64,000 nucleotides of DNA from Chiloscyllium plagiosum (taxonomy: Eukaryota), in NCBI RefSeq assembly GCF_004010195.1, contig NC_057718.1, positions 96,495,765 through 96,559,764 on the forward strand. Reading direction: 5' to 3'. This document shows positions 1 through 64,000 of the stretch, in pieces; the stretch's first letter is position 1; every line of letters begins with the position of its first letter. Below the pieces are notes generated by a model. It saw only the letters and a program-made list of their open reading frames with translations, searched no databases and was not told where the DNA came from. A program made the translations under genes and the position numbers.

Positions 1-43
1 TTTTGAAGCCTTCTTTAAGACCTCATCACTCCGATGTTCATGG

Positions 44-167
44 AGGAAGTGAGGACTGCAGATGCTGAAGCGTCAGAGTCAAAATGTGTGGCACTGAAAA
101 AGCACAGCAGGTCAGGCAGCATCCGAGAAGCAACAGAGTCGATGTTTCGGACATAAGCCCTTCATTC
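44..167 (-). mobile_element. Penelope-like terminal repeat fragment
   Basis: Same sequence as the 3' end of the Penelope RT element at 27530-27660; hammerhead core is partial. Confidence 0.75.
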
Positions 168-834
168 GTCTAACCACCCACTATCCTTTCTATCTAGAGG
201 TAAGTGGGAAAACTGCAAATAATTCAAGCAAAATGCCTATTGATTCCCTATGATTAGCAAAGTTCAAGTCAGGATAGTTGGCATTATGTATCATAATGAG
301 GATGAACCGACAATCTTCCTTTCCCTCCTCTCACAACTCACCTGCCTATTCTAAAGGAAGACTTGCAATTACATAGCACCCATCACATCCCCAGGGTGTC
401 TCAAAGTGTTTCACAACAAATTGCATTCTCTTCTTGCTGCCAACTTACTCTGCCCACTCTTCTGGGGATAATTTGGCCGATCAATTTTGATGTTTTGGTT
501 CGTAATATTTAAACGCCAACTGGATCGTTTGAATATCGCCTCTTTCTTTTCCCCTCAATTTCCTGAAACTTTCCTCACAACCGATTTGCAAAATCATAAT
601 CCCGCCCACTGTCAAGACCAATTCCTTTTTATATAGCTCCCTGCTGTCATTATTCTCTTTGAAATCATTGCCGGCTCTCTGTTCTGCTTTTCTCCAATAT
701 TTCCAGAGCGTCTGAAAATATTAACCAATGATTTCATGTTCCATTCTCTTTGGAGTCATAGGACATATCTGAATGGCTCCAAGACCTTTGTAAATATTTA
801 ATTCCGTGTCTTCTTTTATAACACAAGACCCTTT

Positions 835-1735
835 GACAGCGGAATGTGGAACTTGCTACCACATGGAGTAGTTAGGAGGAATAACATAGAGGCCTTTAAG
901 GGGAAGCTCAGTAAAGTACTTTAGGGAGAATGGAATGGAATGAAATACAGAAAGGTTCAGAAGAAGTACAGTAAAAAAAGACTAATTTGGAAGTTATCTG
1001 CCAGCACAGGATTTGGGCTGAATGGTCTGTTTCTATGCTGCAAATTCTACTTAAGTACTTTTGAAATGCAATTATTTTAAGCCAAGTAAGTGTGGCAAGA
1101 AACATTACCCACCACGAAGGCGCCTAAATCACTAAATGACCAGATAGTCTATTTCTCAATAACCTTCTAAAGGACAGTAGTGACTCCATATCCAACACAA
1201 ATTTAGCACAGCAATTCCAAAGTGCACTGGTTTCTGATAAAAATACTTCCTGGGAACATACCTATCACATTCCTGTGTAATTTTTGTGTATTATTCACCT
1301 ATTGAACTTCCATAAATAATTTTAATAATCTTATTTATTAGTAAATGTCTAACGAAGTAGAAAAGTAAGGGGTAATCCAATAGTAGATCCTAAGGTAATT
1401 AAACAGTATGAAAGGATGAATAGAAAGAAACTATTCCAATTGGTGGTAAGTCTAGAACAAGGGCCTTAAATTAGAGCCCTTAACAGTGCACTTTTTCACA
1501 GAACTGGCATGGGACACTGAACCCCTTCACCCCACAAGCTCTGTTGAGGTTAGATGGTCAAGTAACAACTTCAAAACTGAGATTGATAGATGAATTTCAG
1601 AAATGGGTATTACGCATTACAGAGCCGAGGCAGACAGACAGAGTTAAACTACAGATCATCTACCACCTAATCAAATCTAATCAATCTAAATAATCTGAAG
1701 GAACTGAATGGCCAAATCCTGTCCTTGTATGCTAC
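835..1735 (+). mobile_element. Degraded CR1 LINE 3' fragments
   Basis: tggaacttgctacca (WN-LP) and gggctgaatggtctgtttctatgctg tail motifs in two pieces (~835-1050, ~1370-1735). Confidence 0.6.
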
Positions 1736-4054
1736 ATTTCATTTCAAAAGTTTCAATCGCGTTCCCTTTAACTCCTTCTTGTTTCAAAATAAATGGCCCA
1801 AACTCTTAAAACTATTACTCATAAAGCAGAGTCTTCAGACTGGCAGCAACGCCTCAGTTGAACTTTCTCAGGAGACTAAATACCATTCACTGAACCGGAC
1901 CAAAATACTTTACTGATGGAGCCTCTAGTTTGTTTATTGCAGTACTTTTGGTCTAAGGGGGCATGTAGCTCAGTTATCTCAGACAGATGGCTCGAATGAA
2001 TATAACCAGAGCATAGGTTCAATCTCTCGCTGACTGAAATGGTCCTTGAGACCTTCCCTACTTCCTGTTTTGCCCATACTGGGGGCTGTAACATGCACCA
2101 TGATTGGCAACACTTGGTACATTGCACCAAAGGGTGAAAGCAGTCTCTGCCAGTCTGCCACTGCCAAGCTACCCAAATGTCTTGGATCTGTCTTGCCTCT
2201 GCAAAAATGTGAGGGACAGCAGTATACGCCCTTTGACCCCTTCAACCAAATCTCTATGTAGCTTTAGCTGTAAAATGTATAACCTTGGAAATCACTTCTC
2301 GCTTGCATTCAAACATGATGAATCTACCAACGCACTGTTGGTTTGTACGTGCTTTATTAGTTCATCATATTATGTCTTATCATGATCCACTTGGGAAAGT
2401 ATATGCTGACACTTGAGCACCATTACTCCTGGGGTCTGCGCAGAAGTAGAAAACATTGACCAGGTTTTGTTCAGAGACAGGATGAGAACAGAAAGCCTCC
2501 TCTTTCGCATGTGTTCACTCAAAGGATGTTGTCAATGCCACAAGAATATCATTTGTTGCCCAAAGGTAATTGCCCTGGAGGAAGTGGTTGGCTTTCTTGA
2601 CCCACTGCAGTCCATCTGGTATGGGGGCAATTGCAGTGCTGTTAGGGAGGGAGCTCCAGGATTTTGACCCAATGACACTGAAGAAACGGCGATATATTCC
2701 CAAGTCAGGACGGTGAGTGGCTCAGGGGGGGATTTGCTGGTGGTGTTCCAATTGTCCTTCCGCATAGCAGCGGTTCTAAGCTTGGACAGTACTGTTGAAG
2801 GAAACTTGGTGGGTTTCTGGATTGCAGCTTATAGATGGTTCAGACTGTAAGCCACTGTGTGCTAGTGCTAAAGGGAGTAAACTGGGAATTCAGATGATGA
2901 GGTGCCAATTAAATGGGGTGCTTTGTCCTGTCCTTTTTATAATTTTAGGGAAATGGCATTGGCATTTGTTGCCCATCCCCCAATTAATTGATTGGCTGAG
3001 TCATTTCAGAGAGCTTTTGACCTGATTGGCTTACTGAGCCCTTTGAAAGGCAGTGATGAGTCAATCACATTGCTCTGAGCTCACATGTAAGTCCAGCCCA
3101 GCAGATAATGAACCTGATGTTTTGCATTGTCCATGAGAACTAACCTCTAAGTATTGCACTCATAAACCAATTAGTTCTTTCCGTTTTGATTCTCAATCTG
3201 CACTATTGTCCAGAAGTCATAGGACCTACTGAGCAATCTCAATCAGTCTGAGGATTCTGGGTAGAGCATTTAGGATGGAGATGAGGAGACATTCTTAACC
3301 CAGAGAGTGGTGAGCCTGTGGAATTCATTACCACAGGAGCTTTCAGTCTGTTCCTGCTAATGGCAGAACCCAGAGAGAGGGGGGTGATTGTTTTTATAAT
3401 TGCTCTCTATCACTGAGCAGCTCGAGGGTGGGTCCAGGTCCATCCTGGCAAACAAAGAGCATTAAGAACAGTTCAGAATGTGTCTCAGAGTTTGTCACAA
3501 TGAAGAACAGTTTCCTTTTGCTGGATATTGAAAGAATAGTGAGGTGGCTGGTTTGAACTGGTGCAGACTCGATGGGTTAAAGGGCCTTTTTCCTGTGCTG
3601 GGACTGTATTAGTTCATTCTCAGCCAGTAAGTTGTCACTGACAAATGCAGATCTAATGCCCAACCCTAGTTGCCCCTTGAGAAGGTGGTGGTTGATGATC
3701 TCACAGTGCCATGTGATGACCATGCTCCCAAGGAGCTCCACACAGTCTGATACAGAGCTGTGCTGGCATTTAAACTCTCCAGCTTGTTAGTAACAAAATT
3801 GGCACTGCATCTCCACCCCCTGATACCCTGGGACCTCTGAACACGGGCCCCCCGTGAGCACACAGAGGCTTTGAGAGATTTTGAAAATCGATACACTGAG
3901 CATGAGGTTAGAAAGGGGGAATGGAAAAGCAGAAAATATGGATGAATTACAACTCAATGATGGGCTGATGACCAAGGTGTGGATGACAATGGGATGGGGG
4001 AGTTAAATGCCTGGGAATACCAAGGATAAGTGTTGGAATTGTGGAAGTGGCTCT

Positions 4055-4570
4055 ATAAGACCGTGAAAAACAGGAGCAGGAGGAGGCCATTCAGCCCATC
4101 GAGCCTACTCCACCATTTCATACGTTCATGGCTGACCTCGTCATGACCACAACTCCACTTTCCTGCTTGCTCTCCATAACCTTCAGCCCATTACTGATTA
4201 AAAATCTCTTGATCTCCTCCTTAAATTTACCCAGCATTCCAGCATCCACCACACTCTGACGGAGTGAATTCCACAGATTCGTGACCCATTGAGAGAAGTA
4301 ATTCCTCCTTATCTCTGTTTTAAATCTGCCCTCCCCCCCCTTATCCTAACGCTGTAACCTCTCACTGTAGATTGCCAAAATACTGGATATATTTAAGAGG
4401 TGGCTAGATATAGCACTTGGGTCAAATGGGATTAAAGGTTATGGGGAGAAATCAGGATTAGGCTATTGAGTTGGGTGATCAGCCATGGTAGTGATAAATG
4501 ACGGATCAGGATTGAAGGGCCGAACGGCCTCCTCCTGCTCCTATCTTCTATATATGTTTCAATGTTTCTT
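4055..4570. mobile_element. Two CR1 3' ends in opposite orientation
   Basis: Minus copy ~4055-4375 and plus copy ~4380-4570 with the cctcctcctgctcct tail. Confidence 0.7.
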
Positions 4571-7441
4571 CTAGGTTTCTAAGTGGCAATCGGCAATCCC
4601 AATTCTAGCAACAGATAGGAATGCTGGGGTAGTATGTTCGAGATGTCAAAAGAGCAGTGAGTCAAGCCACAAGTTTACTGGGCTGGTTAATGAAAGGAAT
4701 TGAAGACACTGGGTGGGTCAGGCGGCCTCTGTGGTGAAAGGGTGACAAGGATAACCCTGAAACATTAACCCGAATCTCCACAGATGTGACCTCAAGTGTG
4801 GTGCGGCTTCCAAAGTTTTCTGACATGGTTTCAGATTTCCAGCACCCACAGCATCTTGCTATTTGTAGGATGTTTACCAGTGTTTAGGGGATCACATTCT
4901 ACGATTCCATCAGTTTTTCCATGAAAACAGTACATTGGTGGTTTTGACCACGGGTGAATAGTTAAGGATACGGAATCGAAGTTGACAGATATCTCCACTA
5001 GTTTTCCACAGAGCCCCAACATGTGCCCCTTCACATCGTAATTCTGAGCATATGTTTCTACAAATAGTCTGTCATAAGTATCCTTTCACTGCAGCTTGGC
5101 AAATTAATAAGAGCTAGTTCCCTCAAAAAAAACAAGTTATTAGCTTTAGTTATGCAATGTTCTAATTAATAATAACCCTGTTTATTCTTTCATTTGCACA
5201 ATGTTCTAATTACGTATAGTCTTTTTCCTTGTTTAACACAATGCTTTAATTAATTATATACCTCCTAAATAAAAATAACATTACAAACAGCTCCTAAAAG
5301 GCTTCATTCTTGCAGATATTTTATGCTGGGTATATAAGAATTGGACTTTTTTGAATGCGCGATTCATGTGAAAGCGCATTACTAGAACTTGGAAAATGCC
5401 TGAGCTGGAGCTAGATTCCACCCTGTTCCAGGATTGGGGTTGGAGGTCAGAATTCAGGGCTGGAGCATAAACTTTAGACTGGGCTAAGGATTCAGGGTCA
5501 GGACCAGTTAAGGGTTTGAAAGGGCTGAGTTTAATGTTATATCTCACTGTTACTGTGTCATTATGGCTTTAAGAGATGTGCTCAAGATATCATCACTGCA
5601 TTGTGGCCGTGACTTGAGCAGATAAATGTCTCAGACTCCATCTTAACTTGAAGCATGACATGCTGATGGAAGCATGCTGCTCCTTTAACTGAATAGCTTG
5701 ATGTTAGCCCAGATATAGATACCTAAATATGAACCTAACCCTAACCTTAACAGTATGAATGTCGTACTTGTACATATCAGTGAGGTGTAATAAATGTCTG
5801 TTGGATCTTTCAATACCATGTTGCCCACGTCTTAGAATCCTATATTAAAAGGGTTAGTATAGGTATTGCCACATCACTTAAAGATACCCTGTTGGGGGCA
5901 AAATGCACATCACAGAATTCGTGACAGGATGCCAGATGGAAAAGTAGAAGCATAAGGTTTGGGATTAGAGGCCAGTTTGAAGATTGGGTTCCAACGGGTT
6001 GACTAGAGGTTGGAGTGGTGCATCTGTGCAAAGCACGGTCTAGAGGGATACATTTTCTTTAAACATGGCCTCCAAACTTTGGGAAGCAATTTTTTTTTTT
6101 CAAAAAGTCACCTTGTAGGCCACAGGTGATCTGAGGATCATTATTTTTAGTACAAGTGTAATTGGTCAGGCAATTTCCAAAAGGGCTGTCCAGGAAGCCA
6201 GTCTGCCCCTCAATGCGGGCCACCCCATTTGGTAAATGACGCAGTTCCAGATAGGACTTCTTGTTTATTATGTTGGGGGTCTCAATATCCAACCAGTTTA
6301 CACTTACAAAATCCAAAACAAAATATAATGCAAGTCTGTGAAGTGTTAAGGTTAGAGGCACCAAATTCTGCCCTGACTCCTAAGTAACTATGCATCTGAT
6401 TACCAGCCTGACTTCCCCACTATACCTTCAATTCACTACTGACCTGCTTAATGCTTCACTCCTTCCAATACCAATTCCAGCCCAACTATACCCCCATCTG
6501 ACCTCTCTTGTTCTGACTCTCCCTCTTGACACCTTACCCCCTCAACATCTCCCCTCTAACACCAGAGCTGTCCAACTCACTCCCGCCTCCAATGACTCAA
6601 TCTTTGTCCCAATGCCCCAACCCACGCTGATGCTCCCCACCAACTGATATGCCAACCTATCCTGAACCCACTCCTGCCCAACTCCCTCATCCATATAGCA
6701 CCATGTACTCTTTCCAGCCACGTTATTTTGTTGCCAGTTTCAAGGTTGTTCAGTCATTGATATCTAGATAGCTTCACTTGCCTAATAGTCCTCTGTTCTA
6801 TTGTTGACGAAAATCTGCAGCCTCATGTGAATATGTTTCAGTGCCTAACCACCACAGGAACTAACTAAACAATAAGAACAACAACAAAAGAAGAGATCTA
6901 TCAAGCCGGGTTTTAGATTGGTATCTAGCTTGTCCGGGAGTACCATCAGCTGGGAACATCACAAAGACACAACAGGCCAGGTTACAAGCAGTTTTCTCTT
7001 AAAACAAGCATTATCACCAGCACTTCCCCGTTATTGACTTAGTTATGAAACTGACTCAAATATTCAGGCACATTGAAGGTATATTTTTAATCCCCAAAAG
7101 ACATAAATAGTGATAGTCTCCATTTGTCAGGAGTATCTTACTCATAAATGACTTCTGCGATTTAATTCATAAGCACTGAGCCTGTGGTTTGGCACATGAC
7201 CAGTACAGGAGCTGTTCTGAATAAGTGACAGATGAAACTATCGGCAGTAATATTCATTATGAACAAGACATGTACGTGGTTAATACCAGGTTCTTTAAAA
7301 AGAATTACAAGTTATTTATATAATAATCAATGAAGGCCCTTTTATATGATATTGCTCATACCAATAAATGTCTTTTTTTCTTGGCTCAGAATTGATGGTG
7401 AGTGTGTCATTGTCCAATAGGTGCTTGGGCCGGTGATTTAC

Positions 7442-7751
7442 CAGACTTTATGGCTCATCTGAAGACTGAGCGAGCCCAGTTCATGTGATGCTTTCCTCTC
7501 TGGCTTGCCACCAATAGATGCTGGTTTGCAGTCAGGTGGGAAGAAACCTCTGTCAGTGGGAAGCGAAGAGTTATTCTGGGTCTCCACATCTGCGGGCACA
7601 CACTGACTGCCCAAGGTGTCCAGGAAGAACCTTGAGAAGTTCCAGTATCCTATTTCCGAGGCTACTGAGCAACCTGGGCACCCGACATAATGTCGGAAAT
7701 GTCTGGTGGGTGGAGGAGATGACACTCTGTGGAGACCGTCGAATTTTCCAA
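7442..7751 (-). pseudogene. Open exon of the unidentified minus-strand gene
   Basis: ctccacttattaatag| acceptor; VGKFDGLHRVSSPPPTRHFRHYVGCPGCSVASEIGYWNFSRFFLDTL...; ends at tg|gtaaat or at the TAA at 7438-7440. Confidence 0.5.
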
Positions 7752-7802
7752 CTATTAATAAGTGGAGAATCAAGAGGGTTCTTTAAGGAAGGATTTCCCT
7801 CC

Positions 7803-8066
7803 ATACACACACACACACCACACACACACATAGACAGACATGCGCACACACACATTCTCACACTCACAGACAGACAGACATGCACACACAGATACACACA
7901 CTCACACAGACACACGCAGACACACATCGACACACAAACACACTGACAAACACACAGGCACACACGTGCATGCGCGTATGCGCACACACACAAACACACA
8001 CCCAACACACTCTCACACACATAAAGACATACACAGACACACACAAAGACACAAACACACACACAC
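7803..8066. repeat. Degenerate (CA)n microsatellite
   Basis: Seen directly; it explains the overlapping HT/VC-rich ORFs. Confidence 0.95.
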
Positions 8067-10715
8067 CCCTCCTCTCCGCATCCAGTCCCTCCCAAAGCTT
8101 CCTATATTTGTCACAACCGAACAATCCATACGGCCCCATGATCAGAAACTGGAAACTCCACATTAAATGTGACACATGCAATAAATACAGCCAGTGAAGG
8201 CATGCCAACTCTCTGAAAAGGGTATTTTTTTAAGTGAGGGGAGCTGGCATTTATAAAGGTGAAAACAAAATTGACGCAGGGTACAGAACGGCAGTTTGAG
8301 TTACTCTAATTGAGATCCCAGCCATCAACAAATACACACAACAAGACGAGGTTGGATAATGGGTGTTTGTACCAGCACAGGCTGGGGCAGCTTAGGTCCC
8401 TCTAATAGAGACAATGGTTCTGTATCCTGAGGGAGACACTGATCCACATTGGGAATGGGGCAGCCAAGGAGGCAAGTCTCAAATCTATCTCAGCAGGAAC
8501 ACAAATTGAGCTCACACTTTCATTCTGAACCACATACCAGCCATCCAGGGTAATCATAGCCTGCTGTCACCCTACCCTCAACCTTACCAGGTTAATCGGA
8601 CTTAACATCTCGGCTTGAGTGTCTCTTCCTCAGAACCGAACACTTGACTTCAGATTACTCGACCCGAAACGTTAACTCTGATTTTTCTTGACAGATGCTT
8701 CAGACCTGCTGAGTTTTTCCAGCAATTTCTGTTTTTGTTTCTGATTTACAGCATCCTCAGTTCTTCTGGTTTTACTTATCAGGTTAATCCCTCACATTAT
8801 CTCATAAAGTAGGAGGTGGAACTGCTCTCTGCATTACAGCTGGTACACAGGACTCAAAGCCGTAAGGCACACTTGCACAGAAACATACCATCGACGATAA
8901 CACTGATGTATGTGGATGTTTGCTGTGCACAATTTTCATGGCCAAATTTCACATATTGGACATGATCACATCTCATTGGTACTTCATTGGCTCCTGGGTT
9001 GTTGAAAGGTGCTATAGAACTACAAGACCCTCTTATAGGAGCTCCAGCAGAATTTGGTCTATCATATTAATCCATTGTGACAGCATCTCCCCTGACCAAG
9101 GAGTAAAGATCAATGTTCCATCAAGTGAAATGTTTCTGAATGTTGCCATTTTCCAGAATCAGGGCAAATTCCAAAGGAAGAAAATAGTTGAGGTGAAGGA
9201 TGACATATCAGTAATTAATTCTTTCTATCTGTGTTAGAAGTGATCAACTCATTAGTACAACTACAAGTTAGATTGTGCCTTTAACATTATATAACATCCC
9301 AGGGTGCTTCACAAAAGCATTGTAAAACAAAGCACGATACTAAGCCATATAAGGAGATATTTGGTCAGATGACCAACAGGCTGGTGAATGAGTTAGGTTT
9401 TAAGGAGAAAATTAGGTGGGGGAGGCAAAAGGATAGAGAGAGGGGATTCCAGAGCTTGGGCCCGAGACCTCTGAAGGCATAAGCATCGATGGGAAAGCAC
9501 AAAAGGTAAAAACGAAAGAAGTAGAGATGTCTCGGAGCATTGGACTCAAGATTAGATTACAGGACATAGAATCATAGAATCACTACTGTGTGAAAGCAGG
9601 CCATTCGGCCCATCGAATCCACACCAACCCTCCGTGGGAGGAGCAAACCCACAGAGGGGTTTGAAAACAACCATGAGAAGTATAAAAGGAAGATGCTGCT
9701 TAAGAAGGAGCAAACGTAAACCAAAGAGCACAGGTGTGTTGGGAATGGGATTTGGTTCAAATGAAGACACTGAACCAGTTATGGATGTCCTTGAGTTTAT
9801 GAAGGGGGGAAGTAGAGGAAGTGTGTATTGGATATTCACGTCTAGAGGCAACAATGGCTTGAGTGAATGTTTCAAAATCTGCCGAACTGAGACAACGGCA
9901 AGACTGGGAAATGTTCCTCAGGGGGAAATAGACTTCTGGTCATTCGCAACGATATAAGTATAGGGTCTAAATCTCACCCCAGGTTCAAGAGGAACACAAA
10001 GGTTGTGAACAGACTGGCTCAACTTCAGAAAGAGGAGTTGAACAGACTAATCAGTGATCCTTAAAGAGAACATCAGTACTAAGTTTTATTTGATATCTTA
10101 TGGCAACCGAACAAAATTAGTGTTTCCTGCTCTGCTGGACAAAGTAGCTGTAAATGTTTTCAACTGCCTAGAAGTGGTGGGAAATTAGAATAAAGAGATG
10201 AAGTAACAGGTATTAATTGGCTCCTGGGGTGTTCTGTACAAGGTTCTCCAGGGTTCATTATCTAGACCACACCTATTTCTGATCGATCTAATTGGTGACC
10301 ATCCAGCAACACTGGTTCAGACATATCACATTCCTTCTACATACTGCATCTAACCTCATCACAATCCACTGGATAATGGCTTGGAAGCTAACTTAACTGG
10401 ACATTGATTTAACTCTGAAGTTTTTGCTTGGTTTTATGGTGTGGGAAACACTCCATACACCCAAAATCATGTTGCCCATAGTATTGAGGAGAGGGGACGA
10501 TGGGAGAGGTCATGGAGGTCTATTTTTGGAGTCTTCATTTATATATCTGTAGGATATCAGTGTAAGATATCCTTAGGATTAGTATTAGAACACAATTGAT
10601 TCCATCAGGATTAATCAAATAGGCATAATTATTCCAACTCACTGAAGTTAAAGACGTCCAGCCCTTTGTAAATGTCAGTGGAGTTGCAGTGAAGGTGCAC
10701 AGAAAATGAGATCAA

Positions 10716-11045
10716 CATTAAATTTAAAATTTGAGCAGTCCATTCAGAAGTCTAATAACAGCGGGGAAGAAGCTGTTCTTGAATCTGTTGGTATGTGATT
10801 TTAAGCTTTTGTATCTTCTGCCTGATGAAAGAGATTATAACTGGGGTGGGAGGGGTCTTTGACTACGTTGGTTGCTTTCCCAAGGTAGTGCGATGGAGTC
10901 AATGGATGGAAGGTTGGTTTGTGTGATGAACTGGGCTGCGTTCACAACTCTATGTAGTTTCCTACGGTCCTGGGCAGATCAGTCCCCATACCAGGCTGTG
11001 ATGCATCCATATAGGAGGTTTTCTGTAGTGCATCTATAAAAATGG
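10716..11045 (-). mobile_element. Rex1/Babar LINE 3' fragment
   Basis: Minus strand translates FYRCTTENLLYGCITAWYGD*SAQDRRKLHRVVNAAQFIT, a Rex1 C-terminal hallmark. Confidence 0.85.
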
Positions 11046-11563
11046 CATTTCTCTGGGTTATGTAGAGGTGATGCTGGATTCTATGTGCTTTGAACTGTTT
11101 GCTCCATGCTTCTGTTTTGACTTCCAGCTCTTTCTACAGCTCGGTTACTTTTCCCTCAGTCCACACGCTGGCTTAATCTGTCAAGTACAATGATCATCCA
11201 CGTTTGACAGAATCGCATAATCAAACACAGAACAATTGAAATGCCAGGTACATTCCTGCGTTTCTAACCATTTCTAATAAAGAATAACAACTTACAACAC
11301 ACACAGGAGATGAAAACAGTGTAGAAAGTTTGATGCAAGTATCCCCCTAGTGAGAATCCTGTTCGCAGGGACCATGAGCAGTTCACATAGACCCCTAGAA
11401 TTTTCCTTTCAGTAATTCTGCAATGCTATTAGTGTTGTTTCATCTCAAGCTGAAGATGCCAACCACAGATCTCTGATTAATTAAATTCTGGGCATGAAGG
11501 CAGAACAGTAGAATCCAGACCTTGCACATCAGTACAGAGGAATCGAGAGTGGGATAGTGTTCA

Positions 11564-11785
11564 GATTAGAATGGTGCTGGAAAAGCACAGCAGGTGAGGC
11601 AGCATCCGAGGAGGAGGAAAATCGATGTTTCAGTCAAAAGCCCTTCACCAGGAATTGACGAAGCCCTTCTGGTGAAGGGCTTTAGCCCGAAATGTTGATT
11701 TTCCTGCTGCCTGACTTGATGTGCTTTTCCAGCACCACTCTGATCTAGACTCTGATCTCCAGTATCTGCAGTCCTCACTTTCGCC
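11564..11785. mobile_element. Penelope-derived inverted-repeat mini-element
   Basis: Two terminal-repeat copies in opposite orientation; imperfect ~19-nt TSD gagagtgggat(ag/ca)tgttca at 11545 and 11786. Confidence 0.75.
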
Positions 11786-11819
11786 GAGAGTGGGATCATG
11801 TTCACTTTCAGTTACTGGG

Positions 11820-12310
11820 TCAGAAGTCGCATAAAACCAGATTATAGTCCAACAGGTTAATTTGAAATCTCAAGTTTACGGAGTGTTCTCTTTCGTCAGG
11901 TAAAGTGAAGAAAAACACACAAGACACAGAACTTATAGGCAGAGAGATCAAATGGTGTGAGTGAAGTGTCAACAGGCTGAATAATAAGACTCTGAGGTGA
12001 TCGAGACTGTCAGATGGTATGAGTAAAGTGTCAACAGCTGAATAACAAGTGAAGGGATGACCTATGGTCTGATTAATTGAGGCAGAGAAATAATTGCAAA
12101 AAATTAAAAATAAGGTAGTGCTGGAAACAAGCCAAATGGTTGTAATAACATGATAGGTGTAAGAGGTGCATGCTGAGGGTCTAACTAATGCAAGTAATTC
12201 AAAACTGTACAAACTAATAAAGGTAGAGAGATCATCACAAATTATCAAGGTGATGGTGTCAAACCAAGATCGTAAGAAAGATTTTACAGATACAGAACAA
12301 TATGGCAGGA
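11820..12310 (-). mobile_element. Second Penelope-like family, 3' fragment
   Basis: Shares the ttatagtccaacagg end with copies at 28206 and ~62500; degenerate hammerhead core. Confidence 0.65.
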
Positions 12311-14477
12311 TTATTGGGCCATGAGAAAATGTGATTCCTTTAATCGTGAATAGAAAGTAATTGCAAATAGAATCTTACTGAGGTGTGAATACACTACAGC
12401 AAGCAGAAACATAGAAAATAGCAGAAGCAGGCCTTTCTGCTCTTTAAGCTTACTCCACTATTCAATATGATCATGGCTGGTTTTCAACTCAGTCCCCTGT
12501 TCCCACTTGACCCTCTCCATATCCTTTGACCCCAAGAGCAATATCTAACACCTTCTTGTCCATAACTGAAGATCATCTTAAGCACTGTTTCAAATTCAAT
12601 TGGTACACAAGTGCAGGATGATAGAATATAGTTTAGCATGTTGTCAGGATACATGTCTTCACACATTCAGTCCCTCAACAAGCTATTTGGTGGGATCACA
12701 GATGTGAATGATCTGGAGTAAACCTGTATCAGCCAAAAGTTGTTGCAATTGTCTACAGCAGAAGGAATCATTGCTGGTTATGCAGCGATGAATTCAATGA
12801 GGCAATGGCTTCCCTACTTTTGTCCATTTAGAGCAAAGGGGAAGGCAAAAGATAGTAACAAGACAGAAACTCTGGAACTTTTCCAGGAGTCGGCATAGAC
12901 CGATGAGACCCTGTGAGGGTCCATTTTGTAAAGTGCCCGACTTTGGGTTTAGTTCAAGATTTTTGTTTTTGTTTTATATACAACAATCCCTCAATGGTCC
13001 TGATCATTGGAAGCTCATGATTTATTTCTGAAGTAAACGATGGTTATAATAATGAGTTATGCTTTTACTAAAAGACAAACAGTAAGGGTGCGAAATGTTT
13101 ATTGTGATGTGCTTTACCCCTGTGGTGCACGTTCACCACACCATGATATTTCTGTTCTACTGCTCCTTGGTGATGTACTATTGGAGAGAATAAACACAGA
13201 GCTAGCATGAGGGGTCTGTTTCAGGCCTGTTTGGGGTTTAGCTGACCACTTGTCTCAATATGTGCCAGACCCTAGACAGTCCTGCCTGTGTGCTAGGAAT
13301 AGCCAGTGCTTTTTTTGGCCGCAGGGGGTTGCTTGCTTTGGGGGCCTCCTTTTTTCATTTTCCTTCACAGGAAAAGATAAACGTGCACTGAATGAACAAA
13401 CACTGTGGTTTCCAGACAGCGTTGCTGTGTTATGATCTTAACGCAGCTCAGCCGAACAGGGAAGTACCTCAGTGAGAATGGGAGGCTGTCACGGGAGGAA
13501 AGAAGAGCTATTAAACTCTTACTGCTGAAGGAGATCACAAAAATAAGGAGAGGATGAAGCCAGAAAGGGAGCTGAACACGAGGTTGAGAGTGAAGCATTA
13601 ATGGATCAGTTGAGTGCCAATGGAGATTGATTTAGCCATGAAGATGTTTTGATTGCAAATGTGAACAATGACTATGAAGATTAAGGTGATTGCTGTACAT
13701 TCCCATACCAACTCCTGCCAACTGTTGTTGGCATAGGGCATTGCCACCAATCCTGATTTTGATATTCTTCTAAAGGCTTGTGTGTTTAGCAGTGCTAGAA
13801 TGTAATCGACTTGTAAGTCTTATCAAGAAGAGGCAGTTGTCTTAAAACGAGATGTAGTTTATTGCGCGATAGTGACGGTTAAAAGTTATATTGGTCAATT
13901 AGACATAAAGACAACCCCAAACCAGAAATAACAGACCTGACCACATAAGGATCGAAAAGTAGACACCCTAGGTCCCATCCAGAACTATGTGACATCACCA
14001 GGTTGGATAAAGCATGATTCAAACATGGATGTTAACCTTTTAAGGGCTATTCCCTTATACATCTTCACCCAAAGCTTTTTTTCTTCCCCGTTTTAGTTTA
14101 TATTTACACATTCAGGTATTCTACTTTTTTTTTGACATTCAGCACCACCCCATCTTTCTCCAGATCTCCAATGTCACAAATTGAAGGAGCTTGGGTGTTT
14201 CAGGAAGTCCTACGATCACATTTGGAAGTTTAGTAAATTTTTCTTTTGTTTGAGGCCTATTGACCTTAATTCCGATTGTCTGCAAACCATTGCTCCACTG
14301 AAGAACTCTTAATCGCTTGACTTCCTATCACAGAGGGTGTTTCTTTCTGCTCAATCCCCTAATTGGTCCATTATCTTCCCTATAGGATCCTTGATTTCCT
14401 GAAATTCATTCACAGAAGTCAAGTAGTTGCCCCATATTATCATGTTAAGGATCTTAATCTTCTGCATATCCCTCGCA

Positions 14478-14797
14478 GAGGATGGCCTAGTGGTATTGTC
14501 CCTGAACTGTTAATCTAGTGACCCAGGTGATGCTCCTGGATTCAAATCTTGCTAGGCAGATGGTGGAATTCAAATTCAATTAAAATATAATCTGAAATTA
14601 AGGGTTTAGTGATGGCCATGAATCCATTGTCAATTGTTGGGAATAACCCATCTGATTCATTAATGCCCTGTAGGGAAGGAAACTGCCATCTTTAGGTGAC
14701 TCCAGACCCACAGCAATGTGCTTGCCTCTTAACTGAGCTTTGGGTTGGACAATAAACACTGACCCAGCTAGCAATGCATGAATCCTGTGAATGCAAA
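14478..14797 (+). mobile_element. tRNA-derived SINE with CR1-like tail
   Basis: gatggcctagtggt A-box head and a tail shared with the LINE ends at ~20635 and ~46900. Other copies at ~18925-19195, ~34325-34625 (-) and ~50100-50800. Confidence 0.7.
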
Positions 14798-16307
14798 ATT
14801 CCTGTCAATCCTGAGAAAACAAAAGTGGAGGATGATCAGACTTTTAAAGCGAGTAGGCAGTTTCTCAATGTATCCTAGATTTTCAGAGCAGGCAATGTCA
14901 TCTTTTAAAACTTGTGATCATTTGTGGTCTGGCATCCATGGACTTGTACATTATTTATTTTGCCCAATCTAATCTTTACTCCCAATCTGCTGATACATCT
15001 GCATTGAAGATAGAAAGCTCTTCACTTTAGTTTATTGAGCCATTTGGACATTGTCTTTTGCGCTCTGTGGATGTCTTGCTGGTGAACTAGGCATTTTCAC
15101 GTCCTCTGTCATGGTCTAAGAGAACTCCTGTTTACTGAGCCTTATCTCTGTCATCGGATCTAACAAATCCTCTTCAATGGATAAAGGATCAGAAAGTTGC
15201 TCTAAAATATCAGTCAGCTTGTCAACTGACAACAAAGTCAATTCTGCAACATCAATTTCATCAATGGGCTATTTTTCAATCTGAGCAATGTCTAATTGAT
15301 TCTGTCTAATCTTCAGTTAAAGCGTAATCAATGGGCTCAAGTGGATGCCTTGCTCATTGTTCTTCTACATCCTCTGGCAAACGTTGCTGATTTTTGTCAT
15401 CTGAATTTTCTTTAATGATGACAAGAATCATTTCTGCCTGCCTTGGAAAGTCACAGACATCTTTCAGGTTGATAATTCTCCCACACCAACACCAGTAACC
15501 TCAGTAGATAATTTGATTTTGGGTTCCATCATAAATATAGGAAGATGATATAATCTTCTACTATTAACCTCTCTTCTGGTTGTTCTCTTCCACAAGGATG
15601 TTGGGTTCAAGACAGTTCTGAAGGCTTAAAAGTGAGAAATGTTGATTGTGGATGTTATAACCAGTTTTCAACTCTCTTGCAATTTTTGTGTTACATTATT
15701 ACTCGATCTGTACCTCTATGTTCGTGAGTTATTCAACATAGAGCGTATAGACCCATGTTTGCAGCCTCTAACTTCTGTTTCTTCAAGCATGGTATTTGCC
15801 CTGACATGACACTCAATCCAATTTTAAGCTTAAAATGAATGACTAGTCTATTACCATGAATAAGTGCTCTCTAATTCAAGTTGGTTGAATAAATAATTTT
15901 TGTTACAAATGCCTCTGGTATTTTTTCCAATGGTAGGTGTCTCTGTATTGCTTGCTGTGCGTTTCTCCACCATTTTTACCATCAAAATAGTGATTTCTCA
16001 CTTCCTTCTGTAGTCTTGCCTGGGGTTTCCAGCCTTGTTGTGGAAAGATGAATATTCCCCTAAGTTTCAATGTGAAAAGCACAATATACATTTCTATCCT
16101 TGTTTTTTTTTTCAAACAAGCCTCTATGGTTGAACCTTTGTTGAATCTTCCTGCCAAATCCATGGTTTTAAGCTGCTTACTTCCCAATGTGATCAAATTC
16201 TTAAAATACTTCTGGCTTCTTCTGTTTTTAACTTGACCTTTAACTTGACAATTTATCAGTTCCTCAATGTTGCCAAAGCTATGGCCTCAGTATTAACCAA
16301 GCCTATT

Positions 16308-16582
16308 GGGGGATGGCACAGTAGCTCAGTGGTTAGCACTATTGCCTCACAGCAGCAGGGACTCAGGTTCAATTCCAATGTTAGGCAACTGTCTGTGTAG
16401 AGTTTGCAAATTCTCTCCACGTCTGTGTGGGTTTCCTCCCGCAGTCCAAAGATGTGCAAGTTAGGTGGATTGGCCATGGGAAATGCAGGGTTAGTGGAGT
16501 GCATCTGTGTTGGATGCTTTTTAGAGGGTCACTGTGGACTCAACGGGCCAAACAATCTGTGTTCACACTGTTGGGATTCTAA
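16308..16582 (+). mobile_element. HE1 SINE (V-SINE)
   Basis: ggcacagtagctcagtggttagcact head, cagtccaaagatgtgca core, CR1-type tail. Confidence 0.85.
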
Positions 16583-18329
16583 CTTACTGGCCCTAGACTT
16601 TATTACTGTAGCCATACAGCTTCCTATAATGGAGACAATAAATTCAAAGTGGAAGTACCTCTTTACCTTTTATCCTGACCAGTCTGTTGCTTTGTACCTG
16701 CATTTAAAGATTTTCTTTCCCCCTTACCTGCAGTGATCTTTACAGTTATTCACAGAGCCTCTACAGAGTCGATCCTCACAATTGGGACTTCCCTTCCAGA
16801 ATTTTCCTGGAACTGTGACTAGTCTTTTTCAGTCTTCTCCTAGCCCACCCTGTCTTCTCTCTTCCTCCTGAGCTGAAGGCTTTAGCTATGTCTTAAAATG
16901 CAAATAGGTGAATGTTTACCACAACATGTGCCCTGAATTGTTGAACGTACAGAAGTTTATTTGGGTGTTGGGGCTTAGTGGTTGGATGAAAGATGGAAAG
17001 GACTCCATTCTGTTCAGAGATTCCTATGTTTAGTGCTCATCCAATTGAATTTCCTGCACAATTGTGCATTACTTGCAATGTATGAACCTATAGCATAGAA
17101 ACAGACCCTTTGGTTCAACTCGTCCATGCCGCCCAAGTTTCACAAACTAAACTCACCTCACTTGTCAGGAATGATGAAGGGCTTTTGCCCAAAACATTGA
17201 TTCTCCTGCTCCTCGGATGCTACCTGACCGGCTGTGCTTTTCCAGCACCACACTCTCGACTCTGATCTCCAGCATCTGCACTCCTCACTTCCTCCCATAT
17301 TTCTCTAAACCATTCCTGTTCATGTCCAAATATCTTTCGAATGTTGCAAGCACACTTGCATCTACCACGTCCTCTGGCAGTTCATTCCACGTATGAACCC
17401 ACCCTCTGTGTGAAAAACACCTGCTCACATTTCGAGAATGAACACGGGCGAAAATTCCGACAGGTGGGTAACGGGCAGAAAATTCCCATTCGTCAAACCA
17501 TTATCTCACAAAAAGTCATCTCCTTTTGTATTATTATTTGCAAAATAAATCGAAAAAGAATTCAGAACAAAGAGGCTACCATCTCCCTCATCTCTCCATA
17601 AACAGCAGCAGAACTCTGAGCGACTGCCATAAGTGCCGAAAATGAATGTTGGGAAAGGGTAAATGGCAGCCTGAGCGTTCCAAAGGACATTCTGTCCTTT
17701 TTGGCCGTGAGGCATTATTGAACCCAAATTGACCATGCTGGGATAAATCCTCGCTGTTTGAACTTCTGCTTAACATTGGCCCACGATTTCTCTCCTTATA
17801 AGTCAGTCAACAACCCAACTGTGAGGGAGGACATCATTGAAGATGAGTTATTCATGGGAGCACTGTTGAAGTGATTTTCCAGGAATCACCTGGGAATGAG
17901 CAGTAGCTTTGAAGACTATGCGTGAAATTCCAACTCTGAACCAGGGCGATATATAGTCCAACAAACTGTACATTGTAAAGAACAGAGGTGTCCTGAGCAT
18001 TTGTAATTTGTGACTTGTATGAAGTCCTGACAAATGTAGTATCATCATGTCCTATCCAGAACTGCTTGGAGCTTTGGCCAAAAGCAACATTGGCAAGTCC
18101 ACTGTAAAGGGACCATAATTCTGCGTTATGTCAGATATGGCAACAACATAAAACATTGCACATTTAAAAGCTCCTAAAATTACTTCATGTAAGTAAGCCC
18201 ATAAATAATGCAAGTAAGCTAAAGAAAATGTCAACATGTTGAAAATCACAGTTACTCATGCAAGTTTAATAATTCATCTTTCCTTAAGAAATTTCACAGT
18301 TACTGCCTTGCTCGCAAACTGAACTCCTG

Positions 18330-18900
18330 TCTGTAACCTGAACGTGTGAAATCCCAGAGAACTCATTTCCTCCTTATTTCAGCTCATTTCATTCCTCCAC
18401 ATACTCAGTCTCTTCCCATCAACATCTGTAACTTCTCTGACATGTTGCACCACTTCAATCTTTTTAGTTTCCTGGAAATAACCATTTTCTTCACATTTTG
18501 AGCATCCAGTCCCTCTCCACGTCTGTCACCCATTTAAGACTCTGGTCTTTCTTTTCTGATTGGATGCCCAAGGACCTACCATTGCCCTCGGTTGTTCTTC
18601 CATTGAACAATTGCTCCCTTGACTCTACTCACATCCTCCAAACAAAAGACGTTGCTATGGGAACATTCCTATCAATGCCAGAATCTATGTGGACATGTCT
18701 GAACATTATTTGTTCTCATTCACCTCAGGTTTCCACCCACACCTCAATAGATTGGAGACTGCTTAGTGCTATTTCCCAATCTCTTCCCAAACTGGAAAAA
18801 GTCATTAACCTTGTCTCCAATGCCCGCCCTTCCCTTACCTTTATATGATCCATCTCTGACTCTGCCTTCCTTTTTCTGCGTTCTCTCTTCCTCCATTTCC
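18330..18900 (+). mobile_element. Highly degraded Penelope-like RT fragment
   Basis: LNNCSLDSTHILQTKDVAMGT matches LNNFSFESSHFLQTKGVAMGT of the element at 26.3 kb. Confidence 0.7.
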
Positions 18901-19439
18901 AATATGTGGCTTTCGACCCATATGGAGGGAGGTGATATCCTAGTGGTACTGTGGGACATTCATTGAATTCAATTATTTCAATAGTAATCTAGAATGAAGA
19001 GTCTAATAATAATGAGTCGACTGTCAGGGGGAAATCCCAACTTCTTCACTAATGTCCTTTAGCAAAGAAAATCTGCCATCTTACCTGATCTGGCTAACGG
19101 GTGACTCCAGACCTACATCAATGTGATTGATCCTTAACTGCCTTGTGGGATGGCTTAGCCAGTGAGATCCACATTCCATGAATGATTAAAAAAAGGAAAA
19201 CTCTGTGCTTGCTGATTCCCAAAGCTATCTTGACTGCACAGGTGTTGTACAAATTGGGTAGTTTTTGGAGCATGCTCTGCTTTTATTTCCAAATTCCAGC
19301 ATTTGTAATTTTTTTTTTGTGTTTGCACCCTTGTGGTCCTATTCGATTCCAACAAGGACATTGCAGAATGAGGGCCAGAAACCTGGTATGCAAATGAGTT
19401 TGTTAATTTGTTGTTCTTTAACAGTGAGAAGGAAACTGG

Positions 19440-19707
19440 AGAGCGTGTGTATGTGTGGGCTATGTGTGTCTGTGTGTTGTGTGTCTGTATGTGTATGTTT
19501 GTATGTGTATATATGTCTCTGTGTGTTGTGTGTGTATATCTGTGTGCATGTGTCTGTGTGTTTATGTGTATGTGTTTATGGGCGTGTGTATATGTATGTG
19601 TTACGTATGCTGTGTGTGTGTATGCACTGTGTATGTATATCTATCTGTGTGTGTGTGTGTCCATGCGTGCATACGTATATGTTGTGTTTCTGTGTGCGTG
19701 TGTGTTT
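19440..19707. repeat. Degenerate (TG)n/(TA)n microsatellite
   Basis: Seen directly. Confidence 0.95.
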
Positions 19708-20634
19708 GCAAAATTGACAAGTTATGACTCACTCTGTCTATAATTACTCATCAACAGTGAAATGGTCTTCGTGACTTCACCAAAAAACAAATACAAGTTC
19801 CCACAATGAGATACATTAATTTGTGCATCTGTGCTCTCGACAATGCTTTTCAAAATGGTACCTGTTGTAAGTAGCGATTTATAAACATTTCACTGTACTC
19901 ATTTGAATCCATGTGACAATAAAGCTCACTTATTCTTCAAGTCTAGAACTTTACCACATCTTTGATAAAGGGTTTAAGAGATGGGGAAGTGGCACACCAG
20001 CATGAGAAGGTGGGGAACTGTGAGGAAGAGGAGGACATTCCCCCATTGTCTTCCCATTGCCAATGCTATCTTCTTCATGGTGGGAATGAAAGCAGCTGAA
20101 TAGATTGCCAGGACCCCAATGCATTCACTGAACAGAGGGCTGCTTCCCATACCTGCAGGACCTCAGGGTTCTTCAGCTTCGGAGAGGGGACTGTCTGTGA
20201 AACCAGGCAACCTTGTGGTGACCCCCAGTAAGGGAACTCCATGTTGCCGTCTCCTGGAACAATCATTTTGTACAGCATTCCCTCCCCCTCCCTGACCTCT
20301 GGTGCCTGTCTGCCTAACCCCCAGCTCCATCCAACCCTTTTTGAAGTGCCTCAGACCTTGAAGCAGTTCTCCAACCTCCCTCCATTCAGCTGCAACCCCC
20401 AGCAATGGGCACTGACCTTCTGGCTAGGCCAGCTCCCTGGGGGTATGTGACCACTCTCAGTAAAAAGCATTTCCCTCCATCCCCCAACCCAACTCCCAAA
20501 CCCTACACTCCCAAAACCTGTTTTCCCCCCCAGTTTCAGTTCCAGGGGAGGGACTTTGGCATTATGTGAAAATTCATATTAGTCCAGATGGAAGTTCTTA
20601 GTGCTTAGTCGTTTACATTAATCAATGAAATGTG

Positions 20635-21350
20635 GATCATTGCCCAACCCTAATTGCCCTTGACAAGGTGGTGGTGAACTGCATTCTTGAATTTGTGCAG
20701 TGCATGTGCTGAATATTAACCCATAAAGAGGATAGGGATGGAATTCCAGGACTTTGACCGAGCGACGGTACGGGAATATATTTCCAAATCAGGATGACAA
20801 GTGTCTTGGAGAGGCACATGCAAATGGTGGTGTTCCCATGTATCTGCTGCCCTTGTCTTCCTCAGATGGAAGTGGTCGTAGGTTTGGAAGGTTCTGCCTG
20901 AGGATCTTTGGTGAATTTCTGCTGTGCGTCTTGGAGCTGGTACACGCTGCTTCTGCTGCACATCAATGGTGGGGGGATTGGATATTGTGCCAATCAAGTG
21001 GGCCACTTTTTCCTGGATGGTGTCAAGTTTCTTGAGTGTTGTTGGAGCTGCAACCATCCAGGCAAGCATGGAGTATTCTATCACATTCCTGTCATGTGCC
21101 TTATCGATAACAGACAGGGGTTGGAGAGCCACAAGGTGAGTTACTCGCTGCAAGATTCCTAGTTCCTGACCCACTCTTGTAAACACACTTATATGGATAG
21201 TCCAGTTCAATTGCTGGTTAATGGTCATCCCCAGGTTGTTGATCATGGGAGATTCAGCGATGGTAATGCCACCAAATTTCAAACGGCAATGGTTATATTC
21301 TCTCTTATTAATGCCTGGCCCTTGTTTGGCGCAAATGTTATTTGCCACTC
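20635..21350 (-). mobile_element. CR1-group LINE (distinct from HER1), RT C-terminus and 3'UTR
   Basis: LGMTINQQLNW...VIEYSMLAWMVAAPTTLKKLDTIQEK. Related pieces at ~2540-2930, ~46590-46955, ~58485-59060 and ~61290-61460. Confidence 0.75.
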
Positions 21351-23089
21351 ATCCGATGATACATCTGAAATAAATATTGCTTTCATTCAGTCTTCAGTAT
21401 GTTTGCAACTTTACCCCCTTCCCTCAGCCAGTATTAAATACTGACTCTTTCAGCAACATTGACCTATCAGTATTTCCCAAAAAAAGACAAACTTTTGAAA
21501 CTTTTCGTCGTGCACTCCTCAGGACAGACGAAAGCATGTAAAATTTCAAAAGGAGCAACAATTTAAACTGCACAAGACAAGGGGTGGTGCTGTTTGGTTA
21601 GTGAATTAATTCAGCTTGTTTGAGGAGTTGCCATGATGAATACACTAAGGAACTACAGTGTCCGAAATTTTTGCTCAATTCAAAATTTGTTAAATTCAAA
21701 ACTACACAGCATCTGGACATATTCCTTTCCCCTTTCTGAATCAGGGTCATTTTGCATCATATCTTACGCAGCATAAATTATAGTTCCTCTTGAAATTCTG
21801 CCTTGTGTCTGTCTTGATGAATACAAGATGAAAGAAGGGGCTAGGTCTAGTTTTTAAAGCTAAAGTATTCAAGGGTATGGGGAGAAAGTGGGAACAGGGA
21901 CTGCGTTGGATGGTCAGCCGTGTTCATGTTGAATGGCAGAGTGGGCTCGAAGTGCCGAATGGCCTACTCCTGCTCCTACCTTCCATGTTTCAGTGAAAAG
22001 TTTCAACAGCGGTTTGTAGCAATATTCAGTTTTGTGCGACTGACTGAATAGTGACTCTGCAGATAGCACCCCAAGAGACAAGACTCTGGTTTAAGTAGCA
22101 TTGATAATGCTCACGAGATGACACTGGAATAATAATTGCAATCATAATGCAGATCTAACCTGTGGGGTGTAGTGACGAGTGTAAAACGGGCGGTGGTGAG
22201 CGTGCAGTCTGATGCAAACTAAAATATCAGGAGCTAGGTTACACAAGCTGCAAACCCTCTTTTCACACTCTCACGTAATGCCAAGATCCACCCTGGTATA
22301 TTTGTTTGTCTATTCTGAATGTTTGTATGGCTAAAAATACACCCAAGATATTCCAAAATGACACTCCTTTCGCAGACAGTCTTGAATTTGCTCAGGCTAG
22401 GATTACATGCCTTGCCAACTATCCATACCCTTTTTTTTCTGGTACAGTTAAAGCCATTGGCAAAAAACACAAGTTATTTGTCATTACTGTGCTACCCCAC
22501 CCCTATCCCCAACCAACCTTATTTCATCAGTCATCGTGGTTCCTTGTGTTAAAGCTCGTGGGCTCTGACTGAGCAGATCGAGAGGATGAGCTCGACCATC
22601 TTTATGCCCTTGCCGCTGACTCCACTGTTTGCTGCACAGTGCGTTTCTAAGCTGAGCTCCACTCACACTCTCTCCCTCATGCCCTCTGCTTGCAACTGCT
22701 CCTTGCCAATCCAGCCAAAATCAGCAAACCTGACATCTGGGGGAAGCCCAGAGCAAACATTCAGCAGGCAAAGCAACGTCTTCCAGGCTACGGTGCAGTA
22801 TGCTACCAAGTTGGACCTGACACACTCGACAAAACAAATTTCGTAATATTTGTTGTCTGCAGCATTTCCTAATCTAACGCTACTGGCCTTGACACTTCAA
22901 GTGCTCATGTCAAAAATAGAACATAATCAAATGATTCCAACTTAATTCATATTTGGCACGTCTATTCCACTCCAAGGTCTTAAAAATCTCAATTCGACAG
23001 GGACTATACCTGTCTGCTTGGAAGCATGCCAGCAGATTTCTGCCAAAGTCAAGAGTCAGTGTGTAGCGACTTCTCCACACATCCATCAA

Positions 23090-23900
23090 GAAAAAAAAAC
23101 ACCTTACATTCATATAGCACCTTCCATAACCTCAAAACTTTCCAAAGTGCAATTAAGTACTTCTAACGGACATCTCCGTATGTGGGAAAAGCAGTGGTCC
23201 AGTATGTGCACAACAAGGTTTAACGAGCACCCTTGAGCTAGCTGACCTAACCAATGGGTTAGGCATTGGTTGAGGGATAGGCGTTGGTCGGTGCACCAGG
23301 AAGACTTCTCTGTTCTTCTCTGTTCTCTGAATCATGAGAGGGCAGACGGTGTCTTTATTTAACACCTCATCAGAATGACACACACTGGACCACTCACTCC
23401 CACTCAACATGTCCACTATACAGCATCAACGTCAACTTCTCTAATTTCCTTATCTCTCCTTCCCCACATCATTCCAGATCCAACCCTCTTACTCAGCACT
23501 ACCCTCTTGACTGTCCTAGTTGTCCATCTTCCTTCCCAGCTATCCGTTTCACCCTCTCCTTCAGTCTATCACTGTCAACCCCAACCTGCACCTCCCTATT
23601 ACTTTCCCAGCCACCTTTCCCCCACACCCACCTTCCTATTTATCTCTCAGCCCCTTTGCCCCACCACATTCCTGAAGAAGGGCTTATGCCTGAAACGTCA
23701 GCTCTCCTGCTCCTCAGATGCTGCCTGACCTGTTGTGCTTTTCCAGTGCCACGCTTTTCGACTGACTCTCCAGCATCTGCAGTCCTCACTTTCCCCTCAG
23801 CATCGCACCCAAGCATCAACTCAGATGGTGTGCTGAAATCTCCAGAAGGGACTGGAATCATTCTGGCCTGCAAACTCACAACTGACACCATATACAGTCA
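23090..23900 (-). mobile_element. DeuSINE (SacSINE1-like) split by a Penelope 3' fragment (~23390-23795, +)
   Basis: Deu-domain-like gagagggcagacgg...acctcatcagaa and L2-type tail. The insert carries ctgaagaagggcttatgcctgaaacgtc. Confidence 0.65.
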
Positions 23901-24766
23901 AAAGAAAGCCAAAAGCAATTGACCAATGCTGTTTCGGCCTGAAGTCAGCAGTTTCAGTTCATAAGCGATTGATTTATGGAGGGGGGGGGGCAAGTCATAT
24001 TCGGAGCTGGTATGGGGAGCCAATATAGTCCTTGCCAGGAAACCATTGATACTTGAGCTATCTTTGAAGACCTCTGGTACAGTCAGCTTGGTTTCTCACA
24101 CATATGTGTGAAAAGGAATTTCCTTTAGCAAGCCCTCGCTTTACTCTATGCTGAGCCAACAAAAACCATGGAACTAATATTTGGAATGGGAAATTCCTAC
24201 CCGTAGGAAGTACTTAGAACAGGAAGTTACTGTCCACAATTACATTGGTGGTTTGCATGTGCCCTTGCCAATGCTGGCAGTTTTCCACCGTTAGACAGAA
24301 ATGAATAGGATGGCAAATGTCTGATCTGTTCGTTTGGCAACTTAACTAAGATGGAAAGGCTGTTACATGCTCCTTACTGAACTCTGTCAACATTGTTCCT
24401 TTCTATAAAAAAAAACGGCCTTGTGCTAAAAGATCACCAAGTTCAAATTAACGTGAGATTCAATAGCCCTTCCAAACAAACAATAATATTTAATGGGAAA
24501 ACATTGTAAAGACAGAGTAAAATCAGGTTCCCATCAGTGATAAAGTAATGTTAGGTACAGTACAGACACATTCCATTGACCAAGGTGAAATTCAGTGATC
24601 ACTTGTTGAAAAGTGGAATGAGGTAAAAGTTACATAAAGGCTTGATTTTGACTGTGATAATCTTAATACCAGATATGATAAAATCATGGTACTTCTTACA
24701 TCACCAATGGAATTTGTGTTTATTATGGGCATTTGCCACATTTTAAGCTTATATGTTACAATATTC

Positions 24767-25062
24767 ATAGAATCCTTACAAGAGGGAAGCAGGTCATTTG
24801 GCCCATCGAGTCCACACTGACCATCCGAAGACCAACCCACCTAGACCCAATTCCTATTTTATCCCTGTATTCCCCATGGCTAATCCACCGAACCTGTACA
24901 TTATTGGACTGTGGCAAGAAACCAGAGCAGCCAAAGGAATCTCATGCAGACACCGGGAGAACTTGCAAACGCCACACTGATAGTCACTCAAGGGTGGAAT
25001 TGAACCCGGATTCCTAGCGATGTGAGGCAGCAGTGCAAACCACTGAGATACTGTGCCACCCT
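24767..25062 (-). mobile_element. HE1 SINE
   Basis: Reverse complement of the HE1 head, core and tail. Confidence 0.85.
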
Positions 25063-25857
25063 ATTGTTAATTATGAATTGTGTAGTATAAGGAAATGTTT
25101 ATATGTTTGTTTCCAGCTATATCCAGGATTTTAGTTCTCTGGTAATCCTTCGCAAGAGTTGTGGGAGAAAGTGAGGACATCAGATGCTGGAGATCAGAAT
25201 CAAAAGGTGTGTTGCTGGAAAAGCGCAGCTGGTTAGGCAGCATCCAAGGAGCAGGATAGTCAACATTTCAAGCATAAGCTCTTCATCAGGAATGCTGCCT
25301 CGGATGCTGCCTAACACCTGTGCTTTTCCAGCACCATACCTTTTAGCAAGAGTTATGCCCTTTGGAAATTCTCTCTGTCATGCCCATCCATATATCCAGA
25401 ACTATGAGTGGGTCTGATGTCAGTCAAGTTGGCCTTAATGACTTTGAGTATTCCCAGGGCAGAAGGCTCTCTAAGCTTACATCATAGTGGATCTGAAATT
25501 GGGACATGTTCATGTCCAAAGGGATATGGGTGTCTGTATTCCAAGGAACTGAAAGCTCATATGCAGGTGCATCAAGCAATTAGGAAGCTAGGTAGCATGT
25601 TGTCCTCTTTGACAAAATGATTTGATGAGGAGTAAAGACGTTGTGCTTCAGTTGTACAGAACCCTGGTACGATGGTACCTGGAGAGTTATTCCAGTTTTG
25701 GTCTTCCTGATCTCAGAAAAGGATTATTAGATTAGATTACTTACAGTGTGGAAACAGGCCCTTCGGCCCTACAAGTCCACACCGACCCTCCAAAGAGCAA
25801 CTCACCCAGACCCATTCCTCTACATTTACCCCTTCACCTAACACTACAGACAATTTA

Positions 25858-27662
25858 CATCTCTTCCAACCGCCCCCTCGACCATGACCCCACCCCTATC
25901 ACCAAACCATCATCTCCCAGACCATACAGAACCTCATCACCTCAGGAGGTCTCCCACCCACAGCTTCCAACCTCATAGTCCGGGAACCCCGCACTGCCCG
26001 GTTCTACCTCCTTCCTAAAATCCACAAGCCTGAGCACCCTGGCCGACACATTGTCTCAGCATGCTCCTGCCCCACTGAGCTCATTTCTATCTACCTCAAC
26101 ACTATCCTATCCTCCCCGAGTCCAGGAACTCCCCACATACATTTGAGACACCACCCACGCCCTCCACCTCCTCCAAGACTTCCGTTTCCCCGGTCCCCAA
26201 TGTCTCATCTTCACCATGGATATCCAATCCCTCTACACCTCCATCCGCCATGACCAGGGCCTCCAAGCCCTCCATTTTTTCCTCTCCAGATGTCCCCAAC
26301 AGTACCCTTACACCGACACCCTCATTCGTTTGGCCGAACTGGTCCTCACCCTTAACAATTTCTCCTTCGAATCCTCCCACTTCCTCCAGACCAAAGGGGT
26401 AGCCATGGGCACCTGTATGGGTCCCAGCTATGCCTGTCTCTTTGTTGGCTACGTAGAACAGTCGATCTTCTGTAATTACACTGGCACCACTCCCCACCTC
26501 TTCCTCCACTACATTGATGACTGCATTGGCGCCACCTCGTGCTCCCGCGAGGAGGTTGAGCAACTCATCAACTTCACCAACACATTCCACCCTGACCTTA
26601 AATTCACCCGGACCATCTCTGACACCTCCCTCCCCATCCTGGACCTNNNNNNNNNNNNNNNNNNNNNNNNNNNNNNNNNNNNNNNNNNNNNNNNNNNNNN
26701 NNNNNNNNNNNNNNNNNNNNNNNNNNNNNNNNNNNNNNNNNNNNNNNNNNNNNNNNNNNNNNNNNNNNNNNNNNNNNNNNNNNNNNNNNNNNNNNNNNNN
26801 NNNNNNNNNNNNNNNNNNNNNNNNNNNNNNNNNNNNNNNNNNNNNNNNNNNNNNNNNNNNNNNNNNNNNNNNNNNNNNNNNNNNNNNNNNNNNNNNNNNN
26901 NNNNNNNNNNNNNNNNNNNNNNNNNNNNNNNNNNNNNNNNNNNNNNNNNNNNNNNNNNNNNNNNNNNNNNNNNNNNNNNNNNNNNNNNNNNNNNNNNNNN
27001 NNNNNNNNNNNNNNNNNNNNNNNNNNNNNNNNNNNNNNNNNNNNNNNNNNNNNNNNNNNNNNNNNNNNNNNNNNNNNNNNNNNNNNNNNNNNNNNNNNNN
27101 NNNNNNNNNNNNNNNNNNNNNNNNNNNNNNNNNNNNNNNNNNNNNNNNNNNNNNNNNNNNNNNNNNNNNNNNNNNNNNNNNNNNNNNNNNNNNNNNNNNN
27201 NNNNNNNNNNNNNNNNNNNNNNNNNNNNNNNNNNNNNNNNNNNNNNNNNNNNNNNNNNNNNNNNNNNNNNNNNNNNNNNNNNNNNNNNNNNNNNNNNNNN
27301 NNNNNNNNNNNNNNNNNNNNNNNNNNNNNNNNNNNNNNNNNNNNNNNNNNNNNNNNNNNNNNNNNNNNNNNNNNNNNNNNNNNNNNNNNNNNNNNNNNNN
27401 NNNNNNNNNNNCCTCCTCCCTGACCTATCACCTTCATCCCCTCCCCCAGTCACCTATTGTACTCTATGCTACTTTCTCACCACCCTCACCCTCCTCCAGC
27501 TTATCTCTCCACGCTTCAAGGCCTCTGCCTGTATTCCTGATGAAGGGCTTTTGCCCAAAACGTTGATTTTACTGCTCCTCGGATGCTGCCTGAACTGCTG
27601 TGCTCTTCCAGCACCACTAATCCAGAATCTGGTTTCCAGCATCTGCAGTCATTGTTTTAACT
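25858..27662 (+). mobile_element. 5'-truncated Penelope-like retroelement (RT) inserted into an HE1 SINE; spans assembly gap 26647-27411
   Basis: FYLLPKIHK, MDIQSLYT, QTKGVAMG and HYIDD RT motifs; 3' terminal repeat with hammerhead core at 27537; TSD act(a/g)cagacaattta at 25843-25857 and 27663-27677; HE1 halves at ~25725-25857 and ~27663-27817. Confidence 0.92.
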
Positions 27663-27816
27663 ACTGCAGACAATTTAGCATGGCCATTTCACCTAACCTG
27701 CACATTTTTGGACTGTGGGAGAAAAGCCAGAGCACCCAGAGGAAACCCACACAGGAACAGGGAGAAGGTGCAAACTCCACATAGACAGTTGCCTGAGGCA
27801 GGAATTGAACCCAGGA

Positions 27817-28205
27817 GGTCATGTTGCAGCTGTACAGGACATTGGTTAGGCCACTATTGGAATATTGCGTGCAATTCTGGTCTCCTTCCTATTGGAAAGA
27901 TGTTATGAAACTTGAGAGGGTTCAGAAAAGATTTACAAGGATGTTGCCAGGGTTGGAGGATTTGAGCTATTGGGAGAGGTTGAATAGTCGACCTCTCCCA
28001 ATAGCTCTGGAGTATTGGATGCTGAGGGGTGACCTGATAGAGGTTTATAAAATCATGAGGGGCATCGAAAGGGCAAATAGACAAGGTCTTTTCACTGGGG
28101 TGGGGGAGTCCAGAACTAGAGGCCATAGGTTTTAGGGTGAGAGGGGAAAGATATAAAAGAGACCTAAGGGGGCCAAATACTAGCGAATGAGACTAGATTA
28201 TTTTA
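27817..28205 (+). mobile_element. CR1/HER1 LINE ORF2 C-terminal fragment
   Basis: LYRTLVRPLLEYCVQFWSP...LRGDLIEVYKIMRG. Confidence 0.92.
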
Positions 28206-28260
28206 GTTAAAAATCACACAACATCAGGTTATAGTCCAACAGGTTTAATTGGAAGCCCAT

Positions 28261-28290
28261 TAGCTTTCGGAGCGACGCTCCTTCATCAGG
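28261..28290 (-). ncRNA. Minimal type I hammerhead ribozyme core (Penelope family 2)
   Basis: CTGATGA-aggagc gtc gctcc-GAAA-gcta: intact conserved boxes, stem II and palindromic AGCT stem III. Confidence 0.75.
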
Positions 28291-28590
28291 TGATAGTGGA
28301 GGGCTCGATCGTAACACAGAATTTATAGCAAAAATTTGCAGTGTGATGTAACTGAAATTATACATTGAAAAAATGATTGTCTGTTAAGACTTTCATCTGT
28401 TAGAATACAGTGATAGTTTCACTTCTTTCATGTGTAAATTACAAAACCCATTTTTTTAAAGTTCATTCTCGGGTTAGCTATTAACAATGGTGATAGCTAG
28501 ACAATATGTTGAAGGTGGATTAGTGGTGCTGGAAGAGCACAGCAGTTCAGGCAGCATCCAAGGACAGGCAAAATCAGAGGACAGGCAAAA

Positions 28591-28624
28591 TCGACGTTTC
28601 GGGCAAAAGCCCTTCATCAGGAAT
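28591..28624 (-). ncRNA. Minimal type I hammerhead ribozyme core (Penelope family 1)
   Basis: attc-CTGATGA-agggc tttt gccc-GAAA-cGTC; ACGT palindrome and GUC cleavage triplet. Confidence 0.75.
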
Positions 28625-29964
28625 AAAGGCAGAGAGCCTGAAGCGTGGAGAGATAAGCTAGAGGAGGGTAGGGGTGGGGATAGAGTAGCATAGAGTTGAA
28701 GGTGTTGGCCCCCTGTGTTCTCTGTCTATGCCATGATGTTTAGATTGATTCTAATCTAAAAAGTGAGATAACCGAGTTTTACATAAATTCATGCAGTTTT
28801 TGAGCTCAGAGTTCTACATGAATGTATGCAGTTTTTGAGCAAAGTNNNNNNNNNNNNNNNNNNNNNNNNNNNNNNNNNNNNNNNNNNNNNNNNNNNNNNN
28901 NNNNNNNNNNNNNNNNNNNNNNNNNNNNNNNNNNNNNNNNNNNNNNNNNNNNNNNNNNNNNNNNNNNNNNNNNNNNNNNNNNNNNNNNNNNNNNNNNNNN
29001 NNNNNNNNNNNNNNNNNNNNNNNNNNNNNNNNNNNNNNNNNNNNNNNNNNNNNNNNNNNNNNNNNNNNNNNNNNNNNNNNNNNNNNNNNNNNNNNNNNNN
29101 NNNNNNNNNNNNNNNNNNNNNNNNNNNNNNNNNNNNNNNNNTCTGACACGTCTTGCAGCGTCCACCGTGACAGGGTTGTATGGAGTTGTCCTGAGAGCCG
29201 GGCAGTTTGCTACGAACAATGATCTGTTTGAGGTTTGGTGGTTGTTTAAAGGTAAGTAGTGGAGGTGTGGGGAAGGTCTTGGTGAGGTGCTCATCCTCAT
29301 TGATAATGTGTTTCAGGTCACGAAGAACATGGCGAAAGTGGCCGAGCGGGTTGGGGTGAATTTATACGGGGGGGCTAACTTTGTACACCCTAGTCCAACA
29401 TCGGCATCTCCAAATCAAGATATCTGGTCGACGTGGAGGAGTTGGACCGAAGGGTCTGATTCCCCATGCTGTACATCTCGATGACTCTATGAGAAGGGTC
29501 AAGCCATTTCGAATGAAGATGAGGAGGGATTTTTTTTTCACTCAGGTGGAGAACTTTTGGAATTCTCTACCCAAGGTGACTGTTCAAGAAACAGGATGAT
29601 AGATTTCCAGATCTTGATGGTGTCATGGAGTATGGAAATAGCGCACGAAAATGGCATATAATTAGGTGATCAACCATAATCCAATTGAATGGCAGAACCG
29701 ACAGGGACTGACTGGACCAATTTTGCTCCTTTGTCCTTACAGTCCTACAAGTATTCCTTGTGCCTGTTCATATTCATTGATCCAACCAATGGGCTCACGC
29801 GTCGGAAATATTCTGTCCCGATGGATTGGCACTGCTAGGTTCCATAGCCATTTAAACTTTTCAATACCATTTTGCACTGGGTGTTTGGGAAGTGGGTTCA
29901 GGGGAAGCAATAGCCCATTGCATAAATGAAAACAATTGTAAATCATTTATTCAACTGCAAAGAG

Positions 29965-30525
29965 TTTTTTTAAATTTCAAAGAATATGTTATTCATGAAA
30001 TATCTTTATAATACACATAGTCACAGATATAGTACAATAGATTCTCAAGGAAACAATCAAACAATGAACTTTGACTTCATTCAAACAAACCAAACGTATC
30101 TCTTACTTGAAGGAGGCTGTATTTAAATGCATTTGCGGCAACAACAACAGGGTCTGATATAAATCTTCATATAGCTTTGGCAGAAAAGCGTCAGACAGTG
30201 GTCTTTCCCCACTGCACCTTTGCCCAAGCTTTAGTGGGTCTCTCAGCATGTAGCCCTGGACCTTGGAATGTGTCAGTCTGCAACACTCGGTCAAGGTCAA
30301 CTCCTTGTCCTGGAAGACCAACACGATTCGGGCAGACCAGAGAGCATCTCTCAACAAGCTGTTGGCCCCCCCAGGCACAGTCTATGTACATCCTGGGGAG
30401 CAAGATAATCATAAGTCAGAAAACAGCCCAAGTTCTGTACTCATGTGGGTTGCTTTGGCCACAGGAGAGCTTAGCTTGCAATCCATAGCACGTCTTCCTT
30501 TTGATTACCACTAATCGACAGATGT
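29965..30525 (-). mobile_element. Tx1 (L1 clade) LINE 3' fragment
   Basis: DALWSARIVLVFQDKELTLTECCRLTHSKVQ...KVQWGKTTV* followed by a 3'UTR and A-rich end. Confidence 0.8.
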
Positions 30526-30711
30526 AGTGAGACAGTCAGCGAACTGTAGTTCCTGGGTGGTTTGCATAATCGCGAATGTTGAGCGGGAAGCAGCACTCTT
30601 AGGGGGCAATGCTTTCTCAGTCCACCTCACACACCAAAAAGATTCGGAACAAATTGATGGCACATTATTGGATCCGTGAACTTGGTTGTCTTTATTACAA
30701 GTCTTACAAGA

Positions 30712-31100
30712 AGGAGAAAGTGAGGACTGCAGATGCTGGAGATCAGAGTCGAAGAGTGTGGTGCTGGAAAAGCACAGCAGGTCAGGCAGCATCCGAGGAG
30801 CAGGAGAGTCACCGTTTCGGGCATAAGCTCTTCATCAGGAATGGGGGGGGCACAATGTGGCCTAGAGATAAACAGGAGGCAGATGAGGCTGTGGGCAAGG
30901 TAGCTAGGAATGTGATAGGTAGATGAAGGTGGGCGGTAGTGGTGAAAGGTCAGAGGAGAGGGTGGAGCGGATAGGTGGGAAGGATGATGGATACATAGGA
31001 CAGTTCAAGAGGGCGGTGCTGAGTTAGAGGACTGGATCTGGGATAAGGTGGGGGTAAGGGAAATGAGGAAATGGATCCCATGTGGTTGGAGAGTCCCAAG
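30712..31100 (-). mobile_element. Penelope-like 3' fragment
   Basis: Terminal repeat plus purine-rich 3'UTR, as at 50155-50530. Confidence 0.8.
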
Positions 31101-32004
31101 GCAAAAGGCAAACAACACCAGACCCTCTTTTGATATTTCAATGAGGGACAAGTTTTAATTTTGCTGTCAGCACTAAAATTAATTTTGGTCAGTCTGCACT
31201 GAAATACAGAGCCCCTGATAAAATGTCAGCAGCCACACAGCCACAAAACAGATAGTTTGTGAAGTGATGACTGTTTGGTTGTATTTCTGAAAAAACTGAC
31301 TTAAGCTTCCGTCATGACACTTAATGGATAAGTACATTGTGTAGTTTGGTACCAAGCTGCCCAGAGTTGCTTTGATTCACAGCCTGTGTTGAGATATCGA
31401 ATCTCAAGTAGAAATTAGAGTTTCTAGGTTGTTCTCAGAACCTCAAGGCAAGGGAGGAGAGGTTGAAATCAGAGAGGGATTCTGTTCCTGATTACTATCT
31501 CCTGACACTTGATCAAAAATGGGTGTGTGTGGATGACATGTAAGGACATGGTCAAATTCAGGTGCGTTGCCGCCCACAACCAAATGCCCAGGCCTAAAAT
31601 TCACTGTGCGTGCACACATCTGAAGGACAGTAATGAGACCAAAGCCTCGGGGGTAAACCAGTCCCTGTGAAACCCTAACCCTGCAAATGCCTGCGCCATC
31701 AAGTCAGGTTGAAAATTTGAAAATGGAGGCAGGATCTTCACCCAGCAACGCTGTCAAATTCCAGAATCATTTTTTGGTAAGCACTCCATAATCCATTTCT
31801 AATTACCCTGAGAATTTTTATTATCTGCCTGTCAGCAGCTGATTGAGTCAATTAAACTCATCCCATCGCTACATCCAATGTGTTGTCGGTGTCATAATTG
31901 CTGCAATTATTGAAAGTACACCCACATTATTTATTCATGAGTATAAAGATGAATTCAGTTCTTAAATATGGCAATGCGCAGTTAAAGACTCTTATAATAT
32001 TTTG

Positions 32005-32615
32005 CCTGATGGGAATTTTGGCATTTATTGCTGAACGAATAGACTATAAAATTGGGACAGTGTTTCTGCAACTGTACAAAGCATTTGTAAGAGCGTACCT
32101 CGAGTATTGTCTATAGATTTTGGTCCCTTACTTGAGGGGAGATGTAGATGCATTGGAGGTAATTCAGAGGAGATTCAAGGGAGCAATTCCAGAGATTGGG
32201 AGGTGGGGACGTTGTCTTATGAAGAGAGATTGAGCATTTTGAGCCTATCCCCTCTGGAGTTTAGAAGAATAAGAGAAGACCAATATAAGATGCTGAAGGG
32301 GATTGACAAAGTAGACATAGAGCAATCCCTTGCGTGGGATCTAGAATGAGAGGTCTTAGTTTTACGATAAAGGGTGACAGGTTGAAAACAGGGATAAGGA
32401 GGAATTGCTTCGCTGAAAGGGTGGGGAGTCTGTAGAATTCACTATCCCAGAGTGCAGTGGAGAGGGAACAATTCGAAGGAGGAGATGGACAGATTTTTAA
32501 TTCGTAATGGGTTAAAGAGTTAAGGAGAGCGGGCAGGAAAGTGATATTGAGGCTGAGATTTATCAAATGGTGGAACAGGTTCAAGGGGCTTACTCCTGCT
32601 CCTAGCTCTTATGTT
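32005..32615 (+). mobile_element. Degraded CR1 LINE
   Basis: LQLYKAFVRAYLEYC and LSYEERLS motifs. Confidence 0.85.
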
Positions 32616-33317
32616 TTGAAGGTTTTGGTACCTTTTGTGATTATTCAGGTTAGTCACGACTAAGCAACGCCTGAATATTTTTAGAATATTGCGTGATTCA
32701 CTAAATTCACGCTTGAACTGTCGCGCCTTTTTCTTTATAATTACTACATGAGCCTACAGGTAAAGTCAGACATTTTCCTTTACAAGTACTGTCCGTGACT
32801 TTGTCATTGTTTAGGAATTAACAGTAAAGCAAAACTATTAATTGTACCTGATTTGCAAAGTTCATTATTTTAACCCTTAAGTGGTTGCCTGAGCTCTCAG
32901 GAATGGTAGGAATTCATGGCGTGGGATTTCCTCCTGGCAGGTAATAGGGAAGGGTGTTGCATATTAATGAGATGAGATGTGCAGTTAATGAGGTTGATCA
33001 CAATCAGCCATCCCCATTAATAGGCTACTCACCGCTGCCCTCTCAGGAGCCCTGTCTCAACATCTGGGACTTCATTGGAAAGTGCAGTCAGTTGTCCCCA
33101 ATGTCCAGCCAATCGTCCCCAATGTCCAGCTAATCATTCCCAATATCTGGAACTTCATTGGAAAGTGCAGCCAATCATACCCAGTGTCCAGAGCGGCCTC
33201 ACTGGGCTCCTTTCCTGATATTTCCAGGTTTCATGTCAATGACCACATTACTCAGGACCTAATTCGATTCCATCCAAAGTCTCCTATCCTTGTTTGTAAT
33301 TCTTACAAAAGTCTTAA

Positions 33318-33742
33318 CGGGTAGCATGGTGGCTGAGTGGTTAGCATCACTGCCTCACAGCACCAGGGTCCCCAGGTTCGATTCCAGCCTCAGGTGACTG
33401 CCTGTGTGGAGTTTGCACATTCTCCCCATGTCTGTGTGGGCTTCCCTGGTTTCCTCCCACAGTCCAAAGATGTGCAGGTCAGGTGAATTGGCCATGCTAA
33501 CTTGCCTATAGTGTTAGGTGTATTAGTCAGAGGGAAATGGGTCTGGGTGAGTTACTCTTCGGAGGGTTGGTGTGGGCTGAAGGATCTGTTTCCACATTGT
33601 AGGGAATTAATTCCTGAAGAAGGGCTAATGCCCGAAACGTCGATTCTACTGTTCCCTAGATGCTGCCTGACCTGCTGCGCTTTTCCAGCAACACATTTCC
33701 ATCTCTGATCTCCAGCATCTGCAGACCTCACTTTCTCCTCCA
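33318..33742 (+). mobile_element. HE1 SINE followed by a Penelope terminal repeat with an intact hammerhead core (33614-33641)
   Basis: HE1 head, core and tail, then CTGAAGA-agggc taat gccc-GAAA-cGTC. Confidence 0.85.
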
Positions 33743-36089
33743 ATTAAATCCAATATCAACAGCAGCCCCCCACTTCTGATTTTAGTCAATGTTTTCAATC
33801 CCACAAACCTCCAAGATATCTGTGCTCACTAATCCTGGCCTTTAGACCATCCCAGAATTCAATGACGCTATCTTCAGTGATCATGCCTTCAGCTGTCTCG
33901 GCCATCAGCTCCAGCATCTACTTTCTGCCACTCTTTGTTTTTATTCATTTGGGATGTGTGTATTTATAGCAGTCTTCACTTTCTCTAGTTGATATGGATT
34001 TCAAGTGTTCTCATTTCCCCTCCCTCCACAATATCCCAGTCCCAAGTGTCCAACTCGGCACCACTCTCCTGACCTGTGCATCACCTTTCCCATCTATCCA
34101 CCCCAACTCCCGTCTCCGACTATCACTTTCTCCTTCACCTTCATCTACCTATCACATTCCCAGCTACCTCCCCCCCAAACCCCAATCCCCAATCCCCTCC
34201 CATTTATCTCTCAGCCCCTCAGCCCACAAACCTCATTCCTGATGAAGGGCTTATGCCTGAAACGTCGATTCTCCTGCTCCTCGGATGCTGCCTTGTCTGT
34301 GGTGCTTTTCCAGTAACACAGTCATGTGTGTATTTATTGCCCATTCCTAATTGCCCAGAGGGCAGTTAAGAGTCAATCCCATTGCTGTGGGTCTGGAGTC
34401 ACATGTCAGCCAGACCAGGTAAGGATGGCGGTTTCCTTCCCTGAAGAACATTCGTGAACCAGATGGGTTTTTTCCAAAAATTGACAATAGTCATCATCAG
34501 ACTCTTAACTCTAGATATTTATTAAATTCAAATTTCACCATCTGCAATGGCAGGATTTGAACCCCAGTTCTCAGAACATGGCCTGGGTCTCCGGATTAAT
34601 CATCTAGTGATAATACCGCCATTACTTCCCCTCTGCCAAGCTGGACCCAACCAACGCCAAAGTCACCAGTCCTCTGGCGCCATCCTTCCCCGCTGGACCA
34701 ATGTCTCCTCTGCCAACCAACAACAAGGGAGTTCAAGCTGCCATGTTTGATATGTAGCAGTCTGGAGTTAGAGACAGGGATGATGGAGGTTCCAAAGCCT
34801 TTGGCTGACCATAACTCTCTTACTGCCTGTATTGGAAGAATTCACAATTGGAAGCATGCGACACGCACCCTTTATCTTCCTTGCCCATCAGGTCCTGGAG
34901 CAGGGTTTGGAACCCAGAGCTTGAGTTCAGTGGTGGGAATGGAACTCACTGCATCACAAGTCCTCCTTGGTATGTGCAGAACAATTTAATCTCAGTTTTG
35001 GAGATAAGGTTTGAGTGGGAGGTCAACCCTCAAATATGCAACATGGGTGGCAAGTATGGCTATGGTAACAGGAAGGGTGACAACTGGAACCAAGAGGGGT
35101 GCACCTGATGGGTTTAAACGAAGAAGAAAATTTGAGTTGGGCATTATCACTGGCATATCTTCTCCAACAATGTAGAGGCCATTGATTCCAATCCCAGGTC
35201 CTGTGCTCACCCCAGCAAAGGACTCGACAGGGTAGATGCAGAAAAATTGCTCCACCTTGTGGAAGAGCGTGGGACCTGAGGGCAAAATCACACATGGCTG
35301 TTGGGATTGGCTCATTAAGTGCATTCGAGGTTGAGATGGACAGATTTGTAATCAGTGAGGGTATCAGAGTTTATGGTGGTGACGCGAGAAAGTGGAGTCG
35401 AGGATTTCCAGGTCAGCACACGATCTCATTGACTGACGGAGCAGAGTCGATTGGGCCCAAATGGCCTACCTTACAGTCTCTTAATGTGTGAAAGGTTGAT
35501 CGGTGACAATTAAAGGAGATGCGAGCATTCAAAAAACGTCTCAAATCTCTATGACCTCTGCCCGGCCAGCAAGCCAGCTTGCTAAAGCAGTTAATGACCA
35601 CACGGATTTTAAGCTTGAGTTTGGAGAAAATCTGATGCTCGTATTGAGGATCTAAAATCTGGAATTAGACCGTTGTCCGGAGTAACCATTTTCATGCATG
35701 CTTTTATTGACAACAAAAGGGCCTCTTAATACAAAGTAACATAACAAAATGGCTTCAGGCTGCAAATTAACACTGTGTTTAAAATTGCTTCTCACCCTGC
35801 TAAGGGCTGCATTCCTGTCTTGCTGAGCTATCTGAATCAAAGATGAAGCAGAACGATGGACCCTTCATAGCATGGAATTAACTAAGCTAGATAGGACATT
35901 ACTAACCATTTCAGTTAACCTTGAAATGCAGGTGGAAAGAGATAAATGCGTTGTAAACAACTTTCTTTTCCAGAAAATATCATTGGGTTAACCTGCTGTC
36001 CATTAGCTCATTTATTACATTTTATTGGATTTATTCTGTAATTAAGGCTGTACTATTTCTTAAGAAACATATAAAGATTGCCTTTGTTC

Positions 36090-36453
36090 TAAGTGGAAGT
36101 GCGCAGTTTCACTAAGGAACGCAGAAGCTTCTAACCTCTGTCTTGCTGGACAAAGTTGTGCCCGGCGTCATAATAAACTGAAATCTTGCCGAAGCAGACC
36201 ACATTCCTTTTGATTATTAGACCGATCGTAGAATCAAGAGACCCCTCCCAGGGTGTTGAGATCTTCAGTATTGGCAATGAAAACCCTGGCAGCAAACCAT
36301 GATGCCCTGGTCCTCTTATTAGGCTCAGCTCCAATATAAACGTTGAAACGGCAGGCCCAGGCAGGGTTGCTCAATACGCAGAGCAGCCGGAGATCAGAAG
36401 GCCGAAGACTGCCCCACAGGAAAGCTAACCAAGGGCAGTCTGACCAGTACACC
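36090..36453 (+). promoter_or_regulatory. Candidate promoter/5'UTR of the IL7-like gene with an IRF-E-like motif
   Basis: aaactgaaa at 36175-36183, ~270 nt upstream of the ATG; agtttcact near 36105; ccaatataaa at 36331-36340; locally more CpG. Confidence 0.4.
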
Positions 36454-36463
36454 ATGTGGACCA
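36454..36463 (+). pseudogene. IL7-like candidate exon 1 coding part (ATG TGG ACC A|gt)
   Basis: Kozak-like caccATG with exactly 10 coding nt before a GT, the phase-1 arrangement recalled for mammalian IL7 exon 1. It lies in a locally CpG-richer, non-repeat region. The donor gtgcct is weak. Confidence 0.45.
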
Positions 36464-37825
36464 GTGCCTGGAGCTGTGTTGGGTACCCGGGGACCGGAGG
36501 GTGTGGGGGGAGTCGAGTTGTCTAATCACCAATTTTTATTGTGCGTTGTTTTTGGCTACGTTGTGTTTTGTAGACTGCTTTCTCTTGTGCCTGGGTGCGG
36601 GCGATGTGTGAAGTGTTTGAAATTATATATTGTGGAATTTTGCCTGCTGTAGACATTACCCTGAGGGGCTGAAACAAACTCCTCTGCGGACTTTAGTCCT
36701 TGTGGTACCTTCTAAAAGGAGAGCGAGCTGAGTGAAAACTCCATTTGTTTTATGTCGTGTTGTTGTTTTGTGAGATTTCGGGCACCCCATGGTTGTGTCC
36801 TTGTTTCTCTTGTGTATTGTTAATGCTGCATTGTATTTTGCATAACTATGAATAAGAAAGAAATTGAAGTGTTCATTAATGCACAGACACTGCGCACAAT
36901 CATTAAGGAGAACACATCGACATGCAGTTGTGACATTTGCGAAGAGTGCAATTTACTGAAAAGGCCCTGTTTAATGTTGTGTCTATTGTCGAGAAAAGTA
37001 TTGGACCTGTCTTCTTGAGGAAGGAAAATGTGGAGGAGTAAATTGATAAAAACCTTTAAAATTAACAAAAACAAGGGATTTGTTCAAGTGAACGTGGAGA
37101 ATGTGTTTCCACATCTGGAAAGGGGTGTGATTAGAACCATGAATATGGGGCAGACGTTCATAAGTGTAGTCAGGAAGTCCGCTGTCAGCTCTTGGACCGA
37201 GTGTTTAAGAGAAAGCTGGACAGAAACAAGAGAAGAAGGAACAGGAGGACATGTTGATGGGTTGAGGCAAGGAAGGAGATTTGTGTTGGACATTGCCATT
37301 GGCATGAAACATTTCACTTGAATCCATTGTGTTGCTGCTCACTGAGGGAGTGTGAGTCACCATGGTAACATGCATGTTTGACATGGAGCAGTCTGGAGTT
37401 ATAGACAGTGATGATGGATTTTCCAAAGCCCTTGGTTGACCATGACTCAGCATCTCTCTTACTGCCTGTATTGGAAGAACTTGCACATGACACGCACCCT
37501 TCATCTTCCTTGCCTATCAGGTCCTGGAGCAGGGTTTGGAACCCGGAGCTTCTAATGCAGAGGTGGGAAGACCTCTTCGGCACATGCAGTACATTCAATT
37601 TAAGCTCAGTTTTGGAGCAACACAAACATAGATTTGAGTTTGCACAAATATGCAACATGGGTGACAAGTGTGGCTATGGAAAAGGGGACAACTAGGTCCA
37701 AGAGGGCACACATGACAGGGTACACCGAGGGATGCACCACTTAAAATGCAGCACTTTTAGCTGACTATTTATGAGGCCATTTTGTACATAAAGATGTCAG
37801 TAATAGTTGTAAGAGGCACAAAAAA

Positions 37826-38377
37826 ATGGGGAATTGTATCCGAAACATTTTGGCTCTGGTGCTTTTGCTATTTGTGCTCTTGACCTTCTGCCAATCGGAA
37901 GTTTCTCTCTGGCTACTCTGCCTGTGATTGTGAACAGTCTCCTCACAAGCTTCTCTTCTCTCAAGAGCTTGGCTCTTGTTTCTTCAAACTGTCCTTCATT
38001 TCTGCAGAACAGCCTACAACGGGCAGCACGGTGCCTCAGTGGTTAGCACTGCTGCCTCACAGCACAGGGACTGGGGCTTGATTCCACCCTCGGGCGTCTG
38101 TGTGGAGTCTGCACGTTATCTCTGCGTCTGTGCAGTTTCCTCAGCTGCTGTGGTTTCCTCCCCCAGTCCAAAGATGTGCAGGTTAGGTAGATTGGCCATG
38201 CTAAATTGCTCACAGTGACCAGGGATGGGTGGGTTAGCCTTGGGAAATGCAGGGTGATCGGGTAGGGGATTGGGTCTGAACAGGCCGCTCTTTGAAGGGC
38301 TAGTGTGGACTCTATGGGCTGAATGGCCTGCTTCCATACTGTAAGGATTCCATGAACAGAAAATTGACAGATTAGGG
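37826..38377 (+). pseudogene. IL7-like exon 2 remnant (signal peptide and helix A), interrupted by an HE1 SINE
   Basis: MGNCIRNILALVLLLFVLLTFCQS from 37826. A shifted frame reads GYSACDCEQ...SFISAEQ (37911-38012; cf. SSDCDIE). After the SINE it reads KIDRLG (38360-38377; cf. SIDQLL). No intact acceptor AG. Confidence 0.6.
38021..38353 (+). mobile_element. HE1 SINE inside IL7-like exon 2
   Basis: Full HE1; possible short TSD gaacag at 38007 and 38354. Confidence 0.88.
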
Positions 38378-38766
38378 TTACTGCACTTTCTGATGCTTTC
38401 AGTTTCTCCATTTGAATGTATTTAGGTCTTTGCATTTGCAGACTTCCACAGCTTATTAGTATTCTGTCAGCAATCTTCCTTCCCTTTGCAAATGGCATCC
38501 TGCAGAAAGTCTGTGGGGGAAGAGAACAGAGACAATTTTTGCCTCACTACATTATTACCTCTTTATCATTAGCTGTGACCCATGCCACATACTTCAGCAA
38601 ATTGATTCTGCGATGGGAGAGTAACTGGTAGCTCTTTCATTTTAATTGGTGGGTCAAGGGTCATAAACTTTGGAATTCCATATTAAATTTGATCAAAACA
38701 CAGCGTTTCTCCGGTCAACGTTACTTAGCACTGTCTCATTCCAAAAATTCTGAGTCTCTGATACAG

Positions 38767-38871
38767 TACGATTAGAAGCAAAGATGTAGAGACCCATTTT
38801 TGCGCATTGTTGAAGATGTGACCACCAAACAAGAAGCATTCAGGTTACCATATAGAGCCTCAAGCCTTGAA
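38767..38871 (+). pseudogene. IL7-like candidate exon 3
   Basis: gatacag|...gaa|gtttgt, 105 nt, phase 0/0, reading YD*KQRCRDPFLRIVEDVTTKQEAFRLPYRASSLE with one TAG. Assigned by position; sequence similarity is weak. Confidence 0.4.
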
Positions 38872-39081
38872 GTTTGTTTAAGCTGTGATTTTAGAAGTTA
38901 AATGATTTTATGTTATTTGTATATTATAGTAACAAGTGTGCTTCTTCTTCTCTGACGTATTTATGAGTTTTCTTCTAATAATTTTGTCCCGTGGTTCCAC
39001 AGCAGGGACCCTCGATACTATTGTACTGAATCATTTTGCTAGATACTAAACGTGACTTAACGTTTCCTCTGTTTCTTTCAG

Positions 39082-39225
39082 TGTAAATGGGATCTTTCTC
39101 CAGAATTGTGCAAGAAAGCTAAACAGACAGTGAAAATGTTTTGCTGCTTCCACGTAATTAACTACAAAATGAAAACGCCCTAATCTGATTGCAGCCAAAC
39201 ATTACTGTTTCCTTGTACACTCCAG
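39082..39225 (+). pseudogene. IL7-like exon 4 remnant (helices B-C)
   Basis: Strong acceptor tttcctctgtttctttcag. Reads VNGIFLQNCARKL, then a 1-nt frameshift at ~39121, then KQTVKMFCCFHVINYKMKTP*SDCSQTLLFPCTLQ with TAA at 39181. Confidence 0.75.
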
Positions 39226-39474
39226 TTACAGCTTTGGATGCCTCCCAGTGCTTTTGCCTGGTCAGGTTTTCTTTATCAGTCATACTTCTGCATAGGGGCC
39301 TGGGACACCTTACCACTGTCACAAAGCAAATGAACAAGAGGAGAACATTCAGCCCCTCAAATCATTCCACCGCTCAAGGAGATGATAGCTTCCATTCTTG
39401 GCTCCACATCCCTTTGCACTCTTGGCCAATAAACATCTACCATTCTCACATTTAAAAGCTATCTGAACTTTATA

Positions 39475-40153
39475 GAGGTAGACAACCCTTTATCTGAAAT
39501 CCTAAAATCCGAAAAGCTCCAGAGTCTGAAGGCTTTTTTGTGAAGTTGTTTTTCTCATTAACGTGGTTGTTTGGCGTGCAAACAGTTAACCCAAGTCATA
39601 GAGTCATAGAGATGTACAGCATGGAAACAGACCCTTCAGTCCAACCCGTCCATGCCGACCAGATATCCCAACCCAATCTAGTCCCACCTGCCAGAACCTG
39701 GCCCATATCCCTCCAAACCCTTCCTATTCATATACCCATCCAAATGCCTCTTAAATGTTGCAATTGTACCAGCCTCCACCACTTCCTCTGGCAGCTCATT
39801 CCATACACGTACCACCCTCTGTGTGAGAAAGTTGCCCGGAGGATTTTTTTTTATATCTTTCCCCTTTCATCCTAAACCTATGCCCTCTAGTTCTGGGCTC
39901 CCTGACCCCTGGGAAAAGACTTTGTCTATTTACCCTATCCATGCCCCTCATAAAGATGTAACGTGTGGGGGCGTGACCCAGCACTGGCAGGCCTCAATTC
40001 TGTCTCAAGGTCCGTTTTGTCATGAGTCATGCTCCTCCGGTAAGATTTTTAAAAATTTCACCATCAAACTGTCACTTATTCTGAAATTCGAAAAATTCTG
40101 AATTCTGAAAACCAGCTGGTCCCAGGCATTTTGGATAAAGGATGGTGCACCTG
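39475..40153. mobile_element. Tc1/mariner Tigger-like MITE interrupted by a CR1 (~39595-39950, -)
   Basis: Imperfect TIRs aggtagacaaccctttatctgaaat / attttggataaaggatggtgcacct. The right end resembles the recalled MER46/Tigger4 terminus. Confidence 0.65.
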
Positions 40154-40754
40154 TGCTAGTATTGGTAGGAGAGTATGCCGCATAAAAAAACATTGACAAA
40201 GTCATCATATCTTTTTAGAGCATAGGGCTGCTGTCTTGTCAAAGAAGGAGATGACTGACGGTGGTTTAACCTGAGGGTCATCACGCCTCGGGCAAGGGGA
40301 GAGATTGAGAAGGAGAGTCCTTCATGGTAACCACAGTTGGTGTAGGAATTGAACCCACAATGTTGGCATCACAACCCAGCCATCAGACGAAACCAACTCC
40401 ATTGTTGGCTATATCTCTATAATGTGATGTAGAGCTACCTAAATTATCATCCTCATTCTTGATGAAGGGCTTATGACCAAAACGGCTATTCTCTGCTCCT
40501 CGGATGCTGCCTGACCTGCTGTGCTTTTCCAGTACCACACTCTCAACTCTAAGTTATCATCTGAATGGCTTCACTCTAGCTTTAAGGACATGCATAGTCG
40601 ATATGTTCGATCAACCTGTTCAGGTAAGTAGGTCTGGGACAAGTTGGATTTGAACGCAGTTTTGCATAATCCAGAGTTAGGGACACTACCACTGTGCCAC
40701 AAGATGCTATTGTGTTCTACAATGCAATAGGTGTGTATTAATGACATGATGATC

Positions 40755-41040
40755 ACAGAATCCCTACAGTGTGGAAGCAGGGCATTCAGCCTACCAGGTC
40801 CACACTGCCTTCCCCCCCCCCCCACCCCTCACCAAGAACATCCCTGCAACCCTGCATTTCCCATGGCCAATTCACCTAACCTGCGCATCTTGGGATTGTG
40901 GGAGGAGAGTGGAGTACTTGGAGGAAACCCACAAAGACACGGGGAGAATATGCTAACTCCACACAGACAGTTGCCTGAGGGTGGAATCGAACCCGGGTCC
41001 CTGATGCTGGGAGAAAGCAGCCATTTTGCCACCCAATGAT
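40755..41040 (-). mobile_element. HE1 SINE
   Basis: Reverse-complement HE1 core and tail. Other minus copies at ~43598-43836, ~51276-51572 and ~57945-58425. Confidence 0.85.
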
Positions 41041-41169
41041 GTATGAGAAAATGTAACGTTGACATCAACCATCACATGCTCTTGTGACTCTTCGAAGGGG
41101 ATTGAGTAACCTGTAGAGTTGTATTACAGAGACAGTATGATATGTAATGATGTGTAGATGGAAGAGTTT

Positions 41170-42432
41170 GTTCAAACTCACAAGAGTCAGGCAAAAGTTC
41201 ATTCAGAAAGTTAGAAGGTATGAGATACAGGGAAATTTGGCTGTCAGGATTCAGAACCGGCTGGCCGAAAGAAGACAGAAAATGGTAATGAATGGAAAGT
41301 ATTCTGCCTGGATGTCGGTGACAAGTGGTGTCCCACAGGGATCTGTTCTTGGGCCTCTGTTCTTGTTAGTTTTTATAAATGACTTGGATGAAGAAGTGGA
41401 AGGGTGGGTTAGTAAGTTTGCCGATGCCACAAAGGTCAGTGGTGTTGTAGATAGTGTCGAGGCTGTTGAAGGTTACAACATGACATCTGGAAAAGCACAG
41501 CAGGTCAGGCAGCATTTGAGGAGCAGGAGAATCGACGTTTTGGGCAAAAACCCTTCATCGGGAATGGGCCTTCATCCAGCATTTGCCTGGTTACAACATG
41601 ACGTTGACAAGATGCAGAGCTGGGTTGAGAAGTGGCGGTTGGAGTTCAACCTGGACAAATGCAAAGTGATTCATTTTGGAACATCAAATTTGAATGCTGA
41701 ATACAGGGTTAAAGACAAGATTCTTGGCAGTGTGGAGGAACAGCAGGATCTTGGGGTCCATATACATTGGTCTCTCAAAGTTGCCATCCAAGTTGATAGG
41801 GTTGTTAAGAAGGTGTATGGTGTTTTGGCTTTCACTAACAGGGGGAATGAGTTTAAGAGCTGCAAGGTTTTGCTGCAGCTGTATAGAACCCTGGTTAGAC
41901 CATACTTGGAATATTGTGTTCAGTTCTGGTCACCTCATTATAGGAAGGATATAGATGCTTTAGAGCGGGTGCAGAGGAGATTTACCAGGATGTTGCCTGG
42001 ATTGGAGGGCTTGTCTTATGAAGAGAGGTTGAGCGACCTCGGGCTTTTCACACTGGAGAGAAGAAGGAAGAGAGGTGACTTGATAGAGGTGTACAAGGTA
42101 ATGAGAGGCATCGATAGAGTAGATAGAGACTTTTCCCCAGGGCAGAAATGATTGTCACGAGGGGTCACAATTTTAAGGTGATTGGAGGAAGGTATAGGGG
42201 AAACATCAGAGGTAGGTTATTTACGCAGAGAGTAGTGGATGCGTGGAATGCACTGCCTGCGGTGATGGTAGAATCAGAGACATTAAGGACATTTAAGTGA
42301 CTGCTGGACAAGCACATGGAAAGCAGTAAATTGAGGGGTGTGTCGGTTAGGTTGATCTTAGATTAAGATAAACGCTCAGCATAACATCGTAGGCTGAAGG
42401 GCCTGTACTGTGCTGTATTGCTCTATGTTCTA
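41170..42432 (+). mobile_element. CR1/HER1 LINE, RT domain to 3' end, with nested Penelope fragment 41485-41588
   Basis: SGVPQGSVLGP, SKFADA (FADD mutated), LEYCVQFWSP; 14-nt TSD ggttacaacatgac at 41471 and 41589. Confidence 0.95.
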
Positions 42433-42782
42433 AAAGTCACTCTGAGGTAGTGCAAACACGGAGATGCAACACACTCGCAATGGAGACTTTAAACTCTAGA
42501 GGAGCTGTCTTAAACTCTGCAGGATGGAACCCTTAGTCCTTATTCCCATTGGCCTGTAACCCATTCAGGCTGATCAACTAAGGCTTGTATCAGTTATGAC
42601 AGATCAGACCAACATGTGCCCTTGACTTGGACTCGTGGAAACCAATGGTTTAAATGGTTTCTTTCCTTCTATCTTGTTAATTGTTTTTGAAACTCCAGTA
42701 GCCAAAAAGGGAAATGAAAGTTGTTGTTAAAAGTACATTTTAGCATCATATATAAATTGCTGCTATTTAGGGTTTTATTCAG

Positions 42783-43255
42783 AGAGTCACAGAGCACAGA
42801 AACAGACTTTCAGTCCAACCAGTCAATGCTGAACATAATCCCAAACTCAGCGAGTCCCACCTGCCTGCCCCTGGCCCAATCCCTCCACACCTTTCCTATT
42901 CATGTACTTATCCAAATGTCTTTTAAATAATGTAATTGTACCCATATCCACCACCTCCTCAGGAAGTTCACAGTCCAACCAGTCAATGCTGAACATAATC
43001 CCAAACTCAACGAGTCCCACCTGCCTGCTCCTGGCCCATATCCCTCCACACCTTTCCTATTCATGTACTTATCCAAATGTCTTTTAAATAATGTAATTGT
43101 ACCCATATCCACCATCTCCTCAGGAAGTTCATTTCACGCACGAACTACCCTCTGTGTAAAAAACTTGCCCCTCGTGTTTTCTTTTAACCTCTCTCCTCTC
43201 ACCTTAAAAATATGCCACTTAGTCTTGAAATCTCCTATCCTAGGGAAAAGACGTG
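42783..43255 (-). mobile_element. CR1 3' end with an internal 160-bp tandem duplication
   Basis: Unit starts at 42811 and 42971 (cagtccaaccagtcaatgctgaac). Confidence 0.9.
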
Positions 43256-43276
43256 ACAAAAAATATTTTCTATTAG

Positions 43277-43321
43277 TTGACTGAATTCCCCATGATGAAA
43301 AAGTGCAGAGTCAAGCGCAGG
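43277..43321 (+). pseudogene. IL7-like small C-D loop exon (45 nt)
   Basis: ttttctattag|...cagg|gtaagt, phase 0/0, open: LTEFPMMKKCRVKRR. Confidence 0.55.
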
Positions 43322-44411
43322 GTAAGTGAAGCAGCACACTGTGAGACTTAGAATCGCTTTTTAATTAGAATGATATGGGGTGTTTTTCTGCCTTCTCCAA
43401 GTGATATCAAACACCGCACCAGCTAACCAATATGTTTAAAGTAACACAAAGTAAAGATGTATTCATAAGTAGTGAAGGTGCAAAATGTAGGTTAATTTTA
43501 GAGTGCCAGTCAGGGCTAGCAGCTATTGTGCCAAAGCATGGACAGACAATGAAGGTGAATGACCCCAGTAAGAAATGGGGAAGACCCATGTAACACCACA
43601 TAATCCCATATAGTATGGAAGCAGGCCACTCAGCCCATACCAACCCTCCAAAGATCATCTCCCCTAACCCCTAACTGCATTTCCCATGGCCAATTCACCT
43701 AACCTGCACATCTTTAGACTATGGGAGGCAATCCACTCAGAGACAGGGAGAACATGCAAACCCCACACAGACAGTCACCCAAGGCAGGAATCGAACCTGG
43801 ATCTGTGAGGCAGCAGTGCTAACCACTGTGCCACTGTCTAGCTTAGCATCTGCTTGACCCAAACATCAATTCAACCTCGTAAACATTTTGTGCAACATGC
43901 ACACACAATCTTTACTGTCTCTAGAAGGACAGTACCAAGTCTCTTCATTGCAATTATTGGACAGAAACGCCATTATCAATCCACTGGAGGCCATTGTGCT
44001 GTGACCTTTGCCTAGTTAACGCCATTAGATTGTAAACTGATGATGAAAACATGCATCAACTCTTCTTTGAAAAGCATCTGGACAGACCAACATCAGCATC
44101 CCACATGCACAATAGAGTCACCAGTTGACAAATGGAACTGGACCCTAAGTGTTGAAATTTTATCCAGAATATTTCTTGGACATTTCAGTAGGGAAAGCAC
44201 ATAGGAGATCTTGAGATTTTAAAATTGCAATAAGGGAAATGCTGAAGCTAGAGGTGTTTCTTACACAGCTTGGTTAGTGTCCAGTTTGTCAAATGCAGTA
44301 ATCTTTCCTCAACTTTCCTGGAACAAAATTACATTTGGATAACACCAATAACCAAGCCGTGGTATTTACCAGGCTAACTTCACTCCTTCTGCACCTTCCC
44401 CACACACTCAG

Positions 44412-44475
44412 AGCAACTTGTGTGTAAGGCAAAGGAAACCTACAATTAGATCTACAGAAACAAGACAAGATTCGG
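44412..44475 (+). pseudogene. IL7-like additional C-D loop exon (64 nt)
   Basis: Branch-like gctaac, long pyrimidine tract and cag acceptor; donor cgg|gtaagt. Open (SNLCVRQRKPTIRSTETRQDS), phase 0/1, compatible with both neighbouring exons. Confidence 0.6.
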
Positions 44476-45122
44476 GTAAGTCCACAGTATGTATTTCAAA
44501 CCAAAAGCCCTAGAGGGCAGAGCTATCAATCACCTCGGAACAAGTACACAATGGAACATACAGTTGTATGGATTGACATGTCGAGCGGGCCCTCACAGAT
44601 CACCTGTTTACTAAGATCTGTAAATTTTTCAACTTAATTAATGCCTAACACAAAGCCTCTGTCAGTGATGGATATACACCATTCGGTTGGATCACAATGC
44701 TATTGTTTTAACACAACCTGATCTAGGTGTTTGTGCTTGGCAATGTACACATAGGTACCTCTGAACAAAAACGATAGCAGGTTGTTAGAACCAGCCAAAA
44801 GCTCACCATCTGTGGCCCAATGTCCATCACTGCCAGGTTTCTCGGTAGCAAGAAAGCTAATGTGATGGAACACAGAGTTCATTGACCTTTAAACTCCCAC
44901 CAGGTGGAAGTTTTGTGATCTTCCTGTGAGATTCTTCCAGGTCGGTGCCATGAGACAAAATGCAGGTTATTTCCAAATTGTTAAATTTCACTTTTTGTTT
45001 ATTACAAATGATCAGCCAATTTAAATTTACCACAGGACATCTGTCCATTCCATTCTATTAACCGTATCTTTTCCAATTTAAAATCGTATTCAAGCACTCT
45101 GTTTTCTTCTGAATGTTACCTA

Positions 45123-45313
45123 CAGGTTGTTCTGCTCTAACACACGTTTTTGTTAATGCGAATTCCCTGTAACCCTTATTGATGAATTGGGGACACTATT
45201 TCTAAAGTGTGAACTTTTAAACGTGCATCGCCATTTGAACACTTTCTCAAGCACAATTTTTCTATAATGCGGGGTTGCACAAGAACACAACCATTGCGTT
45301 ATAGGAATACTTG
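45123..45313. mobile_element. Tc1/mariner-type MITE
   Basis: TA|caggttgttct ... aatacttg|TA; related to 48561-48779 and 58748-58977. Confidence 0.6.
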
Positions 45314-45587
45314 TATTTCAAAATTGGCTAAAACTCTGTTATCATGGTAATGCATTTTAGGCGAGACCATGTCCTTAGTTGGAACTAGAAAGGCTACTAG
45401 CACCTGGTTTGTTGGAAAGATTGTCATTTTATTTAACATTCTTCTAATTATTTATATTATTAATTACAGCATGCAGTTGTACACGGAATCATCTCTCCCC
45501 CAGAGTCTGCTGTCTTCTGGTCTATTTCATCACTATTGATGTAATCTAACCATATATATCTTTGTGTATTAACCATTTACTCTACAG

Positions 45588-45740
45588 TTGAGGTACTAAT
45601 AGATAAGAGCTCCTGATGATTATGCATCCTACACTGAATGGTTCATAATTTGGCCACTTCCTGGCATTGTCTCACCTGACAAATTGCTTCGCAATATCAA
45701 ATTGTGCTTCATAGTGCAAAATAAACAGATCCATTTGTGT
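45588..45740 (+). pseudogene. IL7-like terminal exon (helix D and 3'UTR)
   Basis: tattaaccatttactctacag| acceptor, phase 1. Reads VEVLIDKSS**LCILH*MVHNLATSWHCLT* (last stop 45677-45679). The TGA at 45635 aligns with the Arg of human LKRLL, consistent with CGA>TGA. Confidence 0.75.
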
Positions 45741-45750
45741 TGTGTTGTTC
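45720..45750 (+). terminator. Polyadenylation signal AATAAA with downstream GU-rich element
   Basis: aataaa at 45720-45725 followed by ttgtgttgtgttgtt, ~40 nt after the IL7-like stop. Confidence 0.6.
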
Positions 45751-45759
45751 ATGAGCACA

Positions 45760-46395
45760 GGATATCCCAAAATACTGTTTAATCAATGAAGTACTTTAGT
45801 AGTGTTGTCTCTGCTGTAATCTAGAAAATACAGCAGCCAGTTTGATCACAGTCCACTCCCATTAACAACAATGTGATAATGGACAGATTATCTGCTTTTG
45901 CGATGTTAGTTGAAACATTGGTCAGGACATATATTCCCAGTTCTTCTTCAACACAGTACAATGGTGTCTTTTATATTATGTGAGAGGGCACATGAGGCAT
46001 TGTTTTACGGTGTCATTCAAAAGACAGCACCTCAAACAGTGCTGCACTCATTCAGTGCTGCATTGTAGTGTCAACCTTGATTTCTGTGTACAGGTTCTGG
46101 AGTCAGACCTAAACTGACAATCTTCTGGGAGAAAGTGAGGACTGCAGATGCTGGAGTTCAGAGCTGAAAATGTGTTGCTGGAAAAGTGCAGCAGGTCAGG
46201 CAGCATCCAAGGAGCAGGAGAATCGACATTTCGGGCATGAGCCCTTCTTCAGGAACAAGGGCTCATGCCCGAAATGTCGATTCTCCTGCTCCTTGGATGC
46301 TGCCTGACCTGCTGCACTTTTCCAGCAACACTTTTTCAGCGTTGACAATCTTCTGACCAAGCAATGAGAGTGTAACTAGCTGAGCCATGGCTGAC
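45760..46395 (-). mobile_element. DeuSINE carrying a Penelope-derived hairpin insert (46128-46342)
   Basis: Deu-like aaagacagcacctcaaacagtgctgcactc; insert TSD tgacaatcttctg at 46115 and 46343. Confidence 0.75.
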
Positions 46396-47069
46396 ACACA
46401 GAAATCAAGCCTTAGAAGTGGTCATGTATTTGCAAGTAGCAGTTAATGGTTTGGTTCCAACATGTAACACATGCTGCAAAGAATCTGCGCAACACTTTAG
46501 TACACCTCTTGTCAATATTGCCCTGACTGAAATTGCATTCCATATCAACTTTCATAACCACAGCTTGGCTTTAAAGCACTTTACCATGGATGCTCAGTAG
46601 CAGCAGTGTGTACTATTTACAAGATGCACTGCAGAAATTCACCAAAGATCCTTCAACAGCTTCTTCCAATCCCACGACCACTTACATCTAGAAGGATAAG
46701 GCCAGCAGATATATGCGAACACCACTACCTTCAAGTTCCCCTCCAAACCACTCACCATCCTGACTTGGAAATATATTGTTGTTACTGCTTCCGGGTCAAA
46801 ATCCTAGAGTTCCCTCCTTAACTGCAATGTGGGTAACCCCACAGCACATGGACTGCTGCGATTCAAGAAGGCGGCTCACCACCATCCTCTCAAGGGCAAC
46901 TAGGGACGGGCAATAAATATTGGCCTAGCCAGTGACACTCATGTCCCATAAAAACAAAATGAAGTACTTCTGATGTGAAGTTACTGTTGAAATGTGTGCA
47001 TATTAACATAGCAATTACTGCTAACAGAGATCTCACAAATAGTCATGCACAAGATAACAATAATCAGAA

Positions 47070-47710
47070 CATTTGGAGTGTGTCCAGTTCTGGTCTCCCT
47101 CTGATCAGAAGGATATTATTAAGCTGGAGAAGGTTCAGAAGAGATTTACCAGGATGTAGCTGGGCATAGAGTGTTTGAGTTATGAAGGTAAAAACAATGA
47201 CTGCAGATGCTGGAAACCAGATTCTAGATTAGTGGTGCTGGAAGAGCACAGCAGTTCAGGCAGCATCCGAGGAGCAGTAAAATCGACGTTTCAGGCAAAA
47301 GCCCTTCATCAGAGTTATGAGCAGAGGCTGAATAGGCTGGGACCTTTTCCACTGGAGCGTAGAAGGTTAAGAGGTGACCTTCATAGAGGCTTATAAAATC
47401 ATGATCAGGTGAACGCCCTTCCCTAGGGTGAGGGATTTCCAGACTAGGGGGCATACTCATAAGGTGAAAGGAGAAAGATATTAAAAAGACATGAGAGGCA
47501 ATTTTTTTTACATAGAGTGGTTCCTGTGTGGATTGAACTACCAGAGGAAGTGGTAATGCAGGTACAACATTTAAAAGACATTTGGACAAGTACATGGAGG
47601 GATGTGGGCCAACCGCAGGTGGGTGGGACTAGTTTAGTTTGGGATTATGGTCGACATGGGCTGGTTGGACCGAAGTGTCTGTTTCTGTGCTGTGTCACTC
47701 TATAATTCTA
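47070..47710 (+). mobile_element. CR1 LINE 3' fragment with a nested Penelope terminal repeat
   Basis: LERRRLRGDL motif; TSD gagttatga near 47177 and 47312. Confidence 0.85.
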
Positions 47711-47839
47711 TAATTGTCTTGGTCTTCTTAAAAACGGTGCCAGGGAATCTCTCATCTACACCAAAGAGAATACCTGGGGCTTAAATTTTACAGTATCAGC
47801 ATGTTAAAAGTCAAATTCCACCTTTAAAATAATAAAGCA

Positions 47840-48540
47840 TTTCACAGGAGCAATATTGAGCCCAGGTCACATGAGATTTGTGTTAGATGACACATACGTT
47901 TGGTCAAAGAGTTAGGTTTTAAGAAGTGGCAGAGAGGGTAGATAGAGAAATAGATAGGTCCCAGGCAACTGAAGGCATGGTCACCAAATGGTGAAGGGAT
48001 TAGCCACAGGGAATCGTCAAGAGGCCCGAATTAGATGAGCACAGATACTTTGGAAAATTGCGAGGCTGAAGGAGATTCCTGAGATACGTAGAGACACGGC
48101 CATGCCGAGATTTAAAAATAGGAATAAGAATTTTAAAATCAATACGCTGATGGATAGAAGGGAAAAGTTGATCAGTGAAAGCAGGGCAATAGGTGAATGG
48201 GATTTGCTCCAAGTTAGGATGCAGGAAGCAGAATTTAGATGCCCTCAAGCTTGCAGAAGTTGGGATATGGGTGATCAGGTAGGAACACATTGAAATAATG
48301 AATCAGGAGGTAACAGATGTATGAACAAGGGATTCAGTAGCTGATAAGCTGAGACAGGAAGGCAATGTTATGGTGTTGGAAATATGTAGTCTTCATGATG
48401 GCACAAACTCAGCTCCCAGCAAAATATAATACTGAGATTCTCAAGTCATGTGTCTGGGCTCAGAACATCGCCAAGGAGAGTGATGGCATTTTGAGTGGAG
48501 AACATAATGGTTTCAATATTCCCAGCATTTAATTGGACCA
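47840..48540 (-). mobile_element. L2 LINE C-terminal fragment
   Basis: QRIDFKILIPIFKSRHG...YLRNLLQP...SSNSGLLTIP. Smaller L2 ends at ~9265-9545 and ~33745-33920. Confidence 0.8.
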
Positions 48541-48560
48541 ATGCTCTGTCCTTTCATATA

Positions 48561-48779
48561 CAGTCGGTTCTGATATAATGTGATAGTTCCGTTCCTGTGC
48601 AATCTTGTGTTACAAGAAAATTGCATAATAGCTGCACCACTTGAACCAAGGGGGCCGGAATCACGTTATAGCCAGTGCAAGTAAAGAAATTTCACATTCT
48701 ACAAATAATGTTCTGAATTCTTCAATCGCATCAAAGCCAATCTGCACTGGAGAAACATTCATTATAGCAGCACCGACTG
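48561..48779. mobile_element. Tc1/mariner-type MITE
   Basis: TA|cagtcggttctgatataatg ... cattatagcagcaccgactg|TA. Confidence 0.8.
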
Positions 48780-49287
48780 TATTGTAGAGACAATACGTAC
48801 TTGGTACACTATATGTCTGATATAGAGTCATACAATTATTCAGCACGGCAACAGACCCTTGGACACAACCAGTCCATGCTGACCATGTTTGCAAACTAAA
48901 CCACTCCCACCTGCCTGCGCTTGGCCCATATCCCTCCAAACCTTTACAATTCATGTACTTATCGAAGATGAGTGAAGAGAGGGCATGGTAGAGGATGTTA
49001 TCGAAAAGAAAACATCGCCAACAGTGCAGCATTCCCTGAGTCCACTATAGGAAATAGGAAAAGGTTACTCAGCCCATTGAACCTGCGCTCTCATTCAATT
49101 AGATTGGGGCTGATTTTCTACCTCAACAGCATTTTCCAGCACAATCCCCATATCCCCTGATACCTTTGATATCTAGAAATGTATCGGTCTCAACATGCTC
49201 AATGGTTGAGCTTCAGCAGCCCCCTGGGATGCAGAATTCACCCTCTGACAGAAGAAATTCCTCCCCAACTCAGATATCTTATTCTTC

Positions 49288-49980
49288 AAGGAGAAGGTGA
49301 GCACTGCAGACGCTGGAGATCAGAGTCAAAGAGTGTGGTGCTGGAAAAGAACAGACAGACAGGCAGCATCTGAGGAGCAGGAGAATGAACGTTTGAGCAA
49401 AAGCTCTTTGCCTGGAATGACAGGGTGGCCCAAGGAGGCTGTGTCCCGGAGATGTTATGCCTATCTTACTACTGCACCTACTTGCGGAATGTTTCAGAGA
49501 ACATCTCAGGGACACCTGCACCAACCAACCTCATCTCCTGTGGCCAAACACTTCAACTCCCCTTCCACTTTGCCAAGGATATGCAGGTCCTGGGCCTCCT
49601 CCATCGCCAAACCCTTACCACCCAACGCCTAGAGGAAGAACACCTCATCTTCTGCCTCGGTACCCTCCAACCACATGGGATCAATGTGGATTTCACCAGT
49701 TTCCTCATTTTCCCTCCTTCCACCTTATCCCAGATCCAACCTTCCAACTGGGCACCGCCCTCTTGACCTGTCCCACCAGTCCATCTTCCTTCCCACCCTC
49801 CTCTCCGACCTATCACCTTCACTCCCTCCCACCTTCGTTTATGCACTCTCAGCTACCTTCCCCCCAGCCCTAACCCCCCCTCCTATTTATCTCTCAGCCC
49901 CCTTGGACCTCCCTCATTCCTGACGAAGGGCTTATGCTCAAAACATCGATTCGCTTGCTCCTCGGGCACTGCCTGACCGG
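49288..49980 (+). mobile_element. Penelope-like 3' fragment (GIY-YIG C-terminus) with an inverted 5' terminal repeat
   Basis: FREHL, VAKHFNS and RLEEEHLIFCLGTLQPHGINVDF across frames. Confidence 0.85.
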
Positions 49981-52471
49981 GTAATCCTACCCATCCCAGT
50001 TTTGTTGAACTATCACTAGGGCAACTACATGCTTCCTTAGATAAAAAGATCAGAATTCCTGATGCAACTCCATCAAAGCTCTTTATAAAAGCTGCAAGGC
50101 TTGGGGAGGTGATGGTCTAGTGACATTATTGCTGGACTGTTAATCCAGAGAGTCAAGATTAGTGTGGCGTTGGAAAAGCACAGCAGGTCAGGCAACATCC
50201 AAGGAGCAAGAAAATCGACGTTTCGGGCAAAATCCCTTCATCAGAAATGAGGCTGGAAGCATTGGGGATGCAGAGATAAATGGGAGGAGGTGGGGCTGGG
50301 GAGAAGGTAGTTGAGAGTGCACGAGGTGGATGGAGGAAGGTAATAGGTCGGAGAGGAGGATGGAGCGGATAGATGGGAAGAAAGGTAGATAGGTGGAATA
50401 GGTCATGAGGATGGTGCTGAGCTGGATGTTTGGAACTGGGGTAAGATGGGGGCAGGAGAAATGAGGAAACTGGTAAAGCCCACATTGATGCCCTGGGTTT
50501 GAAGGGTTCTGAGGTGGAAGATGAGCTGTTAGTGCTCTGGGGACTCATGTTCAAATCCTGACATAGCAGATGGTGGAATTTGAATTCAATTAAACAGAAA
50601 ATCTGGACTTAAAAGTAATGACATCTGTGAATGAATTGTCAGGAAAAATCCATCCAATTAATTAGTTTCCTTTAGGGAAACTGTCGTCTTTACCTACTCT
50701 GGCATGTGACTCCAAACCCACAGCAATTAGCCTCTGAGTAATTATGGATGGGCAATAAATGCTGGCCTTGCTGGCGATGCCCTCATCCCATGAATGAATT
50801 GAATGAAAGCATCCTTACTGCTGTACTCACATTATCTTGCAATAAAGGCCAAGATACCATTCGCTTTCCAAATTGCTTGCAGCATCTGCACGCTGGCTTT
50901 AATTGCCTTGTGGAGAAGGATGCACTGATCCCTTTGAGTATCAACACTAATATAGAGTGAACATTTAGGGCACCAGTTCTGCTTTCAAGGTGCATAGCTT
51001 GGAATTTCCCTCCTCCACAGACCTATCTTGTTGCAAAGGGCTTGATAACAAGAATTTCTGTTTGGGGAGGGCAGCACTAGGGTTGCCTTGAGTGATCTTG
51101 GAAGCAGATTAGATGTGCTTTTGGGGACTGGGGCAGAATTGTTAGCTGGGCTATCTAATCCTTGTATCGCTTCTTAAAACTGTCAATTAAGAAGTGAATT
51201 CTGCTGAGTTAAGTGCTTTTGGGGATTTTAAAACTGAACCAATCAATCAAATCGTTCTGTTAGAATTGCAGGAAATGATTAGATCATTTACGGTGTGGAA
51301 ACAGGCCCTCTGGCCCAGCAAGTCCACACCGACCCTTCAAAGAGCAACCCACCCTGACCCATTTCCCTCTGATTAATACACCTAACACTATGGGTAATTT
51401 AGCCTGGCCAATTCACCTAACCTGCACATTTTTGGACTGTGGGAGGAAACCCCATGCAGACACGGGGAGAATATGCAAACTCCACACAGATAGTTGTCCA
51501 AGGTAGAAATTGAACCCAGGTCTCTGGCACTGTGAGACAGCAGTGCTAACCACTGTGCCACCATGCCACCCATTACTGTGATGGTAATAGTTTTATTTTC
51601 TATGATGTGATGTCAATCAAAGCCGGGCAGGCGTGGGGTTTCGTGTACTCTAACTGGAAGCTGTGCCTGATTTATATTTCTTTAATAAGGGGTTGGATAT
51701 TTACATAATTTCAGATCACGACACACAAATAAACATTACCTACTCCTAAACAGCATTTATGTTTGGGTCTCTGGCGCTGCGAGGCAGCAGTGCTAACCAC
51801 TGTGCCACCGTGCCGCCCACAAATTATTTACATAATTTCAGATCACGACACACAAATAAACATTACCTACTCCTAAACAGCATTTATGTTTTCCCCATAA
51901 ATTCATGACTCCCACATTGGAGGTTAAGGCCCTTGGCCCATTAAAAATGGGCTTTATTTGAACTCATTAGGTTCAAAGGGCCCTGCTGATTCCAGCCTGC
52001 ATGATTCTTGACTCACCTGCTGCCCCCTCTTGGCTGAAACCAGACAAGAACTTGCGATCCACCATATCTAGAGGCCTTTGGAGTCAGTCAGACTCTGAAA
52101 ACTTGGCCCCTCGTCCAGGGCTTTGAAACCAAAGACTTCAGGCTGAAAGATCAAGGGTTCTACCACTAAGCCAAGCCTGACACCTGTAGTGTAGAGCTTG
52201 AAATACAAGACTGCAAGAGAGGGAAGTTTTGGAACTGTCACTTGTGTTACATGTTAACGCCCCCATGTGTATCGTAGATCTGGAGGGGTCAGTATGCAGT
52301 ATGTCAGCCTCAAGGCTGAATCCTGTGGACTTCAGTCCTGCCCCAGGACTTGTTGATCATATAACATCCTTTTGTGCATCCGTTCAAAACGATGAGCATG
52401 CTAATCATTCTGCAACATTCCCCAAATGAGGACAAAAGTGTGTGAGGAGATACATTTTCTCACTCACACTT

Positions 52472-53075
52472 CAAAGAACAAAGAAAATCTACAGCCCAGG
52501 AACAGGCCCTTCGGCCCTCCAAGGCTGAGCCAATCCAAATGTACTGTCTAAACCTGTCGGTCAATCCAAGCCTGAGCTGATCCAAATGTACTGTCTAAAC
52601 CTGTCGGTCAATTCCTAAGCATTTGTTTCCCTCTGCTCCCCATCTGTTCAGACGCATCTTAAATGAATCTACTGTGCCTGCCTCTACCACCTCTGCTGGC
52701 AACACGTTCCAAACGCCTACCACCTTCCATACCAGGCAACATCCTCATAAACTTTCTCTGCACCTTCTCCAAAGCACCCACATCCTTTTGGTAATGTGGT
52801 GCCCAGAACTGTACACAGTATTCTAAATGCGGCCAAACCAATGTCTTGTACAATTTTAACATGACTTGCCAGCTCTTATACTCAATACCCCATTCAATGA
52901 AGGCAAGCATACTATATGCCTTCTTGACCACTCTATCCACCTGTGCAGCCAGCTTCAGGGTACAATGGACCTGCACTCCCAGATCTCTCTGCCCATCAAC
53001 TTTTCCCGAGGCTCTTCCATTCATTGTATAATTTGCTCTATAATTAGACTTGTCTAAATGCATCACCTCATACTT
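52472..53075 (-). mobile_element. CR1 LINE fragment (same subfamily as 59262-60008)
   Basis: RDLGVQVH...LEYCVQFWAP; internal deletion and a ~45-bp tandem duplication near 52520-52610. Confidence 0.9.
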
Positions 53076-53199
53076 GTGTTTCCCCTTTCAACTCTTCCTT
53101 ATTTTGTCATGTACTATTTGAATGCAGAAGTATTGACCCATAATCATTGCTTTTGAAACAGCTCTATGGTATTACTCAGCTGCCCTGGATTGGATGGTT

Positions 53200-53772
53200 G
53201 GAGTGAGATAATTCTACCAAGGTCAGTATCCTGTCACCAAGTCACCCTTTGTTTACATGCGCACAGTAAGTGACACTGACCCAGCTAGCTCAGAACCAGC
53301 TCTTAGAATGAGCAGAACCCCTTACACTCCTGTTTATTTTTTTTTCTCTTTTTTTTCTTTTTTTTTAAACCCCCACACTACCACCTAAGTGCGGTAGTGC
53401 TTATTTTATCCCCAGCACCCATGGTGTGTGTGTGCAGGTGTGAGACACAGTGAAAGACACAAAGTGCACGAATCTTTATTCAATTTCCACCACCAGGAAG
53501 ATAGGAAAACACCCGGGTGGCCAGTGACAAACACTGCCCTTCACATCAAAGGGGAGTGCTGTGTGATCAAAACAGTGAAGGGGAGGGTAGGGACTAAATC
53601 AAAATAGAGTTGGAGGGAGAAATGATGCACTCCACTCCCTGCGGCGCCCACCTCTCCCTGAACAACTTACACTCCTGTTTATATCTGTCAGCCAGGGCTC
53701 CCTGATTGGACCAGGTTAACAGCCCCAGTCAGCAAATCCATTCTATGACATCCACTTGGCTAACTTTGTTCT
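53200..53772 (-). mobile_element. Probable solo LTR carrying a Tx1 3' insertion (53338-53665)
   Basis: Minus strand begins TGTAGT with CCAAT and TATAAA. The insert has a poly(A) tail, reads LFRERWAPQGVECIISPSNSILI*, and has a perfect 17-nt TSD cttacactcctgtttat at 53321 and 53666. Confidence 0.7.
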
Positions 53773-54374
53773 AATAACTACAAGATAGTAACTCCCTAAA
53801 CATTAGCAGTTTTCTCCAAGAACACCAGCTGACAGCCTTTCATGAATCTCCAATGAGCAATTCTTGCTTTGATGGTGTTATGATGTCTTTCTCTGTATTA
53901 GCAGTTTGGACACCTCAGAACTTCATTTGCAATTCCAGTAGCATTGACTCAACACTGAGCAACATTGCTTCCTGAAGCTTATCGTAAGAAAAGGCAATTG
54001 GGTCCCAGACAGTCCTGTCGAATGGACCCACGGCCAAGATTGTCAGTAAAAATCTAGAGGAGGATCTGCACAACGTAACTGTAACTCTGTAACGTATTTT
54101 GTCAGCTGCATTTATCTGGGCAAGTGAAAGTAAAATGTAAAATTGGATTATACCTCCGTTTCAGTTATGGGGCGAAGATAAAGCTACTGCATGGAGGAAT
54201 AAATGGAGCTTATTGGATGAATATCTCACAAACTAAAGCAAAGGTAAAGTTGCCATAGTCCCAGAGGACCATGTAGGGGGCATTGTGAAGAGATCCTAGT
54301 TTGATTCATGGTGTCTGTTAAGTTACTTTGACTGACTGGAGGTGACAGATAATCTCAGACTTTCACATCCTTAG

Positions 54375-55118
54375 AGTCATAGAGTCACCGAGATGTACAG
54401 CACAGAAACAGACTCTTTGGTCCAACTTGTCCATGCCAACTAGATATCCTAAATTAATCTAGTCACATATCACTCTAAACCCCTCCTATTCATATACCCA
54501 TCCAGATGCCTTTTAAATGTAATCATTGTACCAGCCTCCACCACTTTCTCATTCCATGCACGCACCACACTCTGCACGGAAGCATTGTCCCTTGGGTCCC
54601 TTGTAAATCTTTCCCCTTTCACCCTAAACCCATGCCCTCTAGTTCTGGACTCCCCGACCCCAGGGAAAAGACTTTGTCTATTTACCCTATCCATGCCCCT
54701 CATGATTTTATAAACCTCTATAAGGTCACCCCTCAGCCTCCGACATTCCAGGGAAAACAGCCCCAGCCTGTTCAGCCTCTCCCTGTGGCACAAATCCTCC
54801 AACCCTGGCAACATCCTTGAAAATCTTTTCTGAACCTTTTAAAGTTTCACAACATTCTTCCTATAGGAGGGAAGCTAGAATTGCATGCAACATTCCAAAA
54901 GTGGCTGAGCCAATGTCCTGTACAGCTACAAGATGACCTCCCGACTCCTATACTCAATGTTCTGGTGAATAAAGGAAAGCATACCAAATGCCTACTTCAC
55001 CATCCTATCTAACTGTAATTCCACTTTCAAGGAGCTACGAACCTGCACTCCAAGATCTCTTTGTTCAGCAACACTCCCTAGGACCTTACCATTAAATGTG
55101 TAAGTCCTGCCCTGATTG
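54375..55118 (-). mobile_element. CR1/HER1 LINE 3' fragment
   Basis: RLNRLGLFSLECRRLRGDLIEVYKIMRG. Confidence 0.92.
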
Positions 55119-56501
55119 AGGCCTAGAGCTGGAAAATCAGTCGGTGCACATGATCATGTTTAGATGTGATGGCCGTGTAGTCTGAATAGTGGTAAATATC
55201 CACTTTCCAGGGACACACACTAACAGATATCAATGGTTCGCTATTGTTCCTGCACAATAAGCCTGATACAGGCTTGAAGAGGAGGCAGGAGAAAGTGAGG
55301 ATTGCAGATGCTGGAGATCAGAGCTGAAAATGTGTTGCTGGAAAAGCGCAGCAGGTCAGGCAGCATCCAAGGAGCAGGAGAATCGACGTTTCAGGCATGA
55401 CCCCTTCTTCAGGAGGCAACACATTGAGTAGTGAAACAACAGAGGTGAAAGCTGAAAGACAAAATAAAACTACAAGGCTTTGGGGTAGCCTTCAGCAAAA
55501 TGCCTGTGGGTAGAGTGAAGGCCGACTCTCTTACATTTATCTGGTACAGCAGTTCCCTTAAGAGCCATGAACAGTATCAGGGTTGGATTTAGTTGATGGC
55601 TCTCAGTCAGTCCTTTCAAATTGTTCTCCTCCACAGGAAGCTAGTGGATCATTTTTGAAGAAATACTCATGCTAACAGTAGGATTAAAGTTCAGCTCACT
55701 GCACCTGGGTTTCATTTCACTGTCTTGCACCTGTTCCCCCTCTAATGGGTGGAATAATACATCCATTTCCTTCTCCTCCTTTACTCTACTCACTGACAAC
55801 TGTCGCATTCTTGCTATAATTACAAATAATACTGCTCATTTTTTCTCTCTGCTACTCCATCACTGCCTCGTGATTTTATTCCTATTGTGTTTTGTTCTCG
55901 ACACACACAGATGTTTTGAATAAGCTGTTGTAAAGCTCAAATACCCAACTGCAGACCTTGACCCCTTGTACACACATCCGAATTATAGCTCTTTCACCGA
56001 AGAGAGGTTTCTCTTCAAGTCTGAGACAACAATTGACCAGACTCTTGTAACCCAATCTTTTTTGTTAAAATGAAATTTGAAGGGTTTCTCGACACTGAAA
56101 TGATTGCAAAGCAATCTGGTTATAGACACCTTACATTTACGGGCAGAATGATGGAAGCAATAATTCCTCTGGAGTTCAGCATGTTCTTTCATCCTTCCAT
56201 CTTCCCTTAGACTCTTTGCTCAGTGATTTTGAAAATCTTAACTAAAGGAAGCAAATCTTTATTTTAAGATTGTTGATATCTGCAAAAATTCATTAATTGC
56301 AAGTTTTGTGTATAGATGGAAGTTAGCAGGTTAATTAGCTACAGGCCAATGCTAAAATTGGGACTTATCTAGTTTACAACATGGCCATTGTCAGCAGACC
56401 TGTAAGGCACAACAGTGTCCAGAGGCACACAGGCTCATCTGGAGAAATGATCTTTGCTGGCCATTTAAAGCACAAAGTGAAGGGTCAAAGAGTTCTGAAG
56501 A

Positions 56502-57890
56502 ACATAAGATCTCATGATGCAGTTGTATAAGACTCTGGTGCGGCCGCATCTGGAGTATTGTGTGCAGTTTTGGTCGCCATACTATAGGAAGGATGTGGAG
56601 GCACTGGAACGGGTGCAGAGGAGGTTTACCAGGATGTTGCCTGGTATGGTAGAAAGATCGTATGAGGAAAGGCTGAGGCACTTGGGGTTGTTTTCATTGG
56701 AGAAAAGAAGGTTTAGGGGTGACTTGATAGAGGTGTACAAGATGATTAGGGGTTTAGATAGGGTCGACAGTGAGAATCTTTTTCCACGTATGGAGTCAGC
56801 TATTACAAGGGGGCATAGCTTTAAATTAAGGGGGGGTAGGTATAGGACAGATGTTATGGGTAGGTTCTTTACTCAGCGAGTCGTGAGTTCATAGAATGCC
56901 CTGCCAGCAGCAGTGGTGGACTCTCCCTCATTATGGGCATTTAAGCGGGCATTGGATAGGCATATGGAGGATAGTGGGCTAGTGTAGGTTAGGTGGGCTT
57001 GGATCGGCGCAACATCGAGGGCCAAAGGGCCTGTACTGCGCTGTATTCTTCTATGTTCTATGTTCTATGTTCTATAAGAACTAGGAACAGGAGTACACCT
57101 TCTAGCCCTTTGAGCCTACTCCACCATTCAATACGATCATGGCTGATCTTTTCATGGACTCAGTTCCACTTGCCTGCCCCCTTACCATAGCCCTTAATTC
57201 CTTAACTGTTCAAACATTTATTCACTTTAGCTTGAAAAACACTTACTGAGGAAGCTTCAACTGCTTCCCTGGGCAGGGACTTCCATAGATTTACAACCCT
57301 CTGGGTGAAGAAGCTCCTTCTCAATTCAGCCCTAAATCTGCTCCCCCTAATCTTGAGGCTATGCCTTCTTGTCCTAGTTTCACCTGCCAGTGGAACCATC
57401 TTCTCTATGTCGGTCTTATCGATTCCCTTCACAATTTATATGTTTCTGTAAGATCCTCCCTCATTCTTCTAAATTCCAATGAATATAATCCCAATCTACT
57501 CAGTCTCTCATCATAAGCCAACCCCCTCAACTCTGGAATCAATCTCGTGAACTTCCTCTGCGCCTCTTCTAGTACATCCTTTCTCAAGTAAGGAGACCAA
57601 AACTGCACACAGTATTCCTCACCAGCACCCTGTATAGCTGCAACATAACTTCCCTGTTTTTAAGCTCAGTCCCTTTAGCAATGAAGGACAACATTCCATT
57701 TGCCTTCCTAATTACCTGTTGTACCTGCAGACCAACCTTCTGTAATTCCCGCACAAGGACACCCCAGTCCCTCTGCACAACAGCATGCTGCAATTTCTTA
57801 CCATTCAAATAACAGTCCTTTTTACTGTTATCCCTACTGAAATAATTGACTTCATATTTATTAACATTGTACTCCATCTGCCAGACTTTT
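56502..57890. mobile_element. Tail-to-tail CR1 LINEs (+ ~56502-57075, - ~57075-57890)
   Basis: LVRPHLEYCVQFWSP with a (ttctatg)n tail; FFTQRVVNLW on the minus strand. Confidence 0.92.
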
Positions 57891-59261
57891 CACCGTCCTC
57901 TGCACAGTTTTCTCTACCACTCTAAGACTCATATGGGAAATCATCATAAAATGCCTACAGATTGGAGGCATGCCATTTGGCCTATCGGGTCCATACCAAT
58001 GCTCCAATGAGCATCCGACCCAGACCTACCCTCCCCACCCTATACCTTTGATTGATTGATTGATTAATTGATTTATTTACACGTGCACTGAATTACAGTG
58101 AAAAGCTTTGTTTATGAGCAGATCAGGCAGATCATAGTAAGCAAGGATGTACAGAACAAATGATGAACTTAAGTTTAAAAGTGTAGAATGGTTATAAGAA
58201 ATTTTAGAGTCAGATCTGCTGTAGGGAGAGTCGCACAATATTGGTGCCATCTTGTCGCCATTTCCCAAACATCCTTGGACACTATGGGTAATTTAGCTTG
58301 TCCAATCCACCTATCCTGCACATCTTTGGATTGTGGGAGCGCCTAGAGGAAACCCATGCAGACATGGGGAGAATATGCAAAATCCACACAAGAGGGTGGA
58401 ATTGAACCCGGGTCCCTGGCTCTGGAAATGTTAACTCTGTGTTTTTCTCTCCACAGATGCTGCCAGTCCTGCTGAGTGTTCTTTCTTATTTATTTATTTT
58501 GTGGGATGTTGGCAGCATTGGTGGGGTCAGCATTTGTTGCCCATCCCCGAGTTGCCCTTGAGAAGGTGGGGGTGAGCTGCCTTCTTGAATCGTTGCAATC
58601 CATCTGCTGTGGGTTGACCCACAATGCCGGTAGGGAGGAAATTTCAAAATTTTTACTCAGCTACACTTATGAAAATGGCGATATATTTCCAGGTCAGGAT
58701 GGTGAGTGGGTTGGAGGGAAACTTGAATGTGGTGGTGTTCCTGCATACAGTGCATGTTGGTGTATTGTGACAATTGTGTTCCTCTGTAACCTCACACAAT
58801 AGAAAATCATGTTGTAGAAAATCATGCTGAAGAAAATCATGCTGTAGAAGATTGCTGTAGAAAAACTCTACTCCCATTTAGTAGAAAGTTTGCATTATCC
58901 AAACAGCGTCCACAATTCATCAATCGCATTATAGCCAATTTGTGCCACTTAAATACGTGTTATACCAGAATGACCTATATCTGCTGCCCCTGTCCTTCTA
59001 GATGGAAGTGGTCATGGGTTTGGAAGGTGCAGTCTGAGGATCTTTGGTGAATTTCTGTGAGGTTCTCCAGTGCTTTCTGTTTTTATTATAGAATTGAAGA
59101 ATTATTGCCTGGCTGTTAATAAGTTGTGATGTACGCATATGCCAACTCATTACATTGTAATGAATATTGCTGCCACGATTTCAATAGGTATAGGAATCTG
59201 CAGATCTGTTTGTGTTGTATGTGTACCTTGCTGTAGAGTTCAGCTGTAAGAACTTGATGTA

Positions 59262-60008
59262 AGAACAAGAACAAAGAGCAAAGAAAATTTACAGCCCAGG
59301 AACAGGCCCTTCAGCCCTCCAAGGCTGAGCCAATCCAAATGTACTGTCTAAACCTGTCGGTCAATTCATAAGCATTTGTATCCCTCTGCTCCCCACCTAC
59401 TCATGCATCTGTCCAGATGCATCTTAAATGAATCTACCATGCCTGCCTCTACCACCTCTGCTGGCAACGCGTTCCAAATGCCCACCACCCTCTGTGTGAA
59501 GTACTTGCTGCGTATATCCTCCTTAAACTTTCCACCTCTCACCTTGAAAGCGTGACCTCTGGTTATTGAATCCTTCACCATGGGAAAAAGCTTGTCTCTA
59601 TTCACCCTGTCTATACCCTTCATGATTTTGTAAACTTCAATCAGGTCCCCGTCAATCTCCTTTTCTCTTGTGAAAATAAACCTAACCTACTCAACCTCTC
59701 CTCATAGAAAGCACCTTCCATACCAGGCAACATCCTCGTAAACTTTCTCTGCACCCTCTCCAAAGCACCCACATCCTTTTGGNNNNNNNNNNNNNNNNNN
59801 NNNNNNNNNNNNNNNNNNNNNNNNTTATACTCAATACCCCGTCCAATGAAGGCAAGCATACTATATGCCTTCTTGTCCGCTCTATCCACCTGTGCAGCCA
59901 GCTTCAGGGTACAATGGACCTGCACTCCCAGATCTCTCTGACCATCAACTTTTCTCAAGGCTTTTCCATTCATTGTATAATTCGCTCTATAATTAGATTT
60001 GCCTAAAC
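59262..60008 (-). mobile_element. CR1 LINE 3' fragment (contains gap 59783-59823)
   Basis: YFTQRVVGIWNALP and LERVQRKFTRMLPG. Confidence 0.92.
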
Positions 60009-60169
60009 GTACTGTGTGAATATTATACAGTACTATAAAATGTTAATCTGACTATATTTACTTCAAAACTTCTCCCTACAGTCCCAGCTGCATAACAATG
60101 GAGCTGGAATCATTCCCTTTAGTTTTTAAGAGTTGTGTTTTTAATACCTATCTATTTGCGAAAAGAGTT

Positions 60170-61125
60170 CTGGTCAAGACGGCCACAAATCACTGGAGAT
60201 GATTTCGTAAAAAATTATTTGCAAGTTCACCAGCACAACGGCAGAGTCTCCTGAGAAAGATCCAAGGTTATGACTGTGATCTTGGGTATAAACCGCATAA
60301 TCTACTGGGCACATGGCAACATGCCAGCCGACCTGGTGAAAACAGAAGATGTACCTTTGACTCTGCAAGTTGACTTTGTTGATACCGAACTTGAAGATGT
60401 GCTCCAAAACGCAAACACTCGCAGCTACAGGAAGAAACTGCTGAAGTTTCACATGATAGAAACTGTGGAAAAAACATTGTCAAAAAATGACCTGATTCAA
60501 TTCAGCATGCCCATAAACACTTGAGACCATCTTAGCCTTTTCAAGGTGAGCTGGGAATCCTCCCAAGGAGTCACACTTAAAAGATGGCTGAAAATCACAC
60601 CAGAATCCTTGCTACCTGATGCTGTTCAACAATGTCATCAGTCACACATGGGCCTCACACACCACACTCTTGTCCAATAGATTGGACAAGAATGTTCACC
60701 AAGAGAGTCGGTGTTTTGGCTGAGCATCAGCAGTGACATGGGAACCATGTCAAGAGAATATGCCAAGTCAGCACTGATGCTGCATGACGTATCTGAACAT
60801 CCTTGGTCCAACAATTTTCACGTCCGTGGAAGTGACCAGCTCATCATCATGAACAGCTCTACCAAGTATCCTGTCACTCATCAAACATACAATACTTCAA
60901 GTCCAACTGCCAGGCAAACTCTAACTCCAGTTTTAATTTATTTGGCACCCCGAGAGGGGTCATTGCAGATAATGGCACATAATTTTTCTTGACTTTCTCT
61001 CCACATTGTCATGGGTCTATCTGAATGCATGATTCACACAGTCAAAAATCCAATCCTCAAATGTAGACTGACCAAGCAAGATTGACACATTGCAATGTTA
61101 CATTTGAGAGCAACATCTCTGAAAA
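60170..61125 (+). mobile_element. Degraded Ty3/Gypsy pol (RNase H end and integrase)
   Basis: Across frames: YDCDLGYKP, PESLLPDAVQQCHQSHMG (zinc-finger H-x3-H), ESVFWLSISSD, LHDVSEHPWS. Confidence 0.75.
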
Positions 61126-62119
61126 AAATCACCAGTTGGGTTCACCTTCGGCATTATAGTATATAACATGTCCTCAGAGTACTTCTTTGTAATTCAAGAA
61201 CAACTTGTAAAGTAGACTCTGTTGGACTTTAATCTGGCGTCATGTGACTTCTGACTTTGTCCATCCCAGTCCAACACTGGGACCTCCACCTCTATATCCT
61301 GGGGGTTACCATTGACCAGAAATCAAACTGGACTAGCCATTTAAATACTATGGCTACAAGATCAGATCAGAGGCTAGGAATCTTGCAGGAAGTAATTCAC
61401 CAGTCTTAGTCTATCCAGCATCAAGAAGGTACGATCAGGGCTGTGATGGAATGCACTGCACTCCGTTCACATCACCTATTAAATCTGTGTCAGAACTTGA
61501 TAAAGTTTTATTGCTGCAGTGTGTCAGGTATCTTTTATATCTGTTGTGTTGATTGCTGTGCCCTGGTCTTTTCCTGGCACATGCAAGGTTTGGCTGTTAA
61601 CACTGTTTATTAGCGTTTTGTGATTTGAACTGGAGAGTTGTTGAAATAGCAATGCTTTAAAAATTCATGGTAGCCAGCTGCTATTGTCTGTAGTTGTTTT
61701 TATTTCCACATGTGGTACAAATAATACTTCAGTTTCGTAATTTTACAGCTTGGATGATTAAAGGTTAAATAATATAACATGTGTTTGAACTCTCAATGGC
61801 TCTTATTTTTACTGTGTCTGATATATTATTCCCAATTTAGACTCTGCTTTAACCTGAGAGGCCTGTGCTCAGGCACATTAACCTGACTAAAGGCAAACAA
61901 CCTGCAAACTATAAGAAATCTGTGGAAAATGAGAAGAAATGTTCTTCCTGTGAGTGCTACGCTCCAAGAAAAGTCTGTTTTCCGCATCTCATCCACTTGC
62001 CATTCCTATGTAGAACTATATGAACTAAACAGTGCACTTCAGGATCACTTAATGATACTACCAGGCTAAAGCATTGCAGTTTATCTTGAATTTAGGAAAA
62101 TAAAGCAGCTTCTGAAATT

Positions 62120-62420
62120 GGGGTGGTACAGTGGTTAGCACTGCTGCCTCACAGCGTTCGATTCCAGCCTCAAGCGACTATCTGTGTGGAGTTTACACAT
62201 TCTCCCTGTGTTTGCATGGATTTCCTCCCACAGTCCGAAGATTGTGTGGGTTAGGTGGATTGGCCATGCTAAATTATCCCATAGTGTCAGGGGGGGGGGG
62301 GTTAACAATGGGAAATGCAGGATTACAGAGATGGGGTGAGTCTGGGTGGGATGCTCTTCAGAGGGTTGCTGTGGACTTAATGGGCTGAATGGCCTGCTTC
62401 CGCACTGTGGGGATTCTATG
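62120..62420 (+). mobile_element. HE1 SINE
   Basis: HE1 head, core and tail. Confidence 0.85.
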
Positions 62421-63149
62421 CAATCAAAACGAGTCAAATTCAGATAATGTGAAAAATCCATGATATTGAGGTGCTGGTGTTAGATTGGGGACTGGATGAA
62501 GTTGCACAACACCAGGTTATAGTCCAGCAGGTTTATTTGAAATCACAAGCTTTCAGAGTGCTGCTCCTTCGACAGGTGAAGCAGAGGGATGCACACAGGT
62601 GCAGAATTTATAAGCAGAGAGATAATGGCACAATAATTCCACATAATTAATCCGTGCCTATGAGCTTCCTGCCACACTCCAGAATGTTGCACGGGAACAC
62701 CAAGACAACCCATTTGTCTGCATTGACGACATGGTGAGTTGTATCGCTGTTGGCTAAAGGCAGCGCGCTAAACAGGAAAAGTAAAGGCAGAAGGCTGGAG
62801 ATTAAGAGGGGATTTGAGGAAACTTTTTTCTCACACAGAGGCTGGAACGCACTGCCTGGGATGGTTTTGGAGGTGGATTAACTCCTATCTTTAAAAAGTA
62901 CTTGGATGAGCGCTGAAATGGATAGGACAAGTGCTGGAAAGTGGGACGAGCATCGATTTAGCATGGCTTTGGTAGACTCGATGGGCTGAAGGGTCTGTTT
63001 TGTGCTGCATGATTCGATGATAACTGAGATTTTTCAGACCCAGCTCCCGACATTTTTCAATGTCGTTTCCTGTACCAGGTGAATCAAAGTAAGGCTTGGA
63101 AACAAGTTGAATGTTTTGGAAGGTTGAGGTGATGGTGGGGGGGGGGGTG

Positions 63150-63925
63150 TAATTGAAACGTACAGGATACTGAAAGCCTTGGAGTGAGTGACACTACCTC
63201 AGAGAGAGGGGATGATCCTTTCAAACTGAGATGGGGAGGAACGTCTTCAGCCAGAGGGTAGTGAATCTGTGGAGCTCATTGCCACAGAAGGCTGTGTGGA
63301 GGCCAATCCATTGAGTGTGTCTAAAGCAGAGATAGATGGGTTCTTGATGAATAAGGGGATCAAGGGTTATATGGAGAAGGCAGGAGAGGGCGGCACTGTG
63401 GCTCAGTGGTTAACACCGCTGCCTCACAGCACCGGGGACTTAGGTTCGATTCCAGCTTCGGGTGACCGTCTGTGTGGAGTTTGCACGTTCTCCCCGTGTC
63501 TGCGTGGGTTTCCACCGGGCGCTCCGGTTTCCTCCCACAGTCCAAAGATGTGCAGGTCAGGTGAAGTGGCCGTGCTAAGTTGCCCATAGTGTCAGGTGCA
63601 TTTGTCAGAGGGAAAATGGGTCTGGGTGGGTTACTCTTCAGAGGGTCAGTGTGGGCTTGTTTGGCTAAAGGGCCTTTTTTCACACTGTAGGGAATCTAAT
63701 CTAAGTTGAATTGGGTTGAGAAATGTATCAGCCATGATCAAGTGGCAGTGTTGACTTGATAAGGTCAATGGCTGAATTCCACTCCTTTCTCTCCTATTTC
63801 TTGATGAAGGGCTTATGCCCGAAACATCGATTCTCCTGCTCCTCAGATGCTGCCTGACCTGCTGCGCTTTTCTAGCACTGCACTCTCAACTCTGAATTCC
63901 AGCATCTGTAGTCCTCTCTTTCTCC
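63150..63925 (+). mobile_element. CR1 fragment with a nested young HE1 (~63387-63705) and an adjoining Penelope terminal repeat (~63800-63925)
   Basis: CpG-rich HE1 splitting CR1 3' sequence; tgatgaagggcttatgcccgaaac. Confidence 0.85.
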
Positions 63926-64000
63926 TATCTTACGGTCCATGTTTCACACATTTACTGCTTTTGTGCCTCTTCCTTCGGGATTCTTTGCTTCCATGAAATA

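Follow-up and report, generated by a model that had tools for sequence, protein, structure and literature searches.

The window, a 64,000-nucleotide stretch of the Chiloscyllium plagiosum genome at 96.5 Mb of contig C9, carries what are probably the remains of a five-exon gene of the interleukin-7 (IL-7) family (exons A–E, Table 1), closed by a TGA at 45677. The locus is disrupted by no fewer than five stops and two frameshifts, and no intact reading frame remains. A putative TATA-like element (TACATAAA) lies around 40 bases upstream of exon A.

Table 1. Features of the candidate gene and of the repeats around it (positions within the window)
Feature	Position	Strand	Description
Interspersed repeat	36350..36875	.	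outside the gene; holds the exon 1 of the sequence-only reading; 40 other copies scored, 70–79% identity
Exon A (inferred)	37826..37971	+	ATG, signal-peptide-like stretch, presumed helix A; one or more frameshifts; end approximate
High-copy SINE	38016..38357	.	most likely intronic; called HE1 in the sequence-only reading; common to relatives B and C
Exon B (inferred)	38729..38817	+	89 nt; weak AG acceptor; TGA 38759
Exon B donor	38818	+	weak GT, phase 2
Exon C	39082..39225	+	144 nt (shark IL7 exon, 138 nt); strong phase-2 acceptor; helix B/C-like motifs
LINE reverse-transcriptase fragment	41141..42432	+	in the long intron
Exon D (new)	44412..44475	+	64 nt; AG acceptor; strong GTAAGT donor; open frame; ends in phase 1
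Exon E	45588..45679	+	phase-1 start, in frame with D; helix-D-like LC.L...W; TGA 45614, 45617, 45635
Poly(A) signal AATAAA	45720..45725	+	40 bases after the terminal stop

For comparison we used IL-7 from human (PDB code 3di2), sharks (P0002–P0008), chimaera (P0011), coelacanth (P0013) and sturgeon (P0017), together with the Pfam family PF01415. The in-frame ATG of exon A gives the M-x-N start seen in IL-7, and the hydrophobic stretch behind it aligns to the IL-7 signal region, a match of low specificity; 6 of 11 IL-7 queries place the signal peptide here, at 37835. The exon is single-copy DNA, matched by hhalign at P = 0.009 (probability 4.5%), and its end is uncertain because no GT donor stands where expected. 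Exon B is the weakest of the five, chosen by only 2 of the 11 queries and unmatched by hhalign; the H.C...K at its carboxy-terminal end resembles the close of IL-7 exon 3, which has 84 nt in shark IL7. The acceptor of exon C is among the 7 of 4,209 plus-strand AG sites that score above 8, with the motif GIFLQNCARKL right behind it (39089). A second motif of this exon, LL..CT.Q, lies in another frame, marking a frameshift near 39125; a TAA stands at 39181, and the end lacks a GT donor. With non-placental queries, the motif at the end of exon C does not rise above shuffles (131 of 300).

Exon D, which the sequence-only reading missed, encodes a basic RKP linker like that of human exon 5 and of the start of the last shark IL7 exon. 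Its DNA aligns in register with shark IL7, and 14 of 600 control stretches score at least as well; exons A, B and E show no such similarity at the DNA level. Helix D is placed in exon E by 8 of the 11 queries (hhalign P = 0.008, probability 4.9%), and its C-x12-W spacing is that of bony vertebrates. The B–C and D–E junctions are GT–AG, keep the frame and have residues resembling IL-7 on either side, and the former is equalled or exceeded by 25 of 89,838 junctions, itself counted. Cysteines fall in register at the ends of exons B and C, near the start of exon C and within helix D, as does the helix-D tryptophan; the first cysteine of the CxC motif and the cysteine before the tryptophan are absent, and the first mature cysteine is ambiguous. 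Introns of IL-7 are in phase 0 behind a short phase-1 first exon, whereas the junctions of our model are in phases 2 (B–C, phase 0 in shark IL7) and 1 (D–E, an intron with no counterpart in shark IL7), and no short first exon is seen; decay may have shifted exon borders.

Several elements of this model depart from the sequence-only reading, which had taken the start of the gene to be an exon at 36454. That site lies inside an interspersed repeat, has a donor score of −4.3 and is one of six ATG-N7-GT sites in 3 kb. The exon-2 acceptor supposedly lost lacks the pyrimidine tract of a real one (5 of 20 bases), and the in-frame ATG at 37826 explains the start better. A stop listed at 38773 falls outside the frame that joins exon C, where TGA 38759 takes its place, and the insertion called HE1 is a high-copy SINE that most likely lies in an intron. 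The remaining stops (39181, 45614, 45617 and 45635), the AATAAA and the motifs, including LC.L...T.W at 45620, are all in the sequence as described. These motifs match human IL-7, and the human motifs used in that reading agree with PDB 3di2, save for the signal peptide, which is absent from that chain.

Comparison of exons A–C with the same DNA in relatives B and C (3.4–4.9% apart) establishes that the lesions are real and not assembly errors. Neither relative shows an exon indel; relative B retains both stops in the compared stretch and has in addition a mutated exon-C acceptor AG. Its differences amount to 10 of 233 exon bases against 24 of 880 intron bases (P = 0.21). There is no sign of constraint, and exons A–C have decayed as a pseudogene does, with real lesions and without purifying selection. 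The lesions are old, and death of the locus would have preceded the split from relatives B and C. Mammalian contamination is ruled out, the DNA and its SINE being common to two other species. An RNA run, around 2% of it read, gave no read on exons A–C. A single unspliced contig of 166 bases (depth 3.5) stems from a run whose RNA nature is a guess; both results are uninformative on expression.

The same genome holds an uninterrupted IL7 on contig C4 (122.706–122.727 Mb), with canonical splice sites and annotated isoforms, flanked by a stathmin gene and ZC2HC1A and accompanied by PKI-, HEY- and TPD52-family genes. IL-7 proteins of C. plagiosum are on record, and those of other sharks are 86–94% identical over the exon-2 query. 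The IL7–ZC2HC1A synteny holds from sharks to humans, according to PMC6936713; the window does not adjoin ZC2HC1A. TBLASTN with shark IL-7 recovers the C4 gene and nothing at the window locus, and between the locus and the IL-7 of its own genome tblastn detects no similarity. The sequence-only reading had entertained loss of IL7 itself, a proposal that had resemblance to human IL-7 as its sole support and that the intact copy at the conserved locus refutes; we give it practically no credence.

Whether the exon chain exceeds chance depends on the rules applied. Under gene-structure rules of IL-7, set after the locus had been seen, 11 non-placental IL-7 queries give a mean of 104.3 at the locus against 87.9 ± 4.4, a score reached by none of 387 real and 1 of 2,231 simulated anchors; with around 60 anchors per window, that 1 in 2,231 becomes roughly 0.03 per window. 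None of 300 shuffled query sets reaches the locus score. Human IL-7 scores about 149, a value computed by hand from its alignment, with the signal part borrowed from mammalian sequences; none of 28,798 null pairs reaches 130, and true shark IL7 scores 161–193. The locus had been chosen for resembling human IL-7, itself kin to the queries. The excess is confined to the gene-structure rules: in a looser anchored test 40 of 275 real and 1,259 of 11,289 simulated anchors do as well as the locus, a non-significant outcome, a looser per-query test finds 4 to 277 of 386 anchors equally high, and single exons do not exceed chance.

General searches return background. The locus does not stand out in blind spliced alignment or in profile scans that allow for frameshifts, none of eight window pieces matches Pfam IL7, a genome-wide search with Pfam IL7 and TSLP yields chance-level matches only and none in the window, and PDB searches with three window pieces find no cytokine. 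The best profile match to IL-7 (P = 0.005) comes from a hand-chosen read-through and is not significant. The sequence-only reading had named lack of a significant profile match as refuting the identity. That test is too strict, since intact shark IL-7 itself reaches 18.9–20.7 bits, short of the Pfam cut-off of 26.8.

We read the locus as a single-copy, decayed paralogue of the IL-7 family, distinct from the intact C4 gene, with a probability of about 0.65. This agrees with the dead second IL-7-family gene of the sequence-only reading, whose identification stands as the best one although its statistics are weak. Homology to IL-7 is probable, short of proof, and is argued from likeness in sequence and layout: signal peptide, loop, helices B and C, basic linker and helix D are colinear with IL-7, exon sizes are close to those of the C4 gene, and a compact cluster of three exons precedes a long intron in both. 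The linker, set in an exon of its own, is a point of difference. When the gene was alive, its five coding exons would have been spliced to encode a secreted cytokine of the short-chain four-helix type: exon A would supply the signal peptide and helix A, B a loop, C helices B and C, D the linker and E helix D. Family knowledge suggests IL-7Rα with γc or CRLF2 as its receptor. It would have arisen by an old duplication; a retrocopy is ruled out by the presence of introns, so the copying would have been at the DNA level. Having died before the relatives parted, the locus would have no protein function now.

The resemblance could instead be fortuitous: non-coding DNA with one hydrophobic stretch, one strong acceptor and a handful of short motifs may align with human IL-7 by accident. 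With three frames to choose from, frameshifts at no cost and stops tolerated, such a chain can be had in many ways; standard searches and looser chain tests give background, hhalign probabilities stay below 5%, only two of the four donors are present, and two of the acceptors are weak. The strongest matches are moreover to placental-specific residues, absent in sharks, birds and marsupials, a restriction to one lineage that is odd for an old paralogue, and absence of constraint between relatives suits such DNA as well as it does a dead gene. We nevertheless consider coincidence unlikely, though to be taken seriously, in view of the constrained chain test and the query shuffles, of most queries independently picking the same signal-peptide and helix-D places, and of exon D, which turned up after the motifs of the sequence-only reading, where such an exon was expected, in the right phase and with a strong donor.

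That the locus is no IL-7 duplicate but a dead short-chain cytokine from an adjacent branch, akin to TSLP or IL-9 or of an unnamed lineage, seems to us improbable. TSLP, a ligand of IL-7Rα/CRLF2, is an IL-7-related short-chain cytokine with a basic stretch before helix D; it adjoins WDR36, and IL-9 sits in the TGFBI/LECT2 neighbourhood. The short-chain plan and the basic stretch are shared with TSLP (PF15216). Signal peptide and presumed helix A open the first coding exon, which is the usual plan of short-chain cytokine genes; a separate short exon 1, present in the C4 gene, is missing here, and no clear TSLP-like gene could be recognised in the 38 kb upstream of WDR36 exon 1 (half repeats, 2.8 kb N). 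Position argues the other way, as contig C2 carries WDR36 while C14 and C6 carry TGFBI-like exons (fasciclin exons, one marker only, also on C18 and C19), none of them on C9; no Pfam TSLP match occurs in the window, and the M-x-N start, like the RKP linker and the LC.L...W spacing, is a feature of IL-7. According to PMC6238376 and PMC4690019, IL-9 and TSLP have been lost from cartilaginous fish and other fish or are yet to be found there, which would suit a neighbouring branch.

No neighbours shared with the IL7, TSLP or IL9 loci were found in the surroundings. Across 204 kb around the locus, no gene was identified by the exon finder that clearly revealed WDR36; two exon-like stretches nearby matched no named gene. 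Paralogues of the IL7 neighbours sit on four contigs, C4, C3, C20 and C27, and C9 is not among them. An early idea, C9 as an ohnologous partner of C4, has no support other than a stathmin and a zf-C2HC match 91–94 Mb away.

IL-7 is treated as a single-copy gene, and a second relative in its family would probably be previously undescribed. A precedent for uneven survival is IL-15L, an ancient γc-family paralogue that some vertebrates have retained and others have lost, according to PMC3894449 and bioRxiv 10.1101/644955; it differs in belonging to the IL-2/15 branch and in having known intact copies, none being known for the C9 locus. On the basis of zebrafish genetics, a further cytokine that would act through IL-7Rα and CRLF2 is predicted, and according to PMC6936713 it is still unfound. 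It is conceivable, if rather doubtful, that early jawed vertebrates had a further IL-7-family gene (by position not IL7, TSLP or IL9), dead in bamboo-shark relatives and surviving unannotated in other cartilaginous or bony fish, a candidate for that predicted ligand. The locus as it stands is dead and of uncertain identity; as a fossil paralogue it would give a genomic address at which to seek a living copy elsewhere, making the question of the zebrafish-predicted ligand testable. The immunity of C. plagiosum is unchanged by it, since IL7 is intact.

These sequence searches found no intact orthologue of the window locus: a word search with exon C gave no candidate, a word search with a nine-species alignment returned 13 matches, all named IL-7 and none placental, and none of the 17 HMMER matches to three shark IL-7s among 1.84 billion representatives was to the window. 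The literature searched, which leaves out most subscription journals, holds no report of a second IL-7-like gene in cartilaginous fish. Fourteen of the 17 HMMER matches were new, and these are either named IL-7 or are uncharacterised ray proteins that align as IL-7.

Chiloscyllium plagiosum retains an intact IL7, at the position that the available text of PMC6936713 describes as constant from sharks to humans. Genome family-profile matches gather the markers of the IL7 neighbourhood on contig C4 (see table; marker names are our interpretation of family matches), and a search for exons across 200 kb of that contig revealed one at 122,716,885 that encodes an IL-7 signal peptide. Querying with this exon returned eight candidates, seven of them shark proteins; two of the seven were 100% identical with Chiloscyllium plagiosum as source name, one labelled interleukin-7-like. 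The C4 exons derived from these proteins (146, 84, 138 and 153 nt) are all uninterrupted, and a genome-wide search found no second close copy. The sequence-only reading had entertained loss of IL7 itself, which an uninterrupted gene among its expected neighbours refutes. With the window on C9 (G000:C9:96,495,765–96,559,764), the locus studied here is not the IL7 orthologue. The true IL7 is entered as 'uncharacterized protein' in Chiloscyllium plagiosum and several other sharks and rays, and its shark protein falls under the Pfam IL7 cut-off; each of two annotated Chiloscyllium plagiosum isoforms lacks one exon, the full-length form being absent among the proteins returned.

The same reading had described a dead IL-7-like gene in the window. 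Its four motifs are present, as are its poly(A) signal and, in the frames it gave, four of the five stops; the human IL-7 motifs on which it relied agree with PDB 3di2. Its exon 1 is not credible, because it lies inside a repeat with at least 40 other scored copies, its donor is poor, and 3 kb of sequence contain six sites of this kind, itself included. An in-frame ATG at 37826 yields M-x-N, the start of non-mammalian IL-7s in our gathered sequences, and opens a redrawn model (exons A–E) whose B–C and D–E joins are both in frame. Exon D, absent from the earlier finding, carries the RKP linker, which lies in exon 5 of human IL-7 and in the last exon of shark IL7. Exons A–C are single-copy DNA, and at 44.3–45.8 kb repeat matches are confined to the intron (best 40 of 3560 candidates scored). 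Local self-comparison missed another short, high-copy repeat, at 45110–45325 in the last intron.

Coordinates of the redrawn exons (window positions), the C4 IL7 neighbourhood and nearby exon-like stretches
Feature	Location	Strand	Remarks
Exon A	37826–~37971		redrawn model
Exon B	38729–38817		redrawn model; GT at end, phase 2
Exon C	39082–39225		redrawn model; phase 2 start
Exon D	44412–44475		redrawn model; strong GTAAGT at end, phase 1
Exon E	45588–45679		redrawn model; phase 1 start
True IL7	G000:C4:122,706,065–122,727,471 (L006–L008)		intact
TPD52	C4:122.13 Mb		family match
HEY-type gene	C4:122.29 Mb		family match
Stathmin	C4:122.31 Mb		family match
ZC2HC1A	C4, end near 122.797 Mb	minus	family match
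PKI	C4:123.00 Mb		family match
Open stretch, 153 nt	L029:3986–4138, ~26 kb before window	minus	good splice signals
Exon-like stretch, 207 nt	L035:5922–6128, ~66 kb after window	minus	single-copy

The redrawn model contains stops at 38759, 39181, 45614, 45617 and 45635 and frameshifts in exons A and C, and GT donors are absent after these same two exons. Contigs of two related species, organisms B and C, were compared over 37700–39590, the region of exons A–C; divergence is 3.4–4.9%, a SINE is common to all three species, and none of the four rows of indels falls within exons. Organism B keeps both stops of this interval unchanged and has lost the AG ahead of exon C. Its differences affect 10 of 233 exon bases versus 24 of 880 intron bases (P=0.21), and 7 of 11 changed codons inspected in exons A–C alter the residue; the differences listed show organism C only in part. 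These lesions bear out the proposed pseudogene status: the locus, if ever a gene, is dead, and yields no protein today.

We judge it likely (probability roughly 0.65) that the locus is what is left of a second, decayed cytokine gene of the IL-7 family; the main rival, chance resemblance, appears unlikely, and general searches are where it finds its evidence. With shark IL-7, tblastn over 36–46 kb gave no match, and Pfam IL7 matched none of eight locus pieces, a cut-off that intact shark IL-7 also fails. We gathered IL-7s from sharks, rays, chimaera, sturgeon, coelacanth, lungfish, amphibians, birds, monotremes and marsupials, with no placental sequence. Scanning with an 18-sequence profile and allowing for frameshifts left the locus at background (best chains 65–77 bits, none there; true IL7 237), as did spliced alignment at three intron penalties. 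In an anchored profile test, 40 of the 275 real acceptors and 1259 of the 11289 simulated ones scored as high as the locus; in a loose BLOSUM chain, between 4 and 277 of 386 anchors (control acceptor sites) did so, depending on which of 12 queries was used. A hand-chosen read-through reached P=0.005 as the best of four variants; hhalign gave P near 0.01 for exon A and for exon E, and nothing for exon B or the second half of exon C. DNA-level likeness to shark IL7 exceeded most controls only for exons D (14 of 600 controls as high) and C (23 of 600).

Against chance stands a constrained chain test, whose rules limit the length of exon B and the reading frame over junctions and demand an acceptor or start codon ahead of the signal peptide, with a stop and poly(A) signal following helix D. 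Using 11 non-placental queries (platypus left out as a near-duplicate of echidna), the locus averaged 104.3 versus a null of 87.9 ± 4.4, under rules fixed only after the locus, itself picked for human IL-7 likeness, had been seen. None of 387 real anchors reached this value and one of 2231 simulated ones did, which at ~60 anchors per window amounts to roughly 0.03 per window; with the Mobula query the locus scored under the null mean. Shuffling residues within segments gave 86.9 ± 3.5, with 0 of 300 sets reaching 104.3; the counts by part were 1, 131, 7 and 0 of 300. Helix D was placed at 45611 by 8 of the 11 queries, the signal peptide at 37835 by 6 and exon B at 38786 by only 2. Scored by hand with BLOSUM62 values and these rules, human IL-7 (3di2 alignment) comes to ~149 (17+33+24+21+32, and ~22 taken from mammalian sequences for the signal peptide); none of 28798 null pairs reached 130, and true shark IL7 scores 161–193. 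This extra likeness to placental IL-7 may best be read as selection atop weak homology. The locus is probably a new member of a known family, dead and statistically faint; a living orthologue seems improbable.

No shared synteny links the locus to the IL7 neighbourhood, whose paralogues lie on C3, C20 and C27. IL7-neighbour families on C9 comprise only stathmin at 2.4 Mb and a zf-C2HC match at 5.2 Mb, and no neighbour gene was identified within 204 kb of the locus. WDR36, the TSLP neighbour, is on C2; no match to window pieces was seen in the surrounding 100 kb, and the stretch upstream of its exon 1 (C2:61,080,001–61,118,834, L042–L045, half repeats with 2.8 kb of N) showed no exons that were clearly TSLP-like. 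TGFBI-like exons are on C14. Since synteny gives no support, introns and divergence are what would point to an old duplication. If real, the product would have been a secreted four-helix cytokine and, by analogy with its family, may have acted via IL-7R-alpha with gamma-c or CRLF2, then JAK–STAT5.

In the accessible portions of published work, zebrafish has a single il7 and an extra il7r/crlf2 ligand is predicted there (PMC6936713), IL-9 of cartilaginous fish is described as lost or as not found so far (PMC6238376), the main text of PMC7677710 as available does not mention IL7, and a search of the PMC3964593 supplement gave no match (related literature: PMC3964593, PMC9465101, PMC4690019, PMC8226699). 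Literature searches turned up no account of cartilaginous fish carrying a second IL-7-like gene, a point on which supplements and subscription journals may bear.

The 207-nt stretch after the window, which matches nothing in Pfam, PDB or Atlas, could belong to a neighbour gene of the locus. The 153-nt stretch before the window falls with unnamed Atlas clusters at 0.89–0.90 and is possibly a transposon piece, because one Atlas neighbour has an integrase-type family. Within the window, the repeat element at 42779–43252 contains a near-perfect internal tandem duplication of ~150 bases, and reverse-transcriptase-like retroelement fragments (25888–26646 and 28789–29361) flank the assembly gaps at 26647–27411 and 28846–29141.
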